DNA from: Escherichia coli
Lineage (GTDB): Bacteria > Pseudomonadota > Gammaproteobacteria > Enterobacterales > Enterobacteriaceae
Length of the DNA stretch: 64,000 nucleotides
Reading direction: 5' to 3' (one strand)
Assembly: GCF_036507355.1 (NCBI RefSeq)
Contig: NZ_AP027877.1
Shown: positions 1-64,000 of the stretch, in pieces
How the letters are laid out: each line of letters begins with the position of its first letter
How positions within the stretch are numbered: the stretch's first letter is position 1
Notes under the pieces: generated by a model
What the model was told of the DNA's origin: nothing
Database searches by the model: none
What the model saw: the letters and a program-made list of their open reading frames with translations, nothing else
Made by a program: the position numbers and the translations under genes

Positions 1-160
1 TGACTATTAAAAAAGCGGCACCGCCCATTAGCGCCAACGTTAAGTATTTTTGTGCGTAACGATTGCGACGCGGTTCAAAAGGATTATTCGGTCTGCCAAT
101 GCGACTGATCGCTCCGTGACCAATTTTACTGTTATTTCTTGATTTGCGTTTTCTGGCCAT
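1..160 (-). CDS. 5' portion of an ORF that runs off the window start (possibly yjfM-like); candidate ATG at 160, N-terminus MARKRKSRNSKIGHG...
   Basis: Only minus-strand frame open from 169 down to position 1; ATG at 160-158 with a weak GGA upstream; start choice uncertain (alternative ATG at 28). Confidence 0.25.
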   Translation of the reverse strand, partial: MARKRKSRNNSKIGHGAISRIGRPNNPFEPRRNRYAQKYLTLALMGGAAFLIV

Positions 161-569
161 GATCGTCCATTACCATGTCATACATGGCTGCGTTAAAAAT
201 ACCACCAGCCAGTGCGGCGGTTCCCATAAACATTCCTGCTGCGGTATTGTGATTAATAATTTTTTCGCTTAATGCGGGCATATAAAGTCTGACACCAGCA
301 AAAACGAGTAACTGAATCACTAGTGCAATCCCGCCCCAGGCGAAATAGTCTGGAATACTCACCGCATTGATTGCCGCACTGGATAAGGGGATCACGTAAC
401 CCAACAATGTACCGCTGAATGCCAGTGACGCCGCGGTATTATTGTTTTTGATTAATTGCCATTCGTTGTGCGGTGTAATTTTGGAGTAGATAAACAGAAA
501 AATAATCACCATAGCCACGCCAATAAAAAAATAGGCACTAAAGGCAAGAAGTGAATCCAGTATATGCAT
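132..569 (-). CDS. yjfL: YjfL-like DUF350 inner-membrane protein, if translated independently from the internal ATG at 569 (MHILDSLLAF...)
   Basis: Internal ATG at 569-567 followed by multiple hydrophobic segments; lies in the same frame as the upstream yjfK-like part. Confidence 0.4.
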   Translation of the reverse strand: MHILDSLLAFSAYFFIGVAMVIIFLFIYSKITPHNEWQLIKNNNTAASLAFSGTLLGYVIPLSSAAINAVSIPDYFAWGGIALVIQLLVFAGVRLYMPALSEKIINHNTAAGMFMGTAALAGGIFNAAMYDMVMDDHGQKTQIKK

Positions 570-1244
570 TGTAAACGTCCTTGTAATTAACCAATAATAT
601 GAAGTGATGTCAGCGGGATATCGACACCCAGCGCGCGAAAATAACCACTCTGGCTCGCCGAGATCGTTAAAAGATTCCTCACCATTTAACAGCAAATATT
701 CGTAAGTATCTTCGGTCACTTGCCGCTGGTAACCCATGGTAAAATTATGGACTTCCCATTTGGCATGGTTTTGATTTTCTACTTTTTCCAGCATGTAGAC
801 GGGTTCGATATTTCCCGGTTCTTCGCTGTTAAAAAATCGCTGCCAGCGTTTTTCCTGCCAGTTTAAGGTCATTGCCCCCATCGCTTTGGCGTTGATCGCC
901 TCGCGCCAGTGACTCTCTTTACTGATACCGTAGCTCTCTTCATAGACAAAGAGCTTGATATCATCAATGTCATCAATATCTTCGCCGCCGGTGGTATTGA
1001 TTTGCAGAAACTCATCGCCTGAAGTGTAGTAGCGGAAAATCTGGCTACCGCCGCCCAGATCGATGTGACTGACAGCGGCTACCGTAAATTCCTCACCCGG
1101 CAGCGCAATCAGCAATTCATCTTCCAGCAAACGAAACGCTAACGTGTCGAGCGTAAAGCCACTATTAAGATGAAGGCCCAGCGGACCGCGAGCGATTGCA
1201 GGCTTATTATCCTTGCCAAACAGACGCTGGAAAAAACCAGACAT
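132..1244 (-). CDS. yjfK: YjfK-like (DUF2491) protein fused in-frame to a YjfL-like (DUF350) inner-membrane domain; single 370-aa ORF
   Basis: Track ORF MSGFFQRLFGKDNKP...; the N-terminal ~205 aa match YjfK as I recall it and the C-terminal part is hydrophobic and YjfL-like; no stop codon between them. Confidence 0.6.
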   Translation of the reverse strand: MSGFFQRLFGKDNKPAIARGPLGLHLNSGFTLDTLAFRLLEDELLIALPGEEFTVAAVSHIDLGGGSQIFRYYTSGDEFLQINTTGGEDIDDIDDIKLFVYEESYGISKESHWREAINAKAMGAMTLNWQEKRWQRFFNSEEPGNIEPVYMLEKVENQNHAKWEVHNFTMGYQRQVTEDTYEYLLLNGEESFNDLGEPEWLFSRAGCRYPADITSYYWLITRTFTMHILDSLLAFSAYFFIGVAMVIIFLFIYSKITPHNEWQLIKNNNTAASLAFSGTLLGYVIPLSSAAINAVSIPDYFAWGGIALVIQLLVFAGVRLYMPALSEKIINHNTAAGMFMGTAALAGGIFNAAMYDMVMDDHGQKTQIKK

Positions 1245-1294
1245 ATTTTATCCTTAAAATAGTTGCCAGCCTTGCAGTGAGGCTGGCAAAAAAA

Positions 1295-1993
1295 TTACTC
1301 GCCCTGTTGGCGTTGCAGTCTTGCTAATACATCCTGGGCGCTACTTTTATTGCTACCGCCAATTCCGGCTTCCGCCAGCTTTTCATCAAGATCGCGACCG
1401 TCTGCGACTTTCTCCAACTGTGCGGCAGCATCCAGGCGAGCCTGACGTTCGGCCTGACGCGTTTGCAGGCGTTTTAAGGATTCTGCCGCTGTCGAAACGC
1501 TGGAAGATGCGCCAACGGTAGAGGTTGTTACAGCCTGTTGTGCACGCTGCATGGCTTCAGTGGCTTTAACGACTTCCATTTGCTGCTCAAACTGAGCGAT
1601 ACGCTGCGCTGTCGCTGTAACTGCTTTTTCCACGCCATCACGGGAGACTTCCAGATTCGACAACACTTGCTCTTCAGCGGTAATGAGATTCTCAAGGCGC
1701 GCGATTTCTTCAGCAACTTCGTTAATCAACGACGGATTAACGTTCTTGCTTAACGCTTCCAGCGCACGGGCTTCCAGACTGGCTTTGCGCTCACGTAAAT
1801 CTTTCAGCTTATCGTGACTTAATTTCACCCGCGCCAGCAGATCAACGCGAGATTTTCCGGCTTTATCGAGTTCAGCTTTAGCGTCACGAATATACTGTTC
1901 CAGCATGCGCACACCCTGGGTTTCTTCAATGGACTCTTCCGCCTGGGAGATAAACGATTTCCCCAGCGTAAATAAACTTTTTAAAATTCCCAT
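1295..1993 (-). CDS. yjfJ: PspA/IM30-family protein YjfJ
   Basis: 232-aa ORF MGILKSLFTLGKSF..., coiled-coil rich; ATG at 1993. Confidence 0.85.
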   Translation of the reverse strand: MGILKSLFTLGKSFISQAEESIEETQGVRMLEQYIRDAKAELDKAGKSRVDLLARVKLSHDKLKDLRERKASLEARALEALSKNVNPSLINEVAEEIARLENLITAEEQVLSNLEVSRDGVEKAVTATAQRIAQFEQQMEVVKATEAMQRAQQAVTTSTVGASSSVSTAAESLKRLQTRQAERQARLDAAAQLEKVADGRDLDEKLAEAGIGGSNKSSAQDVLARLQRQQGE

Positions 1994-2011
1994 AAATACC
2001 CGTCCTTGTAA

Positions 2012-2413
2012 TTAGTGTGAATATTCTTCTGTAATTTCAGCCAGATCCAATGCGTTATCTACCAGCGAGGTTATCTCAAGCAGGATATCTTCAAGAGAAG
2101 ATTTAAGCGATAACGCCCCGAAAACAATGTAATACTCTTCCTGTTGCACGCTGGAGATTCCTACCGATGACAACGGCATCATCTTCTGATTTCTTAATAA
2201 GAAGGTATTAAATTCATCTGGATTGCTGATACTACTTACCGGACAAATAAAGGTTTCGATAACCATTTGGCGGGAAGTAAAAAGAATATTGATTTGCAAA
2301 TCGCCATAATCATTCATTTTAATAATTAATGCGTTCTCGCTATTTGTTACATCAATATTTTGTTCATGTACAGTTTGCAGCGCCGTCGCCAGCGCCAACG
2401 GATTCCATGTCAT
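2012..2413 (-). CDS. yjfI: Uncharacterised protein YjfI (DUF2170)
   Basis: 133-aa ORF MTWNPLALATALQ...; ATG at 2413. Confidence 0.8.
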   Translation of the reverse strand: MTWNPLALATALQTVHEQNIDVTNSENALIIKMNDYGDLQINILFTSRQMVIETFICPVSSISNPDEFNTFLLRNQKMMPLSSVGISSVQQEEYYIVFGALSLKSSLEDILLEITSLVDNALDLAEITEEYSH

Positions 2414-2539
2414 ATATTATTCCATATAGATTAAGTTTAAATATTAATAAAATGAATATTTGCAATACGTAATTATCTTACCAGCTATAGACAAAAAAAA
2501 ACCATCCAAATCTGGATGGCTTTTCATAATTCAGAGGAA

Positions 2540-3271
2540 CTAGCTGCGCTGACGCACCGCTTCAAATAAGCAAATTCCGGTTGCAACCGAAACGTTCAGG
2601 GAAGAAACACTTCCTGCCATTGGGATGCTGATCAACTCATCGCAATGTTCACGGGTCAGGCGACGCATACCTTCACCTTCCGCGCCCATCACCAGCGCCA
2701 GGCGTCCGGTCATTTTGCTCTGAAAGAGTGTATGATCCGCCTCGCCTGCCGTACCGACGATCCAGATATTCTCTTCCTGCAACATACGCATGGTGCGCGC
2801 AAGGTTAGTCACCCGAATCAGTGGAACGCTTTCTGCCGCGCCGCAGGCTACTTTTTTCGCCGTGGCGTTGAGCTGTGCGGAGCGATCTTTCGGCACAATC
2901 ACCGCGTGAACGCCAGCGGCGTCCGCGCTACGCAGGCACGCGCCGAGGTTGTGCGGATCGGTTACACCGTCGAGGATCAGCAGGAACGGTTGATCGAGCG
3001 AAGCGATCAGATCCGGCAGATCGTTTTCCTGATACTGACGTCCTGGCTTCACGCGGGCGATAATGCCCTGATGCACGGCACCGTCGCTTTTCTCGTCGAG
3101 ATATTGGCGGTTTGCCAACTGGATAACCACGCCCTGAGACTCAAGGGCATGAATCAGCGGTAACAGACGTTTATCTTCACGGCCTTTTAAAATAAAGACT
3201 TCCTGAAAACGTTCAGGGGCGCGCTCCAGCAGGGCCTGCACTGCGTGGATGCCGTAAATCATTTCGCTCAT
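2540..3271 (-). CDS. rlmB: 23S rRNA (guanosine-2'-O)-methyltransferase RlmB
   Basis: 243-aa [20 protein letters not shown]..., SpoU-type methyltransferase; ATG at 3271. Confidence 0.93.
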
Positions 3272-3295
3272 TAATGTACTCGTTGTTTACGTTTT

Positions 3296-3395
3296 GCCTG
3301 ATGCACTACGTTTATCCGGTCTACATGATCCCTGCAATATATTGAATTTGCGTGATTATGTAGGCCGGATAAGGCGTTCACGCCGCATCCGGCAT
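3296..3395. repeat. REP/BIME-type palindromic repeat pair between rnr and rlmB
   Basis: gcctgatgcactacgtttatccggtctaca ... tgtaggccggataaggcgttcacgccgcatccggca: two inverted REP-like units. Confidence 0.6.
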
Positions 3396-3451
3396 GAACA
3401 AAGCGCATTTTGTCAGCAATCTAACCCTCTTCTGTTTGAAGAGGGTAATGA

Positions 3452-5893
3452 TCACTCTGCCACTTTTTTCTTCGCCGCACGCTTCGCTTTGGTCGCTGCA
3501 GCTATTTTCTGCGTTTTCGCCGATGGCTTTTTCGCTTTTCTCGCGTCTTTCTTCGCTGCTTTCGGCTTCGTTTTTTTCTCACCGCGGAAGGCGCTGTCTG
3601 GCTCAAAGTTTACCTTTTTACCGACCTGACGACGCTTGCCGCCTTTTTTACCTGCATCGCCTTTTTTCGCTTTCTCGCGCGCCGTTTTACCGACGTTGCG
3701 CGGTGCGCGTTCGCTGGAGATCAGGCTAAAGTCGATTTTGCGCTCGTCCATATTAACCGCTTCGACGCGAACTTCCACGCGATCGCCCAGGCGATAAGTC
3801 TGACCGCTGGATTCACCCATCAGGCGTTGCCCTACCTGGTCAAAGCGATAGTAGTCATTGTCCAGCGAAGAGACATGGACCAGACCATCGATGAACAAGT
3901 CGTCCAGACGGACGAAGAAGCCAAAGCCAGTGACGCTGGAAATTACGCCTTTAAAGACGTTACCTACCTGGTCGAGCATAAAGTCACACTTCAGCCAGTC
4001 AGCCACATCGCGCGTTGCTTCGTCGGCACGACGTTCTGCCATCGAACAGTGCTGACCCAGTTGCAGCATCTCTTCCATCGAATAATGGTAGCCGCCGGTT
4101 TCAGTGGTGTTACCCTGATGCCCCTGCTCTTTCGCCAGCAGATACTTAATGGCGCGGTGCAGCGTCAGGTCAGGATAACGACGAATCGGCGAAGTAAAGT
4201 GCGCATAGGACTGCAATGCCAGACCGAAGTGACCACGGTTTTCCGGATCGTAAATCGCCTGTTTCATCGAGCGCAGCAGCATGGTTTGCAGCATTTCTGC
4301 GTCAGGACGATCGGCAACAGACTCCAGCAACTCTGCATAGTCGCGCGGTTCCGGCTTGTTACCGCCCGGCAATTCCAGCCCCAGTTCCGCCAGCACTGAA
4401 CGGAAAGAGGTAATCGCTTCGGTGCTCGGCTTGTCGTGAATACGGAACAGTGCCGGTTCTTTGGCTTTCTCAACGAAACGCGCCGCCGAGATATTCGCCA
4501 GAATCATGCACTCTTCAATTAACTTGTGCGCGTCGTTACGCTGGGTCTGTTCGATACGCTCAATACGGCGTTCAGCGTTGAAAATGAACTTCGCTTCTTC
4601 GCTCTCAAATGAGATCCCGCCGCGTTCTTCACGGGCTTTATCCAGCACTTTATAGAGGTTATGCAACTCTTCGAGATGCTTAACCAGCGGGGCGTACTGC
4701 TCGCGCAGATCCTGATCGCCCTGCAGAATATGCCAGACTTTGGTGTAGGTCAGACGCGCGTGAGAGCTCATCACCGCTTCGTAGAATTTGTAGCCAGTCA
4801 GGCGGCCTTTCGACGAAACCGTCATCTCGCACACCATACACAGGCGGTCTACCTGCGGGTTGAGCGAACACAGGCCGTTAGAGAGCACTTCCGGCAGCAT
4901 CGGGATAACCTGCGAAGGGAAGTACACCGACGTGCCACGGTTACGCGCTTCTCTGTCCAGCGGCGTTGGCGGACGCACATAGTAGCTGACGTCAGCAATC
5001 GCGACCCATAAACGCCAGCCGCCGCCGCGTTTTTTCTCGCAGTAAACTGCATCGTCAAAGTCACGGGCGTCTTCGCCATCAATGGTGACCAGCGGTAAAT
5101 CGCGCAGATCAACACGGCCCGCTTTTGCTTCTTCCGGCACTTCTTCTTTCAGCCCGGCAACCTGTTGCTCAACAGCCTGCGGCCAGATGTACGGAATTTC
5201 ATGGGTACGCAGAGCGATATCAACCGCCATGCCGGTGCCCATATTGTCGCCCAGCACTTCGACGATTTTACCCACCGCTTTGGTACGGCGAGTCGGGCGT
5301 TGGGTCAGTTCAACAACCACCACAAAGCCCATCCGCGCGCCCATGATCTGATCGGGCGGGATTAAGATATCGAAGCTCAGACGGCTATCGTCAGGAACCA
5401 CAAAGCCGACGCCCGCTTCGGTAAAGTAGCGACCAACAATCTGGCTGGTTTTTGGCACCAGTACGCGGACAATACGCGCTTCACGACGACCTTTACGGTC
5501 AGCGCCCAGCGGCTGCGCCAGCACCTGATCGCCATGAATGCAGGTTTTCATCTGCTCGCTGGAGAGATACAAATCATCTTTACGCCCTTCAACCCGCAGA
5601 AAGCCGTAGCCATCACGGTGGCCAATAACGGTACCTTTCACCAGGTCGAGGCGTTCCGGCAGCGCATAGCACTGACGACGAGTAAAGACCAGTTGACCAT
5701 CGCGCTCCATCGCGCGCAGGCGGCGACGCAGGCCTTCAAGCTGCTCTTCGCCTTCAATGTGCAGTTCTACCGCCAGCTCATCACGGCTGGCCGGTTTTTC
5801 ACGTTTGGTTAAATGTTCGAGGATAAATTCCCGACTAGGGATGGGATTCGCGTATTTTTCAGCTTCGCGTTCCTGGAAAGGATCTTGTGACAT
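3452..5893 (-). CDS. rnr: Ribonuclease R
   Basis: Track ORF trimmed to the internal ATG at 5893 ([17 protein letters not shown]..., 813 aa) with GGAGG 7 nt upstream; lysine-rich C-terminal tail. Confidence 0.93.
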
Positions 5894-5931
5894 CTCGGTT
5901 CCTCCGTTGTCATCTCTGATGAAGATTTTCG

Positions 5932-6357
5932 TCACTCCACCAGCAATAATTTATAAAGCGGTTGATTCTCTTCAACCAAATCGGCAAGCGTGTAGTTATC
6001 CAGTTCCGTAAGAAAACTTTGCACGGCCTTAGAAAGCGCCTGTTTCAACCGACAGGCAGGTGTAATGTGGCAAAACTCACTGCTGCAATTCACCAGCGAT
6101 AAGGGCTCCAGCTCGCGCACCACATCACCAATACGTATCGCACTCGCCGGTTTACCCAGGCGAATGCCGCCATTTTTTCCACGAACAGCAGTCACGTAGC
6201 CGGCACGACTAAGTTGATTGATTATTTTGACCATATGATTACGGGAGACGCCGTAGACGTCAGTCACTTCAGAAATACTGGTCATCCGCCCTTCTGGCAA
6301 TGACGCCATGTAGATCAGCGCACGTAATCCGTAATCAGTGAAACTCGTTAACTGCAC
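5932..6357 (-). CDS. nsrR: Nitric-oxide-sensing transcriptional repressor NsrR (Rrf2 family)
   Basis: 141-aa [22 protein letters not shown]...; GTG start at 6357. Confidence 0.93.
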
Positions 6358-6561
6358 ATCAACCTCAAAAGGGAAATCGGGAAAAAATACATTTATATTG
6401 ATGATAAACCAGCCACAAGCTGTGTCGCTAATTTATTTCAGTTCGGGGAAGGAAAAAAGCGAGGATTTAACACTGTGTCGGATAGCGTAATGGCTTAACC
6501 GACACAGCAATGTATCACACTGTTAGCCCGGCAGGCAAAATATCTGCCAGGCGTACCAGAA

Positions 6562-7863
<1,302 letters not shown>

Positions 7864-7963
7864 TCAAAATCACCGTTTGCTTAAAAATGGATTCTACCAT
7901 CGCTTTTTCAGAGTTACAGCACTTTTTGCACTCAAAAATGACCTCGATCAGTCTGTTTTTTGT

Positions 7964-8161
7964 TCAGCCAATCGTTTTCCTCAACATGTAGTAGACCACA
8001 ACGCCCGCAACCACAAGTCCACCGCCAAAACGACGTAAAATATTATCGGGCAAATTGGTCATCGCAGAGATCATCTTCTTCCATGCCTTCGGGTAAAGCA
8101 TCGGCCCTAAACCTTCCAGTACCAAAACCAGGGCAAGCGCCAGCCAGATTGTCGAATTCAT
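7964..8161 (-). CDS. yjeT: Small membrane protein YjeT (DUF2065)
   Basis: 65-aa hydrophobic ORF MNSTIWLALALVLVLEG... Confidence 0.8.
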   Translation of the reverse strand: MNSTIWLALALVLVLEGLGPMLYPKAWKKMISAMTNLPDNILRRFGGGLVVAGVVVYYMLRKTIG

Positions 8162-8242
8162 TCATTATCCTTATAGAAAAAGAAAACCACCGACATCCCT
8201 GAGGATGCGGTGGCTTTATTGACCTGTACCGCAGTCGTTATA

Positions 8243-9247
8243 TTAACGCGTTGCGGAAGTCGGCGTCTTCATGTAGCGGAAGAAATCGCTATCCGGGCTC
8301 ATGACCATCACGTCCTGATTGCCAGAGAAGCTGTTCTCATAAGCACGCAGGCTACGGATGAATGCGTAGAAGTCCGGATCTTTACTGAATGCATCAGCAA
8401 ACAGTTTGGCTGCTTCGGCATCGCCTTCACCACGCATGATACGGCCCTGACGCTCAGCTTCTGCCAGCGTTCTGGTCACTTCATAGTCGGCAGTCGCGCG
8501 CAGTTTTTCCGCTTCTTCCTGACCTTGTGAACGGTGACGACGCGCTACCGCTTCACGCTCGGCGCGCATACGGTTGTAGATCGCTTCAGACACTTCGGTC
8601 GGCAGGTTGATCTGCTTGATACGCACATCGACAACTTCAATACCCAGCGCCGCCATACTGTTCGGGTTGATGACCGGAACTTTGCCCTTCGTCTCAGCCG
8701 TTACGCGCTCTGCCGCTTCGGCAATGGCGTTATCCGCTGCCGGGGTAGTAACTTCATCTTCTGTACCCGCAGAACCGGAGTTCAGCGCGTCACGTACTTC
8801 GAGGGTCAGACGACCACGGGAATCGGTGACGATGTCTTTCACGTCCAGGCGACCAATTTCAGAACGTAGACGGTCAGAGAACTTACGTTTCAACAGCACT
8901 TCCGCTTGCGAAATGTCGCCACCACCCGTTGCCAGGTAGTAACGGCTGAAATCGCTGATGCGCCATTTGATGTAAGAGTCGACGATCAGGTCTTTCTTCT
9001 CTTTGGTCACAAAGCGGTCGGCCTGGTTGTCCATGGTCTGAATACGTGCGTCGAGCATTTTCACCGTTTCAATGAACGGTATCTTGAAATGCAGACCCGG
9101 CTCATAAACCAGAGGTTTGTTGTCATCGTCACGCAGTACCTTACCAAAACGCAGCGTAATACCGCGCTCACCTTCTTTGACGACAAAGACAGACATGTAA
9201 AGCACTACCAGCACGATGATGATAATCGCGATAACTGACTTACGCAT
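8243..9247 (-). CDS. hflC: FtsH protease modulator HflC
   Basis: 334-aa ORF MRKSVIAIIIIVLVVLYMS..., SPFH/band-7 family. Confidence 0.95.
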   Translation of the reverse strand: MRKSVIAIIIIVLVVLYMSVFVVKEGERGITLRFGKVLRDDDNKPLVYEPGLHFKIPFIETVKMLDARIQTMDNQADRFVTKEKKDLIVDSYIKWRISDFSRYYLATGGGDISQAEVLLKRKFSDRLRSEIGRLDVKDIVTDSRGRLTLEVRDALNSGSAGTEDEVTTPAADNAIAEAAERVTAETKGKVPVINPNSMAALGIEVVDVRIKQINLPTEVSEAIYNRMRAEREAVARRHRSQGQEEAEKLRATADYEVTRTLAEAERQGRIMRGEGDAEAAKLFADAFSKDPDFYAFIRSLRAYENSFSGNQDVMVMSPDSDFFRYMKTPTSATR

Positions 9248-9249
9248 CG

Positions 9250-10509
9250 TTATTCCCCCTGACGCTGGTAGTCGTTACGCTGCGCGTTGGCGCGGCGTTG
9301 GTCCATAATATCGCCCTGACTAGTGGACGACGTGTTGCTTGCTCCACTGGTTGTGGAGGAAGAGGCTGGCGGCAGACGCAGCAGATTGCTGGCACCGTTA
9401 TCGCTCTTCGCCGCAGGGGCGTTACCACCTTTCAGCATCTGGTCTAACGGCAGAACCATCAGGTTGCCACCTTTATCGTTAACCAGCACTTTGCGGGTGT
9501 TACCCAACACTTTTTCCATCGTCTCGATATACAGACGCTCGCGAGTAATTTCAGGCGCGGCTTTATATTCCGGCAGAAGTTTAGCAAAGCGCGCCACTTC
9601 ACCCTGAGCTTCCAGGATGGTCTGGGCCTTGTACGCACGCGCCTCTTCGAGGATACGTTGCGCCTGACCGTTCGCACGCGGCTGAACTTCATTGGTATAC
9701 GCTTCTGCTTCACGAATGTATTGCTGTTCGTTTTCACGCGCGGCAATCGCATCGTCAAACGCCGCTTTTACTTCTTCCGGCGGACGAGCAGCCTGGAAGT
9801 TGACGTCCAGCAGCGTGATACCCATGTCATACGGACGAATCGTCTCTTCCAGTTCGCGCTGAGTATCGCTACGAATCACGGTACGACCTTCCGTCAGAAT
9901 GCGATCCATGGTGTATTTACCGATAACTCCACGCAGGGCGCTGTCGGTAGCCTGACGCAGGCTGTCATCCGGGCTGGTCACGCTATACAGATATTTTTCC
10001 GGATTGGTGACGCGGTACTGCACGTTCATCTCAACGCGCACTACGTTCTCGTCCGACGTCAGCATCACACCAGAAGCGGCCAGTTCACGCACGGCTTCCA
10101 CGTTCACCGGTTTGACTTCGTCGATAAACGTCGGTTTCCAGTTCAGACCCGGCTCAACCAGATGGCTGAATTTACCAAAGCGTGTTACCACGCCGCGTTC
10201 GGCTTCTTTAATGGTATAGAAACCACTGGCCGCCCAGATAATGACAATCGCTGCCGCTGCGATGGTAACGACACGACCGCCAAGCTGCGGGCGCGGGCCT
10301 TGCGATGAACTGCCACCGCCAGATCCGGTGCCTTTACCGCCGCCCAGACCACCGAGCTTTTTGCTCAGTTTGCGGAAGATATCATCTAAATCAGGTGGCC
10401 CTTGATCGCGACCGCCTTTGTTTCCATTTCCCTCAGAGTTGCCGCCAGGTTTGCTGCTTCCCCACGGGTCGCGGTCTTGTCCGTTATTACCGGGCTGATT
10501 CCACGCCAT
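9250..10509 (-). CDS. hflK: FtsH protease modulator HflK
   Basis: 419-aa ORF MAWNQPGNNGQDRDPWGSS..., Gly-rich N-terminus, SPFH domain; stop lies 2 nt upstream of the hflC start. Confidence 0.95.
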   Translation of the reverse strand: MAWNQPGNNGQDRDPWGSSKPGGNSEGNGNKGGRDQGPPDLDDIFRKLSKKLGGLGGGKGTGSGGGSSSQGPRPQLGGRVVTIAAAAIVIIWAASGFYTIKEAERGVVTRFGKFSHLVEPGLNWKPTFIDEVKPVNVEAVRELAASGVMLTSDENVVRVEMNVQYRVTNPEKYLYSVTSPDDSLRQATDSALRGVIGKYTMDRILTEGRTVIRSDTQRELEETIRPYDMGITLLDVNFQAARPPEEVKAAFDDAIAARENEQQYIREAEAYTNEVQPRANGQAQRILEEARAYKAQTILEAQGEVARFAKLLPEYKAAPEITRERLYIETMEKVLGNTRKVLVNDKGGNLMVLPLDQMLKGGNAPAAKSDNGASNLLRLPPASSSTTSGASNTSSTSQGDIMDQRRANAQRNDYQRQGE

Positions 10510-10594
10510 GTTTGTGCTCCATATTTGTTATGCGGTGATCCCTGTTGTCTTTCGACGCCAGAGGATATGACTCCACGCTTCAGACGCTACGCCG

Positions 10595-11875
10595 TTAGAT
10601 CAGGTAATCGATCAACGCCGGTTCTTGTTTACAGAGGCGACGCCAGTCAACGATCGGCATACGAACTTGCAGACTTACGCTGCCGTCCTCCTCCATCCAC
10701 TCTTTTTCTATTGCCTGAAGCTGATAAAAACGACTTCTCAGACGCCCTTCCTGCGGTGGTAGACGCAATGTATGCTGCGCCACCTCGCCGGAAAGCCGCT
10801 CCGTCAAAGCCTGAAAAAGCTGTGGTATCCCCGCTCCGGTCTGTGCGGAAAGCCAGACACGGATCGGTTTGTTCTCTTCGTCCCGATCAATACGCGGTTC
10901 GAAATCTTCCAGCATATCGATCTTGTTCATCACCAGCAGGGTTGGGATCTCGTGAGCGTCGATCTCTTCAAGAACCGTATTCACCGCTTCGATGTTTTCT
11001 TGTACACGCACATCCGCCGCATCAATGACGTGCAGCAGTAATGTGGCTTGCCGCGTCTCTTGTAACGTGGCTTTAAATGCTGCAACCAGATCGTGCGGCA
11101 GGTGGCGAATAAACCCTACGGTATCTGCCAACACGGTTTCACCGACATCTGCAACGTCAATACGCCGCAACGTCGGGTCGAGGGTGGCAAACAACTGGTC
11201 TGCCGCGTAGACCCGCGCTTCGGTGATGCGATTGAAAAGGGTAGATTTACCGGCGTTGGTATATCCCACCAGCGAAACAGTAGGAACGTCGGCTTTGATA
11301 CGCGATTGCCGCCCCTGCTCACGCTGCTTTTCAACTCTTTCCAGGCGCGACTGTATCTGCACGATGCGATTACGCAACAAACGACGGTCGGTTTCGAGCT
11401 GGGTTTCACCCGGACCACGCAAACCTATCCCGCCTTTCTGTCTTTCAAGGTGGGTCCAGCCACGCACCAGGCGCGTAGCCAGATGGCGCAGCTGCGCCAG
11501 CTCAACCTGCAACTTACCCTCATGGGTACGCGCACGTTGGGCGAAAATATCTAAAATAAGGCCGGTGCGGTCGATAACACGACACTCGCACAAACGCTCC
11601 AGGTTACGCTCTTGCGCCGGGCTCAGGGCATGGTCAAAAAGAACGACCGAAGCACCCGTCGCTTTGACAGCTTCCGCAATTTCAACTGCTTTACCTTCAC
11701 CTACAAAATACTTTGGGTGCGGCGCTTTACGGCTACCGGTAATCACCTGCAATGCTTCGACACCGGCGGAAGAGACCAGAGATTCAAACTCCTGGAGGTC
11801 TTCCATATCTTTGTCTTGCGTAAAATAGATGTGTACCAGTACCGCCTGCTCACCAGCATCATAACGGTCAAACAA
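10595..11875 (-). CDS. hflX: Ribosome-associated GTPase HflX
   Basis: 426-aa [21 protein letters not shown]... with [10 protein letters not shown]-loop; first codon is TTG, with an in-frame stop 5 codons upstream. Confidence 0.92.
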
Positions 11876-11951
11876 GCGTATAACCCTCTAAATAGATCAG
11901 CGGGGAACGCAGGATCGCTGGCTCCCCGTGTAAAAAAAACAGCCCGAAACC

Positions 11952-12272
<321 letters not shown>

Positions 12273-12345
12273 TTATATGCTTATTTGTACTTTGAACCTT
12301 TCGATTCTGAAAAAATTGCGCACGATACGTCTCAATTGTACACAT

Positions 12346-13296
12346 TCAGCCTGCGATAGCACCAACAACCTGTAATACTTCGTCACGCGCCTGTTCTGGT
12401 TTTTCACTATCAAGCCAGTGAACCCCTTCCCAACCACGCAGCCAGGTTATCTGCCGCTTCGCCAACTGTCTCGTGGCGCAAACACCTCGATAAACCATTT
12501 CATCGTATGAGATTTCGCCTTCAAGGTAAGACCACATCTGGCGATAACCCACGCAACGAATGGAAGGCAAGTCCGTATGCAAATCTCCTCGGGCAAAAAG
12601 CGCCCGGACTTCTGCTTCAAAACCTGAAGCCAACATCTGATGAAAACGCTGCTCAATGCGTTGATGGAGCAGTTCACGGCTCGCCGGGGCGATGGCGAAC
12701 TGATGCACCTGATACGGTAGAGCGTCTCCTGACGTTTGCGTCAGTTCCGTTAAAGTTTTACCCGAAATGAAAAAAACTTCCAGTGCCCGGGAAAGCCTTT
12801 GTGGATCATTTGGATGAATCCTTGCTGCCGCAACCGGATCTACCTCCTGAAGTTGACGATGCAATGACTCCCAACCTTGCTCTGCCGCCTGTTGCTCAAT
12901 TCTGGCCCGCACTTCCGGGTCTGCCGACGGTAGCGGCGATAACCCTTCCAGCAATGCCTTGAAATACAACATCGTACCGCCCACTAACAGTGGGATCCGC
13001 CCCGCCGCGGTGATATCGGCCATTTCCGCCAGCGCATCGCGGCGAAAATCAGCAGCCGAGTAAGCCTGCGACGGATCGCGAATATCCAGCAATCGGTGCG
13101 GCGCGGCGAGTAACTCTTCAGCGTTCGGCTTCGCCGTCCCGATATCCATCCCTTTGTAAATAAGGGCAGAATCAACGCTTATCAACTCTACTGGTAAAAT
13201 TTTACGCAGCTCAATGGCTAACGCCGTTTTACCGGAGGCCGTCGGCCCCATCAAAAAAATCGCCTTAGGCAGGCTCGCCTTACTGATATCACTCAT
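12346..13296 (-). CDS. miaA: tRNA dimethylallyltransferase MiaA
   Basis: 316-aa ORF with GPTASGKT P-loop; start overlaps the mutL stop by 8 nt. Confidence 0.95.
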
Positions 13297-15136
13297 CTTT
13301 CAGGGCTTTTATCGCCGGATGTAAATCAACAGATTGTAACAGACCACCCGGCGGCGTTTTCACAAGTTGCGGACATAACCGTTCCACGTCCGCCAGCAGG
13401 GTTATGGCCTGTGCCATTGACCACTGTGCATGTTCGCTCATCAGATTTCGTGCAATCCACTGCGCAATATTGCCAGGTTCGAATACGGACTGCTTCGCCA
13501 GGTAGCCTATCAGTTCAGGAATCAAGATTTGTAAATTTTGTTGGCGTAAGGGTAAAGGCACGGCCCTGATGGTCACATGCTGTGCATCTGACTGGAAATC
13601 AATACCCAATTCCGCCAGGGCAGACTGCGCTTTTTCTAATGCCGATTTTTCTTCGCCAGAAACTTTTAGCCGCAACGGAATCAGCAACGGCTGGGCGCAA
13701 ACGGGCGCTTCACCCGGCGTCAGTTGTACCTGACGCAGCCAACGTTCTGCCACTGGCAAGGCTAAAAGTGAAATGTTGCCGTCGCGCTCCAGCAACGCAC
13801 AGTCGGAATGGACGATAGTCAGTACCCGACCAAAACTCTGACTGTTCGCCGCAAGTGCAGGTTCCTGCGGTTCCGGCGCTTTTGGTTTTTGCATCGGCGC
13901 GGGCGTTTGCAAAAGCAGGCGATACACTTCACCTTGCTGTTTCTGGTAGCCTGGCTGCGCATTCGGCCAGGGGGCAGCCGGACGACTGCCTGAGGCGGGC
14001 GCAGGAGAGTAGCGCGGAGCTACCGGCTCACGAGCTGCCGGTTCTGCAAAGTGATTGCGCCCCGCCGCCACGCGGTTTTCCGGAATGGGACGCGGTGCAG
14101 GTTGGGGTTCATCGTCCAGCGGTAGCGGCGTTTCCAGTTGCTGTTGTAGCACGCTCAGCACGCCCTGATAGATAAAATCATGCACCAGACGCGACTGATG
14201 GAAACGCACTTCGTGTTTGGCGGGGTGTACGTTGACGTCCACCTGATGCGGGTCGATCTCCAGATACAACACAAACGCCGGTTGTTGATCGGCCCCCAGT
14301 TTGTCTTCGCAGGCCTGGCGGATCGCATGATTGATCAGGCGATCGCGCATCATGCGACCATTCACGTAGCAATACTGAATTTCTGCCAGGGCGGGCGTGG
14401 TGTGATTCGGATCGGCCACCCAGCCGCGCAGGGTGAGATCGCCGTGTTGCCATTCAATCGCCAGCGCTTGTTCGAGAAAAGCGGTGCCACAAATCGCGCC
14501 TAAGCGCCGTTCTTTTTGCCCGCCTTCCGGCACTGCGCGGTACTGACGCACAATTTTACCGTTATGCGACAGGTTGATCGTGACGTCGAAACGCGCCAGC
14601 GCAATGCGGCGGATGATTTCATCGATATGGTTAAATTCGGTTTTCTCGGTGCGCAGGAATTTGCGCCGCGCCGGGGTGTTGTAGAACAGATCCAGCACCT
14701 CCAGCGTCGTTCCCACCGGATGCGCCGCCGGTTTAACCGTCACTTCCATATCGCGCCCTTCGGCATAGGCCTGCCAGGCTTCCTGCTGTTCTGCGGTGCG
14801 TGAAGTGAGCGTCAGGCGGGAAACCGAACTGATACTCGCCAGCGCCTCACCGCGAAAGCCCAGGCTGATAATGGCTTCGAGATCGTCCAGAGAGGCGATT
14901 TTACTGGTGGCATGACGAGCCAGCGCCAGCGCCAGCTCATCTTTTTTGATACCGCAGCCGTTATCACGAATGCGGATAAGTTTCGCCCCACCGCGTTCGA
15001 TATCAATATCGATACGCGTCGCACCTGCATCGAGGCTGTTTTCCACCAGTTCTTTGACTACCGACGCAGGTCGCTCGACCACCTCACCTGCGGCAATCTG
15101 GTTCGCCAGTTGTGGCGGTAAGACCTGAATTGGCAT
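13289..15136 (-). CDS. mutL: DNA mismatch repair protein MutL
   Basis: Track ORF trimmed to the ATG at 15136 ([23 protein letters not shown]..., 615 aa); GHKL ATPase N-terminus. Confidence 0.95.
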
Positions 15137-15145
15137 CAATCGTCC

Positions 15146-16483
15146 TTAGTTTGGCAGCGTGCGATCTGGCGTCGTCACCGTACTGGCCGTTTGTGCCGTT
15201 GCCCCCTGCGGCGCAGATTGCATCGGATGCGCAAGGAAATAATTGCGCAGGCCTTTGTAAATGGCTTCTGCCAGCTGTTGTTGGTAATCGTCGCTCGCCA
15301 GCAAACGTTCTTCGCTGTTGTTGCTGATAAAACCGGTTTCGACCAGTACTGATGGGATATCCGGCGAACGCAGAACGCCAAGGCTGGCATGTTCTGGTCG
15401 GCGTTTATGTATTTCGCCAATGCGTTGCAACTGACTGATCATACTGGTCGCTACATCATACCCTACCCGCTGGGAATGACCGAACTGTAAATCCAGCACC
15501 GCCTGGCTTAAATAGGGGTCAGACTGACTGTTCGCCAGCACATCGCCCGCGCCGCCCAGCAGCTCCGACTGTTTCTCATGCTGTTCCAGCCAGCTTGCCA
15601 TCTCGCTGTTTGCACGACGGTTTGAGAGCACCCATACGGAAGCGCCAGTCGCACTGCGGTTCGGTGCGGCATCAGCGTGAATCGACACGAGGAAATTGGC
15701 GTTTTGCTTACGTGCCACATCGCTGCGCCCCATCACCGAGATAAAGTAATCCCCGTCACGGGTTAAAACGCCTTTAAACATCGGATCGTCATTGAGCAAA
15801 GTACGCAATTTACGCGCGATGGCGATGGTGACATTTTTCTCCCGCGTACCACCGGGGCCGATAGCGCCAGGGTCCTGACCGCCGTGTCCGGCATCAATAG
15901 CGATGATAATTTTATCGCCAGTGTTAGCCGTCGCGCGCGCTGCCGGACGCGTTACCGTATTACTGCTGATAACACCCGTAGTGCGGTTACTTTCCGTTTT
16001 AAACGGATTGCGCGCCGGTTCGCTGACGCGCGGTGCGACAACCGCAGGCGTTTCAACGCGTTTCGCAACCACAGGCGGCGGAGGAGGCGGTGGCGGCGCA
16101 TCGGCGTTAATCGTAAAGACGACAGTGTAATTGCTGCCATTCTGCCGCTTCACCGCTTCGGTTTTACCATTTTCGGTAAGATCGACCACCAGCCGTAGCG
16201 TTTGTGCATCTTTAGGCGTTCCGGAGCGAATCGCCTTCACCAGATTATTACCGCTGAACAACAACGGCAGTCCCTGAATCACGCCCGTTTGTTTGATATC
16301 GAGCGCCACGGTGCGTTTGCTTTGATGGCTAAACGCATAATCAGGATCGCCAATAAAACTCAACGTTATCCGCGCCTGTTGATTACCGTTAGAAACCTGA
16401 ATATCAGAGAGCGTCGCGGCACCCACCTGCGCGCACAGCAGCAGCAACGTCGCTACCAACCAATTTCTGATGCGATACATCAT
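15146..16483 (-). CDS. amiB: N-acetylmuramoyl-L-alanine amidase AmiB
   Basis: Track ORF trimmed to [23 protein letters not shown] (signal peptide, 445 aa); contains an 8-proline tract. Confidence 0.93.
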
Positions 16484-16501
16484 CCTGCCACCTTTCAAAG
16501 G

Positions 16502-18480
<1,979 letters not shown>

Positions 18481-18482
<2 letters not shown>

Positions 18483-19620
18483 GTCAGAGCCCCTCGATCT
18501 CAATCAGTTAGCGCAAAAAATTAAACAGTGGGGGCTGGAACTGGGCTTTCAGCAGGTAGGTATTACCGATACCGATCTCAGCGAGTCCGAGCCCAAACTG
18601 CAAGCATGGCTGGACAAACAATACCACGGCGAAATGGACTGGATGGCACGTCACGGTATGTTGCGCGCCCGCCCTCACGAATTATTGCCCGGTACGCTGC
18701 GCGTGATCAGCGTGCGGATGAATTACCTTCCTGCTAACGCCGCATTTGCCAGCACGCTGAAAAACCCCAAACTCGGCTATGTCAGCCGTTATGCGCTGGG
18801 CCGTGACTATCACAAACTTCTGCGCAACCGACTCAAAAAGCTGGGCGAGATGATTCAGCAACATTGTGTTTCGCTGAATTTTAGACCGTTTGTCGATTCT
18901 GCGCCTATTCTCGAGCGCCCGTTAGCTGAAAAAGCTGGGCTCGGCTGGACAGGTAAGCACTCACTTATCCTCAATCGCGAGGCCGGTTCGTTCTTCTTTT
19001 TAGGCGAATTGCTGGTCGATATTCCGCTGCCCGTGGATCAACCAGTCGAGGAAGGATGCGGCAAATGCGTGGCCTGTATGACGATTTGCCCGACCGGTGC
19101 CATCGTCGAGCCATATACCGTCGATGCTCGCCGCTGTATCTCTTATCTCACCATCGAACTGGAAGGGGCGATCCCGGAAGAGTTGCGACCGTTAATGGGA
19201 AACCGTATTTACGGTTGCGATGACTGCCAGCTTATCTGCCCGTGGAATCGCTATTCACAACTCACTACAGAAGACGATTTCAGCCCGCGTAAGCCGCTAC
19301 ACGCACCGGAACTCATTGAGTTATTCGCCTGGAGCGAAGAGAAGTTTTTAAAAGTCACGGAAGGATCGGCGATTCGTCGTATTGGTCACCTGCGTTGGCT
19401 GCGTAATATCACCGTAGCATTAGGCAATGCGCCCTGGGATGAAACGATTCTGGCGGCGCTGGAGAGTCGCAAAGGTGAGCACCCACTTCTTGATGAGCAC
19501 ATAGCGTGGGCGATGGCGCAGCAAATCGAGAGGCGAAATGCGTGCATAGTCGAAGTGCAATTGCCGAAAAAACAGCGTCTGGTTCGGGTAATTGAAAAAG
19601 GGTTACCGCGTGACGCCTGA
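18481..19620 (+). CDS. queG: Epoxyqueuosine reductase QueG
   Basis: Track ORF trimmed to the ATG at 18481 (MSEPLDLNQLAQKIKQWGLE..., 379 aa); 4Fe-4S motif CGKCVACMTICP. Confidence 0.92.
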
Positions 19621-19889
19621 TTCATCCACAGCTTGTGAATAAAAATAAAAACGCATTGCAATTCAAGACGAATAAAATCGTCAAGTGATCGACTCGACAA
19701 AACGGAATCTTAATTTTTAACTTATCTATCAATAGGTTAAAAAAATACTATTCACCGTGCGAAGTTTCTTTGAAATTAAGATTACAGCCTGAGGCTGTGG
19801 ATAACTCTGTTTACAAGAGTTTGTCAGAGACAACAAAAACCAGCAATAACGCATCGCGTCGCTGTGGATATTTTATTGAGAGAAGAATT

Positions 19890-19965
<76 letters not shown>

Positions 19966-20000
19966 TTGGGTGGTCTGTGCCTTACAGCACTTTCAAATTT

Positions 20001-20076
<76 letters not shown>

Positions 20077-20112
20077 TTGGGTGGTCTGTGCTTTACAGCA
20101 CTTTTCAAATTT

Positions 20113-20188
<76 letters not shown>

Positions 20189-20398
20189 GTACTACTTAAT
20201 TTTGCTTTCGTAATTTTCGCATTTCTGCGTCGTTACGGGAGGCGCATTATACGAGAAATCTTTCCCTCTGCAACCCCCCTAAAAAATTTTTTTTGAGTTT
20301 TTATCTCAAGTGCTGAAATTATCAGCAAGACGTTCAATTTAGCGTCAAAATCACGCCGCCGCAAGTGGATTCCGGCGCTTACGTGACCAGCAAAAATT

Positions 20399-20944
20399 TT
20401 ACAGCTTGATAAAATGCTCGCGGTAGTAAGCCAGCTCCGCCACCGATTCACGGATATCATCCATCGCCTGATGCGTCCCCTGCTTGGTAAAACCATCCAA
20501 AATTTCCGGCTTCCAGCGGCGCGCCAGCTCTTTCAGGGTGCTGACATCGAGATAACGGTAGTGGAAGTAGGCTTCCAGCTCCGGCATGTATTTAAACAGG
20601 AAGCGACGATCCTGGCCGATGCTGTTACCGCAAATCGGCGATTTTCCCGCAGGCACCCACTGTTTTAAGAATTCGAGCGTTGCCAGTTCAGCTTCACGAT
20701 CGCCCATCGTGCTCGCTTTCACGCGCTCCACCAGCCCGCTGGCGGTATGGGTGCGCACGTTCCAGTCATCCATCAGCGCCAGCTGTTCATCAGACTGGTG
20801 TACTGCAATGGTCGGCCCTTCTGCCAGAATATTCAGGTTGGCATCGGTCACCAGCGTGGCAATCTCAATAATGCGATCGCGCTCGGGATCCAGACCGGTC
20901 ATCTCAAGATCGATCCAAATCAGGTTGTTTTCATTGGCACTCAT
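20399..20944 (-). CDS. orn: Oligoribonuclease
   Basis: Track ORF trimmed to the ATG at 20944 ([23 protein letters not shown]..., 181 aa); DEDDh exonuclease. Confidence 0.94.
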
Positions 20945-21038
20945 GCTATTTTCCACCCATTCACAGTGACTATATTGATCCACAATTGCGTGTATCATAG
21001 ATGTTTTGCCCATCAGGGGCGACCAGGAGTCAGTACGA

Positions 21039-22091
21039 TTGAGTAAAAATAAACTCTCCAAAGGCCAGCAGCGCCGCGTGAACGCCAATCACCAGCGTCG
21101 TCTTAAAACGTCTAAGGAGAAGCCCGACTACGACGACAATCTGTTTGGCGAGCCTGATGAAGGTATCGTCATCAGCCGCTTTGGTATGCACGCTGATGTG
21201 GAATCCGCCGATGGCGACGTTCACCGCTGCAATATTCGCCGTACCATCCGTTCGCTGGTGACCGGCGACCGCGTAGTCTGGCGTCCGGGTAAACCGGCGG
21301 CGGAAGGCGTAAATGTCAAAGGGATCGTGGAAGCGGTGCATGAGCGCACCTCGGTGTTGACGCGTCCGGATTTCTACGACGGCGTGAAACCTATTGCCGC
21401 CAACATCGACCAGATTGTCATTGTCTCCGCCATTTTGCCGGAGCTGTCGCTCAATATTATCGACCGTTACCTGGTGGCCTGCGAAACCTTGCAGATTGAG
21501 CCGATTATTGTGCTCAATAAGATAGACCTGCTGGACGACGAAGGCATGGCGTTCGTCAACGAGCAGATGGATATCTACCGCAATATCGGTTATCGCGTAT
21601 TGATGGTTTCCAGCCATACTCAGGATGGGCTGAAACCGCTGGAAGAGGCGTTGACCGGGCGCATCAGCATTTTTGCCGGCCAGTCTGGCGTTGGTAAATC
21701 CAGCCTGCTGAACGCGTTGCTGGGGCTGCAAAAAGAGATCCTGACCAACGATGTCTCTGACAACTCGGGTCTCGGTCAGCACACCACGACCGCCGCACGA
21801 CTGTATCACTTCCCGCACGGCGGTGATGTGATTGATTCCCCTGGTGTGCGTGAGTTCGGCCTCTGGCACCTGGAGCCGGAACAAATCACTCAGGGTTTTG
21901 TCGAATTCCATGACTACTTAGGTCTGTGTAAATATCGCGATTGCAAACACGATACCGATCCGGGCTGCGCTATCCGGGAAGCGGTTGAGGAAGGAAAAAT
22001 CGCGGAAATCCGTTTCGAAAACTATCACCGTATTCTGGAAAGCATGGCGCAGGTAAAAACGCGTAAAAACTTTTCTGATACGGATGACTGA
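21039..22091 (+). CDS. rsgA: Small-ribosomal-subunit biogenesis GTPase RsgA
   Basis: Track ORF trimmed to the TTG at 21039 ([21 protein letters not shown]..., 350 aa); [10 protein letters not shown]-loop; start codon choice is from memory of the N-terminus. Confidence 0.88.
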
Positions 22092-22187
22092 CAATTAAGC
22101 TAACCGTCGTTAGAATCGTCCCCTTTTTTTCAGGATCCGGCATGTAGGCCGGATCAGGAACGACAAAACAATGGCCTGGAGGCTACC

Positions 22188-23156
22188 TTGTTAAATTCAT
22201 TTAAACTTTCGCTACAGTACATTCTGCCGAAACTATGGCTTACTCGCCTGGCGGGTTGGGGCGCAAGCAAGCGGGCAGGATGGCTGACAAAACTGGTTAT
22301 CGATCTGTTCGTTAAATACTACAAGGTCGACATGAAAGAGGCGCAAAAGCCGGACACCGCCAGCTACCGCACCTTTAACGAATTCTTTGTCCGTCCGCTG
22401 CGTGACGAAGTACGCCCAATCGATACCGATCCGAATGTCCTGGTTATGCCTGCCGATGGCGTTATCAGCCAGTTGGGTAAAATCGAAGAAGATAAAATCC
22501 TGCAAGCCAAAGGCCACAACTACAGCCTCGAAGCCCTGCTGGCAGGCAACTATCTGATGGCGGACCTGTTCCGCAACGGTACGTTTGTGACCACTTACCT
22601 CTCCCCGCGTGACTACCACCGCGTACACATGCCGTGCAACGGTATTCTGCGTGAAATGATCTACGTGCCGGGCGATCTCTTCTCCGTTAACCATCTCACC
22701 GCTCAGAACGTGCCGAATCTGTTTGCCCGTAACGAACGCGTGATCTGCCTGTTCGATACCGAATTTGGCCCAATGGCGCAGATTCTGGTCGGGGCGACGA
22801 TTGTAGGCAGCATTGAGACGGTCTGGGCGGGCACCATTACGCCGCCGCGCGAAGGTATCATCAAGCGCTGGACCTGGCCTGCCGGGGAAAACGACGGTTC
22901 TGTGGCACTGCTGAAAGGCCAGGAAATGGGTCGCTTTAAACTCGGTTCCACCGTTATCAACCTGTTTGCACCGGGTAAAGTGAATCTGGTTGAGCAACTG
23001 GAAAGCCTGTCTGTCACGAAAATTGGCCAGCCGCTGGCAGTATCTACCGAAACCTTTGTTACGCCAGACGCTGAACCGGCCCCGCTTCCTGCTGAAGAGA
23101 TCGAAGCAGAACACGACGCCAGCCCATTGGTTGACGATAAAAAAGACCAGGTCTAA
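22188..23156 (+). CDS. psd: Phosphatidylserine decarboxylase proenzyme
   Basis: 322-aa [18 protein letters not shown]... with LGST self-cleavage motif; TTG start. Confidence 0.94.
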
Positions 23157-23177
23157 TCCATCAAAGGAAACGCTGAC

Positions 23178-26100
23178 GTGCGCCTGATTATCACTTTTCT
23201 GATGGCCTGGTGCCTCAGTTGGGGGGCGTACGCCGCGACGGCCCCCGATAGCAAACAAATCACCCAGGAACTGGAGCAGGCAAAAGCGGCGAAACCCGCG
23301 CAGCCAGAAGTCATAGAGGCACTCCAGTCTGCCTTAAATGCGCTTGAGGAACGAAAAGGTTCCCTTGAGCGCATCAAGCAATATCAAGAAGTCATTGATA
23401 ATTATCCGAAACTCTCCGCTACTCTGCGCGCACAATTAAACAACATGCGTGACGAGCCGCGCAGCGTGTCGCCGGGGATGTCTACCGACGCGCTGAATCA
23501 GGAAATTCTCCAGGTCAGCAGTCAGTTGCTGGATAAAAGCCGTCAGGCCCAGCAAGAGCAGGAGCGCGCCCGCGAGATTGCCGATTCGCTGAATCAACTG
23601 CCGCAACAGCAAACCGACGCCCGCCGTCAGTTAAACGAGATCGAGCGCCGCCTGGGAACGCTTACCGGCAATACTCCGCTCAATCAGGCACAAAATTTCG
23701 CGTTGCAGTCTGACTCTGCACGTCTTAAGGCGCTCGTTGATGAACTGGAGCTGGCGCAGCTGTCTGCCAATAACCGCCAGGAATTAGCGCGCTTGCGCTC
23801 TGAGCTGGCTGAAAAAGAGAGCCAGCAACTGGATGCGTATTTGCAGGCCTTGCGTAATCAATTGAACAGCCAACGCCAGCTTGAGGCAGAGCGGGCGCTG
23901 GAAAGTACCGAATTACTAGCAGAAAACAGTGCCGATTTGCCGAAAGATATCGTCGCGCAATTCAAAATTAACCGCGAACTATCGGCGGCGCTGAATCAAC
24001 AGGCGCAGCGGATGGATCTCGTTGCCTCGCAACAGCGTCAGGCTGCCAGCCAGACGTTACAGGTCCGGCAGGCGTTGAATACGCTGCGTGAACAGTCGCA
24101 ATGGCTGGGATCGTCCAATCTGCTCGGTGAAGCGTTGCGGGCGCAGGTGGCACGGCTACCGGAAATGCCGAAACCACAACAGCTTGATACCGAAATGGCG
24201 CAGTTGCGTGTGCAACGGTTACGTTATGAGGATCTGCTTAATAAACAGCCGCTGCTACGGCAAATTCATCAGGCCGACGGTCAGCCGCTGACCGCTGAGC
24301 AAAACCGTATTCTGGAAGCACAGCTACGCACTCAGCGTGAGTTGCTGAACTCATTGTTGCAGGGTGGTGACACGCTACTGCTGGAACTGACCAAGCTGAA
24401 AGTCTCCAACGGGCAACTGGAAGATGCGCTGAAAGAAGTGAACGAAGCGACGCACCGCTATCTGTTCTGGACCTCTGACGTGCGCCCGATGACCATCGCC
24501 TGGCCGCTGGAAATCGCCCAGGATCTGCGTCGTCTCATTTCGCTGGACACCTTCAGTCAGTTGGGCAAAGCCAGTGTGATGATGCTGACCAGCAAAGAGA
24601 CGATTTTGCCGCTGTTTGGCGCGTTGATTCTGGTCGGTTGCAGTATTTACTCGCGCCGCTATTTCACCCGTTTTCTTGAACGTTCGGCGGCGAAAGTCGG
24701 CAAAGTGACTCAGGATCACTTCTGGCTGACGTTACGCACTCTTTTCTGGTCGATTCTCGTCGCGTCACCGCTGCCGGTGCTGTGGATGACGCTGGGTTAC
24801 GGCTTGCGCGAGGCGTGGCCTTATCCGCTGGCGGTCGCGATTGGCGATGGCGTAACGGCCACCGTGCCGCTGCTGTGGGTAGTGATGATTTGCGCTACTT
24901 TTGCCCGCCCGAACGGCTTGTTTATCGCTCATTTTGGCTGGCCGCGCGAACGTGTTTCTCGTGGGATGCGCTACTACCTGATGAGCATCGGGCTTATTGT
25001 GCCACTGATTATGGCGCTGATGATGTTCGATAATCTCGACGACCGCGAATTTTCCGGTTCGCTGGGACGGCTTTGCTTTATCCTCATTTGCGGTGCGCTG
25101 GCGGTGGTCACCCTCAGCCTGAAAAAGGCCGGGATCCCGCTGTATCTCAACAAAGAAGGCAGCGGCGACAATATTACCAACCATATGTTGTGGAACATGA
25201 TGATTGGCGCGCCACTGGTTGCCATTCTGGCGTCGGCGGTGGGTTATCTGGCAACGGCACAGGCGCTGTTAGCGAGGCTTGAAACCTCGGTTGCCATCTG
25301 GTTCCTGCTACTGGTGGTTTATCACGTTATCCGCCGCTGGATGCTGATCCAACGACGCAGGCTGGCGTTTGACCGGGCGAAGCATCGCCGGGCAGAGATG
25401 TTAGCGCAACGTGCGCGTGGCGAAGAGGAAGCACATCATCACAGTAGCCCGGAAGGGGCAATTGAAGTCGATGAAAGCGAAGTCGATCTCGATGCCATCA
25501 GTGCGCAATCCTTGCGGCTGGTGCGCTCAATTTTGATGTTGATCGCCCTGCTTTCGGTCATTGTGCTGTGGTCAGAAATCCATTCCGCTTTCGGCTTCCT
25601 CGAAAATATTTCGCTGTGGGATGTCACCTCCACGGTACAGGGCGTAGAAAGTCTGGAGCCGATAACCCTCGGTGCGGTGCTGATTGCCATTCTGGTGTTT
25701 ATCATCACCACGCAGCTGGTGCGCAACCTGCCCGCGCTGCTGGAACTGGCGATTTTGCAGCACCTGGATTTAACGCCGGGTACGGGTTACGCCATCACCA
25801 CCATCACCAAATATCTGCTGATGCTGATTGGCGGGCTGGTCGGCTTCTCAATGATTGGTATTGAGTGGTCGAAATTGCAGTGGCTGGTCGCCGCGCTCGG
25901 TGTTGGTCTCGGTTTTGGTTTGCAGGAAATTTTCGCCAACTTTATCTCTGGCCTGATCATCCTGTTCGAAAAACCGATTCGCATTGGCGATACGGTAACG
26001 ATCCGCGATCTTACTGGTAGTGTGACGAAAATTAACACCCGCGCCACCACCATCAGCGACTGGGACCGTAAAGAGATAATCGTGCCGAACAAGGCGTTTA

Positions 26101-26501
26101 TTACCGAGCAGTTTATTAACTGGTCGCTCTCTGACTCGGTTACGCGCGTGGTGTTGACGATTCCGGCCCCTGCCGATGCCAACAGTGAAGAAGTGACGGA
26201 AATCCTGCTCACCGCAGCGCGTCGCTGCTCGCTGGTGATCGACAACCCGGCACCGGAAGTCTTCCTGGTGGATCTGCAACAGGGGATTCAGATTTTCGAG
26301 CTGCGTATTTACGCCGCTGAGATGGGTCACCGTATGCCGCTACGCCATGAGATCCACCAGCTGATTCTGGCTGGCTTCCATGCTCACGGTATCGATATGC
26401 CATTCCCGCCCTTCCAGATGCGTCTGGAAAGCCTCAACGGTAAACAAACGGGGAGAACGCTGACGTCTGCGGGCAAAGGTCGTCAGGCGGGAAGTTTGTA
26501 A
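23178..26501 (+). CDS. mscM: Miniconductance mechanosensitive channel MscM (YjeP)
   Basis: 1107-aa ORF with signal peptide, long coiled-coil periplasmic region, multiple TM helices and a C-terminal MscS-like domain; GTG start. Confidence 0.92.
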   Translation: MRLIITFLMAWCLSWGAYAATAPDSKQITQELEQAKAAKPAQPEVIEALQSALNALEERKGSLERIKQYQEVIDNYPKLSATLRAQLNNMRDEPRSVSPGMSTDALNQEILQVSSQLLDKSRQAQQEQERAREIADSLNQLPQQQTDARRQLNEIERRLGTLTGNTPLNQAQNFALQSDSARLKALVDELELAQLSANNRQELARLRSELAEKESQQLDAYLQALRNQLNSQRQLEAERALESTELLAENSADLPKDIVAQFKINRELSAALNQQAQRMDLVASQQRQAASQTLQVRQALNTLREQSQWLGSSNLLGEALRAQVARLPEMPKPQQLDTEMAQLRVQRLRYEDLLNKQPLLRQIHQADGQPLTAEQNRILEAQLRTQRELLNSLLQGGDTLLLELTKLKVSNGQLEDALKEVNEATHRYLFWTSDVRPMTIAWPLEIAQDLRRLISLDTFSQLGKASVMMLTSKETILPLFGALILVGCSIYSRRYFTRFLERSAAKVGKVTQDHFWLTLRTLFWSILVASPLPVLWMTLGYGLREAWPYPLAVAIGDGVTATVPLLWVVMICATFARPNGLFIAHFGWPRERVSRGMRYYLMSIGLIVPLIMALMMFDNLDDREFSGSLGRLCFILICGALAVVTLSLKKAGIPLYLNKEGSGDNITNHMLWNMMIGAPLVAILASAVGYLATAQALLARLETSVAIWFLLLVVYHVIRRWMLIQRRRLAFDRAKHRRAEMLAQRARGEEEAHHHSSPEGAIEVDESEVDLDAISAQSLRLVRSILMLIALLSVIVLWSEIHSAFGFLENISLWDVTSTVQGVESLEPITLGAVLIAILVFIITTQLVRNLPALLELAILQHLDLTPGTGYAITTITKYLLMLIGGLVGFSMIGIEWSKLQWLVAALGVGLGFGLQEIFANFISGLIILFEKPIRIGDTVTIRDLTGSVTKINTRATTISDWDRKEIIVPNKAFITEQFINWSLSDSVTRVVLTIPAPADANSEEVTEILLTAARRCSLVIDNPAPEVFLVDLQQGIQIFELRIYAAEMGHRMPLRHEIHQLILAGFHAHGIDMPFPPFQMRLESLNGKQTGRTLTSAGKGRQAGSL

Positions 26502-26607
26502 TGCATGAAGCTGCCAAATGATGTCAACGTGGCTCATTTAGCAGCTTAACATCATCTTCAGTTATCACCAGCCCCGGAGAATATCATCCATACGCATTAC
26601 TTCCTGA

Positions 26608-26636
26608 CAACTCATCGCCGGAGAGACGATGAGTTG
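26608..26636. terminator. Perfect 10-bp stem hairpin between the convergent mscM and yjeM (possible bidirectional terminator)
   Basis: caactcatcg-ccggagaga-cgatgagttg; no clear U-tract on either side. Confidence 0.3.
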
Positions 26637-26651
26637 CAGGATTTCATAGGA

Positions 26652-28154
26652 TCAGTCGAGAGCCAGTTCAGGTTTGTTCGCCATGCGACTGCAATAGTTC
26701 TGGTAAATCGCCATCGCTAACAGCGAGAAGAAGACAGGGCCGCCAATCATCCACAATGTGCTGTCCCAGTCTCCGGCTTCAACCACAGGCTGAATAATGG
26801 TGAAGACGTTCGCAAATGTCACCACCAGAACGACAACCACCGTCGCAATCATTGCCGACATACGCGTTTTGAAAATCACAAATGGTCTGTCGAGATCCTG
26901 ACGTGCTTTAAAGAATGGGAAAGCCAGCGCGAGGAACAGGTAAGGAAGCGTCATAGACACGTTCGCCATCAGCGTCAGCTTGTTAAAGAACGCCGATGCG
27001 GTACCGCCACCAAACGAAACCAGCAGGATGAAAACAGTAACCAACCCGCACTGCATCCACATGGCGATAGACGGCATCCCCATCGCATTCAGGCGCGTCA
27101 TCGGTTCCGGCCACAACGCTTTCGGCGTCCCCTGGATGATGGCTTTCAGCGGTGAATAGCAAAGCGTAAAGAACGCACCGGTATAGGCGAGGAACATCGA
27201 AAGTCCGGTAATACGCGCAAACCATACGCCCAGCGACAATGACGCTTCAGGTGACAAATGCAGTGCGTTACCCAGCGTCACCCCGAGGCTCTTCATCAGC
27301 ACATAGGTAATATTGCCAAGGTTAACGGAACCATTACTTAATACCTGCTGCCAGTTTGTGCTGACGCCCCATAAAAATATTGCCAGCGAATAACCGATTG
27401 AAATAACAATAGCGGCAAAAACAATACCTTTGGCAAAGTTCTTTTCTGGATTTTCCGTTTTATCGACCAGACCACCAACCGCTTCAATTCCGCCATAGGC
27501 AAAAATAGCAAATACCACAAACGATAGCATTGCCAGACCGGACTGATAACCCGGGTTCGGTGATGCAAGGAAATTAATATCCTGCGCGAAATGCCCACCA
27601 TTTAATAACAAAATAGTAATGCTTACTAACAGCAATACTAAATTCAGACACATTACTGCAATACCGCCCACCGCAGTAATGCGGGCAATTTTATTAATCC
27701 CCTTAGAAGCAACGACGGTGACCAGAATCATCCATGCCACTGCCAGCAGACCAACCACCTGCGTAGGCTCCAGTCCGGCAATACGCCAGTGCTGGGTCAT
27801 GTCGCTACCATAGAGGAATGTTGAGAACGGTACCCAAACTTTCGCGGAGGTACTCACCATCCAGATGATATAAGAGGAAAACCACATAAACGTACCAATG
27901 AAGGCAAAACGTGGTCCGACACTATTATTCATCCAGGAATAGATACCACCTTCTTCTTTGCGATAAGCAGCTCCCATTTCAGCCATCATTAAGGCGAATG
28001 GAATAAAGAATAACAATGCAGAAAATATATAAAAGGGAATCGCACTATAACCCATTAAGTAATAAGCCGATGGGCTATTGGCAAATCCAAATACGGAAGT
28101 AAAGATCATCAATATGAGTCCTATCAGACTCATCTTTTTTATCGTGTGAGGCAT
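26652..28154 (-). CDS. yjeM: Inner-membrane APC-family transporter YjeM
   Basis: Track ORF trimmed to the ATG at 28154 (MPHTIKKMSLIGLILMIFTSVFG..., 500 aa); polytopic membrane protein. Confidence 0.88.
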   Translation of the reverse strand: MPHTIKKMSLIGLILMIFTSVFGFANSPSAYYLMGYSAIPFYIFSALLFFIPFALMMAEMGAAYRKEEGGIYSWMNNSVGPRFAFIGTFMWFSSYIIWMVSTSAKVWVPFSTFLYGSDMTQHWRIAGLEPTQVVGLLAVAWMILVTVVASKGINKIARITAVGGIAVMCLNLVLLLVSITILLLNGGHFAQDINFLASPNPGYQSGLAMLSFVVFAIFAYGGIEAVGGLVDKTENPEKNFAKGIVFAAIVISIGYSLAIFLWGVSTNWQQVLSNGSVNLGNITYVLMKSLGVTLGNALHLSPEASLSLGVWFARITGLSMFLAYTGAFFTLCYSPLKAIIQGTPKALWPEPMTRLNAMGMPSIAMWMQCGLVTVFILLVSFGGGTASAFFNKLTLMANVSMTLPYLFLALAFPFFKARQDLDRPFVIFKTRMSAMIATVVVVLVVTFANVFTIIQPVVEAGDWDSTLWMIGGPVFFSLLAMAIYQNYCSRMANKPELALD

Positions 28155-28372
28155 GAAACCATCCTTCATTTCAGCGCGTGTATAAAACGCGCCCACTGAA
28201 CTGCACTGCCCAACATTGAGCGGGCAGCGTAAAAACCAATACAGAATTGATACCTGGATGATATCAAATATCCAGTCTTAAATTGTGGCCTTTAACAGAA
28301 AAATGAAAACATATGCTACAGAATGGCGCTTATCACGCCATTCTTCGCTGTTAATTCAGTAATTTTTCAGAA

Positions 28373-29350
28373 TTATGCCCGGTCAACGCTAAAGGCGATG
28401 ACTTCAGCCAGTGTCTCCGCGCCCAGCGCCAACATCACCAGACGATCAACGCCTAATGCCACGCCGGAACAGTCAGGCATACCGACTTTCAAGGCTTCAA
28501 TCAGATTCTGGTCAATGGGGTGCTGCGGCAAACCGCGCACCGCGCGCTTACGGTTATCTTGTTCAAAGCGTTGTTGCTGCTCACGGGCATCCGTCAATTC
28601 ATGGAAACCATTCGCCAGCTCAATACCTTTATAATAAACCTCAAAGCGTTCAGCGACCCGATGATCTTCGGTACTGATTTGCGCCAGTGATGCCTGGCTG
28701 GCTGGAAAGTGGTACACAAAGGTCGGTTTTTCTTTACCAATATTTGGCTCTACGCCAAAGGTAAACAGCAATTGTAGCAACGTGTCGCGGTCTTCTTCGG
28801 TATCAGCAACATTGCTCAAATCCAGTTTCGCTGCCACTTCCCGCAGTTGCGTTTTGTCGGCAGAGAGCGGGTCAATTTCCAGATAACGCAAGAAAGCTTG
28901 TTGATAAGAAAGGCTTTCTGCTGCCGGGCAGTCCAGCACTTGTTGTAAGAGATCGTCCACCTCGTTCATCAACCGGTACATATCATAGTGCGGTCGATAC
29001 CACTCAAGCATAGTGAACTCAGGGTTGTGATAACGCCCCATCTCTTCATTACGGAAGCTGCGGCACAGCTGGAATACCGGCCCACAACCAGCAACCAGCA
29101 GGCGTTTCATATGGTATTCCGGGCTGGTCATTAACCAGAGATTCATCCCCTGCGAATGCCCGGGGCCAACGAAACGTGTCTCAAACGGGACCAAATGAAT
29201 ATCGGTTACCGTCGCCTGGCTCATACAAGGCGTCTCCACCTCCAGCACTCCACGATCGGCAAAGAAACGACGGATCTCCGCCATAATCGCCGCGCGTTTT
29301 AATAAGTTAGGAATGGATGCGCTCGGCTGCCAGGATGCCGTTTCGCTCAT
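28373..29350 (-). CDS. epmA: EF-P lysine-34 lysyltransferase EpmA (PoxA/GenX)
   Basis: Track ORF trimmed to the ATG at 29350 ([30 protein letters not shown]..., 325 aa); class II aaRS-like catalytic core. Confidence 0.93.
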
Positions 29351-29528
29351 AGTTAAATCTCCAGTTTTTGACAAGGGCACGAAGTCTACTCGCAACGCGA
29401 CGGCGAGACAAATTTTACGCAGGAATCAAACAGCGGTGGGCAGTAACTAAAAAAAGCACGATCTGATGGTTTAGTAATTAAATTAATCATCTTCAGTGAT
29501 AATTTAGCCCTCTTGCGCACTAAAAAAA

Positions 29529-29569
29529 TCGATCTCGTCAAATTTCAGACTTATCCATCAGACTATACT
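29529..29569 (+). promoter_or_regulatory. frdA promoter region: FNR-like site (tcgatctcgtcaaa) and -10 tatact
   Basis: Near-palindromic FNR half-sites at 29529-29542 about 22 bp upstream of tatact at 29564-29569; frdA GTG at 29675. Confidence 0.45.
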
Positions 29570-29674
29570 GTTGTACCTATAAAGGAGCAGTGGAATAGCG
29601 TTCGCAGACCGTAACTTTCAGGCACTTACCCTGAAGTACGGGGCTGTGGGATAAAAACAATCTGGAGGAATGTC

Positions 29675-31475
29675 GTGCAAACCTTTCAAGCCGATCTTGC
29701 CATTGTAGGCGCCGGTGGCGCGGGATTACGTGCTGCAATTGCTGCCGCGCAGGCAAATCCGAATGCAAAAATCGCACTAATCTCAAAAGTATACCCGATG
29801 CGTAGCCATACCGTTGCTGCAGAAGGGGGCTCCGCCGCTGTCGCGCAGGATCATGACAGCTTCGAATATCACTTTCACGATACAGTAGCGGGTGGCGACT
29901 GGTTGTGTGAGCAGGATGTCGTGGATTATTTCGTCCACCACTGCCCAACCGAAATGACCCAACTGGAACTGTGGGGATGCCCATGGAGCCGTCGCCCGGA
30001 TGGTAGCGTCAACGTACGTCGCTTCGGCGGCATGAAAATCGAGCGTACCTGGTTCGCCGCCGATAAGACCGGCTTCCATATGCTGCACACGCTGTTCCAG
30101 ACCTCTCTGCAATTCCCGCAGATCCAGCGTTTTGACGAACATTTCGTGCTGGATATTCTGGTTGATGATGGTCATGTTCGCGGCTTGGTAGCAATGAACA
30201 TGATGGAAGGCACGCTGGTGCAGATCCGTGCTAACGCGGTCGTTATGGCTACTGGCGGTGCGGGTCGCGTTTATCGTTACAACACCAACGGCGGCATCGT
30301 TACCGGTGACGGTATGGGTATGGCGCTAAGCCACGGCGTTCCGCTGCGTGACATGGAATTCGTTCAGTATCACCCAACCGGTCTGCCAGGTTCCGGTATC
30401 CTGATGACCGAAGGTTGCCGCGGTGAAGGCGGTATTCTGGTCAACAAAAATGGCTACCGTTATCTGCAAGATTACGGCATGGGCCCGGAAACTCCGCTGG
30501 GCGAGCCGAAAAACAAATATATGGAACTGGGTCCACGCGACAAAGTTTCTCAGGCCTTCTGGCACGAATGGCGTAAAGGCAACACCATCTCCACGCCGCG
30601 TGGTGATGTGGTTTATCTCGACCTGCGTCACCTCGGCGAGAAAAAACTGCATGAACGTCTGCCGTTCATCTGCGAACTGGCGAAAGCGTACGTTGGCGTC
30701 GATCCGGTTAAAGAACCGATTCCGGTACGTCCGACCGCACACTACACCATGGGCGGTATCGAAACCGATCAGAACTGTGAAACCCGCATTAAAGGTCTGT
30801 TCGCCGTGGGTGAATGTTCCTCTGTTGGTCTGCACGGTGCAAACCGTCTGGGCTCCAACTCCCTGGCGGAACTGGTGGTCTTCGGCCGTCTGGCCGGTGA
30901 ACAAGCGACAGAGCGTGCAGCAACTGCCGGTAATGGCAACGAAGCGGCAATTGAAGCGCAGGCAGCTGGCGTTGAACAACGTCTGAAAGATCTGGTTAAC
31001 CAGGATGGCGGCGAAAACTGGGCGAAGATCCGCGACGAAATGGGCCTGGCTATGGAAGAAGGCTGCGGTATCTACCGTACGCCGGAACTGATGCAGAAAA
31101 CCATCGACAAGCTGGCAGAGCTGCAGGAACGCTTCAAGCGCGTGCGCATCACCGACACTTCCAGCGTGTTCAACACCGACCTGCTCTACACCATTGAACT
31201 GGGCCACGGTCTGAACGTTGCTGAATGTATGGCGCACTCCGCAATGGCACGTAAAGAGTCCCGCGGCGCACACCAGCGTCTGGACGAAGGTTGCACCGAG
31301 CGTGACGACGTCAACTTCCTCAAACACACCCTCGCCTTCCGCGATGCTGATGGCACGACTCGCCTGGAGTACAGCGACGTGAAGATTACTACGCTACCGC
31401 CAGCTAAACGCGTTTACGGTGGCGAAGCGGATGCAGCCGATAAGGCGGAAGCAGCCAATAAGAAGGAGAAGGCGA

Positions 31476-31483
<8 letters not shown>
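29675..31483 (+). CDS. frdA: Fumarate reductase flavoprotein subunit
   Basis: 602-aa [24 protein letters not shown]... (FAD-binding GxGxxG); GTG start. Confidence 0.97.
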
Positions 31484-32616
<1,133 letters not shown>

Positions 32617-32626
32617 GGAGCCTGAG

Positions 32627-34182
<1,556 letters not shown>

Positions 34183-34270
34183 AATTTCATCGGGTCCGAA
34201 TTTTCGGACCTTTTCTCCGCTTTTCCTTGCTGTCATCTACACTTAGAAAAAAACCAGTAAGGAAACATTT

Positions 34271-34804
34271 ATGCGCCTGCTCCCTCTCGTTGCCGCAGCG
34301 ACAGCTGCATTTCTGGTCGTTGCCTGCAGTTCTCCTACGCCGCCGCGTGGCGTGACCGTAGTGAATAATTTCGACACCAAACGTTATCTCGGTACCTGGT
34401 ATGAGATTGCCCGTTTTGATCACCGCTTTGAACGTGGACTGGAAAAAGTCACCGCAACATACAGCCTGCGTGATGACGGCGGCCTGAATGTCATTAATAA
34501 AGGCTATAGCCCTGACAGAGGAATGTGGCAGCAGAGTGAAGGGAAAGCGTACTTTACCGGCGCACCAACTCGCGCTGCGCTGAAAGTGTCATTCTTTGGT
34601 CCTTTCTATGGCGGTTATAACGTTATTGCACTCGATCGGGAATACCACCATGCGCTGGTTTGCGGCCCGGACCGCGACTACCTGTGGATACTCTCCCGCA
34701 CGCCAACCATTTCTGACGAAGTGAAACAGGAGATGCTGGCAGTCGCGACCCGGGAAGGGTTTGATGTCAGTAAGTTTATTTGGGTACAGCAGCCCGGTAG
34801 TTAA
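34271..34804 (+). CDS. blc: Outer-membrane lipocalin Blc
   Basis: 177-aa ORF with lipoprotein signal (LVVACSS). Confidence 0.93.
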
Positions 34805-35118
34805 TGAGTGCTGAGTTTCAGACCAATAATCCCCAATACGATTAACGCCAGACTCGCCAGGCGCATCGGGTTAGCGGACTCACCGAGCAGCACAATGCCG
34901 GTGATGGCCGCGCCGACTGCGCCAATCCCCGTCCACACGGCATAAGCCGTTCCAACCGGTAACGATTTCATCGCCCAGGCAAGTAGCGCCATACTGACAA
35001 TCATCGCCGTCACGGTAATAACACTTGGCGTCAAACGACTAAAGCCGTGGGTATATTTCAGGCCAACGGCCCATACCACTTCCAGCAGACCAGCAATAAC
35101 TAAGATAATCCAGGACAT
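34801..35118 (-). CDS. gdx: SMR-family guanidinium exporter Gdx (SugE)
   Basis: ATG at 35118 ([22 protein letters not shown]..., 105 aa), four TM helices; stop overlaps the blc stop (convergent). Confidence 0.9.
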
Positions 35119-35298
35119 ATCAGGCTCCGGAGAATTGGGGCCGTCCCCGGTGAAAAGAGGCGTTTGCAGGTCGTCCTGCAAAGCTGATGGTTGAACGGAT
35201 ATTTTGCCAGGTGGCAGAGGAATTTCAACTATTACCTTTGTGACTATCGCAAAAAAACAAACGGCACGACACAGCTGTCGTACCGTTATTGCTTATTG

Positions 35299-35445
35299 CT
35301 ATTGCTGCGCTTTCGTTGCTGCGCCAGAAATCGCGTTACCGCCATCAGAAATGTCTTCACCAACGCCACGCGTGGTGTTGCAGGCAGTTAATACTGTTGA
35401 AAGCACCAGAACAGAAAAGATCGCTGCAATTGTCTTCTTCACCAT
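35299..35445 (-). CDS. ecnB: Entericidin B lipoprotein
   Basis: Hand-translated 48-aa [51 protein letters not shown] (lipobox LTAC); absent from the ORF track because it is under 60 aa. Confidence 0.85.
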
Positions 35446-35556
35446 AACGTCTTCCTTTTAGGTAATGTTATTTATGTTTGCCTATAGCAAATTAATAATA
35501 GACAACATCGCCAAAAATGATGGAAATCTGATGATTTTTCGGAAGAGAAGAAGAAT

Positions 35557-35682
35557 TAGCTGGCAGCGCGGGAGATGGAGTTGCCGAGATGTTTGATGTC
35601 TTCGCCGAAACCGCGAGCGGTGTTACAGCCCGTGAGCAGCGTGCTGGCAAGCAAAACAAGAACGATAAGGCGTTTCATCATC
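35557..35682 (-). CDS. ecnA: Entericidin A lipoprotein (antidote to EcnB)
   Basis: Hand-translated ORF from the ATG-ATG at 35682: [19 protein letters not shown]... (lipobox LTGC), 41 aa, stop TAA at 35557-35559. Confidence 0.8.
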
Positions 35683-35732
35683 TCTGACCTGAATAAGTGA
35701 TGGTGCAGCCTGCAGGCCGCACCACAACCGCA

Positions 35733-36299
35733 TTACTTCACGCGAGAGACGTATTCACCAGAGCGGGTATCCACTTTGATGACTTCGCCGATTTGTACGA
35801 ACAGCGGAACTTTAACCACAGCGCCAGTAGACAGGGTAGCCGGTTTGCCGCCAGTACCTGCGGTATCACCTTTCAGGCCCGGATCGGTATCAACGATTTC
35901 CAGTTCAACGAAGTTCGGCGGAGTAACGGAGATCGGCTGACCATTCCACAGAGTTACGATACACTCTGCCTGATCCAGCAGCCATTTAGCGTTGTCGCCA
36001 ATTGCTTTTGCGTCAGCAGACAGCTGCTCGAAAGTTTCGTTGTTCATGAAGTGCCAGAACTCACCGTCGTTGTACAGGTAAGTCAGGTTCATATCGACAA
36101 CATCAGCGCCTTCAGCGGAATCAGTAGATTTGAAGGTTTTTTCTACGCGAGTACCGGTCAGCAGACGACGCAGTTTAACGCGAGCAAATGCCTGGCCTTT
36201 ACCCGGTTTTACGAATTCACTCGCTTCAACCGCGTAAGGTTCGCCGTCTAACATGATTTTAAGACCAGCACGAAAATCGTTGCTATAGTACGTTGCCAT
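35733..36299 (-). CDS. efp: Elongation factor P
   Basis: 188-aa [27 protein letters not shown]... with the modified-lysine loop KPGKGQA. Confidence 0.97.
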
Positions 36300-36340
36300 A
36301 AGGCCCTCTGAAATTTGTTAATTGGTAGCTAAGCCACAAA

Positions 36341-37369
36341 ATGGCGCATATTGTAACCCTAAATACCCCATCCAGAGAAGATTGGTTAACGCAACTTGCC
36401 GATGTTGTGACCGATCCTGATGAACTTCTGCGTCTTTTGAATATAGACGCGGACGAAAAACTGTTGGCCGGACGCAGCGCCAAAAAGCTGTTTGCCCTGC
36501 GTGTGCCCCGCTCATTTATCGATCGCATGGAGAAAGGCAATCCGGACGATCCTCTTTTGCGTCAGGTACTTACCTCGCAAGATGAGTTTGTCGTCGCACC
36601 CGGATTCTCCACCGACCCACTGGAAGAACAGCACAGCGTAGTGCCTGGTTTGTTGCATAAATACCACAACCGGGCGCTTTTGCTGGTCAAAGGCGGCTGC
36701 GCGGTAAATTGCCGCTATTGCTTCCGTCGTCACTTCCCTTATGCCGAAAATCAGGGCAACAAGCGTAACTGGCAAACTGCACTTGAGTATGTTGCTGCGC
36801 ATCCGGAACTGGACGAGATGATTTTCTCCGGCGGCGATCCGCTGATGGCGAAAGATCACGAGCTGGACTGGTTGCTCACACAACTGGAAGCCATCCCGCA
36901 TATCAAACGTCTGCGGATTCACAGTCGTCTGCCGATTGTGATCCCGGCACGCATCACAGATGCGCTGGTTGAACGCTTTTCACATTCTACGCTGCAAATC
37001 TTGCTGGTGAATCACATCAACCATGCCAATGAGATAGATGAAACATTCCGTCAGGCGATGGCTAAGTTGCGCCGGGTAGGCGTTACTTTGCTGAACCAGA
37101 GCGTTCTGTTACGTGGTGTGAACGATAACGCACAAACGCTGGCAAACCTGAGTAATGCGTTGTTCGATGCCGGCGTAATGCCGTATTACCTGCATGTGCT
37201 CGATAAAGTACAGGGCGCGGCGCATTTTATGGTGAGTGATGACGAAGCACGGCAGATTATGCGTGAGTTGCTGACACTGGTATCGGGATATCTGGTGCCG
37301 AAACTGGCGCGAGAAATTGGCGGCGAACCCAGCAAAACGCCGCTGGATCTCCAGCTACGCCAGCAGTAA
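36341..37369 (+). CDS. epmB: EF-P beta-lysylation enzyme EpmB (lysine 2,3-aminomutase, YjeK)
   Basis: 342-aa ORF with radical-SAM motif CAVNCRYC; divergent from efp across a 41-bp spacer. Confidence 0.94.
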   Translation: MAHIVTLNTPSREDWLTQLADVVTDPDELLRLLNIDADEKLLAGRSAKKLFALRVPRSFIDRMEKGNPDDPLLRQVLTSQDEFVVAPGFSTDPLEEQHSVVPGLLHKYHNRALLLVKGGCAVNCRYCFRRHFPYAENQGNKRNWQTALEYVAAHPELDEMIFSGGDPLMAKDHELDWLLTQLEAIPHIKRLRIHSRLPIVIPARITDALVERFSHSTLQILLVNHINHANEIDETFRQAMAKLRRVGVTLLNQSVLLRGVNDNAQTLANLSNALFDAGVMPYYLHVLDKVQGAAHFMVSDDEARQIMRELLTLVSGYLVPKLAREIGGEPSKTPLDLQLRQQ

Positions 37370-37400
37370 CTGATTAAACAGGGAAGTCAAACATTAAAAT

Positions 37401-37501
<101 letters not shown>

Positions 37502-37681
37502 AGAGCAACAAACGCAAGTACAGCAACCTGTCATTAAACTGGGAAATTTAATCTTTGCCCGTTGCATAACCTTTAATTATTCATATGCATTGCTGTTGTT
37601 ACTCTTTATATAACTAACACCAATAAGGTGATGCTGCCAACTTACTGATTTAGTGTATGATGGTGTTTTTGAGGTGCTCCA

Positions 37682-37957
37682 GTGGCTTCTGTTTCTATCA
37701 GCTGTCCCTCCTGTTCAGCTACTGACGGGGTGGTGCGTAACGGCAAAAGCACCGCCGGACATCAGCGCTATCTCTGCTCTCACTGCCGTAAAACATGGCA
37801 ACTGCAGTTCACTTACACCGCTTCTCAACCCGGTACGCACCAGAAAATCATTGATATGGCCATGAATGGCGTTGGATGCCGGGCAACAGCCCGCATTATG
37901 GGCATTGGCCTCAACACGATTTTACGTCACTTAAAAAACTCAGGCCGCAGTCGGTAA
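37682..37957 (+). CDS. insA: IS1 InsA (transposition inhibitor / N-terminal part of the InsAB' transposase)
   Basis: 91-aa [43 protein letters not shown]... (zinc finger plus HTH). Confidence 0.92.
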
Positions 37958-38379
37958 CCTCGCGCATACAGCCGGGCAGTGACGTCATCGTCTGCGCGGA
38001 AATGGACGAACAGTGGGGCTATGTCGGGGCTAAATCGCGCCAGCGCTGGCTGTTTTACGCGTATGACAGGCTCCGGAAGACGGTTGTTGCGCACGTATTC
38101 GGTGAACGCACGATGGCGACGCTGGGGCGTCTTATGAGCCTGCTGTCACCCTTTGACGTGGTGATATGGATGACGGATGGCTGGCCGCTGTATGAATCCC
38201 GCCTGAAGGGAAAGCTGCACGTAATCAGCAAGCGATATACGCAGCGAATTGAGCGGCATAACCTGAATCTGAGGCAGCACCTGGCACGGCTGGGACGGAA
38301 GTCGCTGTCGTTCTCAAAATCGGTGGAGCTGCATGACAAAGTCATCGGGCATTATCTGAACATAAAACACTATCAATAA
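37876..38379 (+). CDS. insB: IS1 InsB reading frame (expressed as InsAB' after a -1 frameshift)
   Basis: -1 frame relative to insA; [16 protein letters not shown]...DDE-type catalytic region, 167 aa. Confidence 0.9.
37933..37939 (+). other. IS1 programmed -1 ribosomal frameshift site (AAAAAAC)
   Basis: A6C heptamer in the insA/insB overlap. Confidence 0.6.
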
Positions 38380-38540
38380 GTTGGAGTCATTACCCACCAA
38401 TAATTAACCTTTCTTTTCTGTTTATATAGAGTGAGTACGGCTATTTATGTTATTTTAACAACTATTACTACCAAGCCCATTTATCTGGCTTATAAATTAA
38501 AATTAATTATTTAATTGAGAAATGGTTAGGGAGAACCTAC

Positions 38541-39410
38541 ATGGCCATAAGCATCAAGGGTGTTAATACCGGTGTTATTCGCAAGAGTAATAATTTCATT
38601 GCACTGGCGCTGAAAATTAAAGAACCTCGCAATAAAGAATCGTTGTTCTTTATGTCTGTCATGGAACTGCGCGACCTGCTGATTGCGCTGGAAAGTCGTC
38701 TGCATCAAAAGCATAAACTGGATGCTGCTGCACGCCTTCAGTATGAGCAAGCTCGCGATAAAGTCATTAAGAAAATGGCAGAAAACATCCCAGAAATTCT
38801 GGTTGATGAGCTTAAAAATGCCGATATTAATCGTCGGGTTAACACGCTGGAACTTACCGATAATCAAGGCGAAAATCTTACCTTCGTATTAACGCTACAT
38901 GACGGTAGCAAATGTGAGTTAGTCGTCAATGAATTGCAGATTGAAATGCTGGCGCGAGCAATCATTCATGCAATTAATAATGCAGAAATGCGCGAACTGG
39001 CATTACGTATTACCTCACTGTTAGATTTCCTGCCGTTATACGACGTTGACTGCCAGGAAAATGGCAATCTGGAATATGACACCTATTCCCAACCGGAATG
39101 GAAACATAACTTGTTCGACCATTATCTGGCGGTGCTTTACCGCTTTAAAGATGAAAGTGGCAAAGAACAATTTAGCGGCGCAGTGGTGAAAACGCGTGAA
39201 GCAACGCCGGGTAAAGAAATAGAGGCGATCACTCGCCGAATGCTTGATTTCAGCCCACGACTGAAAAAACTCGTGGGTGTGCCATGTCAGGTCTATGTTC
39301 GCACCGTAGCGGCGAATAACGCCCAACCGCTAACCCAGGATCAATGCTTACGCGCGCTGCATCACTTACGTGTTCAATCCACCAGCAAAACTGCACCACA
39401 GGCGAAATAA
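38541..39410 (+). CDS. yjeJ: Uncharacterised protein YjeJ
   Basis: 289-aa ORF MAISIKGVNTGVIRKSNNFIALALKIKEPRN...; AT-rich codon usage. Confidence 0.8.
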   Translation: MAISIKGVNTGVIRKSNNFIALALKIKEPRNKESLFFMSVMELRDLLIALESRLHQKHKLDAAARLQYEQARDKVIKKMAENIPEILVDELKNADINRRVNTLELTDNQGENLTFVLTLHDGSKCELVVNELQIEMLARAIIHAINNAEMRELALRITSLLDFLPLYDVDCQENGNLEYDTYSQPEWKHNLFDHYLAVLYRFKDESGKEQFSGAVVKTREATPGKEIEAITRRMLDFSPRLKKLVGVPCQVYVRTVAANNAQPLTQDQCLRALHHLRVQSTSKTAPQAK

Positions 39411-39477
39411 TCTCATCTTTGCTAATGCGAGGCTGGAGCCATCCAGCCTGAAATGACTGATAACGTGATCGTTGGTC

Positions 39478-39580
<103 letters not shown>

Positions 39581-39602
39581 TTATACGTTTGTCACCATCA
39601 CA

Positions 39603-39956
39603 TCAGTTCGGGCACTTATAAACCTGACCGATAATCTGGCTATCCGTCGGGACAAAACTGGACAACATTCCCTGCGACGGGCTGCTGATGCCATAAATCA
39701 CGTTACCGCCCATTGCAGCCGCCTGGTTGCGCAGATCGTTTGCTGCGCCGCGCATAGAACCGCCTTCTTCTCCGTGTTGCCCGGAAAGCCAGTTGCTTTG
39801 CTTACCTGTCGCAGTACCAATCAGCTGGCACTCTGCGCCTGGCTGCTCGTCCACAATGCGTACACTCTGACCGGCAGCACTCAATTCGTTGCTGGAGCTA
39901 CAACCCGCCATCAGTAGCGCGGCACCGACAATCCCTGCTAAGTATTTTACGTGCAT
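39603..39956 (-). CDS. yjeI: Lipoprotein YjeI (DUF4156)
   Basis: ATG at 39956 (MHVKYLAGIVGAALLMAGCSSS..., 117 aa), lipobox LMAGC. Confidence 0.85.
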   Translation of the reverse strand: MHVKYLAGIVGAALLMAGCSSSNELSAAGQSVRIVDEQPGAECQLIGTATGKQSNWLSGQHGEEGGSMRGAANDLRNQAAAMGGNVIYGISSPSQGMLSSFVPTDSQIIGQVYKCPN

Positions 39957-40034
39957 GTTATTCCCCATAATCAATGAGCTGGACGCCACTCGCGTCGTCC
40001 GTGTCTGAATCTTATACTAGAAAGATGACCAAAA

Positions 40035-40075
40035 GAAAAACCCCCAGACATTTCTGCCCGGGGGTTTGTTTATTT
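40035..40075 (-). terminator. Probable groESL intrinsic terminator
   Basis: Minus-strand reading aaacccccgggcagaaatgtctgggggtttttctttt immediately downstream of the groL stop: GC-rich hairpin followed by a U-run. Confidence 0.45.
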
Positions 40076-40093
40076 CTGCGAGGTGCAGGGCAA

Positions 40094-41761
<1,668 letters not shown>

Positions 41762-41792
41762 TTAAATTCGTATGTTCAGTGTCGTGCGAGGA

Positions 41793-42137
<345 letters not shown>

Positions 42138-42159
42138 TTACGTGGTTTCCCGGCTGGTG

Positions 42160-42200
42160 ACCAGAGAAATGGGGATGAGGCTTCGCCCCTTCAAGGGGGA
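42160..42200 (-). promoter_or_regulatory. sigma-32 heat-shock promoter of groESL (-35 CTTGAA, -10 CCCCATTT)
   Basis: Minus-strand reading TTTCCCCCTTGAAGGGGCGAAGCC...CCCCATTTCTCTGGTCAC; 15-bp spacer. Confidence 0.6.
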
Positions 42201-42361
42201 AAAAGAAAAAAAATTCTGATCAGCACAAAATCGGGTGAAAACCCTGATTCACCTCACATTTCATCGCAATTTCTTCATCGCCGTCATAAGCGAATCTGAT
42301 TGTGCTACCATCGAAAATCTACGCAGTTGCCCAAAATTTGGGCGTAATCGGACATCAACCC

Positions 42362-43618
42362 ATGAGTGGACTCAAACAAGAACTGGGGCTGGCCCAGGGC
42401 ATTGGCCTGCTATCGACGTCATTATTAGGCACTGGCGTGTTTGCCGTTCCTGCGTTAGCTGCACTGGTAGCGGGCAATAACAGCCTGTGGGCGTGGCCCG
42501 TTTTGATTATCTTAGTGTTCCCGATTGCGATTGTGTTTGCGATTCTGGGTCGCCACTATCCCAGCGCAGGCGGCGTCGCGCACTTCGTCGGTATGGCGTT
42601 TGGTTCGCGGCTTGAGCGAGTCACCGGCTGGCTGTTTTTATCGGTCATTCCCGTGGGTTTGCCTGCCGCGCTACAAATTGCTGCCGGATTCGGCCAGGCA
42701 ATGTTTGGCTGGCATAGCTGGCAACTGTTGTTGGCAGAACTCGGTACGCTGGCGTTGGTGTGGTATATCGGTACTCGCGGTGCCAGTTCCAGTGCAAATC
42801 TACAAACCGTTATTGCCGGACTTATCGTCGCACTGATTGTCGCTATCTGGTGGGCGGGCGATATCAAACCTGCGAGTATCCCCTTCCCCGCGCCAGGAAA
42901 TATCGAACTTACCGGGTTATTTGCTGCGTTATCAGTGATGTTCTGGTGTTTTGTCGGTCTTGAAGCATTTGCCCATCTTGCCTCGGAATTTAAAAATCCA
43001 GAACGTGATTTTCCTCGTGCTTTGATGATTGGTCTGCTGCTGGCAGGATTAGTCTACTGGGGCTGTACGGTAGTCGTCTTACACTTCGACGCCTATGGTG
43101 AACAAATGGCCGCGGCAGCATCGCTTCCAAAAATTGTAGTGCAACTGTTCGGTGTAGGAGCGTTATGGATTGCCTGCGTAATTGGCTATCTGGCCTGCTT
43201 TGCCAGTCTCAACATTTATATACAGAGCTTCGCCCGCCTGGTCTGGTCGCAGGCGCAACATAATCCTGACCACTACCTGGCACGCCTCTCTTCTCGCCAT
43301 ATCCCGAATAATGCCCTCAATGCGGTGCTCGGCTGCTGCGTGGTGAGCACGTTGGTGATTCATGCTTTAGAGATCAATCTGGACGCTCTTATTATTTATG
43401 CCAATGGCATCTTTATTATGATTTATCTGTTATGCATGCTGGCAGGCTGTAAATTATTGCAAGGTCGTTATCGACTACTGGCGGTGGTTGGCGGGCTGTT
43501 ATGCGTTCTGTTACTGACAATGGTCGGCTGGAAAAGTCTCTATGCGCTGATTATGCTGGCGGGGTTATGGCTGTTTCTGCCAAAACGAAAAACGCCGGAA
43601 AATGGCATAACCACATAA
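42362..43618 (+). CDS. yjeH: APC-family inner-membrane amino-acid exporter YjeH
   Basis: ATG at 42362 (MSGLKQELGLAQGIGLLSTSLLGTGVF..., 418 aa). Confidence 0.87.
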   Translation: MSGLKQELGLAQGIGLLSTSLLGTGVFAVPALAALVAGNNSLWAWPVLIILVFPIAIVFAILGRHYPSAGGVAHFVGMAFGSRLERVTGWLFLSVIPVGLPAALQIAAGFGQAMFGWHSWQLLLAELGTLALVWYIGTRGASSSANLQTVIAGLIVALIVAIWWAGDIKPASIPFPAPGNIELTGLFAALSVMFWCFVGLEAFAHLASEFKNPERDFPRALMIGLLLAGLVYWGCTVVVLHFDAYGEQMAAAASLPKIVVQLFGVGALWIACVIGYLACFASLNIYIQSFARLVWSQAQHNPDHYLARLSSRHIPNNALNAVLGCCVVSTLVIHALEINLDALIIYANGIFIMIYLLCMLAGCKLLQGRYRLLAVVGGLLCVLLLTMVGWKSLYALIMLAGLWLFLPKRKTPENGITT

Positions 43619-43633
43619 TCCGGCGTTTCGACA

Positions 43634-44110
43634 TTAATCCTGGCGATCGTCTTTATGATCAAGGCGGTCGCGGTCATCATCCTTTCGCTGGTACTCACCA
43701 TCAAAAGTATTACCGCCACCGGTCCCGGCGCTAAAACCGCCGCCTGGCATGCGAGAAAAGCGCAAATGTGGCATCAACTTCACTGTCAGATGCTTTTGCA
43801 CCGGCGGCAATAAAAGCAGAAGACCGAGGAAGTCGGTGAAAAAGCCCGGTAATAAAAGCAGCAAACCGGCAATGATCAGCGAAACACTTTTAATCATCTC
43901 CGCCGCAGGGTTTTCACCCGCCGCCATTTTTTGCTGCATCAGCACGAAATTCTTAAAGCCCTGGTTACGTACCAGTGACATACCGATAACTGACGTGAAT
44001 ATAACCAGCACGAGGGTCAGCAATACCCCCAATACATGGGCAACCTGAATAAAGATTGAAATCTCAATATAGACATAAAGGAAAATGGCAATAAAAGGTA
44101 ACCAGCGCAA
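43634..44110 (-). CDS. fxsA: Inner-membrane protein FxsA
   Basis: 158-aa ORF MRWLPFIAIFLYVYIEISIFIQVAHV... with charged C-terminal tail; TTG start. Confidence 0.87.
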   Translation of the reverse strand: MRWLPFIAIFLYVYIEISIFIQVAHVLGVLLTLVLVIFTSVIGMSLVRNQGFKNFVLMQQKMAAGENPAAEMIKSVSLIIAGLLLLLPGFFTDFLGLLLLLPPVQKHLTVKLMPHLRFSRMPGGGFSAGTGGGNTFDGEYQRKDDDRDRLDHKDDRQD

Positions 44111-44446
44111 AGGTTTCTCCTGTAATAGCAGCCGGTAAAACCCGGCTACCTGAATGGGTTGCGAATCGCGTTCAGCTTATATTGTGGTCATTAGCAAAAT
44201 TTCAAGATGTTTGCGCAACTATTTTTGGTAGTAATCCCAAAGCGGTGATCTATTTCACAAATTAATAATTAAGGGGTAAAAACCGACACTTAAAGTGATC
44301 CAGATTACGGTAGAAATCCTCAAGCAGCATATGATCTCGGGTATTCGGTCGATGCAGGGGATAATCGTCGGTCGAAAAACATTCGAAACCACATATATTC
44401 TGTGTGCTTAAAGCAAATCATTGGCAGCTTGAAAAAGAAGGTTCAC

Positions 44447-45883
44447 ATGTCAAACAACATTCGTATCGAAGAAGATCTGTTGGGTACCAGGGAAGTTCCA
44501 GCTGATGCCTACTATGGTGTTCACACTCTGAGAGCGATTGAAAACTTCTATATCAGCAACAACAAAATCAGTGATATTCCTGAATTTGTTCGCGGTATGG
44601 TAATGGTTAAAAAAGCCGCAGCTATGGCAAACAAAGAGCTGCAAACCATTCCTAAAAGTGTAGCGAATGCCATCATTGCCGCATGTGATGAAGTCCTGAA
44701 CAACGGAAAATGCATGGATCAGTTCCCGGTAGACGTCTACCAGGGCGGCGCAGGTACTTCCGTAAACATGAACACCAACGAAGTGCTGGCCAATATCGGT
44801 CTGGAACTGATGGGTCACCAGAAAGGTGAATATCAGTACCTGAACCCGAACGACCATGTTAACAAATGTCAGTCCACTAACGACGCCTACCCGACCGGTT
44901 TCCGTATCGCAGTTTACTCTTCCCTGATTAAGCTGGTAGATGCGATTAACCAACTGCGTGAAGGCTTTGAACGTAAAGCTGTCGAATTCCAGGACATCCT
45001 GAAAATGGGTCGTACCCAGCTGCAGGACGCAGTACCGATGACCCTCGGTCAGGAATTCCGCGCTTTCAGCATCCTGCTGAAAGAAGAAGTGAAAAACATC
45101 CAACGTACCGCTGAACTGCTGCTGGAAGTTAACCTTGGCGCAACAGCAATCGGTACTGGTCTGAACACGCCGAAAGAGTACTCTCCGCTGGCAGTGAAAA
45201 AACTGGCTGAAGTCACTGGCTTCCCATGCGTACCGGCTGAAGACCTGATCGAAGCGACCTCAGACTGCGGCGCTTATGTTATGGTTCACGGTGCGCTGAA
45301 ACGCCTGGCTGTGAAGATGTCCAAAATCTGTAACGACCTGCGCTTGCTCTCTTCTGGTCCACGTGCCGGCCTGAACGAGATCAACCTGCCGGAACTGCAG
45401 GCGGGCTCTTCCATCATGCCAGCTAAAGTAAACCCGGTTGTTCCGGAAGTGGTTAACCAGGTATGCTTCAAAGTCATCGGTAACGACACCACTGTTACCA
45501 TGGCAGCAGAAGCAGGTCAGCTGCAGTTGAACGTTATGGAGCCGGTCATTGGCCAGGCCATGTTCGAATCCGTTCACATTCTGACCAACGCTTGCTACAA
45601 CCTGCTGGAAAAATGCATTAACGGCATCACTGCTAACAAAGAAGTGTGCGAAGGTTACGTTTACAACTCTATCGGTATCGTTACTTACCTGAACCCGTTC
45701 ATCGGTCACCACAACGGTGACATCGTGGGTAAAATCTGTGCCGAAACCGGTAAGAGTGTACGTGAAGTCGTTCTGGAACGCGGTCTGTTGACTGAAGCGG
45801 AACTTGACGATATTTTCTCCGTACAGAATCTGATGCACCCGGCTTACAAAGCAAAACGCTATACTGATGAAAGCGAACAGTAA
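44447..45883 (+). CDS. aspA: Aspartate ammonia-lyase
   Basis: ATG at 44447 ([34 protein letters not shown]..., 478 aa); [10 protein letters not shown] signature. Confidence 0.96.
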
Positions 45884-45904
45884 TCGTACAGGGTAGTACA
45901 AATA

Positions 45905-45936
45905 AAAAAGGCACGTCAGATGACGTGCCTTTTTTC
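45905..45936 (+). terminator. Intrinsic terminator downstream of aspA
   Basis: aaaaaaggcacgtca-ga-tgacgtgcctttttt: 10-bp stem with flanking A/T runs. Confidence 0.7.
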
Positions 45937-46000
45937 TTGTGAGCAGTAACTTAAAAATAACAATCTAATATCAACTTGTTAAAAAACAAGGAAGGCTAAT

Positions 46001-47302
46001 ATGCTAGTTGTAGAACTCATCATAGTTTTGCTGGCGATCTTCTTGGGCGCCAGATTGGGGGGAATAGGTATTGGTTTTGCAGGCGGATTGGGGGTGCTGG
46101 TTCTTGCCGCTATTGGCGTTAAACCCGGTAACATCCCGTTCGATGTCATTTCCATTATCATGGCGGTTATCGCCGCTATTTCTGCCATGCAGGTTGCTGG
46201 CGGTCTGGACTATCTGGTTCATCAGACAGAAAAGCTGCTGCGCCGTAACCCGAAATACATCACGATCCTCGCACCGATCGTGACCTATTTCCTGACAATC
46301 TTTGCTGGTACTGGCAACATCTCTCTGGCGACACTGCCAGTTATCGCTGAAGTTGCGAAGGAACAAGGCGTTAAACCTTGCCGTCCGCTGTCTACTGCAG
46401 TGGTATCCGCGCAGATTGCGATCACCGCATCGCCAATCTCAGCGGCAGTGGTTTACATGTCTTCCGTGATGGAAGGTCATGGCATCAGCTACCTCCATCT
46501 GCTCTCCGTGGTCATCCCGTCCACCCTGCTGGCGGTTCTGGTGATGTCCTTCCTGGTCACTATGCTGTTCAACTCCAAACTCTCTGACGATCCGATTTAT
46601 CGCAAGCGTCTGGAAGAGGGCCTGGTTGAACTGCGCGGTGAAAAGCAGATTGAAATCAAATCCGGTGCAAAAACGTCCGTCTGGCTGTTCCTGCTGGGCG
46701 TAGTTGGCGTGGTTATCTATGCAATCATCAACAGCCCAAGCATGGGTCTGGTTGAAAAACCGCTGATGAACACCACCAACGCAATCCTGATCATCATGCT
46801 CAGCGTTGCAACTCTGACCACCGTTATCTGTAAAGTCGATACCGACAACATCCTCAACTCCAGCACCTTCAAAGCAGGTATGAGCGCCTGTATTTGTATC
46901 CTGGGTGTTGCGTGGCTGGGCGATACTTTCGTTTCCAACAACATCGACTGGATCAAAGATACCGCTGGTGAAGTGATTCAGGGTCATCCGTGGCTGCTGG
47001 CCGTCATCTTCTTCTTTGCTTCTGCTCTGCTGTACTCTCAGGCTGCAACCGCAAAAGCACTGATGCCGATGGCTCTGGCACTGAACGTTTCTCCGCTGAC
47101 CGCTGTTGCTTCTTTCGCTGCGGTGTCTGGTCTGTTCATTCTGCCGACCTACCCGACGCTGGTTGCTGCGGTACAGATGGATGACACGGGTACTACCCGT
47201 ATCGGTAAATTCGTCTTCAACCATCCGTTCTTCATCCCGGGTACTCTGGGTGTTGCCCTGGCCGTTTGCTTCGGCTTCGTGCTGGGTAGCTTCATGCTGT
47301 AA
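46001..47302 (+). CDS. dcuA: Anaerobic C4-dicarboxylate transporter DcuA
   Basis: 433-aa polytopic ORF MLVVELIIVLLAIFLGARLGGIGIGFAGG... Confidence 0.95.
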   Translation: MLVVELIIVLLAIFLGARLGGIGIGFAGGLGVLVLAAIGVKPGNIPFDVISIIMAVIAAISAMQVAGGLDYLVHQTEKLLRRNPKYITILAPIVTYFLTIFAGTGNISLATLPVIAEVAKEQGVKPCRPLSTAVVSAQIAITASPISAAVVYMSSVMEGHGISYLHLLSVVIPSTLLAVLVMSFLVTMLFNSKLSDDPIYRKRLEEGLVELRGEKQIEIKSGAKTSVWLFLLGVVGVVIYAIINSPSMGLVEKPLMNTTNAILIIMLSVATLTTVICKVDTDNILNSSTFKAGMSACICILGVAWLGDTFVSNNIDWIKDTAGEVIQGHPWLLAVIFFFASALLYSQAATAKALMPMALALNVSPLTAVASFAAVSGLFILPTYPTLVAAVQMDDTGTTRIGKFVFNHPFFIPGTLGVALAVCFGFVLGSFML

Positions 47303-47417
47303 TGACCAATCGCGGGGCGTTCACGCCCCGCTTTCTTTCCCGCCGACTAACATCCTTCCCCCGTCCGTTGTATAGTGACCTCTCTCTTGCGGTTCCATCT
47401 GTTCTTGCGAGGTGTTT

Positions 47418-47756
47418 ATGCTTGATGAAAAAAGTTCGAATACCGCGTCTGTCGTGGTGCTATGTACCGCACCGGATGAAGCGACAGCCCAGGATTTAGC
47501 CGCCAAAGTGCTGGCGGAAAAACTGGCGGCCTGCGCGACCTTGATCCCCGGCGCTACCTCTCTCTATTACTGGGAAGGTAAGCTGGAGCAAGAATACGAA
47601 GTGCAGATGATTTTAAAAACTACCGTATCTCACCAGCAGGCACTGCTGGAATGCCTGAAGTCTCATCATCCATATCAAACCCCGGAACTTCTGGTTTTAC
47701 CTGTTACACACGGAGACACAGATTACCTCTCATGGCTCAACGCATCTTTACGCTGA
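47418..47756 (+). CDS. cutA: Divalent-cation tolerance protein CutA
   Basis: ATG at 47418 ([25 protein letters not shown]..., 112 aa). Confidence 0.9.
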
Positions 47757-49429
47757 TCCTGCTACTTTGCAGCACTTCCGTTTTTGCCGGATTATTCGAC
47801 GCGCCGGGACGTTCACAATTTGTCCCCGCGGATCAAGCCTTTACTTTTGATTTTCAGCAAAACCAACATGACCTTAATCTGACCTGGCAGATCAAAGACG
47901 GTTACTACCTCTACCGTAAACAGATCCGCATTACGCCGGAACACGCGAAAATTGCCGACGTGCAGCTTCCGCAAGGCGTCTGGCATGAAGATGAGTTTTA
48001 CGGCAAAAGCGAGATTTACCGCGATCGGCTGACGCTTCCCGTAACCATCAACCAGGCGAGTGCGGGAGCGACGTTAACTGTCACCTACCAGGGCTGTGCT
48101 GATGCCGGTTTCTGTTATCCGCCAGAAACCAAAACCGTTCCGTTAAGCGAAGTGGTCGCCAACAACGCAGCGTCACAGCCTGTGTCTGTTTCGCAGCAAG
48201 AGCAGCACACCGCGCAATTGCCCTTTTCCGCGCTCTGGGCGTTGTTGATCGGTATTGGTATCGCCTTTACGCCATGCGTGCTGCCAATGTACCCACTGAT
48301 TTCTGGCATCGTGCTGGGTGGTAAACAGCGGCTCTCCACTGCCAGAGCATTGTTGCTGACCTTTATTTATGTGCAGGGGATGGCACTGACTTACACGGCG
48401 CTGGGTCTGGTAGTTGCCGCCGCAGGGTTACAGTTCCAGGCGGCGCTACAGCACCCATACGTGCTCATTGGCCTCGCCATCGTCTTTACCTTGCTGGCGA
48501 TGTCAATGTTTGGCTTGTTTACTCTACAACTCCCCTCCTCGCTGCAAACGCGCCTCACGCTGATGAGCAATCGCCAACAGGGCGGCTCACCCGGCGGAGT
48601 GTTTATTATGGGGGCGATTGCCGGACTGATCTGTTCACCATGCACCACCGCACCGCTTAGCGCGATTCTGCTGTATATCGCCCAAAGCGGGAACATGTGG
48701 CTGGGCGGCGGCACGCTTTATCTCTATGCGTTGGGCATGGGCCTGCCGCTGATGCTAATTACCGTCTTTGGTAACCGCTTGCTGCCGAAAAGCGGCCCGT
48801 GGATGGAACAAGTCAAAACCGCGTTTGGTTTTGTGATCCTCGCACTGCCGGTCTTCCTGCTGGAGCGAGTGATTGGTGATATATGGGGATTACGCTTGTG
48901 GTCGGCGCTGGGTGTCGCATTCTTTGGCTGGGCCTTTATCACCAGCCTACAGACCAAACGCGGCTGGATGCGCGTGGTGCAAATAATCCTGCTGGCAGCG
49001 GCATTGGTTAGCGTGCGCCCACTTCAGGATTGGGCATTTGGTGCGACGCATACCGCGCAAACTCAGACGCATCTCAACTTTACACAAATCAAAACGGTAG
49101 ATGAGTTAAATCAGGCGCTCGTTGAAGCCAAAGGCAAACCGGTGATATTAGATCTTTATGCCGACTGGTGCGTCGCCTGTAAAGAGTTTGAGAAATACAC
49201 CTTCAGCGACCCGCAGGTGCAAAAAGCGTTAGCAGACACGGTCTTACTTCAGGCCAACGTCACGGCCAACGACGCACAAGATGTGGCGCTGTTAAAGCAT
49301 CTTAATGTCCTTGGCCTACCGACAATTCTCTTTTTTGACGGACAAGGCCAGGAGCATCCACAAGCACGCGTCACGGGCTTTATGGATGCTGAAACCTTCA
49401 GCGCACATTTGCGCGATCGCCAACCGTGA
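47732..49429 (+). CDS. dsbD: Thiol:disulfide interchange protein DsbD
   Basis: ATG at 47732 ([19 protein letters not shown]..., 565 aa); C-terminal thioredoxin CxxC ([10 protein letters not shown]); overlaps the cutA 3' end by 25 nt. Confidence 0.93.
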
Positions 49430-49465
49430 ACGACACTTGCAGTGGGAAAGACGGAGGAAAATAGC

Positions 49466-50041
49466 GTGCAACGTGAAGATGTACTGGGAGAAGCCCTGAA
49501 ATTATTAGAATTACAAGGGATTGCCAACACCACGCTGGAGATGGTTGCTGAACGTGTGGATTATCCACTGGACGAGCTGCGCCGCTTCTGGCCAGACAAA
49601 GAGGCAATACTCTACGATGCGCTGCGTTATCTTAGCCAACAGATAGATGTCTGGCGTCGTCAGCTGATGCTGGACGAAACGCAAACCGCCGAACAAAAGC
49701 TGCTGGCACGTTATCAGGCGTTATCGGAGTGCGTTAAAAACAACCGCTATCCGGGCTGTCTATTTATCGCTGCCTGTACGTTTTATCCCGATCCTGGCCA
49801 CCCTATTCATCAACTGGCCGATCAGCAAAAAAGCGCGGCCTACGATTTCACCCACGAACTGTTAACCACGCTGGAAGTTGACGATCCAGCGATGGTAGCA
49901 AAGCAGATGGAACTGGTGCTGGAAGGCTGTTTAAGCCGAATGCTGGTGAATCGTAGCCAGGCGGATGTCGACACCGCACATCGGCTGGCGGAAGATATCC
50001 TGCGCTTCGCCCGCTGCCGCCAGGGTGGTGCACTGACCTGA
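49466..50041 (+). CDS. yjdC: TetR-family HTH transcriptional regulator YjdC
   Basis: GTG at 49466 ([31 protein letters not shown]..., 191 aa); an upstream GTG at 49442 is an alternative start. Confidence 0.8.
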
Positions 50042-50137
50042 CAGAAACACAGAAAAGAAGCGATTTGCCGCAATCTTAAGCAGTTGAATCGCTTTTACTG
50101 AAATTAGGTTGACGAGATGTGCAGATTACGGTTTAAT

Positions 50138-50213
50138 GCGCCCCGTTGCCCGGATAGCTCAGTCGGTAGAGCAGGGGATTGAAAATCCCCGTGTCCTTGG
50201 TTCGATTCCGAGT
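50138..50213 (+). tRNA. pheU: tRNA-Phe (GAA)
   Basis: GCCCGGATAGCTCAGTCGGTAGAGCAGGGGATTGAAAATCCCCGTGTCCTTGGTTCGATTCCGAGTCCGGGCACCA, 76 nt with encoded CCA. Confidence 0.96.
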
Positions 50214-50222
50214 CCGGGCACC

Positions 50223-50252
50223 AAATTCATATAAACGGACCTCCACGGAGGT
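50223..50252 (+). terminator. Intrinsic terminator after pheU
   Basis: aaacggacctcc-acgg-aggtccgttttt. Confidence 0.7.
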
Positions 50253-50839
50253 CCGTTTTTCGTTTCTGGACGCCACAATTTAAGTGTTCTGCCTTCAAAT
50301 CAATTCTACCGAACTCAACCCGATTCTCCCCACATCACCAGCAATTTGCGGGCATATCCCAATTCGGGAAAATTTGTTTCTGAGCTATAGCACTGACTGA
50401 CGTGAAATGTCGTGCGGCCCCGTGATGCTGTTGAACGTCAAATGACGTCATCAGGAGCGTAACGCATCCATAAAGCACAACATCAGTCTGAACGCCGACT
50501 GATGAGATTTTCTGAATGAGAACAAAGAGAAATGTATCGGTCCACTTGCTCATGCAAAGACTAACAATCCATTAAAATAGTAAGCGCTCTGGACAATTTT
50601 CCATGGATTATTTTCTGAACATTTTTCTTTGGCAAAGATGATGAATTTTGATGATAAGGAATATTACTTCTGGTTCTCAGTAAAATCCTTTCGTAATACC
50701 ATGTAATCAAGAAGTTTATGGCTGGTAAAAATAACGTCTTGCATTCACCAATAATATGTAAATAAACCCATCTATAGATGGTAAAAATAGGTTGTGGCAA
50801 TTATCATTGCATCATTCCCTTTTCGAATGAGTTTCTATT

Positions 50840-52378
50840 ATGCAACAACCTGTAGTTCGCGTTGGCGAATGGCTTGTTACTCCGTCCATAAACCAAATTA
50901 GCCGCAATGGGCGTCAACTTACCCTTGAGCCGAGATTAATCGATCTTCTGGTTTTCTTTGCTCAACACAGTGGCGAAGTACTTAGCAGGGATGAACTTAT
51001 CGATAATGTCTGGAAGAGAAGTATTGTCACCAATCACGTTGTGACGCAGAGTATCTCAGAACTACGTAAGTCATTAAAAGATAATGATGAAGATAGTCCT
51101 GTCTATATCGCTACTGTACCAAAGCGCGGCTATAAATTAATGGTGCCGGTTATCTGGCACAGCGAAGAAGAGGGAGAGGAAATAATGCTATCTTCGCCTC
51201 CCCCTATACCAGAGGCGGTTCCTGCCACAGATTCTCCCTCCCACAGTCTTAACATTCAAAACACCGCAACGCCACCTGAACAATCCCCAGTTAAAAGCAA
51301 ACGATTCACTACCTTTTGGGTATGGTTTTTTTTCCTGTTGTCCTTAGGTATCTGTGTAGCACTGGTAGCGTTTTCAAGTCTTGATACACGTCTTCCGATG
51401 AGCAAATCGCGTATTTTGCTCAATCCACGCGATATTGACATTAATATGGTAAATAAAAGTTGTAACAGCTGGAGTTCCCCGTATCAGCTCTCTTACGCGA
51501 TAGGCGTGGGTGATTTGGTGGCGACATCACTTAACACCTTCTCCACCTTTATGGTGCATGACAAAATCAACTACAACATTGATGAACCGAGCAGTTCCGG
51601 TAAAACATTATCTATTGCGTTTGTTAATCAGCGCCAATACCGTGCTCAACAATGCTTTATGTCGATAAAATTGGTAGACAATGCAGATGGTTCAACCATG
51701 CTGGATAAACGTTATGTCATCACTAACGGTAATCAGCTGGCGATTCAAAATGATTTACTGGAGAGTTTATCAAAAGCGTTAAACCAACCGTGGCCACAAC
51801 GAATGCAGGAGACGCTCCAGCAAATTTTGCCTCATCGTGGTGCGTTATTAACTAATTTTTATCAGGCACATGATTATTTACTGCATGGCGATGATAAATC
51901 ATTGAACCGTGCCAGTGAATTATTAGGTGAGATTGTTCAATCATCTCCAGAATTTACCTACGCGAGAGCAGAAAAAGCATTAGTTGATATCGTGCGCCAT
52001 TCTCAACATCCTTTAGATGAAAAACAATTAGCAGCACTGAACACAGAAATAGATAACATTGTTACACTACCGGAATTGAATAACTTGTCCATTATATATC
52101 AAATAAAAGCGGTCAGTGCTCTGGTAAAAGGTAAAACAGATGAGTCTTACCAGGCGATAAATACTGGCATTGATCTTGAAATGTCCTGGCTAAATTATGT
52201 ATTGCTTGGCAAGGTTTATGAAATGAAGGGGATGAACCGGGAAGCGGCTGATGCATATCTCACCGCCTTTAATTTACGCCCAGGGGCAAACACCCTTTAC
52301 TGGATTGAAAATGGTATATTCCAGACTTCTGTTCCTTATGTTGTACCTTATCTCGACAAATTTCTCGCTTCAGAATAA
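50840..52378 (+). CDS. cadC: Membrane-integrated transcriptional activator CadC (ToxR-like)
   Basis: 512-aa ORF MQQPVVRVGEWLVTPSINQISRNGRQLTLEPRLIDLL... with N-terminal winged-helix, single TM segment and periplasmic sensor. Confidence 0.95.
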   Translation: MQQPVVRVGEWLVTPSINQISRNGRQLTLEPRLIDLLVFFAQHSGEVLSRDELIDNVWKRSIVTNHVVTQSISELRKSLKDNDEDSPVYIATVPKRGYKLMVPVIWHSEEEGEEIMLSSPPPIPEAVPATDSPSHSLNIQNTATPPEQSPVKSKRFTTFWVWFFFLLSLGICVALVAFSSLDTRLPMSKSRILLNPRDIDINMVNKSCNSWSSPYQLSYAIGVGDLVATSLNTFSTFMVHDKINYNIDEPSSSGKTLSIAFVNQRQYRAQQCFMSIKLVDNADGSTMLDKRYVITNGNQLAIQNDLLESLSKALNQPWPQRMQETLQQILPHRGALLTNFYQAHDYLLHGDDKSLNRASELLGEIVQSSPEFTYARAEKALVDIVRHSQHPLDEKQLAALNTEIDNIVTLPELNNLSIIYQIKAVSALVKGKTDESYQAINTGIDLEMSWLNYVLLGKVYEMKGMNREAADAYLTAFNLRPGANTLYWIENGIFQTSVPYVVPYLDKFLASE

Positions 52379-52743
52379 GTAACCCCCGGGTTGATTCATG
52401 CTCGGGAATATTTGTTGTTGAGTTTTTGTATGTTCCTGTTGGTGTAATATGTTGCGGCAATTTATTTGCCGCATAATTTTTATTACATAAATTTAACCAG
52501 AAGACGTCACGCAATCTATTGTAAACATTGAATGTTTATCTTTTCATGATATCAACTTGCGATCCTGATGTGTTAATAAAAAACCTCAAGTTCTCACTTA
52601 CAGAAACTTTTGTGTTATTTCACCTAATCTTTAGGATTAATCCTTTTTTCGTGAGTAATCTTATCGCCAGTTTGGTCTGGTCAGGAAATAGTTATACATC
52701 ATGACCCGGACTCCAAATTCAAAAATGAAATTAGGAGAAGAGC

Positions 52744-54078
52744 ATGAGTTCTGCCAAGAAGATCGGGCTATTTGCCTGTACCGGTGTTGTTGCCGGTAAT
52801 ATGATGGGGAGCGGTATTGCATTATTACCTGCGAACCTAGCAAGTATCGGTGGTATTGCTATCTGGGGTTGGATTATCTCTATTATTGGTGCAATGTCGC
52901 TGGCGTATGTATATGCCCGACTGGCAACAAAAAACCCGCAACAAGGTGGCCCAATTGCTTATGCCGGAGAAATTTCTCCTGCATTTGGTTTTCAGACAGG
53001 TGTTCTTTATTACCATGCTAACTGGATTGGTAACCTGGCGATTGGTATTACCGCTGTATCTTATCTTTCCACCTTCTTCCCAGTATTAAATGATCCTGTT
53101 CCGGCGGGTATCGCCTGTATTGCTATCGTCTGGGTATTTACCTTTGTAAATATGCTCGGCGGTACCTGGGTAAGCCGTTTAACCACTATTGGTCTGGTGC
53201 TGGTTCTTATTCCTGTGGTGATGACTGCTATTGTTGGCTGGCATTGGTTTGATGCGGCAACTTATGCAGCTAACTGGAATACTGCGGATACCACTGATGG
53301 TCATGCGATCATTAAAAGTATTCTGCTCTGCCTGTGGGCCTTCGTGGGTGTTGAATCCGCAGCTGTAAGTACTGGTATGGTTAAAAACCCGAAACGTACC
53401 GTTCCGCTGGCAACCATGCTGGGTACTGGTTTAGCAGGTATTGTTTACATCGCTGCGACTCAGGTGCTTTCCGGTATGTATCCGTCTTCTGTAATGGCGG
53501 CCTCCGGTGCTCCGTTTGCAATCAGTGCTTCAACTATCCTCGGTAACTGGGCTGCGCCGCTGGTTTCTGCATTCACCGCCTTTGCGTGCCTGACTTCTCT
53601 GGGCTCCTGGATGATGTTGGTAGGCCAGGCAGGTGTACGTGCCGCTAACGACGGTAACTTCCCGAAAGTTTATGGTGAAGTCGACAGCAACGGTATTCCG
53701 AAAAAAGGTCTGCTGCTGGCTGCAGTGAAAATGACTGCCCTGATGATCCTCATCACTCTGATGAACTCTGCCGGTGGTAAAGCATCTGACCTGTTCGGTG
53801 AACTGACCGGTATCGCAGTACTGCTGACTATGCTGCCGTACTTCTACTCTTGCGTTGACCTGATTCGTTTTGAAGGCGTTAACATCCGCAACTTTGTCAG
53901 CCTGATCTGCTCTGTACTGGGTTGCGTGTTCTGCTTCATCGCGCTGATGGGCGCAAGCTCCTTCGAGCTGGCAGGTACCTTCATCGTCAGCCTGATTATC
54001 CTGATGTTCTACGCTCGCAAAATGCACGAGCGCCAGAGCCACTCAATGGATAACCACACCGCGTCTAACGCACATTAA
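52744..54078 (+). CDS. cadB: Lysine/cadaverine antiporter CadB
   Basis: 444-aa polytopic ORF MSSAKKIGLFACTGVVAGNMMGSGIALLPANLA... Confidence 0.95.
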   Translation: MSSAKKIGLFACTGVVAGNMMGSGIALLPANLASIGGIAIWGWIISIIGAMSLAYVYARLATKNPQQGGPIAYAGEISPAFGFQTGVLYYHANWIGNLAIGITAVSYLSTFFPVLNDPVPAGIACIAIVWVFTFVNMLGGTWVSRLTTIGLVLVLIPVVMTAIVGWHWFDAATYAANWNTADTTDGHAIIKSILLCLWAFVGVESAAVSTGMVKNPKRTVPLATMLGTGLAGIVYIAATQVLSGMYPSSVMAASGAPFAISASTILGNWAAPLVSAFTAFACLTSLGSWMMLVGQAGVRAANDGNFPKVYGEVDSNGIPKKGLLLAAVKMTALMILITLMNSAGGKASDLFGELTGIAVLLTMLPYFYSCVDLIRFEGVNIRNFVSLICSVLGCVFCFIALMGASSFELAGTFIVSLIILMFYARKMHERQSHSMDNHTASNAH

Positions 54079-54157
54079 TTAAAAGTATTTTCCGAGGCTC
54101 CTCCTTTCATTTTGTCCCATGTGTTGGGAGGGGCCTTTTTTACCTGGAGATATGACT

Positions 54158-56305
54158 ATGAACGTTATTGCAATATTGAATCACATGGGGGTTTATTTTA
54201 AAGAAGAACCCATCCGTGAACTTCATCGCGCGCTTGAACGTCTGAACTTCCAGATTGTTTACCCGAACGACCGTGACGACTTATTAAAACTGATCGAAAA
54301 CAATGCGCGTCTGTGCGGCGTTATTTTTGACTGGGATAAATATAATCTCGAGCTGTGCGAAGAAATTAGCAAAATGAACGAGAACCTGCCGTTGTACGCG
54401 TTCGCTAATACGTATTCCACTCTCGATGTAAGCCTGAATGACCTGCGTTTACAGATTAGCTTCTTTGAATATGCGCTGGGTGCTGCTGAAGATATTGCTA
54501 ACAAGATCAAGCAGACCACTGACGAATATATCAACACTATTCTGCCTCCGCTGACTAAAGCACTGTTTAAATATGTTCGTGAAGGTAAATATACTTTCTG
54601 TACTCCTGGTCACATGGGCGGTACTGCATTCCAGAAAAGCCCGGTAGGTAGCCTGTTCTATGATTTCTTTGGTCCGAATACCATGAAATCTGATATTTCC
54701 ATTTCAGTATCTGAACTGGGTTCTCTGCTGGATCACAGTGGTCCACACAAAGAAGCAGAACAGTATATCGCTCGCGTCTTTAACGCAGACCGCAGCTACA
54801 TGGTGACCAACGGTACTTCCACTGCGAACAAAATTGTTGGTATGTACTCTGCTCCGGCAGGCAGCACCATTCTGATTGACCGTAACTGCCACAAATCGCT
54901 GACCCACCTGATGATGATGAGCGATGTTACGCCAATCTATTTCCGCCCGACCCGTAACGCTTACGGTATTCTTGGTGGTATTCCACAGAGTGAATTCCAG
55001 CACGCTACCATTGCTAAGCGCGTGAAAGAAACACCAAACGCAACCTGGCCGGTACATGCTGTAATTACTAACTCTACCTATGATGGTCTGCTGTACAACA
55101 CCGACTTCATCAAGAAAACACTGGATGTGAAATCCATCCACTTTGACTCCGCGTGGGTGCCTTACACCAACTTCTCACCGATTTACGAAGGTAAATGCGG
55201 TATGAGCGGTGGCCGTGTAGAAGGGAAAGTGATTTACGAAACCCAGTCCACTCACAAACTGCTGGCGGCGTTCTCTCAGGCTTCCATGATCCACGTTAAA
55301 GGTGACGTAAACGAAGAAACCTTTAACGAAGCCTACATGATGCACACCACCACTTCTCCGCACTACGGTATCGTGGCGTCCACTGAAACCGCTGCAGCGA
55401 TGATGAAAGGTAATGCTGGTAAGCGTCTGATCAACGGTTCCATTGAACGTGCGATCAAATTCCGTAAAGAGATCAAACGTTTGAGAACGGAATCTGATGG
55501 CTGGTTCTTTGATGTATGGCAGCCGGATCATATCGATACGACTGAATGCTGGCCGCTGCGTTCTGACAGCACCTGGCACGGCTTCAAAAACATCGATAAC
55601 GAGCACATGTATCTTGACCCGATCAAAGTCACCCTGCTGACTCCGGGGATGGAAAAAGACGGCACCATGAGCGACTTTGGTATTCCGGCCAGCATCGTGG
55701 CGAAATACCTCGACGAACATGGCATCGTTGTTGAGAAAACCGGTCCGTATAACCTGCTGTTCCTGTTCAGCATCGGTATCGATAAGACCAAAGCACTGAG
55801 CCTGCTGCGTGCTCTGACTGACTTCAAACGTGCGTTCGACCTGAACCTGCGTGTGAAAAACATGCTGCCGTCTCTGTATCGTGAAGATCCTGAATTCTAT
55901 GAAAACATGCGTATTCAGGAACTGGCTCAGAATATCCACAAACTGATTGTTCACCACAATCTGCCGGATCTGATGTATCGCGCATTTGAAGTGCTGCCGA
56001 CGATGGTAATGACTCCGTATGCTGCGTTCCAGAAAGAGCTGCACGGTATGACCGAAGAAGTTTACCTCGACGAAATGGTAGGTCGTATTAACGCCAATAT
56101 GATCCTTCCATATCCGCCGGGAGTTCCTCTGGTAATGCCGGGTGAAATGATCACCGAAGAAAGCCGTCCGGTTCTGGAGTTCCTGCAGATGCTGTGTGAA
56201 ATCGGCGCTCACTATCCGGGCTTTGAAACCGATATTCACGGTGCATACCGTCAGGCTGATGGCCGCTATACCGTTAAGGTATTGAAAGAAGAAAGCAAAA
56301 AATAA
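54158..56305 (+). CDS. cadA: Inducible lysine decarboxylase CadA
   Basis: ATG at 54158 (MNVIAILNHMGVYFKEEPIRELHRALERLNF..., 715 aa) with GGAGA 8 nt upstream. Confidence 0.96.
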   Translation: MNVIAILNHMGVYFKEEPIRELHRALERLNFQIVYPNDRDDLLKLIENNARLCGVIFDWDKYNLELCEEISKMNENLPLYAFANTYSTLDVSLNDLRLQISFFEYALGAAEDIANKIKQTTDEYINTILPPLTKALFKYVREGKYTFCTPGHMGGTAFQKSPVGSLFYDFFGPNTMKSDISISVSELGSLLDHSGPHKEAEQYIARVFNADRSYMVTNGTSTANKIVGMYSAPAGSTILIDRNCHKSLTHLMMMSDVTPIYFRPTRNAYGILGGIPQSEFQHATIAKRVKETPNATWPVHAVITNSTYDGLLYNTDFIKKTLDVKSIHFDSAWVPYTNFSPIYEGKCGMSGGRVEGKVIYETQSTHKLLAAFSQASMIHVKGDVNEETFNEAYMMHTTTSPHYGIVASTETAAAMMKGNAGKRLINGSIERAIKFRKEIKRLRTESDGWFFDVWQPDHIDTTECWPLRSDSTWHGFKNIDNEHMYLDPIKVTLLTPGMEKDGTMSDFGIPASIVAKYLDEHGIVVEKTGPYNLLFLFSIGIDKTKALSLLRALTDFKRAFDLNLRVKNMLPSLYREDPEFYENMRIQELAQNIHKLIVHHNLPDLMYRAFEVLPTMVMTPYAAFQKELHGMTEEVYLDEMVGRINANMILPYPPGVPLVMPGEMITEESRPVLEFLQMLCEIGAHYPGFETDIHGAYRQADGRYTVKVLKEESKK

Positions 56306-56363
56306 TTAGCTCGTACAAGGGAAGTGGCTTGCCACTTCCCTTTTTTGCTCATAAGGAGAACAC

Positions 56364-57821
56364 ATGAAAACACCCTCACAGCCGCGCGCGATATACTATA
56401 TCGTGGCGATCCAAATCTGGGAGTACTTCAGTTTTTACGGCATGCGTGCCTTACTCATTCTCTATCTCACCCATCAGCTTGGTTTTGATGATAACCATGC
56501 CATCAGCCTGTTCAGCGCATATGCTTCTCTGGTTTACGTTACCCCTATTCTCGGCGGCTGGCTTGCCGACCGCCTGCTCGGCAACCGCACTGCAGTGATT
56601 GCCGGCGCGCTGTTAATGACCCTTGGCCATGTGGTGCTGGGCATTGATACAAATTCAACCTTTAGCCTGTATCTGGCGCTGGCAATCATTATTTGTGGCT
56701 ACGGTTTATTCAAATCAAACATCAGCTGTTTGCTTGGCGAGCTCTACGACGAGAACGATCATCGACGTGATGGCGGTTTTTCGCTGCTGTATGCTGCGGG
56801 CAATATCGGTTCTATCGCCGCCCCAATCGCCTGCGGCCTGGCTGCTCAGTGGTATGGATGGCATGTTGGCTTTGCCCTTGCGGGTGGCGGCATGTTTATC
56901 GGTTTGTTGATTTTCTTAAGCGGTCATCGTCATTTCCAGTCCACGCGTAGTATGGATAAAAAAGCGCTCACTAGCGTGAAATTTGCCTTACCAGTATGGA
57001 GCTGGTTAGTGGTGATGCTCTGTTTAGCCCCAGTATTTTTTACTCTGCTGCTGGAGAACGACTGGTCCGGATATTTGCTGGCGATCGTTTGCCTCATTGC
57101 CGCACAAATCATTGCCCGCATGATGATCAAATTCCCCGAACACCGCCGTGCTCTTTGGCAAATTGTATTGTTGATGTTTGTCGGGACGTTGTTCTGGGTA
57201 CTGGCACAACAGGGCGGCAGTACCATCAGCTTGTTTATCGATCGCTTTGTGAATCGTCAGGCATTCAATATTGAAGTACCTACTGCACTATTCCAGTCGG
57301 TGAATGCAATTGCGGTGATGCTCGCTGGGGTTGTTCTGGCCTGGCTGGCGTCGCCAGAAAGCCGCGGCAACTCAACATTGCGCGTCTGGCTGAAGTTTGC
57401 CTTTGGCTTACTGCTGATGGCTTGTGGCTTTATGTTGCTGGCATTTGATGCCCGACATGCAGCGGCTGACGGTCAAGCGTCAATGGGCGTGATGATATCC
57501 GGGTTGGCGCTAATGGGCTTTGCCGAACTCTTTATTGACCCGGTGGCGATTGCGCAAATCACGCGTCTGAAAATGTCTGGCGTATTAACCGGGATTTATA
57601 TGCTGGCAACAGGCGCGGTCGCCAACTGGCTGGCAGGCGTAGTGGCACAGCAGACGACAGAGTCGCAAATTAGCGGTATGGCAATTGCAGCTTACCAGCG
57701 ATTCTTTTCTCAGATGGGAGAGTGGACGTTGGCTTGTGTCGCGATCATCGTGGTATTGGCCTTTGCTGCCCGTTTTCTGTTTAGCACGCCGACGAATATG
57801 ATACAGGAGAGCAACGATTAA
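56364..57821 (+). CDS. dtpC: Proton-dependent di/tripeptide transporter DtpC (YjdL), POT family
   Basis: 485-aa polytopic [38 protein letters not shown]... Confidence 0.93.
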
Positions 57822-58057
57822 CTGTCGTAAAAACAATTATTTATGAATAAATTAACTTTCAGTTTATAACACTAGCAAATCGATATTAATAAGTCATTTA
57901 AACCATTTTGATGGTTATTTATTAGTGATATCAACTTGAGGTAAGCGTTAGTTTCGATAAGATAAACTGAGTTACTAATAGTCGAGGCAGATAATACAGT
58001 GTACCGATCTGTCTCTTTATCTACGCTAAATTGAAAGCTGGATTTAGAGGAACCAAA

Positions 58058-59575
58058 ATGTCTGAACAAGAAACACGGGGAGCCAATGAGGCTATTGATT
58101 TTAACGATGAACTGAGAAATCGCCGCGAAAAACTGGCGGCACTACGTCAGCAAGGTGTGGCGTTTCCCAATGATTTTCGCCGCGACCATACCTCTGACCA
58201 GTTGCACGAAGAGTTTGATGCGAAGGATAACCAGGAACTGGAATCCTTAAACATTGAAGTCTCGGTTGCTGGCCGAATGATGACCCGTCGTATCATGGGG
58301 AAAGCCTCCTTTGTAACGTTGCAGGATGTCGGTGGCCGTATTCAACTGTACGTCGCACGAGATAGCCTGCCAGAAGGTGTTTATAACGATCAGTTTAAAA
58401 AATGGGATCTGGGTGACATTATCGGTGCCCGCGGTACGCTGTTTAAGACGCAAACGGGTGAGCTTTCCATTCACTGTACTGAGCTGCGTCTGCTGACTAA
58501 AGCACTACGTCCTTTACCAGATAAATTCCATGGTCTGCAGGATCAGGAAGTTCGTTATCGTCAACGTTATCTGGACCTCATCGCTAACGATAAATCCCGT
58601 CAAACGTTTGTTGTCCGTTCAAAAATTCTGGCCGCTATCCGTCAGTTCATGGTCGCGCGCGGCTTTATGGAAGTAGAAACCCCGATGATGCAGGTAATTC
58701 CAGGTGGGGCATCTGCTCGCCCGTTTATTACCCATCATAATGCTCTGGATTTAGATATGTATCTGCGTATCGCGCCGGAGCTGTATCTGAAACGTCTGGT
58801 TGTAGGCGGTTTTGAACGGGTATTCGAAATCAACCGTAACTTCCGTAATGAAGGTATTTCTGTTCGCCATAATCCTGAGTTCACAATGATGGAACTCTAC
58901 ATGGCGTATGCGGATTACCACGATTTGATTGAACTGACAGAGTCACTGTTCCGCACCCTGGCACAAGAGGTTCTGGGTACCACTAAAGTCACTTATGGCG
59001 AGCATGTGTTTGATTTCGGCAAACCGTTTGAAAAACTCACCATGCGCGAAGCAATCAAAAAATATCGTCCAGAAACCGATATGGCCGACCTGGATAATTT
59101 TGATGCTGCTAAAGCATTAGCTGAATCTATCGGTATTACGGTAGAGAAAAGCTGGGGGCTGGGACGTATTGTCACGGAGATCTTTGATGAAGTGGCAGAA
59201 GCACATCTGATTCAGCCAACCTTTATTACGGAATATCCGGCAGAAGTGTCACCGCTGGCACGCCGTAATGATGTTAACCCGGAAATCACCGACCGTTTTG
59301 AATTCTTCATCGGTGGTCGTGAAATCGGTAATGGTTTTAGCGAATTAAACGACGCAGAAGATCAGGCTGAACGTTTCCAGGAACAGGTTAATGCTAAAGC
59401 TGCAGGTGACGACGAAGCCATGTTCTATGACGAAGATTACGTGACTGCGCTGGAATATGGTCTGCCGCCAACCGCTGGTCTGGGTATTGGTATCGACCGA
59501 ATGATTATGCTGTTCACAAACAGTCATACTATTCGCGACGTTATTCTCTTCCCGGCGATGCGCCCACAGAAATAA
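58058..59575 (+). CDS. lysU: Lysine--tRNA ligase, heat-inducible isoform
   Basis: ATG at 58058 ([40 protein letters not shown]..., 505 aa); class II aaRS. Confidence 0.95.
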
Positions 59576-59588
59576 ATTTCACTTTAAT

Positions 59589-59618
59589 GAACGAAGCAGT
59601 CAGGCGACTGCTTCGTTC
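59589..59618. terminator. Perfect 13-bp stem hairpin between the convergent lysU and ghoT (likely bidirectional terminator)
   Basis: gaacgaagcagtc-aggc-gactgcttcgttc. Confidence 0.5.
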
Positions 59619-59693
59619 GTCGTTCCGCAAATCCAGTTTTGAGGAGAGACGCTTCGTTTCACGATAACCAGCGGGTCCACTCAACTACAGCTC

Positions 59694-59867
59694 CTAAAAG
59701 AGAGAAAAAAGTAATGCCACAGGCAGACTCATTGGCCAGGTTATTCCGACCAGGAATGCACTAAGTAAACGAATATGTGTTTTCTCATGTGAGATAAACC
59801 AGATAATGACAAAGGATATGTTCACACCAATCACATAAAAAATTAATATTTTAGAGAATAGTGCCAT
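59694..59867 (-). CDS. ghoT: Type V toxin GhoT (small membrane-lytic peptide)
   Basis: Hand-translated 57-aa ORF MALFSKILIFYVIGVNISFVIIWFISHEKTHIRLLSAFLVGITWPMSLPVALLFSLF; below the ORF-track cutoff. Confidence 0.85.
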   Translation of the reverse strand: MALFSKILIFYVIGVNISFVIIWFISHEKTHIRLLSAFLVGITWPMSLPVALLFSLF

Positions 59868-59894
59868 TTTTTATGTTCTTCTTATCCTTCCTGG

Positions 59895-60191
59895 CTACTT
59901 GTAAAACTGACGGAAATAGTCATCAACTGTCATAATGTTGAGGTCAAAGTCAATATCCGGTAAGTCTAAGCATTTAAGCCTGATTAAATCTTCGATTTCA
60001 CTTGCGGCTAACGATGTCGTTATTGCGAAGGAGTTTTCATTCAATTGTCGTGGTATCCCATATTCATCAGCCACGATAGAGGAGAAATTCATATCATACA
60101 TCAATGATCTTAACCTTAAGAACACTGAGGAATAAGATGATGGATAATCAAAAGAAACAACATAAGTATTGAACTTGTTTTTACCTTCCAT
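59895..60191 (-). CDS. ghoS: Type V antitoxin GhoS (endoribonuclease cleaving ghoT mRNA)
   Basis: 98-aa ORF MEGKNKFNTYVVSFDYPSSYSSVFLRLRSLMYDMNFSSIVADEYGIP... immediately upstream of ghoT. Confidence 0.87.
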   Translation of the reverse strand: MEGKNKFNTYVVSFDYPSSYSSVFLRLRSLMYDMNFSSIVADEYGIPRQLNENSFAITTSLAASEIEDLIRLKCLDLPDIDFDLNIMTVDDYFRQFYK

Positions 60192-60417
60192 AATATGACT
60201 CCTATCAATATTGAACGCTCTGGGGACGCAAAACTTATTAACCCCGATTGATGATTCTCATATAGGAGATATTCTTTTTTTTGCTCAGTAAAGGGGATGA
60301 CTTGGGACAAAAAAACGCGCTCTCTGCCCATTCTTTGTGCATCCCCCTACCCTTCAGATGCTCTCCTGCATCACACCGTGGAGAGCATGAAAAATATCGT
60401 GAATCTGTACTCTCCCA

Positions 60418-60690
60418 TCAACTGCGAATATCATCATACTCCCGCGTTTTATCAAATTCGTGTTTCGCAAATGGACATAATGGGATAATTTTTCGTTTTT
60501 CCCGACGCATTTTTTCCACGACTTTCGCAACCAGCTGTTTACCAATCCCTTGCCCTTTCAGGCTTTCATCGACATCGGTATGTTCGATAATCGCTAAATT
60601 CTCTCCGGTCGGCACAAAGACAATTTCAGCGATTTGCTTGCCCTGTTCATCATTAATGTAAAATTTATTGTAGCCTTCGCGTATTTCCAT
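60418..60690 (-). CDS. yjdJ: GNAT-like small protein YjdJ
   Basis: 90-aa [56 protein letters not shown]... Confidence 0.8.
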
Positions 60691-60701
60691 TTTACCCTCG
60701 C

Positions 60702-60932
60702 TTATTTATGACGGTATTTCAGCGCGCCGCTCGGGCACGTATCAATCACTTTAACCACAGTGGTAACGTCGACTTCATCCGGCATGATCCACGGCTTTCG
60801 TTTGAGATTAAATAACTTGCCGTTGCCACGTACGCAATTGCCAGAATGCTGACATATCGCAGTATTGAAATAGACATCGATCTTTTCGCCGGTATAACAG
60901 CGATAACCCCCGTCCAGTAGCGCCTGATCCAT
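60702..60932 (-). CDS. yjdI: Small Cys-rich protein YjdI
   Basis: 76-aa [42 protein letters not shown]... Confidence 0.8.
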
Positions 60933-61112
60933 GACCTTCCCTCTCTCATCAGTATGATTATCGCTATAAGCATAGCCCTGGAATCCTCATACAGCACTGG
61001 CAGTTTCCGTTGCCAGAGTCTCTTCCCCTATATAGCCAATCATTCTTACTCCCTTTGAATTACCCGCCTCATCAGAGATAATGCTTAAGAAATTTGTCAC
61101 ACAAGGAAGCTG

Positions 61113-62744
61113 ATGAGACATTCATTGCCCTACCGCATGTTACGCAAACGTCCGATGAAATTGAGTACCACAGTGATCTTAATGGTCAGCGCGGTACTGT
61201 TCTCGGTGCTATTGGTGGTGCATCTGATTTACTTCTCGCAAATCAGTGATATGACGCGAGACGGGCTAGCCAACAAGGCACTGGCAGTGGCGCGTACTCT
61301 CGCCGACTCGCCGGAAATCCGTCAGGGCTTGCAGAAAAAACCGCAGGAGAGTGGAATCCAGGCCATCGCGGAAGCCGTGCGCAAACGCAACGATCTGCTG
61401 TTTATTGTCGTTACCGATATGCAAAGTCTTCGCTATTCGCATCCTGAAGCCCAGCGTATTGGTCAGCCATTTAAAGGTGATGACATCCTTAAGGCGCTGA
61501 ATGGCGAAGAAAATGTCGCTATCAATCGCGGTTTTCTGGCGCAGGCTTTACGCGTATTTACCCCCATCTACGATGAAAATCATAAACAAATTGGCGTGGT
61601 GGCGATCGGCCTTGAGTTAAGCCGCGTGACCCAACAGATCAATGACAGTCGCTGGAGCATTATCTGGTCAGTATTATTTGGCATGCTGGTCGGACTGATT
61701 GGCACCTGCATTCTGGTTAAAGTACTGAAAAAAATCCTTTTCGGCCTGGAACCCTACGAAATCTCCACGCTGTTTGAGCAACGCCAGGCCATGTTGCAGT
61801 CTATCAAAGAAGGCGTCGTTGCCGTGGACGATCGCGGCGAGGTCACGCTGATCAACGATGCCGCACAAGAATTGCTGAATTACCGTAAGTCGCAGGACGA
61901 TGAGAAACTGTCGACGCTAAGCCACTCGTGGTCACAGGTGGTAGATGTCTCGGAAGTGTTACGCGACGGTACCCCGCGCCGCGACGAAGAGATTACGATT
62001 AAAGATCGGCTATTACTGATCAACACCGTTCCGGTGCGCAGTAATGGCGTTATCATCGGTGCCATTTCAACCTTCAGGGACAAAACTGAAGTACGTAAAC
62101 TGATGCAGCGACTCGACGGTCTGGTCAACTATGCTGATGCACTTCGTGAACGATCCCACGAATTTATGAATAAATTGCATGTGATTCTCGGATTATTGCA
62201 TCTGAAGAGTTATAAGCAGTTGGAAGATTACATTCTCAAAACAGCCAATAACTATCAGGAAGAGATTGGCTCTCTGCTGGGTAAGATCAAATCTCCGGTT
62301 ATCGCTGGTTTTTTAATCAGCAAGATTAACCGCGCGACCGATTTAGGCCATACGCTGATTTTAAACAGTGAAAGCCAGCTGCCAGACAGCGGCAGTGAGG
62401 ACCAGGTCGCGACGCTGATTACCACATTGGGAAATCTGATAGAAAACGCGCTGGAAGCATTAGGGCCGGAACCCGGAGGCGAAATTAGCGTAACATTGCA
62501 CTACCGTCACGGCTGGCTGCACTGTGAAGTTAATGATGATGGACCGGGGATCGCACCCGATAAAATCGATCACATTTTTGACAAAGGTGTCTCGACAAAA
62601 GGAAGCGAGCGAGGCGTCGGTTTAGCACTTGTCAAACAACAGGTAGAAAATCTCGGCGGCAGCATCGCCGTGGAATCGGAACCCGGGATTTTCACACAAT
62701 TTTTTGTCCAGATACCCTGGGACGGGGAGAGGTCGAACAGATGA
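61113..62744 (+). CDS. dcuS: C4-dicarboxylate sensor histidine kinase DcuS
   Basis: 543-aa ORF with two TM segments flanking a periplasmic PAS-like domain, H-box (SHEFMNKLHVI) and HATPase domain. Confidence 0.95.
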   Translation: MRHSLPYRMLRKRPMKLSTTVILMVSAVLFSVLLVVHLIYFSQISDMTRDGLANKALAVARTLADSPEIRQGLQKKPQESGIQAIAEAVRKRNDLLFIVVTDMQSLRYSHPEAQRIGQPFKGDDILKALNGEENVAINRGFLAQALRVFTPIYDENHKQIGVVAIGLELSRVTQQINDSRWSIIWSVLFGMLVGLIGTCILVKVLKKILFGLEPYEISTLFEQRQAMLQSIKEGVVAVDDRGEVTLINDAAQELLNYRKSQDDEKLSTLSHSWSQVVDVSEVLRDGTPRRDEEITIKDRLLLINTVPVRSNGVIIGAISTFRDKTEVRKLMQRLDGLVNYADALRERSHEFMNKLHVILGLLHLKSYKQLEDYILKTANNYQEEIGSLLGKIKSPVIAGFLISKINRATDLGHTLILNSESQLPDSGSEDQVATLITTLGNLIENALEALGPEPGGEISVTLHYRHGWLHCEVNDDGPGIAPDKIDHIFDKGVSTKGSERGVGLALVKQQVENLGGSIAVESEPGIFTQFFVQIPWDGERSNR

Positions 62745-63460
62745 TCAATGTATTAATTATCGATGACGACGCAATGGTCGCGGAGCTGAATCGCCGATAC
62801 GTGGCACAAATCCCGGGCTTTCAATGCTGTGGAACGGCCTCGACGCTGGAGAAAGCCAAAGAGATTATCTTCAATAGCGATACGCCTATCGACCTGATAT
62901 TGCTCGATATCTATATGCAAAAAGAGAACGGGCTCGATTTACTGCCTGTCCTGCATAACGCGCGTTGCAAAAGTGATGTGATTGTCATCTCCTCCGCAGC
63001 CGATGCGGCAACCATTAAAGATTCGCTGCATTACGGTGTCGTGGATTACCTGATCAAACCCTTCCAGGCTTCCCGCTTTGAAGAGGCGCTCACCGGCTGG
63101 CGGCAAAAGAAAATGGCGCTGGAAAAACATCAGTATTATGACCAGGCCGAGCTTGATCAGCTAATCCACGGCAGCAGCTCCAACGAGCAGGATCCTCGTC
63201 GCTTGCCAAAAGGCTTAACGCCGCAGACGTTACGCACACTGTGCCAGTGGATTGACGCGCATCAGGACTATGAGTTTTCAACCGACGAGCTAGCCAACGA
63301 GGTTAACATTTCGCGTGTTTCCTGCCGTAAATACCTCATCTGGCTGGTCAACTGCCACATCTTGTTCACCAGTATCCATTATGGCGTCACGGGGCGTCCG
63401 GTTTACCGTTACCGTATTCAGGCAGAACACTACTCACTGCTGAAACAATATTGCCAATAA
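62741..63460 (+). CDS. dcuR: Response regulator DcuR
   Basis: 239-aa ORF MINVLIIDDDAMVAELNRRYVAQIPGF... (receiver domain plus C-terminal HTH); ATG overlaps the dcuS stop (ATGA). Confidence 0.95.
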   Translation: MINVLIIDDDAMVAELNRRYVAQIPGFQCCGTASTLEKAKEIIFNSDTPIDLILLDIYMQKENGLDLLPVLHNARCKSDVIVISSAADAATIKDSLHYGVVDYLIKPFQASRFEEALTGWRQKKMALEKHQYYDQAELDQLIHGSSSNEQDPRRLPKGLTPQTLRTLCQWIDAHQDYEFSTDELANEVNISRVSCRKYLIWLVNCHILFTSIHYGVTGRPVYRYRIQAEHYSLLKQYCQ

Positions 63461-63512
63461 CGGATCGCTGGTTATCTGTAAGTAATAATTATTACCGTAA
63501 TGCAAAATACCC

Positions 63513-63553
63513 CTGGCACAAGTTACATCGTTAATCAGTAAAACTTGTGCCAG
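63513..63553. other. Perfect 12-bp inverted repeat downstream of dcuR in an AT-rich spacer
   Basis: ctggcacaagtt-(17 nt)-aacttgtgccag; no U-tract, so more likely a protein-binding palindrome than a terminator. Confidence 0.3.
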
Positions 63554-64000
63554 ATCAAATATAATTATCCCTCCATCATCGTTAAAAATTAATATCTCTT
63601 CAGATGAACGGTGTTTTTAATTTCAAAACGCTAACAAAAGTTAATTAACTATTATGTCACCCGCATTATGTGTATTTTTACCCACAAATGGGTAAATCAG
63701 ATTAATCTATAAACCTAATGATATCTGCCCTGAGAACAAAAAACAGACCGATAAATATCAATAAGATAACAGCAAACAAAACATTAACATCTGCGCAGTA
63801 CAAACTTTAAACCCATCGCCAGAGAGTTTTTCTCTCTGAAAAAGCCGCTTATCACAGTGCATAAATTTGCCGCTGCTTTAATCAGCCAATATTCACTGTG
63901 AGGTATTTGCTAAAGCCGGTAACGACCAAACGGATATTTAGTCAGGCTCTGAAAACAGTTCATACAAAACAGAACGTGACTGTGATCTATTCAGCAAAAA

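Follow-up and report, generated by a model that had tools for sequence, protein, structure and literature searches.

Loss of 2 bp joins yjfK to yjfL in a rare Escherichia coli lineage that also carries a second frameshift at the yjfL 3′-end

In the 64,000-nt stretch of Escherichia coli DNA analyzed here (the window; assembly GCF_036507355.1, contig NZ_AP027877.1), yjfK and yjfL were read as one 370-aa open reading frame (ORF) on the minus strand, with no stop codon between the YjfK and YjfL parts, as an earlier note on this DNA had reported. Two frameshifting indels were found in the ORF, a 2-bp deletion near the 3′-end of yjfK and a net +1 change near the 3′-end of yjfL (Table 1). It is quite likely that these are a genuine inherited pair of mutations and that the long ORF is a by-product of frame geometry in the course of gene decay, rather than a designed fusion. 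The joined gene is an ordinary lineage-specific disruption with a published Salmonella precedent, and it does not represent a new kind of protein.

Table 1. Features of the yjfK-yjfL region of the window.
Feature	Position	Strand	Remarks
Fused ORF, 370 aa, 41.7 kDa, no internal stop	132..1244	-	identical to BED24104.1, 'hypothetical protein VEE46_38720 [Escherichia coli]'
YjfK residues 1-205	630..1244	-	amino acids identical to K-12 YjfK; DUF2491 model positions 1-197 of 210
2-bp deletion site at (CG)n tract	630..637	-	GCGCGCG at plus-strand 631-637
20-aa frameshift linker GCRYPADITSYYWLITRTFT	570..629	-	yjfK tail in yjfL frame plus former 17-nt spacer
Out-of-frame yjfK stop TAA, inside linker	587-589	-	
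Intact yjfL Shine-Dalgarno AAGGA, inside linker	578-582	-	
YjfL residues 1-128 (DUF350, 4 TM)	186..569	-	amino acids identical to K-12
Native yjfL ATG	567-569	-	
Perfect inverted repeat CCATGT-ATG-ACATGG	173..187	-	made by T>CA (net +1) at 185-186
Novel 17-aa tail MYDMVMDDHGQKTQIKK plus stop	132..185	-	in place of conserved CMTW and stop
Old yjfL stop, now out of frame	170-172	-	
yjfM 5′ part (DUF1190)	1..160	-	ATG at 158-160

The fused product consists, in order, of YjfK residues 1-205, the linker GCRYPADITSYYWLITRTFT, YjfL residues 1-128 (fusion residues 226-353), and the new 17-aa tail. Two Pfam families were detected in it: DUF2491 (PF10679) at residues 4-203 (E = 3.7e-67; model coverage in Table 1) and DUF350 (PF03994) at residues 229-354 (E = 4.9e-31, model positions 3-132 of 133). 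An NCBIfam scan of the 370-aa fusion returned 0 families. In K-12, yjfK (219 aa, as stated in the earlier note) is a gene of its own, with 17 nt between it and yjfL (132 aa), and separate YjfK (219-227 aa) and YjfL (132 aa) proteins, the latter retaining the CMTW tail, were found in E. fergusonii, Salmonella, and Citrobacter. Reversion of the indels in silico gave proteins 100% identical to those of K-12. The GCGCGCG tract, the TAA and ATG codons, and the alternative frame (RALGVDIPLTSLHIIG followed by a stop) were all located where the earlier note had placed them. That note had also assigned the last approximately 145 residues to a YjfL-like domain; 128 of these are YjfL, but the final 17 (MYDMVMDDHGQKTQIKK) are due to the second indel, at approximately 185-186, which it had missed.

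Alignment to the reference yjfK-yjfL sequences placed a 2-bp deficit exactly at the tract. Codons 205-206 of yjfK are TTTTCGCGCGCGTTGGGT in K-12 and O145 and TTTTCGCGCGC--TGGGT in the window, and the references do not form one contiguous ORF. When the 2 bp were added back, a 219-aa YjfK 100% identical to that of K-12 was obtained, followed by a separate yjfL, as had been anticipated. Three alleles of the tract were distinguished: CGCGCGCG-TT (the majority), CGCGCGCG-CT (48 genomes), and CGCGCGC-T (the window). The 2-bp deletion was absent from the 4,959 matching complete RefSeq E. coli genomes, in which the best match reached 97.6% (81/83 columns), and a scan of JGI metagenomes for the GCCATGTATGACATGGTAATGG allele gave 0 matches.

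The TCGCGCGCGCTGGG allele, in which Leu206 is CTG, was found at 100% identity in 48 complete genomes only, and the genomes carrying it were farther from the window than the nearer genomes were (32 vs. 17 differences over 1,348 bp). The TCGCGCGCGTTGGG allele (TTG) was present in every nearest relative examined (KL53, HH107, ESDR8, EC1515, O145, and K-12) and also in the three contigs with the same yjfL insertion. Relative to the TTG allele, the event is a deletion of 'GT' at the 3′ edge of (CG)4 with no loss of a repeat unit, whereas relative to the CTG allele it is the exact loss of a whole repeat unit. The slippage of a GC unit proposed in the earlier note was therefore borne out in part: loss of 2 bp from the tract explains the fusion, but the loss is a clean one only against the CTG allele of the 48 genomes. 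A CTG ancestor for the deletion is possible because the outgroups (E. fergusonii, Salmonella, and Citrobacter) have CTG or CTC as the Leu codon; the closest complete-genome relative (99.0% over yjfK) is too distant to polarize TTG vs. CTG. Slippage as the origin of the deletion is plausible but unproven. A template-switch origin was also considered for this deletion and was dropped, as no inverted repeat with a stem of at least 5 bp was perfected by it.

The second change lies four codons before the yjfL stop. In the alignment with K-12 and O145, the references have GCAGCT-TGTATGACATGG and the window has GCAGCCATGTATGACATGG, that is, a T>CA replacement with a net gain of 1 nt. As a result, the conserved CMTW and stop are exchanged for MYDMVMDDHGQKTQIKK and a new stop, and the novel tail overlaps the start of yjfM by 29 nt. 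In a sister contig (L004), yjfM is intact (212 aa). The +1 change at full length was absent from all matching complete RefSeq E. coli genomes. No full-length E. coli match was found to a GCC-TGT allele, from which the change would be a simple +A, nor is there any record of the reverse intermediate, in which the fusion would keep the native CMTW tail (357 aa).

In other E. coli, the left arm at this site is CTTGT and the repeat is only a quasi-palindrome, in which only TGT and ACA pair; in the window, a perfect 6-bp stem (CCATGT/ACATGG) with a 3-nt loop is present. Within the 69-nt context, the longest perfect stem was 4 bp in the reference and 6 bp in the window. RNA minimum free energies were -0.7 kcal/mol for the reference and -7.9 kcal/mol for the window. 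Stems of at least 6 bp resulted from 13 of 832 (1.6%) comparable random 1-to-2-nt replacements in the same context. The 145-aa YjfL′ was also found as a separate gene, adjoining an intact 219-aa yjfK, in three other contigs representing two unrelated haplotypes. The window lineage and two of the contigs (L015 and L016) are mutually approximately 1.6% divergent, approximately the same distance as that of K-12 and O145 from the window, and in L016 and L017 the identical GCCATGT is flanked by differing SNPs at distances of 18 nt (upstream) and 29 nt (downstream). Because T>CA perfects the inverted repeat and recurs on different haplotypes, the evidence points to quasi-palindrome template-switch mutagenesis, which seemingly has arisen more than once. 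Recombination over a very short tract is an alternative explanation for the recurrence.

Template-switch mutation at quasi-palindromes is the subject of the Ripley and Lovett models. A quasipalindrome-associated template-switch mechanism in E. coli is described in PMC7202029. As in those mutations, an imperfect repeat (C-TTGT/ACATGG) became a perfect one (CCATGT/ACATGG) in one complex step; the present case differs in that it comes from natural isolates and its mechanism is deduced from sequence alone. The yjfL 3′ change would be a tidy natural example of this mutagenesis, and the yjfL stop region is a possible natural quasi-palindrome mutational hotspot in wild E. coli. No report of this region as a mutational hotspot was found in the literature.

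In the reference, a shift of the -2/+1 class leads from yjfK into the yjfL frame, and this frame has no stop between yjfK codon 193 and the yjfL ATG, a distance of 99 nt. Thus, any shift of the -2/+1 class within the last approximately 27 codons of yjfK gives a read-through fusion. The same geometry explains the fusion in S. Enteritidis, in which yjfK is joined to yjfL by loss of 11 bp, again ≡2 mod 3, from the yjfK 3′-end (PMC3220660, PMC4454671). In the window, 2 bp are missing at the 3′ edge of (CG)4 in yjfK codons 205-206, and a ribosome moving past YjfK residue 205 therefore reads the 20-aa junk linker, crosses the old stop and the spacer, and enters yjfL in frame. A separate T>CA change perfects the quasi-palindrome and exchanges CMTW and its stop for 17 new residues, so that the ORF ends 29 nt inside yjfM. 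The expected outcome would be a crippled YjfK and a fused YjfL that inserts poorly, with YjfL still made from its own ribosome-binding site (RBS) and ATG. Programmed frameshifting was rejected, as there is no sequence sign of it and every other genome has two genes.

The YjfK segment that was lost (LGVDIPLTSLHIIG) holds G207 and D209, 2 of only 11 columns that are invariant among 28 homologues (down to approximately 31% identity). The AlphaFold2 model of YjfK (pLDDT 90.4, pTM 0.85) is confident in its C-terminal strands, and mapping of the frameshift onto this model showed β-strand 198-209 truncated and strand 215-218 deleted. The window diverges after residue 205 and does not have a complete DUF2491 with the C-terminal (L/V)G(V/I)D motif and the terminal β-strands. 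Its 370-aa ORF also lies outside the size range of stand-alone YjfK (approximately 216-232 aa). Most of the 80 YjfK-family clusters are single-domain proteins of that range, the exceptions being sporadic chimeras, truncations, and N-terminal extensions. Because the invariant G207 and D209 and the terminal strands are gone, YjfK is probably crippled, and the model suggests that the fused protein is probably non-functional or destabilized in its YjfK part. A Foldseek search of the YjfK model against the PDB gave no match at E ≤ 0.001 (TM-scores of approximately 0.2) and no functional clue.

In YjfL, K and R residues are located in loops 1 and 3 only, an arrangement for which TM4 was assigned by eye after a crude hydropathy script had missed it. 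By the positive-inside rule, both YjfL termini are predicted to be periplasmic. Because the predicted N-terminus is periplasmic, YjfL insertion should be impaired when 225 cytoplasmic residues that lack a signal peptide precede it. The yjfL spacer and Shine-Dalgarno sequence are identical to those of the reference, and the ATG is intact. Because the Shine-Dalgarno sequence and ATG are untouched, YjfL′ (145 aa, 15.8 kDa) can probably arise independently from the retained RBS and ATG. The DUF350 match is essentially complete, although the CMTW tail is lost.

The exact 370-aa product (BED24104.1, from a 4.64-Mb E. coli contig) was found on 6 contigs, including GCA_905398585.1, SRR17480487, and SRR31122001. 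These three contigs were 100.000% identical to the window over the shared 3.4-4.2 kb, and SRR17480487 and SRR31122001 each differed from GCA_905398585.1 by 1 downstream SNP, one in yjfM and one in aidB. Because each SRR contig has its own SNP, the three contigs are separate genotypes, 1-2 SNPs apart, of one lineage. No complete genome is closely related to this lineage: the best identity was 98.6% over the locus and 99.2% over the 20 kb next to it. Both indels are derived and rare alleles, found together in one rare E. coli lineage. Frameshifting indels were found only in yjfK (-2) and yjfL (+1) among 46 window genes (48 K-12 genes compared). A mutator hypothesis was considered and rejected; mutL is located in the window but is intact, and the 46 genes have no other frameshifts.

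Outside the two indels, YjfK and YjfL show no amino-acid change relative to K-12, and the six SNPs that set the window apart from five aligned genomes are all synonymous. Because of this identity and the purely synonymous SNPs, either the frameshifts arose late on the branch or the product is still under constraint. The same data give no sign of prolonged relaxed selection, and the allele persisted through some diversification (three genotypes); both observations fit poorly with simple decay.

That the fusion is an error of assembly or sequencing at a GC tract prone to slippage, an option that the earlier note had left standing, is scarcely credible. Some sequencing platforms do have difficulty with palindromes and dinucleotide tracts, and the source assembly is outside the RefSeq complete set searched (best identity, 98.6-99.2%), but the identical sequence occurs in three or more other independent samples or assemblies with SNPs of their own. 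The presence of the exact product on 6 contigs, with three genotypes 100% identical in the overlap, refutes an assembly error. The 46 window genes without another frameshift, and the recurrence of the yjfL change in the three other contigs of two unrelated haplotypes, also speak against an artefact. The chance that the (CG)n tract is a contingency locus, at which phase variation switches yjfK-yjfL between a separate and a fused state, is similarly minute. A dinucleotide repeat does lie within the coding 3′-end, and in the CTG allele the alternating run is 9 nt long; against this, the tract has only 4 units, its shortened form was found in none of approximately 5,000 complete genomes, all sister isolates are in the same state, and against the nearest alleles the change does not amount to a clean loss of one unit.

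It is also unlikely that the fusion is a functional two-domain 'Rosetta-stone' protein, kept by selection, in which YjfK cooperates with YjfL or acts on it at the membrane. Such a protein would accord with the co-operonic, co-regulated state of the two genes (PMC12492005, PMC11237479), with the three independent fusions of YjfK to YjfL that are known (the window, E. coli cluster P0016, and S. Enteritidis), with the fixation of the allele across three genotypes, and with the unchanged protein sequences outside the indels. However, invariant YjfK residues and terminal strands are lost, the linker is frameshift junk, and the predicted periplasmic N-terminus of YjfL would clash with a cytoplasmic domain that has no signal peptide. 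Moreover, no conserved DUF2491-DUF350 architecture was found among the 80 YjfK-family clusters, which extend from Enterobacterales to Endozoicomonas and include only sporadic E. coli lesions of this kind, and fusions are expected from any +1/-2-class shift in the last approximately 27 yjfK codons. That the repeated joining in the window, P0016, and S. Enteritidis reflects selection for tethering or altered stoichiometry in a PspA-family envelope-stress/polyamine operon seems to us quite improbable; if true, this would be a natural Rosetta stone, with the uncharacterized β-protein YjfK acting directly on a DUF350 membrane protein. The ORF should be annotated as a frameshifted yjfK joined to yjfL and not as a new two-domain family, and it calls for no 'correction' of an assembly error. 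For phenotyping, the lineage is a natural source of a yjfK C-terminal mutant.

The closest known counterpart is the fusion in S. Enteritidis PT13a 21027 and LK5 (Guard et al. 2011; Matthews et al. 2015). Both cases involve a deletion ≡2 mod 3 at the yjfK 3′-end, both result in one fused ORF, and both are strain-specific or lineage-specific. The Salmonella 11-bp deletion also removes the yjfL ribosome-binding site, whereas the E. coli window keeps the RBS and ATG and has a 2-bp loss at (CG)4 plus an extra +1 at the yjfL 3′-end. Compared with stand-alone YjfK and YjfL (PMC11237479), residues 1-205 and 226-353 of the fusion are identical to K-12 and the yjfI-yjfJ-(K-L)-yjfM-yjfC context is kept, but the two proteins are joined, and the YjfK C-terminal LGVD...IIG and the YjfL CMTW tail are missing. 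A further natural lesion joining yjfK and yjfL in E. coli arose independently: P0016, a 290-aa YjfK(1-168)-YjfL(11-132) fusion found on 6 contigs. In contrast to the window, it is due to a larger in-frame deletion, which removed 51 + 10 residues and the spacer, and it has no frameshift linker and retains the native YjfL tail.

The operon encodes YjfI (CesT/Tir-like), YjfJ (PspA family), YjfK (DUF2491), YjfL (DUF350, 4 TM), YjfM (a DUF1190 lipoprotein), and YjfC (an ATP-grasp ligase) (PMC11237479), and the 'YjfJ iModulon', consisting of yjfIJKL, shows increased expression in heat-evolved E. coli (PMC12492005). The yjfIJKLMC operon, for which links to heat adaptation and to envelope stress responses of the PspA type have been described, appears dispensable and has been damaged repeatedly in Escherichia and Salmonella lineages; the lesion in the window is a further natural case. 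Internal stops in yjfJ (Q26 to stop) and yjfM occur in the two genomes closest to the window at yjfK, KL53 and HH107, and HH107 has an IS1 in yjfK as well. Other chimeras among the E. coli clusters were YjfJ-YjfK (P0019) and YjfK-YjfM. In the protein database, a truncated 199-aa E. coli YjfK was represented by 15 contigs, and a variant with a 15-aa in-frame deletion was also present.

The T>CA change at the 3′ end of yjfL produced a perfect inverted repeat (see the table). The same change was present in three other E. coli contigs (L015, L016, and L017), which represent two further haplotypes that are approximately 1.6% divergent and have an intact yjfK. The yjfL 3′ site may be a natural hotspot of quasi-palindrome template switching. 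The (CG)4 tract, the reference form of the repeat at the yjfK deletion, was found at three other places in the window. Of the window's genes that were compared with K-12, only yjfK and yjfL were frameshifted; the K-12 stretch used for this comparison ends before the two (CG)4 tracts outside the amiB region.

No close relative of this lineage was found among 5,426 complete RefSeq E. coli genomes, a set that excludes the source genome itself (locus-tag prefix VEE46, 4.64 Mb). The best identity was 99.2% across 20 kb and 98.6% across the yjfK-L locus. The closest complete-genome relatives at yjfK were KL53 and HH107, both of which carry internal stops in yjfJ (Q26*) and yjfM; yjfK of HH107 is additionally interrupted by IS1. 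In the KL53/HH107 lineage, this operon is thus undergoing its own, independent decay. Further sporadic lesions of this gene cluster are on record in the protein database (proteins P0016, P0005, P0022, P0019, P0044, P0063, P0057, and P0076, from the YjfK-family search), and their types are included in the table.

Features of the window and protein-database lesions of the yjfJ-yjfM gene cluster
Feature	Window position (strand)	Description	Source
yjfL 3′ inverted repeat	173-187 (-)	CCATGT-ATG-ACATGG	
(CG)4 tract, amiB region	15932	CGCGCGCGC	
(CG)4 tract	56383		
(CG)4 tract	58654		
Between yjeM and mscM	~26500-26670	No counterpart of K-12 yjeN or yjeO	
groL 3′ end	40094-40165 (-)	9-bp in-frame insertion vs. 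K-12	
YjfK(1-168)-YjfL(11-132)		In-frame fusion	Protein database
YjfK		Truncated to 199 aa	Protein database
YjfK		15-aa deletion in DIDDIDDI repeat	Protein database
YjfJ-YjfK		Chimeras	Protein database
YjfK-YjfM		Chimeras; one cluster has 67 member sequences and only 76% identity to the query	Protein database

An all-β fold was confidently predicted for K-12 YjfK (model m7daa987045f6, pLDDT 90.4), and a Foldseek search with this model returned no significant PDB neighbors (top TM-score around 0.2). An outer-membrane porin role has been suggested for YjfK (PMC12492005), but the sequence shows no signal peptide that would support this assignment.

Other differences from K-12 were observed in the window. 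The alignment of yjeM ended 19 nt short of the 3′ end of the K-12 gene. At groL, the C-terminal tail of GroEL gains one GGM unit, with a protein length of 551 aa vs. 548 aa in K-12.

Follow-up and report, generated by a model that had tools for sequence, protein, structure and literature searches.

Nine GTG and TTG start codons in a 64-kb stretch of the Escherichia coli chromosome, and the conservation of UUG at the start of hflX

We judge it highly probable (about 0.93) that nine GTG and TTG codons at the heads of genes in a 64,000-nucleotide stretch of Escherichia coli DNA (hereafter, the window) are genuine, ordinary bacterial non-AUG initiation codons, and that the UUG-UUU of hflX is additionally under strong purifying selection. 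All nine starts are already in the reference annotation, and as a finding they are already known. The deep conservation of the hflX UUG, for which we found no description in the searchable literature (a scope that takes in a minority of the subscription journals), is a small but real addition.

Non-ATG starts across the window

The window is a piece of E. coli chromosome running from yjfL to dcuR, in the orientation reverse to that of MG1655 at 4.35-4.41 Mb. A 3-kb piece around the hflX start (hflK, hflX, hfq, miaA) is found, at 95-99.9% identity, in 5,425 of the 5,426 complete genomes of E. coli. MG1655 has 59 coding sequences with a counterpart in the window, and all of them were mapped; yjeN and yjeO of MG1655 are missing, and an IS1 element sits between epmB and yjeJ, where MG1655 carries none.

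An earlier note, made from the letters of the sequence, had claimed TTG starts for hflX, rsgA, psd and fxsA and GTG starts for frdA, mscM, nsrR, yjdC and insA. The four TTG starts and the GTG starts of frdA, mscM, nsrR and yjdC all match both the curated MG1655 annotation and PGAP, and the insA start is the very GTG at which PGAP begins the IS1 transposase in strain ET745 (Table 1). The list also proved complete: the other 51 mapped chromosomal genes all start at ATG, as they do in MG1655, and no further annotated gene with a non-ATG start was found among the genes mapped in the window.

Table 1. Positions of the nine non-ATG starts and associated features in the window (SD, Shine-Dalgarno sequence)
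Feature	Position	Strand	CDS or ORF	Product length	SD	Spacer (nt)	SD duplex (kcal/mol)	Remarks
nsrR GTG start	6355..6357	-	CDS 5932-6357	141 aa	GAGG	5
hflX TTG start	11873..11875	-	CDS 10595-11875	426 aa	GAGGG	8	-6.3
hflX Shine-Dalgarno GAGGG	11888-11884	-						Overlaps TAG stop; feature 11884..11890
rsgA TTG start	21039..21041	+	CDS 21039-22091	350 aa	AGGAG	9
psd TTG start	22188..22190	+	CDS 22188-23156	322 aa	GGAGG	5	-9.3
mscM GTG start	23178..23180	+	CDS 23178-26501	1107 aa	AAGGA	9		Stop at -8
frdA GTG start	29675..29677	+	CDS 29675-31483	602 aa	GGAGG	6	-9.3
IS1	37627-38394							768 bp, terminal inverted repeats
IS1 insA GTG start	37682..37684	+	ORF 37682-37957	91 aa	GAGG	7		Stop at -4
fxsA TTG start	44108..44110	-	CDS 43634-44110	158 aa	AGGAG	6
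yjdC (dicD) GTG start	49466..49468	+	CDS 49466-50041	191 aa	GGAGG	8	-9.5

Shine-Dalgarno (SD) spacing, which the earlier note had named as a way to examine each candidate, speaks for all nine starts: every one has an SD 5-9 nt upstream, with duplex energies of -5.6 to -9.5 kcal/mol. The 3,901 TTG and GTG triplets of the window average -2.3 kcal/mol, and only 7% of them reach -6 or below; SD energies so far beyond this background argue that the nine starts are not chance triplets. Upstream, no in-frame start with an SD was found before the preceding stop in any of the nine genes, the only two candidates (in rsgA and yjdC) being SD-less. The first downstream ATGs, at residues 9-59, have a weak SD or none and lie within conserved sequence.

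In each of these mRNAs, the SD would set the 30S subunit over the GUG or UUG. The initiator fMet-tRNA reads a GUG or UUG start as methionine, and the proteins would then begin with Met at the N-termini recognized in the earlier note. Initiation at GUG or UUG is several-fold less efficient than at AUG, so that these codons would act as fixed attenuators of translation—an attenuation that strong SD sequences may partly offset. The median SD energy was -6.9 kcal/mol for the nine non-ATG genes versus -6.1 kcal/mol for the 51 ATG genes (one-sided Mann-Whitney P = 0.024), and such stronger SDs at non-ATG genes are the compensation pattern of Belinky et al. (PMC5622118).

The frequency of these starts is unexceptional. 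Non-ATG codons open eight of the 59 chromosomal genes (13.6%), compared with about 10.7 expected (P for eight or more = 0.87); published shares are about 18% in well-annotated bacterial genomes and 17% in E. coli, where GUG starts about 14% and UUG about 3% of genes. For TTG, the four observed starts stand against 2.6 expected at a frequency of 4.35% (P = 0.26), or against about 1.8 at the E. coli value of 3% (P of about 0.10 by Poisson arithmetic). Among the 59 genes of the window, no enrichment of either non-ATG or TTG starts was found.

That a gene finder restricted to ATG would mis-call these starts, as the earlier note had warned, is illustrated in public databases by Psd and by the RsgA of Yokenella. 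Public protein sets contain Psd cut back to Met49 (P0303, P0329) as well as Psd lengthened to upstream ATGs (P0274, P0286, P0292, P0316), and Yokenella rsgA has been called from an upstream TTG, which makes it 12 codons too long. In the window, roughly every seventh gene would be given a wrong start by ATG-only or longest-ORF calling; the earlier reader had recovered the start codons correctly from raw sequence.

Evidence for the individual N-termini

For hflX, nsrR, rsgA, psd and mscM, cross-species DNA comparison places the start at the 5′ limit of conserved coding sequence; for frdA, fxsA, yjdC and insA, the same criterion was applied through domain or full-length family models, which reach residues 1-8. 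NCBIfam full-length equivalog models align from residue 1 of HflX, RsgA, FrdA, MscM, NsrR and YjdC, with PGAP and these models having been trained on the same annotated N-termini. PDB constructs, designed from annotation, likewise corroborate the N-termini rather than giving independent proof of the native start. Pfam boundaries are decisive for frdA, nsrR, fxsA and insA and not for hflX, psd, rsgA and mscM. The supplements of the TRAINSPOTTER N-terminomics and tetracycline-inhibited profiling (TetRP) papers hold no entry for hflX, rsgA, psd, fxsA, frdA or nsrR.

Where domain boundaries decide, the first ATG would in each case truncate a folded unit. The Rrf2 domain of NsrR begins at residue 3, and a start at the first ATG (residue 17) would cut the winged helix; upstream of the GTG, the frame is free of start codons back to the stop at -26. 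Among the 80 genomes collected for hflX (see below), the same nsrR codon is GTG in 26 species and ATG in four, and the Rrf2 regulators RirA, IscR and CymR align 1 to 1 with NsrR. In FrdA, FAD_binding_2 extends from residue 7, and initiation at the first ATG (residue 42) would break into the Rossmann fold; PDB 1KF6 contains FrdA in its 602-aa form, and alignments with SdhA homologs begin at residues 5-7. The FxsA domain begins at residue 8, so placed that an ATG start at residue 44 would cut the first membrane segment, and no in-frame start precedes the TTG before the stop at -23. InsA residues 1-36 match positions 1-35 of the Zn_ribbon_InsA profile and residues 43-88 are covered by HTH_Tnp_IS1; starting at the first ATG, residue 59, would cut the zinc ribbon.

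The insA GTG lies 56 nt from the left end of IS1, in an element whose transposase PGAP annotates as frameshifted. This IS1 shares the insA/insAB′ organization of known IS1 and differs from the situation in MG1655 by its insertion site alone. Read from the printed sequence, a 9-bp target-site duplication, CACCAATAA, flanks it at 37618-37626 and 38395-38403.

YjdC has no Pfam match at 1e-3, and NCBIfam and PDB were used instead: NF047866 and YjdC align 1-191 to 1-191, and the TetR structure 3G7R aligns from YjdC residue 3. The upstream GTG at -8 is devoid of an SD (+0.3 kcal/mol).

The cluster of rsgA, psd and mscM was resolved by comparison between genera. The codon homologous to the rsgA start is TTG in nine species and GTG in six, while Vibrio, Photobacterium and Shewanella have GTG or ATG one codon over; a 13-residue N-terminal RsgA peptide is conserved throughout the species compared. 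The RsgA of PDB 2YKR has 350 aa, the upstream TTG at -11 lacks an SD (+0.1 kcal/mol), and the Pfam domain begins at residue 100, downstream of the first ATG at 50. In Enterobacter and Yokenella psd begins with TTG, in Erwinia with GTG, and the same GGAGG stands in front. Psd residues 2-48 are conserved in 120 homologs, and the beta chain in PDB 7CNW covers residues 1-253; the first ATG is codon 49 and the Pfam domain starts at residue 63. For mscM, Enterobacter and Yokenella have GTG and Erwinia ATG. NCBIfam NF008180 spans MscM from end to end (1-1107 to 1-1109), the Pfam domain begins at residue 31 and the first ATG is codon 9—a position at which the Erwinia residue matching E. coli MscM Met9 is Leu.

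For hflX, the earlier note had argued from an in-frame stop five codons upstream and from the absence of any ATG before residue 24 that TTG is forced if the protein begins MFDRYD, and each element of this argument holds. On the minus strand, the frame reads TAG (11890-11888), then AGG GTT ATA CGC, then the start codon TTG and TTT GAC CGT TAT GAT; no ATG, GTG or TTG lies in frame between the stop and the TTG, and ATG does not occur in frame until codon 24. The upstream stop thus forces the TTG, and the MFDRYD N-terminus is backed by residues 1-23, which are conserved as protein in 79 species with an Arg4 codon that may be CGT, AGG, AGA or CGA. Positions -15 to -9 are conserved in other species as UAAGGAG or UGAGAGG, often extending the SD, and the same bases create the in-frame stop at -5. 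PDB 5ADY contains HflX in its 426-aa form, with MFDRYD at the N-terminus; NCBIfam NF008280 spans HflX from end to end (1-426 to 1-426); and alignments with the HflX structures from mycobacteria and Listeria begin at residues 11 and 19. The Pfam domain begins at residue 25, adjoining the ATG at 24.

Could some of these genes nevertheless start at the first downstream ATG, with the upstream TTG or GTG and the intervening residues left untranslated and the accepted N-termini a habit of annotation? The Pfam boundaries of hflX, psd, rsgA and mscM would be compatible with it, and TIGR00163 (Psd) begins exactly at residue 49, where P0303 and P0329 are called. Yet in other genera the protein sequence ahead of the downstream ATG is conserved while its codons vary synonymously; only 15 of 78 species have ATG at codon 24 of hflX, and in others ATG can first appear as late as codon 365; MscM Met9 gives way to Leu in Erwinia; the downstream ATGs lack an SD (+0.6 to -5.2 kcal/mol); and the mycobacterial and Listeria HflX structures align upstream of Met24. 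Set against this evidence, downstream initiation is scarcely credible. We also consider it unlikely that at least one of the nine genes has dual initiation, in which the non-ATG codon would be the main start and an internal in-frame start would give a shorter isoform. Internal starts are reported to be widespread in E. coli by a retapamulin profiling study (10.1101/520783), and SD-like matches do precede internal TTG30 and GTG34 of fxsA (strong, at -9.7 kcal/mol) and GTG18 of insA (-6.3 kcal/mol). However, the fxsA match consists of GGGGG from a run of Gly-Val codons within the conserved membrane domain, where an internal start would remove the first transmembrane segment, and GTG17 and GTG18 of insA fall after the CxxC of the zinc ribbon. 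Initiation at the nine GTG and TTG codons therefore remains our preferred reading.

Conservation of UUG at the hflX start

Eighty genomes carrying hflX were collected through peptide patterns far from the N-terminus, so that the set is not biased toward TTG. In the 79 that can be aligned as far as residue 1, the homologous start is TTG without exception, at 63-100% protein identity and across Enterobacterales, Vibrionales, Alteromonadales, Aeromonadales and Orbales; in this genome set, only Haemophilus differs in the HflX N-terminus. Metagenome contigs were scanned with a degenerate pattern for hflX codons 2-15 only, leaving the start codon unspecified. Among the 104 unique sequences recovered, the homologous codon is TTG in 99 and GTG in one, and in the other four the sole possible start short of the upstream stop is a TTG one or two codons further up, for a total of 103 of 104 with TTG. 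Farther out, eight distant representatives (42-63% identity) comprise six with TTG, one with GTG and one with ATG, and most of the eight lie directly downstream of hfq. A word-index protein search for HflX reached close relatives only (at least 86% identity), whereas the representative search and the contig look-ups went further. In several further HflX representatives the database entry literally gives Leu as the first residue.

This constancy contrasts with the rest of the gene. In 78 unique full-length hflX sequences, leaving aside Met and Trp, the amino acid is the same throughout in 133 columns, and the codon is invariant in one of them, the TTT of Phe2. The median frequency of the major codon is 0.50, and at Phe18 TTT and TTC are used 37:37. 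With TTG and the Phe2 TTT invariant and other synonymous sites saturated, TTG-TTT-GA is held at the nucleotide level, which implies selection for UUG itself at the hflX start. Conservation beyond synonymous saturation is found for hflX and not for rsgA, psd, mscM or nsrR. In general, UUG starts are replaced by AUG or GUG more quickly than matched non-coding triplets change, and about 3% of them switch even among close genomes (PMC5622118); hflX runs opposite to this trend, keeping its UUG across several orders. The exceptions that we examined, ATG in P0159 and GTG in L178, have a visibly weaker SD (AGGT); these two cases fit compensation, or stabilizing selection on initiation rate.

Two other accounts of the TTG starts were weighed. 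The window might be unusually rich in TTG through a regional or functional bias, for example if ribosome-associated GTPases shared weak starts: three of the four TTG starts, where 1.8-2.6 would be expected, fall within 11 kb, and both hflX and rsgA encode ribosome-binding GTPases. But the TTG excess is not significant at either P value given above, the non-ATG total is slightly below expectation, and the TTG of rsgA and psd, unlike that of hflX, is not kept outside Enterobacteriaceae (GTG in Erwiniaceae), which makes such a bias very improbable. We regard it as quite improbable, too, that the constancy of TTG in hflX is an artefact of sampling, or that it stems from an overlapping RNA element at UUGUUUGA rather than from selection on initiation. 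The genomes do share phylogenetic ties, an invariant 8-mer at the hflX start, TTGTTTGA, could mark a motif with another role, and RNAalifold draws a weak hairpin that includes TTGTTTGA. Against this, both hflX searches left the start codon unspecified; synonymous sites are saturated across the 78 full-length sequences described above, where none of the 132 other invariant-residue codons is invariant; and nsrR and rsgA switch their start codon in the same loci. The hairpin itself amounts to -2.7 kcal/mol with no compensatory pair, the mean MFE z-score is -0.9, and no Rfam family was found at the hflX start. Purifying selection on UUG-UUU as part of an initiation site thus remains the reading that we favor for hflX.

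What the hflX UUG may be for

The TTG of E. coli hflX has been remarked upon before, with a 7-8-fold lower efficiency than ATG, in a study that describes the HflX level as tightly controlled and an excess as not beneficial under chloramphenicol stress (bioRxiv 10.1101/2022.11.25.517942). Hfq is abundant and is encoded upstream on the same transcripts; a weak UUG would keep HflX synthesis low and in a fixed relation to it. Low HflX expression downstream of hfq is, we infer, the likeliest purpose of the conserved UUG. On its own, expression level gives no obvious reason why an equivalent such as AUG combined with a weak SD has almost never replaced it.

A more speculative idea, which we entertain while thinking it doubtful, is that the invariant UUG-UUU-GA behind a strong, extended SD is an ancient regulatory device, in which initiation would sense the state of the translation apparatus and so tie HflX synthesis to the condition that HflX corrects. 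Candidate inputs would include free ribosomal subunits, initiation factors, initiator tRNA and heat or antibiotic stress. If true, a regulatory UUG would explain why replacement by AUG or GUG is rare across Gammaproteobacteria and beyond.

Some specific devices were considered and set aside. On the folding values given above we rejected an RNA thermometer or other conserved structure around the start of hflX, and nothing supported the out-of-frame second UUG in UUGUUUG as a competing start. Autoregulation of infC is a matter of IF3 discriminating against AUU, a mechanism that probably does not carry over to the UUG of hflX. According to work attributed to Sussman et al. in 1996, IF3 reportedly handles UUG like the other canonical codons of class I, and since UUG would then be canonical toward IF3, IF3-based autoregulation of the infC type is unlikely for hflX.

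Placed beside known systems, eight of the nine starts are identical in kind to canonical GUG and UUG starts, and hflX differs only in how long its TTG has been retained. The switching of rsgA, psd, mscM and nsrR among TTG, GTG and ATG between genera is likewise the turnover described by Belinky, Rogozin and Koonin in 2017 (PMC5622118). Functionally maintained non-AUG starts include the AUU codons of infC and pcnB, and a paper on the lac operon reports non-canonical start codons there (PMC11445065). By plausible analogy with infC, pcnB and lac, hflX may have a sub-optimal start that selection keeps in order to set or regulate the protein level.

For the fields of translation control and ribosome rescue the interest is modest: hflX would offer an uncluttered example from nature of selection holding a sub-optimal start codon in place over a very long evolutionary time.

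Conservation of the hflX start codon

The TTG start of hflX (window 11873–11875, − strand) and its next codon, TTT, are unchanged over several gammaproteobacterial orders (comparison loci L005–L213). All 79 genomes start hflX with TTG, as do 103 of the 104 unique metagenome sequences; among eight distant representatives, six use it. Synonymous sites in the rest of hflX are saturated, and the neighboring non-ATG genes (rsgA, psd, mscM, and nsrR) switch start codon.

Start mis-calls and naming of Psd and RsgA

Start mis-calling at non-ATG genes is found in concrete cases. Psd entries in public protein collections are either cut to Met49 (P0303, P0329)—the exact beginning of the TIGR00163 model, not the true N-terminus—or lengthened to upstream ATGs (P0274, P0286, P0292, P0316), and RsgA of Yokenella (locus L215, 1293–2381) is annotated 12 codons too long, from an upstream TTG. 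As to naming, the protein encoded at window 22188–23156 (+) is called 'archaetidylserine decarboxylase' by PGAP, with the gene symbol asd, while its MG1655 name is psd, phosphatidylserine decarboxylase.

Differences from K-12 and a known riboswitch

Several loci depart from K-12. A 2-bp deletion close to the 3′ end of yjfK shifts the frame, such that YjfK continues via the spacer into the yjfL frame; the product, as predicted from sequence, would be a YjfK–YjfL fusion. Near its 3′ end, yjfL also carries a 1-bp insertion that alters the C-terminus. The fused ORF may be genuine or may reflect a sequencing error; in K-12 and strain 165, yjfK and yjfL are distinct genes.

The IS1 copy is flanked by a 9-bp target duplication (CACCAATAA); in MG1655 this site has no IS1, and some other strains harbor one there or nearby. 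Between mscM and yjeM (window 26501–26700), we found no counterparts of MG1655 yjeN and yjeO, and the final 10 residues of YjeM (26652–28196, −) are unlike those of K-12. Finally, groL contains 9 nt more than in K-12, its C-terminal tail comprising five GGM repeats as opposed to four.

Features of the window
Feature	Coordinates	Strand	Description
yjfK–yjfL ORF	132–1244	−	single 370-aa ORF in place of separate yjfK and yjfL
Guanidine-II (mini-ykkC) riboswitch	35136–35182	−	upstream of gdx (sugE); Rfam 50.4 bits
IS1	37627–38394		768 bp, between epmB and yjeJ
groL	40094–41749	−	551 aa

The Guanidine-II riboswitch, scored against an Rfam threshold of 32, is a known element at its expected position.

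Follow-up and report, generated by a model that had tools for sequence, protein, structure and literature searches.

The analyzed stretch of Escherichia coli DNA, in the following referred to as the window, comprises 64,000 nucleotides and contains the gene amiB on its minus strand (Table 1). The encoded protein, which begins with MMYRIRNW, was assigned to the AmiB family by its full-length match to the NCBIfam equivalog profile NF007751 (978.3 bits versus a cut-off of 532; residues 1-445 on profile positions 1-445), by Pfam matches to AMIN (PF11741, residues 27-112) and Amidase_3 (PF01520, residues 194-413) that give the order AMIN-linker-Amidase_3, and by the gene order tsaE-amiB-mutL-miaA-hfq, on which the open reading frames of the window, the K-12 annotation, and the Citrobacter and Yersiniaceae loci agree. 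tsaE lies upstream of amiB, and the amiB stop codon is separated from the mutL start by 9 nt, as in K-12. The feature of interest is a tract of proline codons that reads AGG CGG CGG AGG AGG CGG TGG CGG on the plus strand; its reverse complement, CCG CCA CCG CCT CCT CCG CCG CCT, is in frame with amiB and encodes P130-P137. An earlier sequence-only reading had described the eight-proline tract, its codon string, and the identity of the gene, all of which proved correct on the basis of the window sequence and the profile matches. That amiB is encoded on the minus strand had not been mentioned there.

Table 1. Features of amiB and of the EF-P-related genes in the 64,000-nt window
Feature	Position	Strand	Basis
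amiB CDS, 445 aa + stop, ATG start	15146-16483	-	profile matches; RefSeq annotation of the K-12 orthologue agrees
N-terminal signal peptide of AmiB, residues 1-22, hydrophobic helix without twin-arginine motif	16418-16483	-	sequence; AF2 helix residues 2-15
AMIN domain, residues 24-127, beta-sandwich, last strand 118-127 (...VVFTINAD)	16103-16414	-	PF11741; AF2 pLDDT ~80-90
Inter-domain linker, residues 128-189, proline tract first, then conserved VVAKRVE.P..APRP.EPARNPF	15917-16102	-	AF2; 80-species comparison
Eight-proline codon tract, AmiB P130-P137	16073-16096	-	window sequence, translation
Amidase_3 catalytic domain, residues 190-420	15224-15916	-	PF01520; PDB 8c0j; AF2 confident
epmA, EF-P--(R)-beta-lysine ligase	28373-29350	-	NF006828 equivalog, 603 bits
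efp, elongation factor P	35733-36299	-	TIGR00038, NF001810
epmB, EF-P beta-lysylation radical-SAM aminomutase, divergent from efp	36341-37369	+	TIGR03821 equivalog, 534 bits
cadC	50840-52378	+	PPP-containing real gene
cadC PPP motif CCT CCC CCT, CadC residues 120-122	51197-51205	+	second genuine PPP in the window

The window contains a single run of eight CCN codons, whereas 100 dinucleotide-preserving shuffles contain none, and the amiB tract is also the sole run of at least five CCN codons in any frame of the window. Having at least three successive proline codons in a translated reading frame, amiB carries a polyproline stalling motif. Only two real genes, amiB and cadC, were found among the PPP-containing open reading frames of at least 100 aa. 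The frames at 8580-8936, 10390-11025, and 43659-44045 on the plus strand and at 48394-48717 on the minus strand had no family matches and were rejected as genes, as was the frame at 13819-14172 (plus strand), which lies antisense within mutL. An antisense frame at 15884-16198 (plus strand) with the peptide RRRRRRWRR was likewise rejected, as this stretch is simply the GGN complement of the amiB tract.

To place the tract in the protein, we used an AlphaFold2 model of AmiB that was built from an alignment of 76 sequences. According to the model, two confidently predicted domains are joined by a region with pLDDT values below 50 (residues 130-188), and the proline tract begins three residues past the last AMIN beta-strand, where it opens the predicted disordered linker. 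H200, E215, and H269 of the catalytic domain, which we take to be the zinc ligands of AmiB, are invariant in the 76 sequences. The N-terminus suggests that AmiB is exported by a route that does not involve a twin-arginine motif. There is one solved structure of E. coli AmiB (PDB 8c0j), which covers residues 190-422, and the tract lies outside it.

We next analyzed the alleles that occur within E. coli. amiB is present in 5,425 of 5,426 complete E. coli genomes. The allele of the window is 95-99% identical to that of nearly all of these genomes, with a best value of 99.0%, and it is 98.4% identical to K-12 over amiB with 600 bp on either side. The tract length is not fixed. Eight uninterrupted prolines are encoded not only in the window and in K-12 but also in MB50 and STEC434, seven prolines in O145 RM8843-C1, and six in STLEFF_29 and SX4. 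An interrupted six-codon tract, PPSPPP, is found in UPEC 26-1, MS15046, VTB96929v, 1002W03, and Nissle 1917. EC42405 has eleven prolines in an arrangement that resembles a duplication of CCG CCA CCG.

The sizes of the allele classes were estimated by searching the complete E. coli genomes with short tract-spanning queries. The eight-codon class comprises about 4,500-4,550 genomes (~84%). The six-codon class, which includes Nissle 1917, comprises about 848-872 genomes (~16%), whereby the BLAST identity bands count this class as a whole, with PPPPPP and PPSPPP pooled; for the PPPPPP allele itself, exact or one-mismatch hits were obtained in at least 44 genomes. The seven-codon class probably has about 7 genomes, and the eleven-codon allele occurs in one. 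Length thus differs among strains. Some 4,500 of roughly 5,400 complete genomes share the eight-codon allele, and no assembly artefact is involved; an assembly error as the source of the tract was rejected, as thousands of independent genomes carry it. All length variants (6, 7, 8, and 11 codons) are in frame and their codons are mixed, so that the tract does not behave as a simple-sequence contingency repeat. Every natural allele that we saw, including PPSPPP, keeps at least one PPP. Because alleles with six, seven, eight, and eleven codons as well as PPSPPP occur in E. coli, eight prolines as such are not required. The interrupted six-codon tract is borne by ordinary, successful E. coli lineages.

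Beyond E. coli, one genome per species was scanned for 80 named Enterobacteriaceae, including members of Escherichia, Citrobacter, Salmonella, Enterobacter, Klebsiella, Raoultella, Kosakonia, Kluyvera, Buttiauxella, and Trabulsiella. A proline run directly follows the motif FT[ILV]xAD[AVTEI] in all 80 species. The length of this run is 3 in one species, 4 in two, 5 in 12, 6 in 16, 7 in 14, 8 in 29, 9 in five, and 10 in one; the mode is therefore eight (29/80), and 76 of the 80 species have 5-9 prolines. The 29 species with exactly eight prolines encode them by 29 distinct DNA strings, in which third positions are saturated while all codons remain CCN. This pattern argues for selection on the protein and strongly indicates that the amino acids of the tract are under purifying selection. 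The longest stretch of one and the same codon is at most three in 75 of the 80 species. The sequence-only reading had argued from the mixed codons that the tract is selected at the protein level and is not a simple repeat. The presence of the run in 80/80 species and the 29 codon strings among the 29 eight-proline species bear out the first half of this argument and give it a firmer footing than one sequence could provide, whereas the second half needs qualification, as the in-frame length alleles behave like those of a short imperfect triplet repeat.

In AmiB proteins of Citrobacter, which are ~88% identical, eight prolines are modal, but seven, nine, or ten also occur, as do interruptions by L, A, or S. 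No proline run was found in two 50%-identity representatives whose 90%-identity cluster mates are RefSeq Yersiniaceae AmiB and Sodalis AmiB. Most of the more distant AmiB-like representatives have Ser/Thr-rich or Pro/Ala/Thr-rich linkers with runs of no more than three prolines. As these distant linkers do without long runs, proline richness is a property of the linker, with the unbroken run as a lineage-specific version of it in the Enterobacteriaceae, as judged from the sequences compared.

Across the 80 species, the tract codons are the common CCG (50%), CCA (25%), CCT (23%), and CCC (3%). Inside the run, not counting its last codon, only 7 of 471 codons are CCC (1.5%), compared with 164 of the 1,769 other proline codons of the same genes (9.3%). 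This depletion is about six-fold (Fisher p = 1.4e-10, a value that is overstated since the species are related). In the final position of the run, 8.7% of the codons are CCC. CCT is at background, with 21.9% both inside the tract and elsewhere in amiB. The simplest reading of this pattern is avoidance of C homopolymers of at least five nucleotides, which are mutationally unstable and, according to a review (PMC12856214), tend to slow decoding and +1 frameshifting at CCC/CCU pairs. The amiB tract does not show the pattern of slow, rare CCC/CCU proline codon pairs that would characterize a CadC-type throttle.

It is well established that three or more prolines in a row stall ribosomes and that EF-P relieves this stalling (Ude 2013 and Doerfel 2013, cited after the summaries in PMC5811046 and PMC12856214). 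According to Martens et al. (2015, PMC4402525), no proline run of E. coli is longer than that of amiB, and ribosome footprints of wild-type K-12 rise sharply at this site. This was the only relevant paper found on AmiB in connection with EF-P or polyproline pausing. The tract and its pausing are thus already known from the literature. EF-P and its modification enzymes are encoded by the host, as efp, epmA, and epmB are all present in the window. A dependence of amiB on EF-P is plausible, as it would follow from the general PPP rule in combination with the published wild-type pause. In the literature covered, which did not include Peil 2013 and Woolstenhulme 2015, we found no AmiB data from efp, epmA, or epmB mutants, and amiB does not appear in the supplementary data of Elgamal 2014 or Elgamal 2016. 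For a delta-efp strain, a short list of genes was lowered by SILAC as well as by RNA-seq (PMC5021804, Table 1), and AmiB is not on it; the list is very restrictive, and AmiB is a low-abundance protein.

The sequence-only reading had placed the tract in one context with efp, epmA, and epmB. The presence of these three genes in the same window was borne out, each by an equivalog-level match, but the meaning that might be attached to their proximity was not. The gene order of the window matches that of K-12, with amiB followed by tsaE, nnr, queG, three tRNA-Gly genes, orn, rsgA, psd, mscM, yjeO, yjeN, yjeM, and epmA, and onward by frdABCD, ampC, blc, sugE, ecnB, ecnA, efp, and epmB. The gap between amiB and epmA measures 12.3 kb and is filled by about 11 protein-coding genes along with three tRNA genes and several opposed transcription units, and the gap between amiB and efp measures 19.6 kb with about 20 unrelated protein genes, nine of which separate epmA from efp. 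With such kilobase gaps and mixed strands, amiB is neither adjacent to nor co-transcribed with the EF-P genes. Moreover, Yersiniaceae have the identical block mscM...tsaE-amiB-mutL...rnr although their AmiB lacks a proline run, so that this neighborhood does not depend on the tract; the 10-kb flank that was compared ends at mscM, and this synteny therefore covers the amiB side only. As EF-P acts in trans, which leaves no obvious mechanism in cis, as unrelated genes lie in between, and as the Yersiniaceae neighborhood is the same without the run, the co-location is best read as conserved enterobacterial synteny plus chance.

The window also holds cadA and cadC, so that EF-P, both lysylation enzymes, the gene with the longest polyproline run, and cadC are found together. 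cadC is the founding EF-P target through its PPP motif. An E. coli genome encodes about 100 PPP proteins, from which about 1.3 would be expected among the ~58 genes of the window, as compared to the two that were found. In a delta-efp strain, cadA was lowered (PMC5021804).

Taken together, we consider it probable, at roughly 0.7, that the tract is a structural element: the linker would begin with a stiff stalk in polyproline-II conformation, which is selected at the protein level and tolerates about 5-10 prolines, and whose translation causes a pause that is mitigated by EF-P. Eight prolines would form a stiff and extended polyproline-II segment of about 2.5 nm, which may project the linker away from the septum-targeting AMIN domain. 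This spacer property would be held by selection on the protein in the Enterobacteriaceae within the range of about 5-10 prolines. As the tract would slow peptide-bond formation, efficient synthesis of AmiB should need beta-lysylated EF-P, and this dependence would be a by-product or price of how the linker is composed rather than the purpose of that composition, with no regulatory aim behind it. Against the stalk, the family-wide mode of exactly eight prolines is more regular than a loose spacer predicts.

If the pause itself were what is selected, the tract could serve as a regulatory throttle that makes AmiB output dependent on EF-P as in CadC, either to keep the amidase dose low or to tie it to the translational state. 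The published wild-type pause at the tract (PMC4402525), the family-wide conservation of the motif together with the retention of at least one PPP in every natural allele, and the CadC precedent in the same window are in agreement with such a role. We nevertheless regard it as unlikely, as the tract codons are synonymously saturated and shun the slow CCC, whereas CadC uses CCT CCC CCT, as a length range of 3-11 is hard to square with a tuned pause, as AmiB of Yersiniaceae and Sodalis does without the run, and as AmiB does not appear among the common down-regulated genes of the delta-efp strain (PMC5021804, Table 1). A bolder proposal extends the effect of the pause to the downstream genes. The run of about eight prolines would then be more than a spacer and would act, at the start of the amiB-mutL-miaA-hfq superoperon, as a checkpoint gated by EF-P. 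A stall at codons 130-137 under limiting EF-P or limiting lysylation would lower AmiB and, by uncoupling transcription from translation and allowing Rho to terminate within amiB, would also reduce read-through into mutL, miaA, and hfq. In reporters, loss of EF-P in combination with a rut site indeed caused a ~30-fold loss of expression downstream of a polyproline sequence (Elgamal 2016, PMC5021804), amiB-mutL-miaA-hfq-hflXKC form one superoperon (PMC12249760), and the 9 nt between the amiB stop and the mutL start also fit this idea. However, no convincing rut-like stretch that is C-rich and G-poor was found downstream of the tract, where the best 78-nt segment has 29 C and 18 G and includes the tract itself; about ten internal promoters of the superoperon would buffer the downstream genes (PMC12249760), and neither amiB nor mutL is mentioned in PMC5021804 or its supplements. 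Both the switch in polarity and the checkpoint built on it are therefore improbable in our view.

Two further explanations do not invoke the pause as a selected trait. The tract could be a neutral low-complexity repeat, in which CCN triplets are generated and resized by replication slippage without any selected role. The in-frame alleles of six, seven, eight, and eleven codons in E. coli, including the eleven-proline allele with its apparent CCG CCA CCG duplication, and the length differences among species are what slippage would produce. Yet the run was lost in none of the 80 species despite saturated synonymous divergence, its codons are mixed with same-codon stretches of at most three in 75 of 80 species, and the avoidance of CCC points to a sequence under constraint, which makes neutrality very improbable. 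Hardly credible is a functional clustering, according to which the gene with the longest polyproline run would gain from linkage to efp, epmA, and epmB. amiB, cadC, cadA, efp, epmA, and epmB do lie within about 40 kb, but EF-P is diffusible and acts in trans, the intervening genes and opposed units described above separate amiB from epmA and efp, the amiB block is identical in Yersiniaceae without the proline run, and two PPP proteins in ~58 genes are near expectation. The stiff stalk at the start of the linker thus remains our preferred reading.

In terms of significance, the amiB tract, located in the linker of a cell-division amidase, is a textbook-type example of a polyproline sequence and a handy natural reporter of EF-P activity. 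Our additions to what was known are modest, namely the family-wide conservation with flexible length and a mode of eight, the absence of the run in the sampled sister families (Yersiniaceae and Sodalis), and the depletion of CCC. The natural 6P, PPSPPP, 7P, and 11P alleles are ready-made variants for experiments. The tract would carry greater weight only if the stall controlled the dose of AmiB or the expression of mutL, miaA, and hfq, and if the checkpoint were real, translational stress would be coupled to the separation of cells, to mismatch repair, and to regulation by sRNAs.

The closest known counterpart is the K-12 AmiB tract itself (Martens et al., 2015, PMC4402525), which is in the same gene at the same position and also has eight prolines at codons 130-137. 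The two sequences differ in the last codon of the tract, which is CCT in the window and CCC in K-12 (a synonymous exchange), and in residue 129, which is alanine in the window and valine in K-12. In terms of architecture, AmiC (PDB 4BIN) and AmiB of P. aeruginosa (PMC10214136) share the order AMIN-linker-amidase; their linker of about 40-60 residues is flexible and allows the AMIN domain to relocate. For the P. aeruginosa complex, a flexible AmiB linker and a movement of the AMIN domain on activation have been described, and the equivalent 40-residue linker was not resolved by cryo-EM (PMC10214136). In contrast to these proteins, an unbroken proline run that opens the linker is found only in AmiB of the Enterobacteriaceae among the sequences compared.

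The position of the tract can also be compared with the general distribution of polyproline motifs, which Qi et al. (2018, PMC5811046) found to be enriched between residues -2 and +9 relative to the ends of domains. With its location at +3 to +10 from the end of the AMIN domain, the AmiB tract is within this zone or one residue past it. Qi et al. proposed that pauses at domain boundaries help co-translational folding (PMC5811046). This rationale probably fits AmiB poorly, because at the time of the stall the final strands of the AMIN domain would not yet have left the ribosome tunnel, and because AmiB bears a signal peptide and is predicted to be exported.

A further comparison is with the membrane regulator CadC, whose PPP motif mediates an EF-P-dependent control of its copy number (Ude et al., 2013; reviewed in PMC12856214) and whose choice of rare codons has been reported to strengthen the regulatory pause (PMC12856214). 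AmiB resembles CadC in having successive prolines just outside a folded domain, in being a low-abundance envelope protein, and in being encoded in the same window. However, the three prolines of CadC are encoded by rare, slow codons and have a demonstrated regulatory role, whereas AmiB has eight prolines that avoid CCC and vary in number, and a regulatory role of these prolines is only hypothetical.

The eight-proline run of AmiB (P130-P137; window 16073-16096, minus strand) opens a linker, residues 128-189, in which AlphaFold2 assigned pLDDT values below 50 to residues 130-188 ('disordered'). Within this linker, the segment VVAKRVE.P..APRP.EPARNPF was well conserved in all 80 Enterobacteriaceae species compared, each represented by one genome. 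Its NPF triplet was also kept in members of the Yersiniaceae and Sodalis clusters and in one more representative, and it occurred in 38 of the 76 aligned AmiB sequences used for the structure model. The triplet may represent a short linear motif.

We also examined shortened AmiB proteins of 412-420 aa from E. coli, Shigella sonnei and Shigella flexneri (variants P0007-P0017), with a deletion assignment that covers P0007-P0013, P0016 and P0017. The variants P0007-P0013 and P0017 (414-420 aa) lacked 25-31 aa of the linker downstream of the tract, and thereby had lost the NPF segment and retained all eight prolines. One variant was found on 23 contigs, including one complete chromosome. P0016 (412 aa) contained the segment with NPF and was shortened at another place. 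The AmiB of Escherichia whittamii carried a 10-residue tandem duplication immediately after the eight prolines, which adds to the evidence that the linker tolerates indels.

Across the 80 species, which are related and not phylogenetically independent, CCC made up 1.5% of the proline codons inside the run compared to 9.3% of those elsewhere in the gene, an approximately six-fold depletion that was not seen at the last codon of the run (8.7%). This pattern fits the idea that C homopolymers or frameshift-prone CCC-C contexts are avoided.

Judged by sequence identity, the amiB allele of the window (15146-16498) is unusual, as it was 98.0% identical to that of K-12, and among the 5,425 complete E. 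coli genomes compared, MB50 alone (99.0%) reached at least 99%. These identities point to a source strain from a lineage that is sparse among complete genomes, or to a recombinant amiB locus.

Features of the amiB linker and of cadC in the window
Feature	Position	Strand	Remark
AmiB NPF triplet, N159-P160-F161	16001-16009	-	
AmiB linker around NPF	15917-16072	-	
Antisense ORF, 104 aa	15884-16198	+	contains RRRRRRWRR
cadC	50840-52378	+	second PPP-encoding gene in the window with amiB
CadC PPP motif, residues 120-122	51197-51205	+	rare codons CCT CCC CCT

The antisense ORF had no support and was rejected as a gene. Its arginine-rich stretch simply reflects the proline codons on the other strand, as their GGN complement.

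Among EF-P-dependent polyproline proteins, CadC is the classic example. The sequence-only reading, which had listed the AmiB tract together with efp, epmA and epmB, did not mention cadC. Downstream of it, in the order of the K-12 map, are cadB, cadA, dtpC and a lysyl-tRNA synthetase gene.

In two Yersiniaceae loci, AmiB is 568 aa long, carries LysM domains at its C-terminus and lacks a proline run. The gene nevertheless occupies a block, mscM...tsaE-amiB-mutL-miaA-hfq...rnr, that is shared with E. coli.

Follow-up and report, generated by a model that had tools for sequence, protein, structure and literature searches.

The window (the whole stretch of DNA that was analysed, 64,000 nucleotides of Escherichia coli contig NZ_AP027877.1) carries two convergent genes, mscM (yjeP; 23178-26501, plus strand, 1107 aa) and yjeM (26652-28154, minus strand, 500 aa), both taken from the list of open reading frames and the RefSeq annotation, and named after the RefSeq annotation of E. 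coli loci that are 97-99% identical to the window. Judging by that list and the sequence itself, the two genes are separated by a spacer of 150 bp (26502-26651). A preceding sequence-only reading of this DNA had remarked on the shortness of the gap and on the absence of two small genes, yjeN and yjeO, which it placed between yjeM and mscM in K-12. The gap is real (the open reading frames end at 26501 and 26652), and the placement was right, as the order in K-12 MG1655 (b4156-b4159, NC_000913 4383839-4389370) is yjeM > yjeN > yjeO > < mscM: inspected for an equally short spacer, this reference, with the same flanking genes in the same convergent orientation, turned out to have an interval of 705 bp instead, occupied by complete copies of yjeN and yjeO (each 104 aa long, with a 4-nt overlap), both of which are missing from the window. 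That the window is not K-12 itself, as had also been supposed, is evident from an identity of 98.6% over 10.8 kb combined with a different structure of the junction.

Homology to K-12 runs through the TAA stop codon of mscM (98% identity, with the match ending exactly at the stop codon), breaks off there and restarts at ~26671-26689, inside yjeM, which is 100% identical to its K-12 counterpart from 26689 inward, the identity collapsing over 26652-26688. The pairwise alignment with K-12 thus bears out that the interval differs, but not in the form of the clean two-ORF indel that had been envisaged, because the end of yjeM diverges as well. The final ~12 codons of yjeM (26652-26688, compared with the K-12 locus L001:5306-5342) fall within a variable haplotype block, with the YjeM C-terminus reading ...MANKPELALD in the type-A form (window, E. 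albertii) versus ...VAKNPQWAVE in the type-B form (K-12). K-12 likewise has a stem-loop just after yjeM, at a position matching that of the window, but differs from the window in its own YjeM C-terminal tail, in the type of this hairpin (type B) and in a GC-rich GCCGGAT...ATCCGGC hairpin adjoining mscM.

Three elements can be recognised in the yjeM-proximal 100 bp of the spacer: the hairpin that separates yjeM from yjeN, a ribosome-binding site and the opening ~13 codons of yjeN. This part (26552-26651) aligns at ~90% to the region downstream of yjeM in a yjeN-bearing type-A allele, with 41 nt of the alignment falling in the 5' end of yjeN. The yjeN relic itself (26552-26591, minus strand), compared with the complete genes of GPEC996, E. 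albertii and K-12, begins with an ATG (26591-26589) followed by ~13 codons, within which a 1-nt deletion shifts the frame into a TGA (26567-65) and a TAA (26564-62), leaving an 8-codon stub: intact yjeN reads CGG GAT CCA GTG ATA ACC GAA GAT, and the short alleles read CGG GGC (C/T)GG TGA TAA CTG AAG AT. Eight nucleotides upstream of the relic ATG, in the same arrangement as in the intact alleles, lies a Shine-Dalgarno-like AGGAAG (26600-26605, minus strand), which, to go by its sequence and placement, is the one-time yjeN ribosome-binding site. Out of 300 shuffles, at most one reached the local alignment score of the relic (z = 4-7), and a megablast search with the spacer matched annotated yjeN via query positions 83-147. 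The ribosome-binding site and the ATG are kept in all four of the short alleles that were aligned (the window, XH990, E69 and MOD1-EC7003), and the identical 1-nt frameshift is seen in each of them in the multiple alignment. As is expected of a gene-loss scar, the short allele has therefore kept a recognisable piece of yjeN (ribosome-binding site, ATG, ~13 codons and frameshift) at 26552-26605.

On the opposite side, the first 14 nt counted from the mscM stop (26502-26515) are a remnant of the mscM-proximal intergenic sequence, matching E. whittamii at 14/14 and E. albertii at 13/14 positions, and in both of these species the corresponding nucleotides form the left arm of a terminator hairpin, GAAGCTGCC...GGCAGCTTC, located between yjeO and mscM. 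Between the two recognisable ends there is a middle segment of ~36 bp (26516-26551), present, among the fetched loci, only in other short alleles. A source for it was sought by local alignments against yjeN/yjeO cassettes and by blastn-short against 86 loci and the window, with only short alleles matching; no significant local similarity (z <= 0.2) was found to the cassettes of K-12, GPEC996, SCPM, E1V33 and S. arizonae, and the higher alignment scores obtained with E. albertii and E. whittamii stem from the 14 nt beside the mscM stop. The segment may represent decayed yjeN codons ~14-25, or else junction filler.

The sequence-only reading had seen in the spacer nothing other than one perfect 10-bp hairpin (26608-26636). 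This hairpin is present, but it is not alone, as there is a second stem-loop (I1) at 26508-26547, starting 6 nt after the mscM stop and formed by the imperfect arms AAGCTGCCAAATGA (26508-21) and TCATTTAGCAGCTT (26534-47) with 13/14 pairs and a 12-nt loop; its folding energy is -20.2 kcal/mol on the plus and -22.0 kcal/mol on the minus strand (z = -3.5 and -3.9, respectively). The stem-loop already noticed (I2, 26603-26640) starts 11 nt after the yjeM stop and is the type-A yjeM-yjeN intergenic hairpin, identical in the yjeN-bearing alleles of GPEC996 and E. albertii. Its core is a perfect 10-bp inverted repeat, CAACTCATCG/CGATGAGTTG (26608-17/26627-36), with a 9-nt loop, and on the yjeM-sense strand it extends to 12+5 pairs over 26603-26640, at -27.2 kcal/mol and z = -6.7 versus shuffles. 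The window thereby resembles loci with bidirectional intrinsic terminators or REP elements in having a stable stem-loop within ~10 nt of each stop codon. Neither stem, though, shows what an intrinsic terminator should have, i.e., a G+C-rich stem and a U run: the sequence after the stems is CAGGAUUUCAU or UCAGGAAG, with no U-tract on either strand, and a consensus scan of 26300-26900 found no terminator-like site. Direct reading of the two stems revealed no REP-like sequence either.

A stem-loop occupies this common position next to yjeM in both haplotypes, being of type A in the window, GPEC996 and E. albertii and of type B in K-12, E1V33, E. whittamii and yjeO-only E. coli. The two types have in common a 5-nt apical loop and the inner stem ATCGTC/G(G/A)CGAT, and their outer pairs differ on both sides. 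Five of the 12 pairs of this yjeM-proximal hairpin have changed on both sides, with 98.8% of cells paired versus 23-64% in slid controls, albeit in a set of seven distinct sequences in which nearly all the variation is one A/B split. The double changes fit selection for structure, most simply for an element at the 3' end of the yjeM transcript, if the sequence comparison is any guide, and they would amount to approximately one evolutionary event; the two types could also differ because an unrelated hairpin took the place of the earlier one, instead of the pairs having been compensated step by step.

Could the spacer then have been kept for a functional element of its own, such as a small RNA or the 8-codon yjeN mini-ORF, rather than being a passive scar? 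Its entire length folds better than shuffles on both strands (z ~ -3.7), the two stem-loops are stable, the ribosome-binding site and ATG are conserved as described, and a promoter scan gave a weak match on the minus strand at 26610-26583. This match, however, is one of just two from that scan, both at 9/12 positions, a search of 26300-26900 with the covariance models of Rfam 15 gave no match at E <= 1, and the spacer is less conserved between lineages (85-90% identity) than the flanking genes (94-97%), which is as expected under weak constraint, so that such an element seems improbable. The two AT-rich stem-loops, having no U-tracts, would rather be where the two convergent transcripts end, acting as 3'-end stabilisers or Rho-assisted stops and not as canonical intrinsic terminators.

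The population counts were obtained with three queries (the 150-bp spacer, yjeN and yjeO) against 5426 complete E. coli genomes at a coverage of at least 80%, and the percentages that follow mirror what has been sampled for sequencing, not natural frequencies. The 150-bp spacer is found in 2394 of these genomes (44%), yjeN in 2153 (40%) and yjeO in 3021 (56%). The proposed pan-genome check on yjeN and yjeO thus finds both to be polymorphic, and the short allele is the commonest single state in sequenced E. coli. The yjeN genomes comprise 1862 with the K-12 type at an identity of at least 99% and ~290 at 80-95% (yjeN and yjeO, type A); subtraction, assuming that every yjeN genome also has yjeO, puts the yjeO-only allele at ~868 genomes (16%), and ~11/5426 genomes are left in some state other than short, yjeN+yjeO or yjeO-only. 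With at least five structural alleles within E. coli, the segment is indeed the strain-variable indel that it had been taken for. Examples are XH990 (NZ_CP019359) for the short allele, GPEC996 for yjeN+yjeO with the hairpin type of the window, Br_112 and ECO21 for yjeO only, and CRECJHTL34 (L006) for a rare allele of 2.6 kb, in which two genes of the YjeO family are accompanied by one for a 237-aa protein and by an IS630 pseudogene. The short allele is found in O157:H7, O145, O127:H6 and O6:H16 strains, and the yjeO-only allele in ST131. In the RefSeq short alleles (XH990, O157:H7, O127:H6) the spacer, likewise 150 bp long and free of annotated genes, is 97-98% identical to that of the window and differs from it by point differences only. 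The gap in the window is a very common, ordinary deletion allele, already visible in RefSeq annotation.

These counts also bear on a deletion that would be recent and specific to the lineage of the window, or a mere assembly collapse, independent of the other short alleles. No complete E. coli genome out of the 5426 is identical to the window in this region, as the best match reaches 98.0% identity over the spacer and at most 99.2% over 7 kb (23000-30000), which is what a private event might look like. Such an event is nevertheless extremely improbable, given that in the 2394 genomes the 150-bp structure matches over its full length (95-99% identity) and that the frameshift, along with both junctions, is common to XH990, E69 and MOD1-EC7003, no differing breakpoints having been observed. 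The window may derive from a Shigella or from an E. coli lineage outside this set of genomes.

Beyond E. coli, the junction was surveyed in GTDB species representatives with a YjeM (tblastn and spacer extraction, 51 loci). The order epmA-yjeM > < mscM is conserved across Enterobacteriaceae, and at 33 of the 51 loci the spacer measures 35-95 bp, with one GC-rich or REP-like hairpin and no cargo. Both yjeN and yjeO are found at the junction in E. albertii and two divergent Escherichia lineages, yjeO with a 3' stub of yjeN in E. whittamii, a yjeN-like gene only in S. enterica subsp. arizonae and a yjeO-like gene only in another S. enterica genome. Two further features of a gene-loss scar are thereby present: outgroups with the long form (the Escherichia just named, with Salmonella having family members at the junction), and conserved homologous flanks that bound either a long or a short allele in the population.

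The survey could, at first sight, be read the opposite way, with the short spacer being the ancestral, never-occupied state and K-12-like strains having gained yjeN-yjeO by insertion, as those 33 species representatives have neither gene and the junction accepts foreign cargo elsewhere. The short allele of Escherichia, however, is unlike the 35-95-bp spacers of other genera, having two AT-rich stems without U-tracts in place of the one GC-rich or REP-like hairpin; the full cassette is found in E. albertii and other divergent Escherichia; and the relic, with its yjeN ribosome-binding site, start codon and ~13 frameshifted codons, largely refutes a never-occupied site, which makes this order of events quite improbable. 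Instead, because the spacer still holds the frameshifted 5' stub of yjeN, the short state of the window would be a loss and not an unoccupied site. A cargo-free spacer of 35-95 bp would be the ancestral state at a deeper level of Enterobacteriaceae; the cassette would have been gained earlier than the loss, in the Escherichia/Salmonella part of the family, since more distant genera do not have it, and the state seen in the window would be a later loss.

The 150-bp spacer is very probably the scar of a single old deletion of ~580 bp. The anatomy of the spacer, its homologies and the allele frequencies are observed; we infer the role of the hairpins, the direction of change, the single origin and the mode of spread, the last two from shared derived characters in four sequences and from coverage statistics. 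One origin is suggested because the yjeN frameshift is common to the window, XH990, E69 and MOD1-EC7003, and the deletion should be old because the scar is also found in divergent Escherichia lineages: E69 carries scar and frameshift with flanks 93.7% and a spacer 85% identical to those of the window, and MOD1-EC7003 carries both with flanks at 97% and a spacer at 90%. Taken at the level of sequence, this indicates one old event whose product has been kept alongside intact alleles. The best model of the precursor is E. albertii, since it unites both end types with an intact cassette: E. albertii NBRC 107761 (L009) has the type-A yjeM tail and hairpin of the window and, directly behind the mscM stop, nearly the same 14 nt; unlike the window, it has kept both yjeN and yjeO intact, in a spacer of 728 bp, together with the whole terminator hairpin. 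From such an order (yjeM, hairpin, yjeN, yjeO, terminator hairpin and then mscM on the opposite strand), the deletion would have taken yjeN from about codon 14-25 on, the whole of yjeO and the greater part of the terminator hairpin between yjeO and mscM, and would have left, from the mscM side, 14 nt of the old spacer, the ~36 nt of the middle segment, the frameshifted yjeN start with its ribosome-binding site and the intact yjeM-yjeN stem-loop. The allele would then have persisted and spread, presumably by homologous recombination of the conserved flanks. The deletion may not have been a simple one-step event, because the ~36 nt at 26516-26551 match no cassette.

Alignment inspection shows that the yjeO-only alleles of E. 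coli (L004, L005) and of E. whittamii (L010) have different junctions, which sit in short similar stretches, GGAA(A/T)T in one and ATAC(A)GG in the other. Because these junctions differ, yjeN would have been eroded independently more than once, and the comparison points to independent, microhomology-associated losses in E. coli and E. whittamii.

The sequence-only reading had also remarked that small accessory cargo tends to come and go at such junctions, and at the level of the family it does, with both a pair of genes for the 237-aa protein and a DUF2645 protein and a raf-like operon turning up here. The former, with the gene for the 237-aa protein followed by the DUF2645 gene, is found at the junction in several Citrobacter, Enterobacter and Pseudocitrobacter genomes and a few E. 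coli (L006:1355-3776 in E. coli CRECJHTL34, L032, L034, L043, L045, L081). The 237-aa protein has no family assignment, although its relatives are spread over Enterobacterales; the solved folds nearest to its model (pLDDT 87) are, with weak scores (E = 0.02-0.3, TM-score 0.4-0.5), the lytic transglycosylase MltE, goose-type lysozymes, Tse3 (a muramidase effector of type VI secretion) and phage endolysins, and an invariant Glu lies in an AAEVGG motif. On the strength of the model, the two proteins could form an effector/immunity or a lysis-type pair. YjeN was considered as a decayed fragment of this lysozyme-like protein, and this was rejected (hhalign probability 0.4%). The raf-like operon, 4.8 kb with a GH36 alpha-galactosidase, a LacY-type permease and a LacI-type repressor, occupies the junction in Kluyvera georgiana (L018:6580-11179), and the insert in Kluyvera genomosp. 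3 (L054) is about as long (4774 bp).

Copies of flanking genes are also seen: in Enterobacter sp. ENT03 the part of epmA that encodes residues 198-325 is repeated immediately behind yjeM (L034:6525-6908), and in the rare large E. coli allele the final 46 nt of mscM recur, at 83% identity, beside the inner YjeO-family gene (L006, ~3465-3510). These duplicates suggest that cassettes arrive by recombination with donors of a different gene order. In Superficieibacter electus, the 250-bp spacer (L037:6486-6735) contains about three tandem units of ~65 bp (GTGCAAGCGCAGCGCCGCCAGGCA...GTTTTCAGAAAATGTAGGCCT), which looks like a REP/BIME-like array. As regards mobile elements, the spacer of the window contains no IS, integrase or target-site repeats, its sole repeats being the two hairpins; the IS630 pseudogene is restricted to the large, rare allele of E. 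coli. Carriage of yjeO by plasmids or phages was considered and rejected, as the records in question were chromosome-sized ones mislabelled as plasmids and two phage-labelled ones of 1.5-2 kb.

As for the genes that the strain has lost, YjeN is an orphan and YjeO a small DUF2645 inner-membrane protein. YjeN found no match in Pfam, NCBIfam, PADLOC or PDB sequences, has a poor AlphaFold model (pLDDT 62) and is limited to Escherichia and Salmonella, with only 61 clusters in a set of 5.8 billion proteins; the sole family match of YjeO is DUF2645, with close relatives in Escherichia and Salmonella. An envelope-stress study has yjeN-yjeO in a table of its sigma-E regulon section, with a 2.6-fold value for yjeO (PMC2731931), yjeN has been placed among genes of unknown function with a stress or osmotic role guessed at (PMC9976479), and a pan-genome study that handles yjeO as an accessory gene reports an association between it and growth in milk (PMC11390585); a literature search for "DUF2645" found nothing. 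It is conceivable, though doubtful, that the yjeM/mscM junction is an old polymorphic slot of Enterobacteriaceae for two-gene cassettes, whose presence or absence across Escherichia lineages is kept by selection and not drift, the window having the slot emptied. The constant member of such cassettes may be the small three-helix DUF2645 membrane protein (YjeO), with either the 237-aa protein or the orphan YjeN as its variable partner, and, by analogy, this architecture recalls effector/immunity or endolysin/holin pairs.

What does the emptied junction mean for the organism? Two missing genes that are both of unknown function carry little weight by themselves. The strain of the window, like ~44% of sequenced E. 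coli (O157:H7 included), does without yjeN and yjeO, and K-12 is unrepresentative of E. coli at the yjeM/mscM locus. Since the loss of the two genes leaves behind a pseudogene stub that can be recognised, annotation pipelines could be made to flag it, and the four common alleles could act as a lineage marker, though each of them spans serotypes. The repeated, independent erosion of yjeN suggests that the cassette is dispensable in many niches.

Follow-up and report, generated by a model that had tools for sequence, protein, structure and literature searches.

The chromosomal entericidin locus ecnAB in a 64-kb stretch of Escherichia coli DNA and its absence from an ORF track

In a stretch of 64,000 nucleotides of E. 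coli DNA (contig NZ_AP027877.1, hereafter the window), the interval at positions 35299-35682 very probably constitutes the chromosomal entericidin locus ecnAB, two paralogous pre-lipoprotein genes with the mechanism as published. The identification of the two genes themselves, as judged from sequence, is certain. The interval is the reference entericidin locus itself and not a relative of it; ecnA and ecnB have been described since 1998, and the locus is therefore already known and ordinary. Both genes were absent from the open reading frame track that accompanied the sequence.

Identity and products of the two genes

A preliminary description had placed two tandem short ORFs of 41 and 48 codons between efp and gdx. 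Both were recovered in an ORF list extended down to 20 aa and lie on the minus strand, a point that the description had left out. The lower end of the interval given for them was correct, but its upper end lies one base past the start codon of ecnA (35681). The coding features of the interval and its flanks are:

35733..36299, minus strand: efp (three EF-P Pfam domains)
35556..35681, minus strand: ecnA coding sequence, entericidin A lipoprotein, 41 aa (ORF list, K-12 identity, NF007319, PF08085, RefSeq)
35625..35636, minus strand: EcnA lipobox L-T-G-C, residues 16-19 (lipobox pattern match; codon checked in the sequence)
35299..35445, minus strand: ecnB coding sequence, entericidin B lipoprotein, 48 aa (ORF list, K-12 identity, NF007487, PF08085, RefSeq)
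35380..35391, minus strand: EcnB lipobox L-T-A-C, residues 19-22 (lipobox pattern match)
35191-35461, plus strand: two antisense ORFs of 66 and 85 aa opposite ecnB and the spacer, with no other ORF of 60 aa or more across the locus
34801..35118, minus strand: gdx/sugE (PF00893; NF008512, 193.5 bits)

EcnA and EcnB are 100% identical to the E. coli K-12 MG1655 proteins b4410 and b4411, respectively (NC_000913.3). Both cover positions 1-20 of the 20-position Pfam profile PF08085 (Entericidin EcnA/B family), with 26.4 bits for EcnA and 30.2 bits for EcnB at a gathering score of 23.3. EcnA matched the NCBIfam equivalog NF007319 ('lipoprotein antitoxin entericidin A') over positions 1-41 of 41 with 114.9 bits (cut-off 86), and EcnB matched NF007487 ('lipoprotein toxin entericidin B') over positions 1-48 of 48 with 121.9 bits (cut-off 94). 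With the models exchanged, EcnA scored only 44.5 bits on the EcnB model and EcnB only 46.5 bits on the EcnA model. The suggested match to entericidin A/B thus holds, as the alignment to the K-12 proteins is one of identity and all three families are matched above their cut-offs. No observation speaks against this identification, and both translations were re-derived twice.

A lipoprotein signal was taken as a basic n-region, a hydrophobic h-region and the motif [LVI][ASTVI][GAS]C within the first ~35 residues. Both proteins have a basic N-terminus (two Lys/Arg among the first seven positions each), followed by a hydrophobic core and a lipobox, and the LTGC and LTAC cysteines proposed earlier were present on re-translation and fit a PROSITE-PS51257-style pattern (LLTG|C and VLTA|C). 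In EcnA, which has two ATG start codons in tandem (MMKR...), Cys19 is encoded at 35627..35625 and is predicted to be lipidated and to form the N-terminus of a 23-aa mature peptide. The corresponding residue of EcnB is Cys22 (35382..35380), predicted to begin a mature peptide of 27 aa. The +2 residue is Asn in both. UniProt gives lipidation at C22 of EcnB, and the failure to see intact EcnB in top-down mass spectrometry was attributed by the authors to this lipidation (PMC12529367).

The short amphipathic tails described earlier found statistical support from shuffled sequences. In an 18-residue window, the helical hydrophobic moment of the EcnA tail was equalled by none of 2000 shuffles. The EcnB tail, which is hydrophilic and glycine-rich (19% glycine), is moderately amphipathic, its moment being equalled by 27 of 2000 shuffles at 18 residues and, a weak result, by 212 of 2000 at 11 residues. 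A structure search returned no solved structure for EcnA or EcnB at E <= 1.

It was considered whether one or both short ORFs are chance frames in intergenic DNA that carry a coincidental lipobox. The lipobox pattern is indeed poorly specific, as it also matched four unrelated ORFs out of the 573 in the window that start with ATG and encode 25-90 aa, and short ORFs are plentiful (46 with 20 aa or more within 3 kb). Against this stand the curated family HMM cut-offs that both proteins exceed, their paralogy to each other (24 of 43 residues identical, 56%, E = 6e-14), dN/dS ratios far below 1 at saturated dS, the retention of both genes in three genera and the published detection of EcnB peptides by mass spectrometry (PMC12529367). 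With this evidence chance frames were ruled out, and their probability is negligible. A structured RNA in place of coding sequence was likewise rejected: Rfam searches with an E limit of 1 across 34000-37000, and at gathering score across the entire window, placed no family inside 35299-35682.

In an ORF list made with a default threshold of 60 aa, the two antisense ORFs on the plus strand are all that is listed over the ecnA/ecnB interval, and both were judged spurious by their position. Since only these antisense ORFs appear at 60 aa, a length cut-off is the simplest explanation for the omission of ecnA and ecnB from the ORF track.

Signals in and around the locus

The gene order is efp-ecnA-ecnB-gdx(sugE)-blc, and ampC adjoins blc in the window. 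In and between the genes, the following signals were located:

35702..35723, minus strand: GC-rich hairpin in the 51-bp efp-ecnA spacer (-22.6 kcal/mol, z = -2.64), with no U-run after it
35481..35509, minus strand: candidate ecnB promoter core, formed by the block GATGTTGTCTATTATTAA (35509..35492) and the extended -10-like TGCTATAGG (35489..35481)
35449..35459, minus strand: ecnB ribosome-binding region AAAAGGAAGAC, with a strong AAGGAAG Shine-Dalgarno about 6 nt before the ATG
35416..35444, minus strand: predicted MicA sRNA pairing site, across the start codon of ecnB and roughly its first ten codons
35250..35287, minus strand: intrinsic terminator after ecnB, with a stem of 12 bp (35287..35260) and then a TGTTTTTTTG run

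The hairpin between efp and ecnA was not called by the terminator scan. It may act as a leaky terminator or as an RNA-stability element, in which case transcription from efp may continue into ecnA. As ecnA starts 51 bp downstream of efp and the intervening hairpin has no U-run, its expression probably does not depend on that of ecnB. The Shine-Dalgarno sequence of ecnA is weak (AGGTCAGAG ahead of the ATG).

The spacer between ecnA and ecnB is 110 bp long and AT-rich. Within it, the block GATGTTGTCTATTATTAA-N-TTGCTATA (35509..35481) is common to E. coli and Salmonella, and TGCTATAGG fits seven of the nine positions of the sigma-38 extended -10 consensus TGcTATA(A/C)T (PMC5389655). From this fit we infer that TGCTATAGG could be the exact -10 element of ecnB. 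The ecnB promoter was described to be transcribed by sigma-38 RNA polymerase and poorly recognised by the sigma-70 enzyme; it overlaps an OmpR site, and expression is RpoS-dependent and OmpR-repressed (PMC5389655). A sigma-70 promoter scan left the upstream regions of both ecnA and ecnB empty and matched only a promoter-like site of gdx (35228..35201). The absence of a sigma-70 site upstream of ecnB is consistent with a sigma-38-type promoter.

Downstream of the promoter core, the AAGGA and GAC of the ecnB ribosome-binding region do not vary among E. coli, Salmonella and Klebsiella. MicA was shown experimentally to repress ecnB mRNA in E. coli (PMC3551931). The 5' end of MicA gave an RNAduplex energy of -23.2 kcal/mol with 35444..35416, compared to a shuffle mean of -10.4 (sd 2.7), and none of 500 shuffles was as good; the predicted pairing site is to be taken as a lead only. 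The terminator after ecnB was found by the terminator scan and is strong (-26.2 kcal/mol, z = -5.56, none of 200 shuffles as stable). Overall, the anatomy of the locus matches the published regulation of ecnA and ecnB.

On the gdx side, a guanidine-II (mini-ykkC) riboswitch with two ACGR-loop hairpins was found at 35136-35182 on the minus strand, directly upstream of gdx/sugE (50.4 bits, gathering score 32). The element is already known from the gdx leader of E. coli (PMC12186494), and its first hairpin was also flagged as terminator-like by the terminator scan (35182..35163). The mechanically called gdx ORF (34801-35181, minus strand, 126 aa) takes a TTG at 35181 as its start and crosses the riboswitch; the true start is the ATG at 35118 (105 aa), as the full-length match to NF008512 and the RefSeq annotation show. 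Elsewhere in the window, three tandem tRNA-Gly(GCC) genes (19890-20188, minus strand) and one tRNA-Phe(GAA) gene (50148-50223, plus strand) are present, presumably glyVXY and pheU, which is ordinary for this region of the chromosome.

Conservation and variation of ecnA and ecnB

The locus is nearly universal in E. coli. A 701-bp query matched 5,425 of 5,426 complete genomes, with ecnA and ecnB annotated under all matches listed, and a 411-bp query limited to the two genes reached at least 80% coverage in 5,414 of the 5,426. RefSeq annotation of ecnA/ecnB lay under the match in 5,414-5,419 of these genomes.

Compared to the K-12 locus of Bishop et al. (1998), the window encodes the same proteins, with the same intergenic signals and the same order efp-ecnA-ecnB-gdx-blc-ampC, and its DNA is 98.3% identical over 661 bp. 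Four substitutions were found in these 661 bp, one of them synonymous in ecnA and three outside both coding sequences, together with a 1-bp difference in the T-run of the terminator and, where ecnB stops (35296-35307, minus strand), a tandem duplication of 6 bp (GCAATA GCAATA). As a result of the duplication ecnB ends in CAG CAA TAG CAA TAA instead of the CAG CAA TAA of K-12, so that the stop codon is TAG and not TAA, a second in-frame stop follows two codons on and the protein is unchanged. None of the differences alters EcnA or EcnB. An 84-bp probe over the stop region matched 4,651 complete E. coli genomes, 1,456 at >=95% identity and 3,195 at 90-95%. Among the matches listed, those of the first group span 84 bp and those of the second 76-78 bp, in keeping with genomes that have the duplication and genomes that lack it. 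The duplication is apparently a common polymorphism.

In E. coli IAI39 (NC_011750.1) an IS1 lies in the ecnA-ecnB spacer, where 118 bp separate the end of the annotated transposase coding sequence from the start of ecnB. In the annotation ecnA and ecnB both remain intact coding sequences, with a T14A exchange in EcnA, and the strain would offer a natural test case for the uncoupling of ecnA from ecnB. In E. coli PT62 (NZ_CP090448.1), the best-matching genome, a blc-sugE-ecnB-ecnA-efp-epmB block is flanked by two IS1 copies, and the neighbour of blc is yjeJ and not ampC and frd. This layout suggests a rearrangement mediated by IS1.

Salmonella and Klebsiella have the genes in the same order, efp-ecnA-ecnB-sugE-blc, with ecnB in the same place after efp and before sugE. 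Their EcnB proteins are identical to that of the window at 46 and 44 of 48 residues, respectively, and keep the lipobox as well as a CNT(A/T)RG(F/V)GEDI core. The EcnA orthologues (43-44 aa) are far more diverged, with 25-33 of 41 residues identical, and are named only 'entericidin A/B family lipoprotein' in RefSeq. Salmonella further harbors a gene for a LuxR-C-terminal-type regulator between ecnB and sugE, in opposite orientation to both, which is absent from the E. coli window and which we take to be ecnR.

Nei-Gojobori estimates of dN/dS for ecnB were 0.015 against Salmonella and 0.023 against Klebsiella, at a dS of 1.3-1.6, and the mature EcnB peptide is identical in E. coli and Klebsiella. 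For ecnA, the signal peptide of which varies in length, the values were 0.13 and 0.21. These ratios show that both genes are under purifying selection. By the same estimates the 'antidote' ecnA evolves about ten times faster than the 'toxin' ecnB, a strongly asymmetric constraint.

Plasmid stabilisation, as known for classical toxin-antitoxin modules, was reportedly described for the entericidin locus in 1998. Plasmid-borne copies were considered as backing for such a role and rejected. The locus gave 13 matches in PLSDB, 12 of them typed non-mobilizable. Four, with lengths of 4.8-5.4 Mb, are evidently entire chromosomes filed under plasmids. Of the smaller records one was examined, the 452-kb IncHI2A record pPJT1-452kb of Salmonella sp. 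(NZ_OM317741.1); it carries efp, epmB, ecnAB and sugE in chromosomal gene order and may be a chromosome-plasmid hybrid or a misassembly. With chromosome-sized records and a chromosomal block in the 452-kb record, natural carriage was not convincing, and plasmid counts from PLSDB for chromosomal genes need caution.

Toxin/antidote module or envelope lipoproteins

By analogy with established lipoprotein biology, we infer that pre-EcnA and pre-EcnB would receive a diacylglycerol at the lipobox cysteine, be cleaved by signal peptidase II and become N-acylated (Lgt, LspA and Lnt, respectively). Two lipid-anchored peptides with periodically amphipathic tails would result, 23 aa long for EcnA and 27 aa long for EcnB. 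With Asn and not Asp at +2, both are predicted to be carried to the outer membrane by the Lol system. In the model of Bishop et al. (1998), EcnB destabilises the envelope and is bacteriolytic if over-produced in stationary phase, EcnA counteracts it, and the pair could in this way act as a toxin/antidote module. While gene identity, lipoboxes, paralogy, conservation, selection and signal anatomy were computed here, lipidation, localisation, lysis and antidote action are taken from the literature or deduced: according to the summary given in PMC7296081, Bishop et al. (1998) observed that over-production of EcnB raises bacteriolysis and that ecnA in cis counteracts it.

The 'toxin/antidote' label is a standard annotation inherited from this one study of 1998 and has since been questioned. 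Later authors left the label open because an ecnA deletion is viable (Keio collection) and the Agrobacterium homologue of EcnB, Atu8019, is not lytic (PMC7296081). Atu8019 caused no cell lysis and no disruption of liposomes and is not pore-forming; many Proteobacteria carry ecnB without ecnA, and the outer-membrane vesicles of several genera contain EcnB homologues (PMC7296081). EcnB is routinely seen in proteomics and, with up to ~70,000 copies per cell, is among the most abundant small proteins of healthy cells (PMC12529367).

Two known systems can be compared to ecnAB. Classical toxin-antitoxin modules (e.g. type II) also consist of two adjacent small genes, with one product reported harmful and the other protective. 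In contrast to these, EcnA and EcnB are predicted exported lipoproteins and paralogous to each other, the 'toxin' gene ecnB has its own stress-regulated promoter with no joint autoregulation with the antitoxin, and deletion of the antitoxin gene ecnA is viable (PMC7296081). Atu8019 of Agrobacterium tumefaciens is alike by description, being a small lipoprotein with a 53-aa precursor and a lipobox cysteine at position 22 that is annotated as entericidin A/B family; it differs in that it has no ecnA partner and is exposed on the surface of vesicles, where it functions in vesicle docking and not in lysis (PMC7296081).

A real, if tentative, possibility is that ecnAB is not a true toxin-antitoxin pair, and that its products are abundant stress-induced lipoproteins of the outer membrane or of vesicles, whose role is structural or concerns membrane stability or the surface. 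The lysis on over-production would in that case be an artefact of over-expression, as is common for small membrane-active lipoproteins. The abundance of EcnB was determined in normally growing cultures (PMC12529367), and the viable Keio mutant, the frequent occurrence of ecnB without ecnA, the vesicle homologues and the non-lytic Atu8019 (PMC7296081) speak in the same direction. So do the IS1 tolerated between the two genes in IAI39 and the strict conservation of EcnB, as a mature peptide identical between E. coli and Klebsiella at a dN/dS of ~0.02 is more typical of a constrained housekeeping component. This reading is opposed by what Bishop et al. (1998) found in their experiments on lysis and on the antidote, in the form in which PMC7296081 relates it, by the secreted EcnB homologue of Enterobacter C6-6, which is cited there as bacteriolytic against Flavobacterium, and by the tandem arrangement of the paralogues, which is kept in three genera.

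A role mainly in interbacterial antagonism, in which EcnB is released (e.g. in vesicles) as a bacteriocin-like lipopeptide and EcnA is the immunity factor of the producer, seems unlikely. It could draw on the entericidin of Enterobacter sp. C6-6, cited in PMC7296081 as required against Flavobacterium psychrophilum, and on the vesicle homologues cited in the same article. However, no dedicated gene for export or processing adjoins the locus, its neighbours being efp, gdx and blc, and near-universal, near-identical copies within E. coli leave little scope for competition between strains. To our knowledge, antagonism by entericidins has not been tested in E. coli.

For the published toxin/antidote mechanism, the viability of the ecnA deletion, the non-lytic Atu8019, the abundance of EcnB, the IS1 of IAI39 and the moderate amphipathicity of EcnB argue against it, and a strict toxin-antitoxin mechanism of ecnAB is plausible but unproven. 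It is conceivable, and we put it forward tentatively, that ecnAB is mislabelled, with EcnB as a very abundant, extremely constrained envelope or vesicle lipopeptide of housekeeping or stress-protective function and EcnA as a faster-evolving paralogue that modulates it. If true, this would be a refinement and not a discovery, as the idea is already in the literature. The main value of the finding is a point of quality control: length-filtered ORF tracks silently drop real, highly expressed genes of fewer than 50 codons, such as ecnA and ecnB.

Follow-up and report, generated by a model that had tools for sequence, protein, structure and literature searches.

Face-to-face promoters are probably embedded in the 5′ coding ends of the divergent efp and epmB genes of Escherichia coli

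The genes encoding elongation factor EF-P (efp) and its beta-lysylation protein (epmB, also named yjeK) are transcribed away from each other across a 41-bp spacer in the 64,000-nucleotide stretch of E. coli DNA analyzed here (the window), and the promoter of each gene probably lies within the 5′ coding end of the other, with the two promoters firing towards each other. This reading, which we favor with good though incomplete confidence, includes both the presumed activity of two conserved promoter-like motifs and a presumed damping of epmB by head-on transcription. It is based on transcript starts and double-stranded RNA (dsRNA) published for E. coli K-12 and on a conservation footprint at synonymous sites found throughout the Enterobacterales. 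That at least one promoter must reside in the coding region of the neighboring gene had been proposed in the initial annotation of this locus, and this proposal is borne out by the mapped K-12 starts, both of which lie there, and by conserved promoter-like hexamers within codons 4-16; that the promoters would face each other and that the mRNAs would overlap as antisense partners had not been foreseen.

According to the list of open reading frames, efp (188 aa) occupies positions 35733..36299 on the minus strand, with its ATG being the complement of 36297..36299, and epmB (342 aa) occupies positions 36341..37369 on the plus strand, so that the two genes are adjacent, lie on opposite strands, and diverge. 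EF-P is 100% identical to the K-12 protein and scores 253.6 bits against the NCBIfam equivalog TIGR00038 (cut-off 185.8), and EpmB scores 534.2 bits against the equivalog TIGR03821 (cut-off 369.3), a model that begins at EpmB residue 15 and thus leaves the first 14 codons outside the conserved core. In K-12 MG1655, epmB (4374629..4375657, minus strand) and efp (4375699..4376265, plus strand) are also separated by 41 bp. Since the window and K-12 are identical over the 240 bp aligned around the spacer, data obtained with K-12 apply directly. Of 5425 E. coli genomes, 5422 match a 161-bp core at 99% identity or more, whereas only 1453 do so for the surrounding 1.7 kb.

The comparative set was obtained by an EF-P scan of reference genomes and comprises 80 Enterobacterales loci, from Escherichia to Photorhabdus, Providencia, Erwinia, Yersinia, and Budvicia. 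Wherever a locus holds both genes, they diverge, and the spacer lengths of the 80 rows all fall within 35-47 bp, 52 of them being 40 or 41 bp; this constancy is the strongest sign that the short spacer is not due to chance. Both start codons are kept in 80/80 rows and the EpmB alignments run from residue 1; this rules out a mis-annotated epmB start, and the short spacer is therefore not an artefact of start-codon choice or annotation. The divergent arrangement with its 41-bp spacer, as initially annotated, is confirmed by the coordinates, by the same geometry in K-12, and by the equivalog scores of both proteins. Among 15 divergent pairs in 100 kb of annotated K-12 sequence (two 50-kb stretches), spacers have a median length of 172 bp (range 38-475 bp), and only one does not exceed 41 bp; the efp/epmB spacer is therefore in the short tail of this distribution, but it is not unique. 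The exception is the pair formed by yqfB (minus strand) and bglA (plus strand), with a 38-bp spacer (K-12 3043312..3045101; positions 43312..45101 of stretch L092), which is itself a candidate for promoters embedded in the coding sequence of a neighbor.

Several other features were observed around this locus and elsewhere in the window. A copy of IS1 (approximately 37630..38395) lies between epmB and yjeJ, with an InsA reading frame at 37682..37957 and an InsB reading frame at 37876..38379, both matching the IS1 transposase model; neither K-12 nor the best-matching E. coli genome carries the element at this place, the epmB-yjeJ gap in them being 394 bp. On the other side, a Guanidine-II (mini-ykkC) riboswitch at 35136..35182 on the minus strand (50.4 bits; Rfam gathering threshold 32) is located just upstream of the guanidinium exporter gene sugE/gdx. 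The latter (minus strand) is convergent with blc (plus strand) within 34271..35181, their reading frames overlapping by 4 bp (34801..34804), and gdx-blc is listed among the K-12 convergent excludons reported with ExcludonFinder (PMC12288877). Farther away, three tRNA genes in tandem, which share one Rfam score and lie approximately 111 bp apart, occupy 19893..20188 on the minus strand, and a fourth tRNA gene (50148..50220) is found on the opposite, plus strand.

The spacer itself (36300..36340) accommodates the 5′ leaders and ribosome-binding regions of both genes. A good Shine-Dalgarno sequence, GAGGG, precedes efp on the minus strand (36308..36304), and the ATG of epmB is directly preceded by the A-rich GCCACAAA, without a Shine-Dalgarno sequence. 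The mean column entropy of the spacer is 0.74 bits, as compared with 1.05 and 1.34 bits at the third codon positions of efp and epmB, respectively. A consensus scan of 35600..37000 found no promoter at a threshold of 9/12 matches, a setting under which extended -10 promoters and those with a weak -35 element go undetected. We also used a position weight matrix based on approximate sigma-70 frequencies, for which matches as strong as those described below occur about once per kb by chance, and within the spacer it returned only poor hexamers, the best of them without the key -12/-11 or -7 bases. A promoter lying wholly in the spacer and giving a leaderless or short-leader mRNA was also rejected for the Enterobacterales, where GTTAAT, TTAATT, TAATTG, and TAAGCC do not have the key -10 bases. 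As judged from these scans, the spacer contains no complete promoter and consists of just leaders and ribosome-binding regions. Nor do the two genes possess back-to-back promoters sharing an intergenic control region, the conserved promoter motifs being located in coding DNA. The earlier argument that there is too little room for two promoters holds, as 41 bp cannot accommodate two -35/-10 pairs plus leaders. An Rfam search of the leaders gave no match at E<=1, and their folding revealed no structure beyond that of shuffled sequences (z-scores of +0.6 to +1.0, weaker than controls), so that a riboswitch, an attenuator, or another RNA structure in the leaders was rejected.

Conservation at synonymous sites points to the coding sequences on both sides of the spacer. 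When methionine and tryptophan codons are set aside, the only invariant third codon positions among all 188 efp codons are those of codons 5, 6, 12, and 14, and the only ones among the first 300 epmB codons are those of codons 4, 5, 12, and 13. The codons concerned include TAT, AGT, ATA, and AGA, which are rare or non-preferred, and the positions, when read on the opposite strand, spell promoter elements for the other gene, although translation initiation is another possible source of constraint at the start of a gene.

For efp, the candidate promoter P1 would comprise a -10 hexamer TACAAT (36350..36355, minus strand), which is the reverse complement of epmB codons 4-5 (ATT GTA), and a -35-like hexamer TTCTCT (36374..36379, minus strand), which is the reverse complement of epmB codons 12-13 (AGA GAA). 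The predicted start, at 36342/36343, lies opposite the epmB start codon and would yield a leader of about 43 nt. TACAAT or TATAAT is found at the -10 position in all 80 loci; epmB codon 4 is ATT in 79/79, and codon 5 is GTA or the rare isoleucine codon ATA with an invariant third base, next to codons 2-3, in which the amino acid changes freely. The -35-like element is TTCTCT in 74 loci, TTCTCG in the other 6, and matches TTGACA at only 3/6 positions. Of the epmB codons beneath it, codon 12 is the rare arginine codon AGA in 73/79 and codon 13 is GAA in 79/79, and its spacing to the -10 hexamer is fixed at 18 bp even though epmB codons 7-11 vary in amino acid. The GC-rich stretch between the -10 hexamer and the start can be read as resembling growth-rate-controlled promoters.

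For epmB, the proximal candidate is an extended -10 element, TGCTATAGT, located at 36281..36289 on the plus strand and corresponding to the reverse complement of efp codons 4-7. Its predicted start (36295-36298) lies opposite the efp start codon and would give a leader of approximately 43-46 nt. The pattern TGnTAnnnT occupies the same position in 80/80 loci, as TGCTAGAAT in 29, TGCTATAGT in 28, TGGTACTAT in 16, TGCTATAAT, the Yersinia variant, in 4, and TGCTAAAAT in 3, and among the 490 nt preceding epmB this site has the top position-weight-matrix score. Conserved EF-P residues (Y4, S/T6, and N7) dictate three of the five fixed bases, and at efp codon 6 the C is in addition what codon preference would favor. 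At residue 5, EF-P carries Y, S, or F, encoded by TAT, TCT, TTT, and AGT, and the third base is T in 80/80 loci, which provides the A at -11 of the epmB hexamer. Upstream, at -44..-30 of this candidate, lies the nearly invariant block CATGATTTTAAGACC (36252..36266, plus strand), which is the reverse complement of efp codons 12-16 (GGT CTT AAA ATC ATG). These codons show the lowest third-position entropy of any 5-codon efp window (0.08 bits, gene mean 1.05), and the minor leucine codon CTT within them is kept in 79/80 loci. The block may serve as the -35/UP region of the candidate epmB promoter.

Transcript data published for K-12 place further starts deeper inside both genes. In these data, whose U00096.2 coordinates were converted by adding 1977 to obtain U00096.3 (verified on the efp coordinates), Conway RNA-seq defined a 459-nt overlap at 4373589-4374048 (U00096.2; Table S1, PMC7373196). 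The efp-sense start at 4373589 corresponds to window position 36432, which lies 91 nt into epmB, and that of epmB, at the other end of the overlap (4374048), corresponds to position 35973, 327 nt inside efp (PMC7373196). In the sequence, we located a -10-like hexamer 7-8 nt upstream of each of these two starts. For efp, this upstream promoter (P2; 36432..36445, minus strand) contains TATATT at 36445..36440, from which a start within 1 nt of the mapped one is expected. For epmB, the distal promoter (35937..35973, plus strand) consists of CTGACC (35937..35942), a 17-bp gap, and TACACT (35960..35965), and is the second-best site by position weight matrix. In 80/80 loci, both conserved candidates rank within the highest-scoring 0.4% of window positions, whereas the TATATT of P2 is not conserved and scores well in only 4/80, and the distal epmB promoter is weakly conserved (23/80), with synonymous sites there varying freely and G at -11 in half of the loci. 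The K-12 inner starts are lineage-specific, their promoters not being conserved in Salmonella, Yersinia, or Photorhabdus, and lengthen the overlap to 459 nt. The mapped epmB-sense start also falls inside a 184-codon, GTG-initiated reading frame (35697..36251, plus strand) that is antisense to nearly all of efp and is probably the shadow ORF of a gene with biased codon usage.

RNA duplexes have been recovered from this overlap in K-12 by two methods, which together cover 35975..36408 of the window (Table S1d/e, PMC7373196). The p19-captured cluster 'efp yjeK', classified as a 5′ overlap (Huang et al., 2020; PMC7373196), extended over 4373678-4373880 in exponential phase (U00096.2; window 36141..36343; 804 RPM) and over 4373613-4373880 in stationary phase (window 36141..36408; 543 RPM), and the species captured by p19 are products of RNase III (PMC7373196). 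The left edge of the exponential-phase dsRNA (4373678, window 36343) coincides with the predicted start of efp P1. In the anti-dsRNA pulldown of Lybecker, the locus MS-211, labeled 'Divergent', spans 4373672-4374046 (U00096.2; window 35975..36349; PMC7373196), and its edge at 35975 is near the distal epmB start. More recently, ExcludonFinder (2025) placed epmB-efp among 16 divergent excludons present in at least 50% of 58 RNA-seq samples (PMC12288877). A further 5′ end reported by Dornenburg, supported by 19 reads, lies at 4373707 on the plus strand of U00096.2 (window 36314), 15 nt before the efp ATG (PMC7373196); just 3/6 bases of its -10 region match, and we take it for a minor start or a product of processing. 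The column for Thomason antisense transcription start sites is blank for the efp/yjeK dsRNA cluster (Table S1, PMC7373196), which may weigh against an active proximal epmB start in efp codons 1-2 under those conditions. Full-text literature on efp or epmB start sites yielded nothing beyond these published data. The two promoters face each other both as mapped in K-12 (36432, minus strand; 35973, plus strand) and as predicted from the conserved motifs (approximately 36342, minus strand, and 36296, plus strand), and the efp and epmB transcripts overlap as antisense partners according to published tables, not re-analyzed reads. The mapped inner starts, together with the dsRNA, indicate that both genes are transcribed from inside the other and that their transcripts pair in vivo; the head-on overlap at this locus is already documented for K-12. 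Transcription starts well inside the coding regions, with no role for the spacer, had been named in the initial annotation as the result that would count against it; they fit the first of its two alternatives, that of a promoter embedded in the neighboring gene, and do not refute the finding.

We propose that the two conserved motifs would act as working promoters of ancestral origin, efp P1 being held with more confidence than the proximal epmB candidate. From the conserved predicted starts, facing each other approximately 47 bp apart, the transcripts would overlap across the whole spacer, and from the K-12 inner starts this overlap would be extended, with the overlapping RNAs pairing in vivo and being cut by RNase III. 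Head-on polymerase traffic and duplex cleavage would then mainly damp the weaker epmB promoter, keeping EpmB scarce relative to abundant EF-P.

As an alternative to the damping, the overlap may be a harmless by-product of compaction, in which the two genes became closely packed at an early time, their promoters came to lie in the coding DNA of the neighbor, and antisense pairing and RNase III cleavage are tolerated as noise without any effect on EF-P or EpmB levels, a possibility that we rate at a little below even chances. Consistent with it, a Pefp reporter kept a constant ratio of approximately 10:1 to PefpL under every condition tested, as expected of constitutive-like expression, and EF-P goes along with ribosomal factors. 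In the RNase III proteomics work, the authors saw no clear general link between cleavage and protein level, and EF-P changed to just 0.5-0.7x in RNase III (rnc) mutants (PMC7373196); this decrease is not specific, a similar fall having been recorded for other proteins, including ribosomal protein S14 (rpsN). Other short divergent spacers also exist in K-12, such as the 38 bp of yqfB/bglA. A mere by-product is less easily reconciled with a spacer length held within 35-47 bp across the order and with the fixation of both embedded motifs at synonymous sites, but what these two features show is selection on the promoters themselves, and they do not extend to the interaction between them.

A different objection concerns the proximal epmB promoter. 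It is conceivable, although we find it doubtful, that epmB is transcribed only from starts deep in efp, with the TGnTAnnnT pattern and the block over codons 12-16 arising from constraints on efp itself (translation initiation, low mRNA structure, codon choice). The sole published epmB-sense start that we found is indeed the one 327 nt inside efp, the dsRNA cluster has no Thomason antisense start assigned to it, and conserved EF-P residues account for three of the five fixed bases, AGC and ACC being preferred codons. However, with the distal promoter present in 23/80 loci and carrying G at -11 in half of them, other species would be left without an epmB promoter. Constraints on efp also do not readily explain the T at the third base of codon 5, kept in 80/80 loci across four codons and three amino acids, including the non-preferred TAT and AGT, or the retention of the minor codon CTT in 79/80, and the same pattern, a -10 element plus a block 17-19 bp upstream, occurs on both genes. 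Far less probable, in our assessment, is co-regulation of both genes by a protein that would occupy a compact operator shared between them in the spacer. A stretch of the spacer (TTTTKTGGCTWAGCTACCA) is conserved and holds a short palindrome, TAGCTA, and this stretch is more conserved than synonymous sites; yet the conserved stretch corresponds to the efp transcript start and the epmB translation-initiation region, which account for the conservation, and neither a regulator nor condition-dependent control of Pefp was found in the literature. The second alternative of the initial annotation, a shared compact regulatory element, is accordingly not upheld, given a spacer without a good promoter match, an Rfam match, or a stable fold, and given the constant Pefp:PefpL ratio.

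The embedded face-to-face arrangement would go further if it had been selected across the Enterobacterales, in a looser form in other EpmB-encoding bacteria, as a device fixing the ratio of the two products, in which the strong efp promoter would continuously damp epmB, itself weak and devoid of a Shine-Dalgarno sequence, by way of colliding polymerases and cleavage by RNase III; we regard this extension as unlikely. The listing of EpmB homologs covered Enterobacteriaceae only, and distant taxa were reached by a search of representatives, in which EpmB proteins with 43-54% identity were looked up in their contigs. In five distant loci with a readable efp (EpmB 43-51% identical), the genes are divergent in 5/5, with spacers of 19, 61, 64, 69, and 96 bp, and efp forms an operon with epmA in two of the five. 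In a sixth locus, the gene upstream of epmB is co-directional and does not match EF-P. Hexamers resembling a -10 element (TAGAAT, TACAAT, GATAAT, TAAGAT) were observed 5-10 nt upstream of the epmB start in the distant relatives L084, L085, L087, and L089 (at approximately 340-356, 510-528, 103-118, and 2483-2500, respectively), which suggests leaderless or near-leaderless epmB mRNAs in these relatives. In addition, epmB begins with ATGATA in L085, L086, L087, and L089; its reverse complement is TATCAT, a -10-like hexamer for efp that occupies the position of the E. coli TACAAT in an alignment anchored on the ACC codon that follows.

Among known systems, the closest parallel is provided by divergent excludons, a concept introduced for Listeria, with E. 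coli sets available (Conway 2014; Lybecker 2014; PMC7373196; PMC12288877), which likewise consist of opposite-strand neighbors with 5′-overlapping transcripts, the duplex of which is recovered in vivo and cut by RNase III, and in which epmB-efp is explicitly listed (PMC7373196, PMC12288877). Excludons are, however, defined by mutually exclusive expression, whereas efp behaves as a constitutive, ribosome-like gene, and epmB-efp was placed there by overlap. [quoted passage not shown] Face-to-face promoters with a similarly short overlap are found in scbA/scbR of Streptomyces coelicolor (53 bp between starts, as compared with approximately 47 bp predicted for efp/epmB; PMC3134472) and in pR/pL of coliphage 186 (cited in PMC3134472). 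In these two pairs, sitting-duck collision is expected to dominate, with the weaker promoter being hit more (PMC3134472), but both are repressor-controlled switches, in contrast to efp/epmB, which has no known switch and has longer overlaps from its inner promoters. Compared with these systems, the order-wide synonymous-site footprint of both candidate promoters is a tidy addition rather than a new kind of system.

The efp/epmB locus thus offers a clear case of promoter signals placed in the first codons of a neighboring gene and held at synonymous sites order-wide, of little import beyond the locus itself. It calls for caution in recoding or deleting efp or epmB, in choosing cloned 'native promoter' fragments, and in reading polar effects of knock-outs, as deletion of the 5′ end of either gene removes the promoter of the other. 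If the overlap sets the EF-P:EpmB ratio, the locus would be one more example of transcriptional interference between housekeeping genes and would introduce no new principle. If it does operate as a fixed-ratio device, EpmB would stay at a catalytic level, scaling inversely or sub-linearly with the demand for EF-P.

Follow-up and report, generated by a model that had tools for sequence, protein, structure and literature searches.

IS1 is among the best-characterised insertion sequences, and the principle that it can create hybrid promoters was reportedly set out by Prentki et al. in 1986. The IS1A copy of Escherichia coli K-12 MG1655 (NC_000913.3, 19796-20563) is the element most closely comparable to the one described here, and it occupies another chromosomal site, K-12 being without an IS1 between epmB and yjeJ. 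Transposition of IS1 generates target duplications of 8 or 9 bp (PMC12428005) and favours AT-rich DNA (PMC12625342); H-NS-bound AT-rich DNA has also been put forward as a general transposon trap, an argument made for IS5-family elements and not for IS1 (PMC11335895). The ends of IS1 carry an outward -35 box able to form hybrid promoters, for which a -10 hexamer at the right distance is needed, and depending on position an upstream IS1 leaves the downstream transcript increased, decreased or unchanged (PMC8764528; PMC9330008). The spacer between yjeJ and epmB has itself appeared in laboratory evolution under amoxicillin: five ampC amplicons in Table 1 of that study start there, and a 768-bp IS1 is present at some of the amplicon junctions (PMC12625342). 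The gene yjeJ has been chosen as a neutral place for a linked marker (PMC10679819).

The 64-kb stretch of E. coli DNA analysed here (the window) contains one IS1 copy only, as judged from either IS1 end, and this copy lies between epmB and yjeJ (Table 1). It agrees with IS1A of K-12 in length, terminal repeats and insA/A6C/insB organisation, and the two are identical at 765 of 768 bases (99.6%). The three differences, at IS1 positions 278, 444 and 486, leave the terminal repeats unaffected and change one residue of InsA (V75I) and two of the InsB frame (R10H and S65R). The terminal inverted repeats are imperfect, with 18 of 23 bases complementary, and the ends begin with GGTGATG and GGTAATG, as is required of IS1. 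A conceptual -1 shift at AAAAAAC yields a 232-aa InsAB' fusion with no internal stop, which matches the NCBIfam model NF033558 'IS1 family transposase' with 244.8 bits (cut-off 100) and also the N-terminal zinc-binding domain NF050000. The element is a member of the IS1 family (IS1A/IS1R type), every defining feature that can be tested in a sequence having been found, that is, the length, the repeats, the duplication, the insA/A6C/insB arrangement, the transposase model and the identity to IS1A. Judged from these intact parts, the copy looks competent for transposition and would be expected to undergo the programmed frameshift. The position of the promoter-like site overlapping the left terminal repeat matches that of the known IS1 promoter within IRL.

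Table 1. Coordinates of the features in and around the IS1 insertion between epmB and yjeJ (window positions)
Feature	Start	End	Strand	Remarks
epmB (EF-P beta-lysylation protein), upstream, intact	36341	37369	+	TIGR03821, 534 bits (cut-off 369)
Left target-site duplication copy, 9 bp, CACCAATAA	37618	37626	.	single copy at the corresponding place in K-12
Complete IS1 element, 768 bp	37627	38394	+	insA/insB co-directional with epmB and yjeJ
Left terminal inverted repeat (IRL), GGTGATGCTGCCAACTTACTGAT	37627	37649	+	23 nt, 78% complementary to IRR
Promoter-like site overlapping IRL, CTGCCA-16-TATGAT	37634	37661	+	consensus scan, 9/12 matches
insA, GTG start, 91 aa, intact	37682	37957	+	V75I relative to K-12 InsA
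insB frame, 167 codons, intact	37876	38379	+	C-terminal part of InsAB' transposase
A6C (AAAAAAC) programmed -1 frameshift motif	37933	37939	+	
Right terminal inverted repeat (IRR), ATCAATAAGTTGGAGTCATTACC	38372	38394	+	outward -35-like TTGGAG inside, 8 bp from the end
Right target-site duplication copy, CACCAATAA	38395	38403	.	
Predicted sigma-70 yjeJ promoter	38404	38432	+	-35 TTAACC 38404-38409, 17-bp spacer, -10 TAGAGT 38427-38432
yjeJ, 289 aa, downstream, intact	38541	39410	+	Pfam PF15922, function unknown

The direct repeat flanking the element is perfect over 9 bp at both IS1 ends, with a spacing of 777, and cannot be extended by one base in either direction. Since a perfect 9-bp repeat sitting precisely at the two ends of an element would occur by chance with a probability of about 4e-6 (4^-9), and since excision of IS1 together with one copy restores the spacer length of K-12, the repeat CACCAATAA is a genuine target-site duplication. 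The earlier note had described a complete 768-bp IS1 with insA, the A6C motif and insB intact and a perfect 9-bp duplication, situated 257 bp downstream of epmB and 146 bp upstream of the yjeJ start codon. All of its coordinates and counts are correct, and so are the two distances, measured from the epmB stop codon (37369) to IS1 and from IS1 to the yjeJ ATG (38541). Its reading of the event as a simple transposition is borne out as well by a canonical IS1 bounded by a 9-bp target duplication.

The surroundings of the element are AT-rich, with a GC content of 0.31 in the promoter-proximal spacer (264 bp, from 37500), compared to 0.45 in yjeJ and 0.51 in the whole window. A search of the epmB-yjeJ spacer against Rfam returned no RNA family, and the YjeJ protein gave no match in NCBIfam, PADLOC or the PDB.

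Removal of positions 37627-38394 together with one copy of the repeat, the check suggested in the earlier note, rejoins the flanks into a contiguous 394-bp spacer that aligns to the 394-bp spacer of K-12 MG1655 with 6 substitutions and no gaps. In the K-12 spacer, CACCAATAA occurs once, at 4374372-4374380. As a probe for the empty site we reconstructed 254 bp of it, steering clear of the REP elements; of 5,426 complete E. coli genomes, 5,367 (~99%) have this sequence without interruption. The junctions were searched in the same genomes with 140-bp probes placed across each of them, one ungapped high-identity piece being required, and neither the exact left nor the exact right junction was found in any of the 5,426. 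The apparent full-coverage matches of these probes proved to be two joined pieces, or gapped alignments to an IS1 a few bases off. A 40-nt sequence across the left junction likewise had no exact match in the GTDB species representatives (one genome per species) or in JGI metagenome contigs. Among the matches listed for an identical YjeJ protein, the contigs have an empty epmB-yjeJ spacer without IS1.

At a larger scale, the regions 12.6-37.6 kb and 38.4-63.4 kb of the window each align as a single colinear piece with many E. coli chromosomes, and the cad region also aligns as one uninterrupted piece. An origin in Shigella was considered on account of the IS1, but with a single IS in the 64 kb and an unbroken cad region a typical IS-laden Shigella chromosome would seem unlikely. 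The nearest of the 5,426 complete genomes show 99.0-99.4% identity over the 25-kb flanks. Taken with the empty site in MG1655 and in nearly all other complete genomes, the unmatched junctions support a strain- or lineage-specific simple insertion, in keeping with the earlier suggestion that the copy is strain-specific and absent from K-12; a strain-level and a lineage-level origin both fit. The insertion is probably young in evolutionary terms and confined to a single strain or narrow lineage. What we have is a known element at a previously unrecorded yet unremarkable site, and a private IS1 near a dispensable gene in an AT-rich spacer is expected background variation, of little importance beyond annotation. 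The insertion can be used as a strain or lineage marker.

The only published assignment of a yjeJ promoter that we found is that of Shimada et al. (2014), who observed a genomic SELEX peak of the sigma-70 holoenzyme in the yjeJ/yjeK(epmB) spacer and listed TTAACC-17-TAGAGT for yjeJ, with the hexamers placed in silico within the spacer (PMC3946193). The SELEX peak itself spans the whole spacer, and the supplementary tables of Cappable-seq (PMC4782308) and SMRT-Cappable-seq (PMC6131387) yielded no mapped transcription start for yjeJ. A consensus scan relocated TTAACC-17-TAGAGT in the window with 8 of 12 matches, and the motif is conserved both in K-12 and in a divergent lineage with 160 bp less in its spacer. 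The right copy of CACCAATAA ends at 38403 and the -35 box starts at the very next base, 38404, which places IS1 just upstream of the predicted promoter and does not separate it from the gene.

The predicted core promoter and a leader of ~100 nt most likely stay with yjeJ. The claim that the insertion has probably cut yjeJ off from its native promoter is therefore not upheld, as the predicted hexamers at 38404-38432, an in-silico assignment, remain with the gene. Through the 9-bp duplication the sequence from -37 to -45 is retained as well; beyond about -46 of the predicted promoter the upstream DNA belongs to IS1, namely to its right end, which is the point to be considered in work on yjeJ expression in this strain. 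A rival candidate, GTTACT-18-AATAAT, also has 8 of 12 matches; in the empty site it lies across the point of insertion, and IS1 destroys it.

The IS1 insertions known to form hybrid promoters, for instance upstream of afaA in ST131, of acrEF and of blaTEM, resemble the present one in having IS1 upstream with an outward -35-like TTGGAG located 8 bp from its end. They differ from it in having a suitable -10 hexamer, which the window junction does not have. At 16-18 bp from TTGGAG (38381-38386) the flank offers ATTAAC, TTAACC or TAACCT, and the best IS1/flank hybrid is TTGGAG-18-TAACCT, with 7 of 12 matches; a scan for junction-spanning hybrid promoters with at least 8 of 12 matches returned none. 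An IS-generated hybrid promoter was rejected on this ground, no adequate -10 hexamer lying 16-18 bp from TTGGAG. The earlier statement that IS1 can supply outward transcription is true of IS1 generally, but for this junction it is weak, the scan having given no hybrid site of that strength. Low-level read-through to yjeJ from the promoter-like site CTGCCA-16-TATGAT inside IS1 could conceivably still occur, and a scan of the + strand inside IS1 found no intrinsic terminator.

The yjeJ locus has been entered by IS1 repeatedly. Another 26 IS1 copies, no two of them at one position, were mapped in other genomes, the position being the last flanking base before the low-coordinate end of the element, relative to the yjeJ ATG. 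With the copy of the window included, the 27 copies occupy distinct positions from -317 to +1071, with 13 in the 394-bp spacer, 13 inside the 870-bp yjeJ and one downstream. Each of 23 among the 26 other copies has its own duplication of 8-9 bp and of different sequence, which identifies them as independent events. Counting the window, at least 24 independent insertions, in both orientations, have occurred in the ~1.4-kb yjeJ locus of E. coli. The other three copies are without a duplication and show adjacent deletions or rearrangement: next to the CX12-type IS1, present in 7 genomes, 47 bp are deleted, and with them the entire predicted yjeJ promoter; the IS1 of strain 673 is accompanied by a deletion from -29 to +553; and in strain 503440 the right flank of IS1 is rearranged next to groS. 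Sharing of a copy by several related genomes is also seen outside the CX12 type: 5 genomes share an IS1 site with a 9-bp duplication spanning -84 to -76.

Seven of the insertions, that of the window included, have their duplications or junctions within 57 bp (-177 to -121). Copies at neighbouring sites include the IS1 of EC23HZZ201, 6 bp upstream of the window site, that of ET745, 13 bp downstream, and that of S1-INA-02-B, 20 bp upstream and in the opposite orientation; they share with the window copy the element type, the AT-rich spacer and a duplication of 8-9 bp, and the different target sequence of each points to an independent event. In ET745 and AZ 186 the element sits between the -35 and -10 hexamers of the predicted yjeJ promoter, whereas the window copy leaves the promoter whole. 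IS1 lies in the yjeJ leader in the 21AR0275 group and in strain 4114, and in 13 cases it splits the yjeJ coding sequence. Loss of yjeJ expression is evidently tolerated. Orientation was counted with one query carrying IS1 forward and one carrying it reversed, and 16 genomes were found each way (at least 80% query coverage); a suspected orientation bias in the locus was dropped as an artefact of query design, the reversed-IS1 query having matched an equal number of genomes.

The best explanation of the window, and one that we hold to be very probable, is the ordinary transposition of an IS1A-type copy into the AT-rich, promoter-proximal part of the epmB-yjeJ spacer, with duplication of CACCAATAA. 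The landing site would be explained by the preference of IS1 for AT-rich DNA and by the dispensability of yjeJ, and not by selection for a new function. The effect on yjeJ would probably be modest, with the core promoter staying in place and the more distal DNA, including a possible UP element or regulator sites, being replaced. Any read-through from epmB would now be 768 bp of IS1 away from yjeJ, and no good hybrid promoter would be expected to arise.

A selected regulatory mutation, in which IS1 either silences yjeJ by removing its real promoter or upstream activating DNA, or activates it through outward or read-through transcription from IS1 or through disruption of H-NS-type silencing of the AT-rich region, appears unlikely to us. 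Such an effect would have precedents, as upstream IS1 insertions can raise, lower or not alter a downstream transcript (PMC8764528) and fusion promoters are documented for IS1 (PMC9330008). In the window, insA and insB are read toward yjeJ with no + strand intrinsic terminator in IS1, the alternative candidate promoter across the insertion point is lost, and the seven insertions within 57 bp cluster around the promoter. Against this stand the published promoter hexamers, which are intact, and the 7/12 score of TTGGAG-18-TAACCT as the best hybrid. The table of Shimada et al. carries no H-NS flag for the spacer (PMC3946193), and yjeJ has no known phenotype and serves as a neutral marker site (PMC10679819). 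The IS1 copies of other strains, which occur in both orientations, in the promoter, in the leader and throughout the coding sequence, fit a tolerated loss better than a tuning of expression. Somewhat more room has to be given to the possibility, still a minority one in our judgement, that the IS1 is older and fixed in an E. coli (or Shigella) lineage missing from the complete-genome collection. The identity of only 99.0-99.4% to the nearest of the 5,426 complete genomes indicates that the lineage is unsampled there, and some other IS1 copies of the locus are common to related genomes (the groups of 5 and 7). On the other hand, the duplication is perfect, the reading frames are intact and the element is 3 bases from K-12 IS1A; the junction is absent from the metagenome contigs and GTDB representatives searched, and the identical YjeJ allele stands on empty-site contigs among the matches listed. 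These features do not date the insertion precisely.

With ampC in the neighbourhood, one may ask whether the IS1 belongs to a composite transposon, or whether the ampC region was duplicated or amplified through IS1 and the present copy is a footprint or one arm of that event. ampC ends ~3.4 kb left of IS1 (ORF end 34182; K-12 map), and five of the laboratory amplicons described above begin in the same spacer, IS1 being present at some amplicon junctions. Nevertheless, nothing in the window points to duplicated flanks: the 64 kb contain one IS1, its clean 9-bp duplication is the signature of a simple insertion and not of a recombinant junction, and the DNA on either side is single-copy and colinear with that of other genomes. 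We regard this origin as highly improbable, and a composite transposon or IS1-bounded amplicon was discarded, neither a second IS1 nor duplicated flanks being present within the 64-kb window. Multicopy repeats such as IS1 can confuse assemblers, and most E. coli genomes carry IS1 in several copies, the median number of matching places being ~10. Even so, a perfect 9-bp duplication of a single-copy target at both ends would not arise from a repeat misjoin, nor would the flanks then close up to the reference spacer, so that placement of IS1 at the wrong site by the assembly has a practically negligible probability. Ordinary transposition of an IS1A-type copy is thus the reading that we retain for the window.

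The locus is shown by the mapped copies to be a recurrent AT-rich IS1 target in a dispensable region, and this documented recurrence is the sole mildly interesting by-product of the analysis. Repeated natural insertion of IS1 at yjeJ concerns those who rely on the gene being a neutral site, as well as work on amplification of the ampC region, the boundaries of which are often in this spacer. The status of an exceptional hot spot is unproven, the genome-wide counts including many clonally inherited copies. It is very doubtful, in our view, that the promoter-proximal spacer and yjeJ form a genuine natural IS1 hot spot, the cause of which could be nucleoid-protein or DNA-structure capture rather than mere insertion tolerance, and the copies of which could pre-position homology for IS1-mediated ampC amplification under beta-lactam pressure. 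If this were true, natural insertions would be connected with the amplicon boundaries that arose at yjeJ/epmB in the laboratory evolution experiment. On a rough scale, with clonal copies counted and with ~57,000 chromosomal IS1 left ends in the collection (the flank's own matches subtracted), the last 190 bp of the spacer carry IS1 in 19 genomes, compared to ~2 expected if insertions were uniform, an excess of roughly 8-fold.

The yjeJ locus is a natural target of IS1 that has been hit recurrently. When IS1 copies were mapped in the loci retrieved from other E. coli genomes (L001-L029), over the window equivalents of the region listed in the table, the element was found at 26 distinct positions across 26 other complete genomes, in the epmB-yjeJ spacer, in yjeJ itself or just 3′ of the gene. 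Both orientations are represented, and 23 of these 26 copies carry an 8-9 bp duplication of their own. Seven insertions, counting the one in the window, are clustered in a 57-bp stretch surrounding the predicted promoter of yjeJ.

E. coli EC23HZZ201 (NZ_CP168035.1) has two IS1 elements, each with a separate 9-bp duplication, which flank the yjeJ promoter and the initial 640 bp of yjeJ in a structure resembling a composite transposon. For the copy within yjeJ (+317) of E. coli 503440 (NZ_CP025881.1), the right flank beyond the element runs into groS-groL in inverted order, pointing to an inversion or deletion associated with IS1 in which yjeI was lost together with the 3′ portion of yjeJ. The copy of E. 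coli CX12 (NZ_CP073719.1), also present in six more genomes (hits H153-H158), lacks a target duplication and is adjoined by a 47-bp deletion that takes out the entire predicted yjeJ promoter; this looks like an IS1-mediated adjacent deletion common to one clonal group.

IS621, of the IS110 family, is a further mobile element within the same small region. Its transposase gene is annotated ~250 bp 3′ of yjeJ in three of the retrieved loci (L020, L021 and L029), where it occupies the place of yjeI in other genomes, and all three genomes also have IS1 in yjeJ.

The spacer varies in length as well. A 160-bp segment, which contains a REP-like palindrome pair (I3) and is edged by GGGAAGT and GGGAAAT, is missing from one group of genomes, leaving a spacer of 234 bp (e.g., L011). 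This is an insertion/deletion polymorphism without relation to IS1.

The window lines up colinearly with chromosomes of E. coli on either side of its IS1. Over 25 kb, its best match among 5,426 complete genomes reaches no more than 99.0-99.4% identity, and the best-matching genomes differ between the two sides; either the source lineage has no representative in this collection or the region is mosaic.

Coordinates of features in the window, or in the locus or genome named
Feature	Numbering	Position	Orientation	Score
Colinear segments	window	12600-37590; 38404-63400		
Guanidine-II (mini-ykkC) riboswitch	window	35136-35182	minus	50.4 bits (gathering score 32)
160-bp spacer segment	window	37387-37546		
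Palindrome pair I3	window	37417-37431 / 37466-37480		
Region mapped for IS1	window equivalents	37440-39612		
CX12-type deletion	window equivalents	37622-37626 + 38404-38445		
IS1 pair, EC23HZZ201	L004	1895-2662; 3456-4223	direct	
IS1, 503440	L023	2051-2818	reversed	
IS1, CX12	L017	3396-4163	reversed	
IS621 transposase gene	L020, L021, L029	~3043-4268		
SELEX peak within yjeJ	K-12 (PMC5493296)	4371850		

Genomic SELEX with minor sigma factors placed a holoenzyme-binding peak within yjeJ, reported under the heat-shock sigma section (PMC5493296). The Guanidine-II riboswitch, an already known element, sits 5′ of sugE/gdx, where it would be expected.

Follow-up and report, generated by a model that had tools for sequence, protein, structure and literature searches.

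The groE promoter of Escherichia coli sets the supply of the essential chaperonin GroEL/GroES under stress. It is a model promoter of the heat-shock sigma factor sigma-32 (RpoH) and has served as such in kinetic footprinting of open complexes (PMC4496709). The sigma-32 consensus of E. coli comprises a -35 element, TTGAAA, and a -10 element that is given as CCCCATWT or CCCCATNT (PMC6687850, citing Nonaka 2006 and Koo 2009). At groE and grpE, the C-rich stretch is read by region 3.0 of sigma-32 (PMC6687850). Published mutational work on the groE promoter of E. coli names TTG at -36/-35/-34, A-32, C-14, C-13, A-12, T-11 and T-9, the last five of which are functionally important (PMC3441632). The operon is described as having two promoters, one for sigma-70 and a strongly inducible one for sigma-32 (PMC8350394). 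In Salmonella, binding of RpoH upstream of groES/groEL was seen by ChIP-exo (PMC11548764).

Not every source lists the site. The yjeH/groS spacer is absent from the list obtained by genomic SELEX with the RpoH holoenzyme (PMC5493296). The same screen, however, recovered 20 of 322 database RpoH promoters, and because its sensitivity is that low, the absence has little weight. The supplements of Cho 2014 (sigma-factor network) and Kim 2012 (start-site profiling), which are possibly incomplete, contain neither a groS entry nor the expected start coordinate, and full-text literature searches with the promoter sequence string and with 'groSp' gave unrelated matches only.

The enterobacterial groES 5'UTR is described as two hairpins, which have conserved as well as covariant nucleotides and mask the Shine-Dalgarno sequence and the AUG (Twittenhoff 2020, PMC7337928). 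As an RNA thermometer it was validated in Yersinia (PMC7337928), after Salmonella (Cimdins 2013, PMC4166951).

The groE promoter in the window and its relation to K-12

By the window we mean the whole stretch of E. coli DNA that was analysed, 64,000 nucleotides in length. The promoter and its operon lie on its minus strand and comprise the following elements:

42206..42215, minus strand (-57..-48): A/T tract AATTTTTTTT, which resembles the distal subsite of an UP element
42190..42199, minus strand: -35 element CCCC-CTTGAA, located by script; CTTGAA = 42195..42190 (-37..-32), TTG = -36..-34
42175..42189, minus strand: spacer GGGGCGAAGCCTCAT, 15 nt, located by script
42167..42174, minus strand (-16..-9): -10 element CCCCATTT, a C-rich 'extended -10' plus core, assigned by script and consensus
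42158, minus strand: inferred +1, the A of GGTCACC, NC_000913.3 position 4,370,616, from the published groE numbering and K-12 coordinate mapping; CA at -1/+1 conserved
41793..42086, minus strand: groS (GroES, 97 aa), first gene of the operon, from the ORF list; annotated groS in E. coli genomes
40094..41749, minus strand: groL (GroEL, 551 aa here), second gene of the operon, from the ORF list; annotated groL in E. coli genomes

The first-pass annotation had pointed to a minus-strand CTTGAA and CCCCATTT, separated by 15 bp and situated some 75-110 bp upstream of the groS ATG. Both boxes were found, all inside 42160-42200. Counted from the A of the groS ATG (42086), CTTGAA begins 109 nt upstream and CCCCATTT ends at 81 nt, which agrees with the distance proposed. 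The -10 element fits the consensus CCCCATWT in eight of eight positions. The -35 hexamer TTGAAG fits TTGAAA in five of six, the deviation being a G at -31 where the consensus has an A. The spacing of 15 nt falls within the range of 13-15 nt seen in orthologous groES promoters. On the opposite side of the spacer from groS, a divergent ORF on the plus strand was identified as yjeH; the two genes are 275 bp apart. That RefSeq has no feature at the promoter site is explained by the fact that promoters are not annotated there.

A 1-kb query across the region matched 5425 of 5426 complete E. coli genomes, in which the matched stretch bears the annotations yjeH, groS and groL. Promoter plus leader (144 bp) are single-copy in 5425 of the 5426 genomes, with at least 99% identity in 5328. 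An alignment to K-12 MG1655 revealed one difference in 291 columns; it concerns window position 42345, next to the start of yjeH and far from the promoter. From about -190 to the groS ATG the window equals K-12 MG1655 at every base, and coordinates are converted by subtraction (position in NC_000913.3 = 4,412,774 - window position).

The strain itself is a different matter. At the 3' end of groL (window 40094..40140, minus strand) the gene encodes a GroEL of 551 aa; its K-12 counterpart, of 548 aa, has one GGM repeat fewer. This 3' end has a match of at least 99% in only 7 of 5425 complete E. coli genomes, i.e., it is a rare allele, which implies that the window is not K-12. The best 1-kb match of the window to any complete E. 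coli genome amounts to 99.9%.

The start of transcription was placed with the help of the published numbering. The position numbers of PMC3441632 fit the window sequence only if +1 is 42158, and we therefore infer that the A at this position is the exact start, bearing in mind that the numbers are quoted in a secondary source. The leader would then measure 72 nt to the groS ATG. The conserved CA at the predicted start supports this assignment independently.

Taken together, the site is almost certainly the sigma-32 heat-shock promoter of the groS-groL operon and the same element as the groE promoter of K-12. The near-consensus sigma-32 promoter of groESL that had been claimed at the outset is thus supported by the consensus fit, the identity with K-12, the published groE numbering and the conservation upstream of groES. 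Its sigma-32 dependence and its start site are drawn from the literature and from conservation. According to what is known of the family, sigma-32 RNA polymerase would read CTTGAA (-37..-32) by sigma region 4 and the composite CCCCATTT (-16..-9) by regions 3.0, 2.4 and 2.3, and the holoenzyme would start transcription at the A at window 42158. Heat or unfolded proteins would stabilise sigma-32 and increase its synthesis, and transcription from the groE promoter would rise several-fold.

Chance, conservation and competing readings

How often such boxes arise by accident depends on how strictly they are defined. The exact motif CTTGAA-N15-CCCCATNT occurs once in the 64-kb window, whereas 0.00 matches are expected from 100 dinucleotide-preserving shuffles. 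When the spacer is allowed to vary from 12 to 17 nt, the groE site is still the sole match in the window that has no mismatch. More tolerant searches are uninformative. With up to two mismatches and N15, one match is found and 1.6 are expected, a test without discrimination, and with spacers of 12-17 nt and two or three mismatches the counts in the window do not exceed the shuffle expectation. Because the two-mismatch test does not discriminate, the motif signal at groE has to be attributed to the perfect match.

A weight matrix gave the same picture. To obtain log-odds values, 76 groES promoters from outside Escherichia were used, and the matrix covers positions -39..-32 and -16..-9 plus spacer weights. 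As orthologues of the groE promoter were used and not unrelated sigma-32 promoters (dnaK and clpB had been considered), the matrix is not independent of the groE lineage. By this matrix, the kind of check that the first-pass annotation had suggested, the groE site ranks first in the window with 30.3 bits; the runner-up reaches 14.8 bits. Twenty shuffled windows had top scores of 15.0 +/- 2.3 bits on average and of 19.8 at most.

A scan for GroES, with one genome per species, yielded 80 loci from Enterobacterales, Orbales, Pasteurellales, Alteromonadales and Shewanella, 79 of which were usable. For each locus, the best match to CTTGAA-N12-17-CCCCATNT was sought in the 250 nt upstream of groS. 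It was perfect in 37 loci, had one mismatch in 34, two in 7 and four in a single one. Accordingly, 71 of the 79 gammaproteobacterial groES loci have at most one mismatch, as compared to 3 of 1580 shuffled controls. Among the orthologues, 47 have a spacer of 15 nt, 29 one of 14 nt and 2 one of 13 nt, with hardly any constraint on its sequence. The -10 octamer also keeps its distance from the ATG (median 81 nt, interquartile range 80-84).

Conservation also extends to positions that had not been searched for. A CC at -39/-38, which is outside the search pattern, is nearly invariant together with CTTGAA, and the CA at -1/+1, likewise outside the pattern, carries about 1 bit at each position. In an alignment of 20 species of Enterobacteriaceae, the promoter and the ribosome-binding region stand out as islands of identity, while the remaining spacer cannot be aligned.

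Other readings of the site have to be weighed against these data. That the two boxes match by chance and have no promoter function could be argued from the tolerant searches, since with up to two mismatches 1.6 matches are expected per window, and 9 if the spacer is variable. The argument fails at zero mismatches, where none is expected; moreover, the boxes are at the right distance from a heat-shock operon and are kept in 78 of 79 orthologous loci, although spacer and flanks have diverged. The conservation data thus reject a chance match, the probability of which we regard as practically negligible. The region could also be a target of sigma-E (RpoE), either instead of sigma-32 or besides it. 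Genomic SELEX indeed lists the yjeH/groS spacer for the RpoE holoenzyme, with a 4.3-fold signal at map position 4368630 (U00096.2), which corresponds to about window 42060 (PMC5493296), and GGAAAC-N17-TCACC in the leader, judged by eye, resembles a sigma-E promoter. Yet this resemblance is weak, the conserved elements are the sigma-32 boxes, and the resolution of SELEX is in the order of hundreds of bp, so that the RpoE peak may have nothing to do with the boxes. A sigma-E target is therefore highly improbable, if not quite as far-fetched as a mere coincidence.

A housekeeping role deserves slightly more credit. The boxes might mainly, or jointly, act as a sigma-70 promoter, with TTGAAG as -35 and a weak -10 nearby, and ensure basal expression of groE at all temperatures. 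Reports of both a sigma-70 and a sigma-32 promoter at groE (PMC8350394) are in line with this idea, and TTGAAG matches TTGACA in four of six positions. A consensus scan that needs a -35 match, however, finds 0 sigma-70 sites in 41950-42450, the yjeH-groS spacer included, and what is conserved across species is CCCCATNT and not a hexamer resembling TATAAT. Two concrete candidates were considered and discarded: TTGAAG-N17-CATTTC, as CATTTC is a poor -10, and TGGTCA-N17-TAAGCT in the leader, as other Enterobacteriaceae have TACGGG or TGCGGC at this place. We consider it very unlikely that the boxes themselves are mainly, or jointly, a sigma-70 promoter. Probably, a sigma-70 promoter does exist near them, without replacing the sigma-32 reading.

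The window contains further promoter-like sequences. The second-best sigma-32-like site by mismatch count, CTTGAA-N14-CACAATAT at 44179..44206 on the minus strand, precedes the start of fxsA (44110) by about 70-95 nt. By count, this match is at chance level. The same DNA can also be read as a good sigma-70 promoter, TTGAAA-N18-TATAAG. The fxsA gene is reported to belong to the sigma-32 regulon. A candidate for the yjeH promoter lies on the plus strand, some 50 nt ahead of the ATG of that gene (42362). It is the block TTGTGCTACCAT (42300..42311), which has the form of an extended -10 (TGnTAccAT) and shows conservation among the Enterobacteriaceae in which yjeH neighbours groS; the sigma-70 scan missed it because a -35 match is required there.

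The upstream A/T tract and the leader

Upstream of the -35 element, the A/T tract at -57..-48 attracts attention. It reads AAATTTTTTT across orthologues and carries 0.9-1.7 bits per position in 78 promoters, although it was outside the search pattern. Its conservation extends from Escherichia to Shewanella and is also visible in the alignment of Enterobacteriaceae. The distal UP-element subsite of sigma-70 promoters, with the consensus AWWWWWTTTTT, is located at about -57 to -47, where the tract sits. Like an UP element, the tract probably contacts the C-terminal domain of the alpha subunit of RNA polymerase and would thereby strengthen binding. The accessible literature does not state an UP element at groE.

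Just upstream of the tract, at 42234..42253 on the minus strand, the sequence GGTGAATCAGGGTTTTCACC with CGATTTTGTG behind it resembles a terminator hairpin. Its conservation is limited to E. albertii and, in part, Citrobacter. In the groS upstream region, 2 such hairpins compare with 0.8 expected, which is chance level.

Downstream of +1, the leader contains the following predicted elements:

42130..42154, minus strand (+5..+29): hairpin I, GCCGGG...UCCGGC, predicted fold
42088..42116, minus strand: hairpin II, in which ACUUUCU pairs with the Shine-Dalgarno stretch GGAGAGU, predicted fold; the groES RNA-thermometer hairpin
42099..42095, minus strand: Shine-Dalgarno sequence AGGAG, located by script

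The minimum-free-energy fold of the 72-nt leader (42087..42158, minus strand) thus consists of two hairpins, and in the second one the Shine-Dalgarno sequence is base-paired. In E. coli alone, the fold of the whole leader is not unusual (z = -0.76). The two hairpins differ in how they are kept. The block GACTTTCTCAAAGGAGAG-TATCAATG of hairpin II is almost invariant in Enterobacteriaceae. Across the 79 orthologues, hairpin I is kept as a structure but built from unrelated sequences, and its first base lies 2-5 nt (median 4 nt) away from the predicted +1. Its arms are GCCGG/CCGGC in E. coli, GTCGG/CCGAC in Lelliottia, CAAAGA/TCTTTG in Superficieibacter and GGTACTGG/CCGGTATC in Yersinia.

RNAalifold, applied to a MAFFT alignment of 38 leader sequences, recovered only 5 pairs of hairpin II and no pair of hairpin I. 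As MAFFT moves the 5' arm by one column between genera, an alignment-free test was used instead. Over the 79 loci, the first 40 nt of the leader average z = -1.72 against dinucleotide shuffles; most loci outdo their shuffles, and in 80% the free energy is -8 kcal/mol or lower. A t-test p-value on these foldings overstates the evidence because the loci are phylogenetically related. A search of Rfam with 41700-42500 gave no match at E<=1; Rfam is without a family for the groES leader.

The predicted leader of E. coli matches the published groES thermometer and is, in consequence, not new. At low temperature, its second hairpin would mask the ribosome-binding site and thus render the translation of groES temperature-dependent. 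Less can be said about what the A/T tract and hairpin I might do beyond this. That the tract is a true UP element for the sigma-32 holoenzyme and that hairpin I, besides its place in the thermometer, stabilises the 5' end of the groESL mRNA is a tentative combination, and we are inclined to doubt it. For hairpin I, the accessible literature makes no mention of a stabilising effect on the 5' end. If true, both roles would add little to what is known of this thoroughly studied promoter.

groE among known heat-shock systems

The heat-shock promoter of groE was already known, and the present analysis changes nothing in its biology. Its use lies elsewhere: the site is a convenient positive control, i.e., a consensus sigma-32 promoter that can be called from raw sequence and holds under statistical, comparative and literature checks.

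The closest relative is the groE (groSL) sigma-32 promoter of K-12. The promoter sequence is identical, the neighbouring genes agree (divergent yjeH on one side, groS and groL on the other), and the positions of the boxes fit the published numbering. The host strain differs from K-12 by the base change at 42345 and by the extra triplet of GGM codons in groL, but the promoter itself shows no difference.

With other sigma-32 promoters of E. coli, such as dnaK P1, grpE and clpB, groE shares the -35 box, a spacer of 13-15 nt and the C-rich extended -10 followed by ATnT. Judged by the published consensus, which served for this comparison, groE ranks among the members nearest to it, with a -10 element that fits in eight of eight positions and a -35 element that contains CTTGAA, whereas many other members deviate.

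The groES thermometer is a neighbour of a different kind. The leader resembles the published one in having two hairpins, the second of which masks the Shine-Dalgarno sequence, and in that some nucleotides are conserved and others covary. Unlike the promoter, it is situated downstream of the boxes and would act on translation and not on the initiation of transcription.

Finally, in Firmicutes and many other bacteria the same operon is also under heat control, there by CIRCE/HrcA. Their groESL promoters depend on a housekeeping sigma factor and are repressed via a conserved inverted repeat. The groE promoter, in contrast, is used by an alternative sigma factor, and the inverted repeat in its leader keeps its structure and not its sequence. 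This speaks in favour of an RNA element and against an operator.
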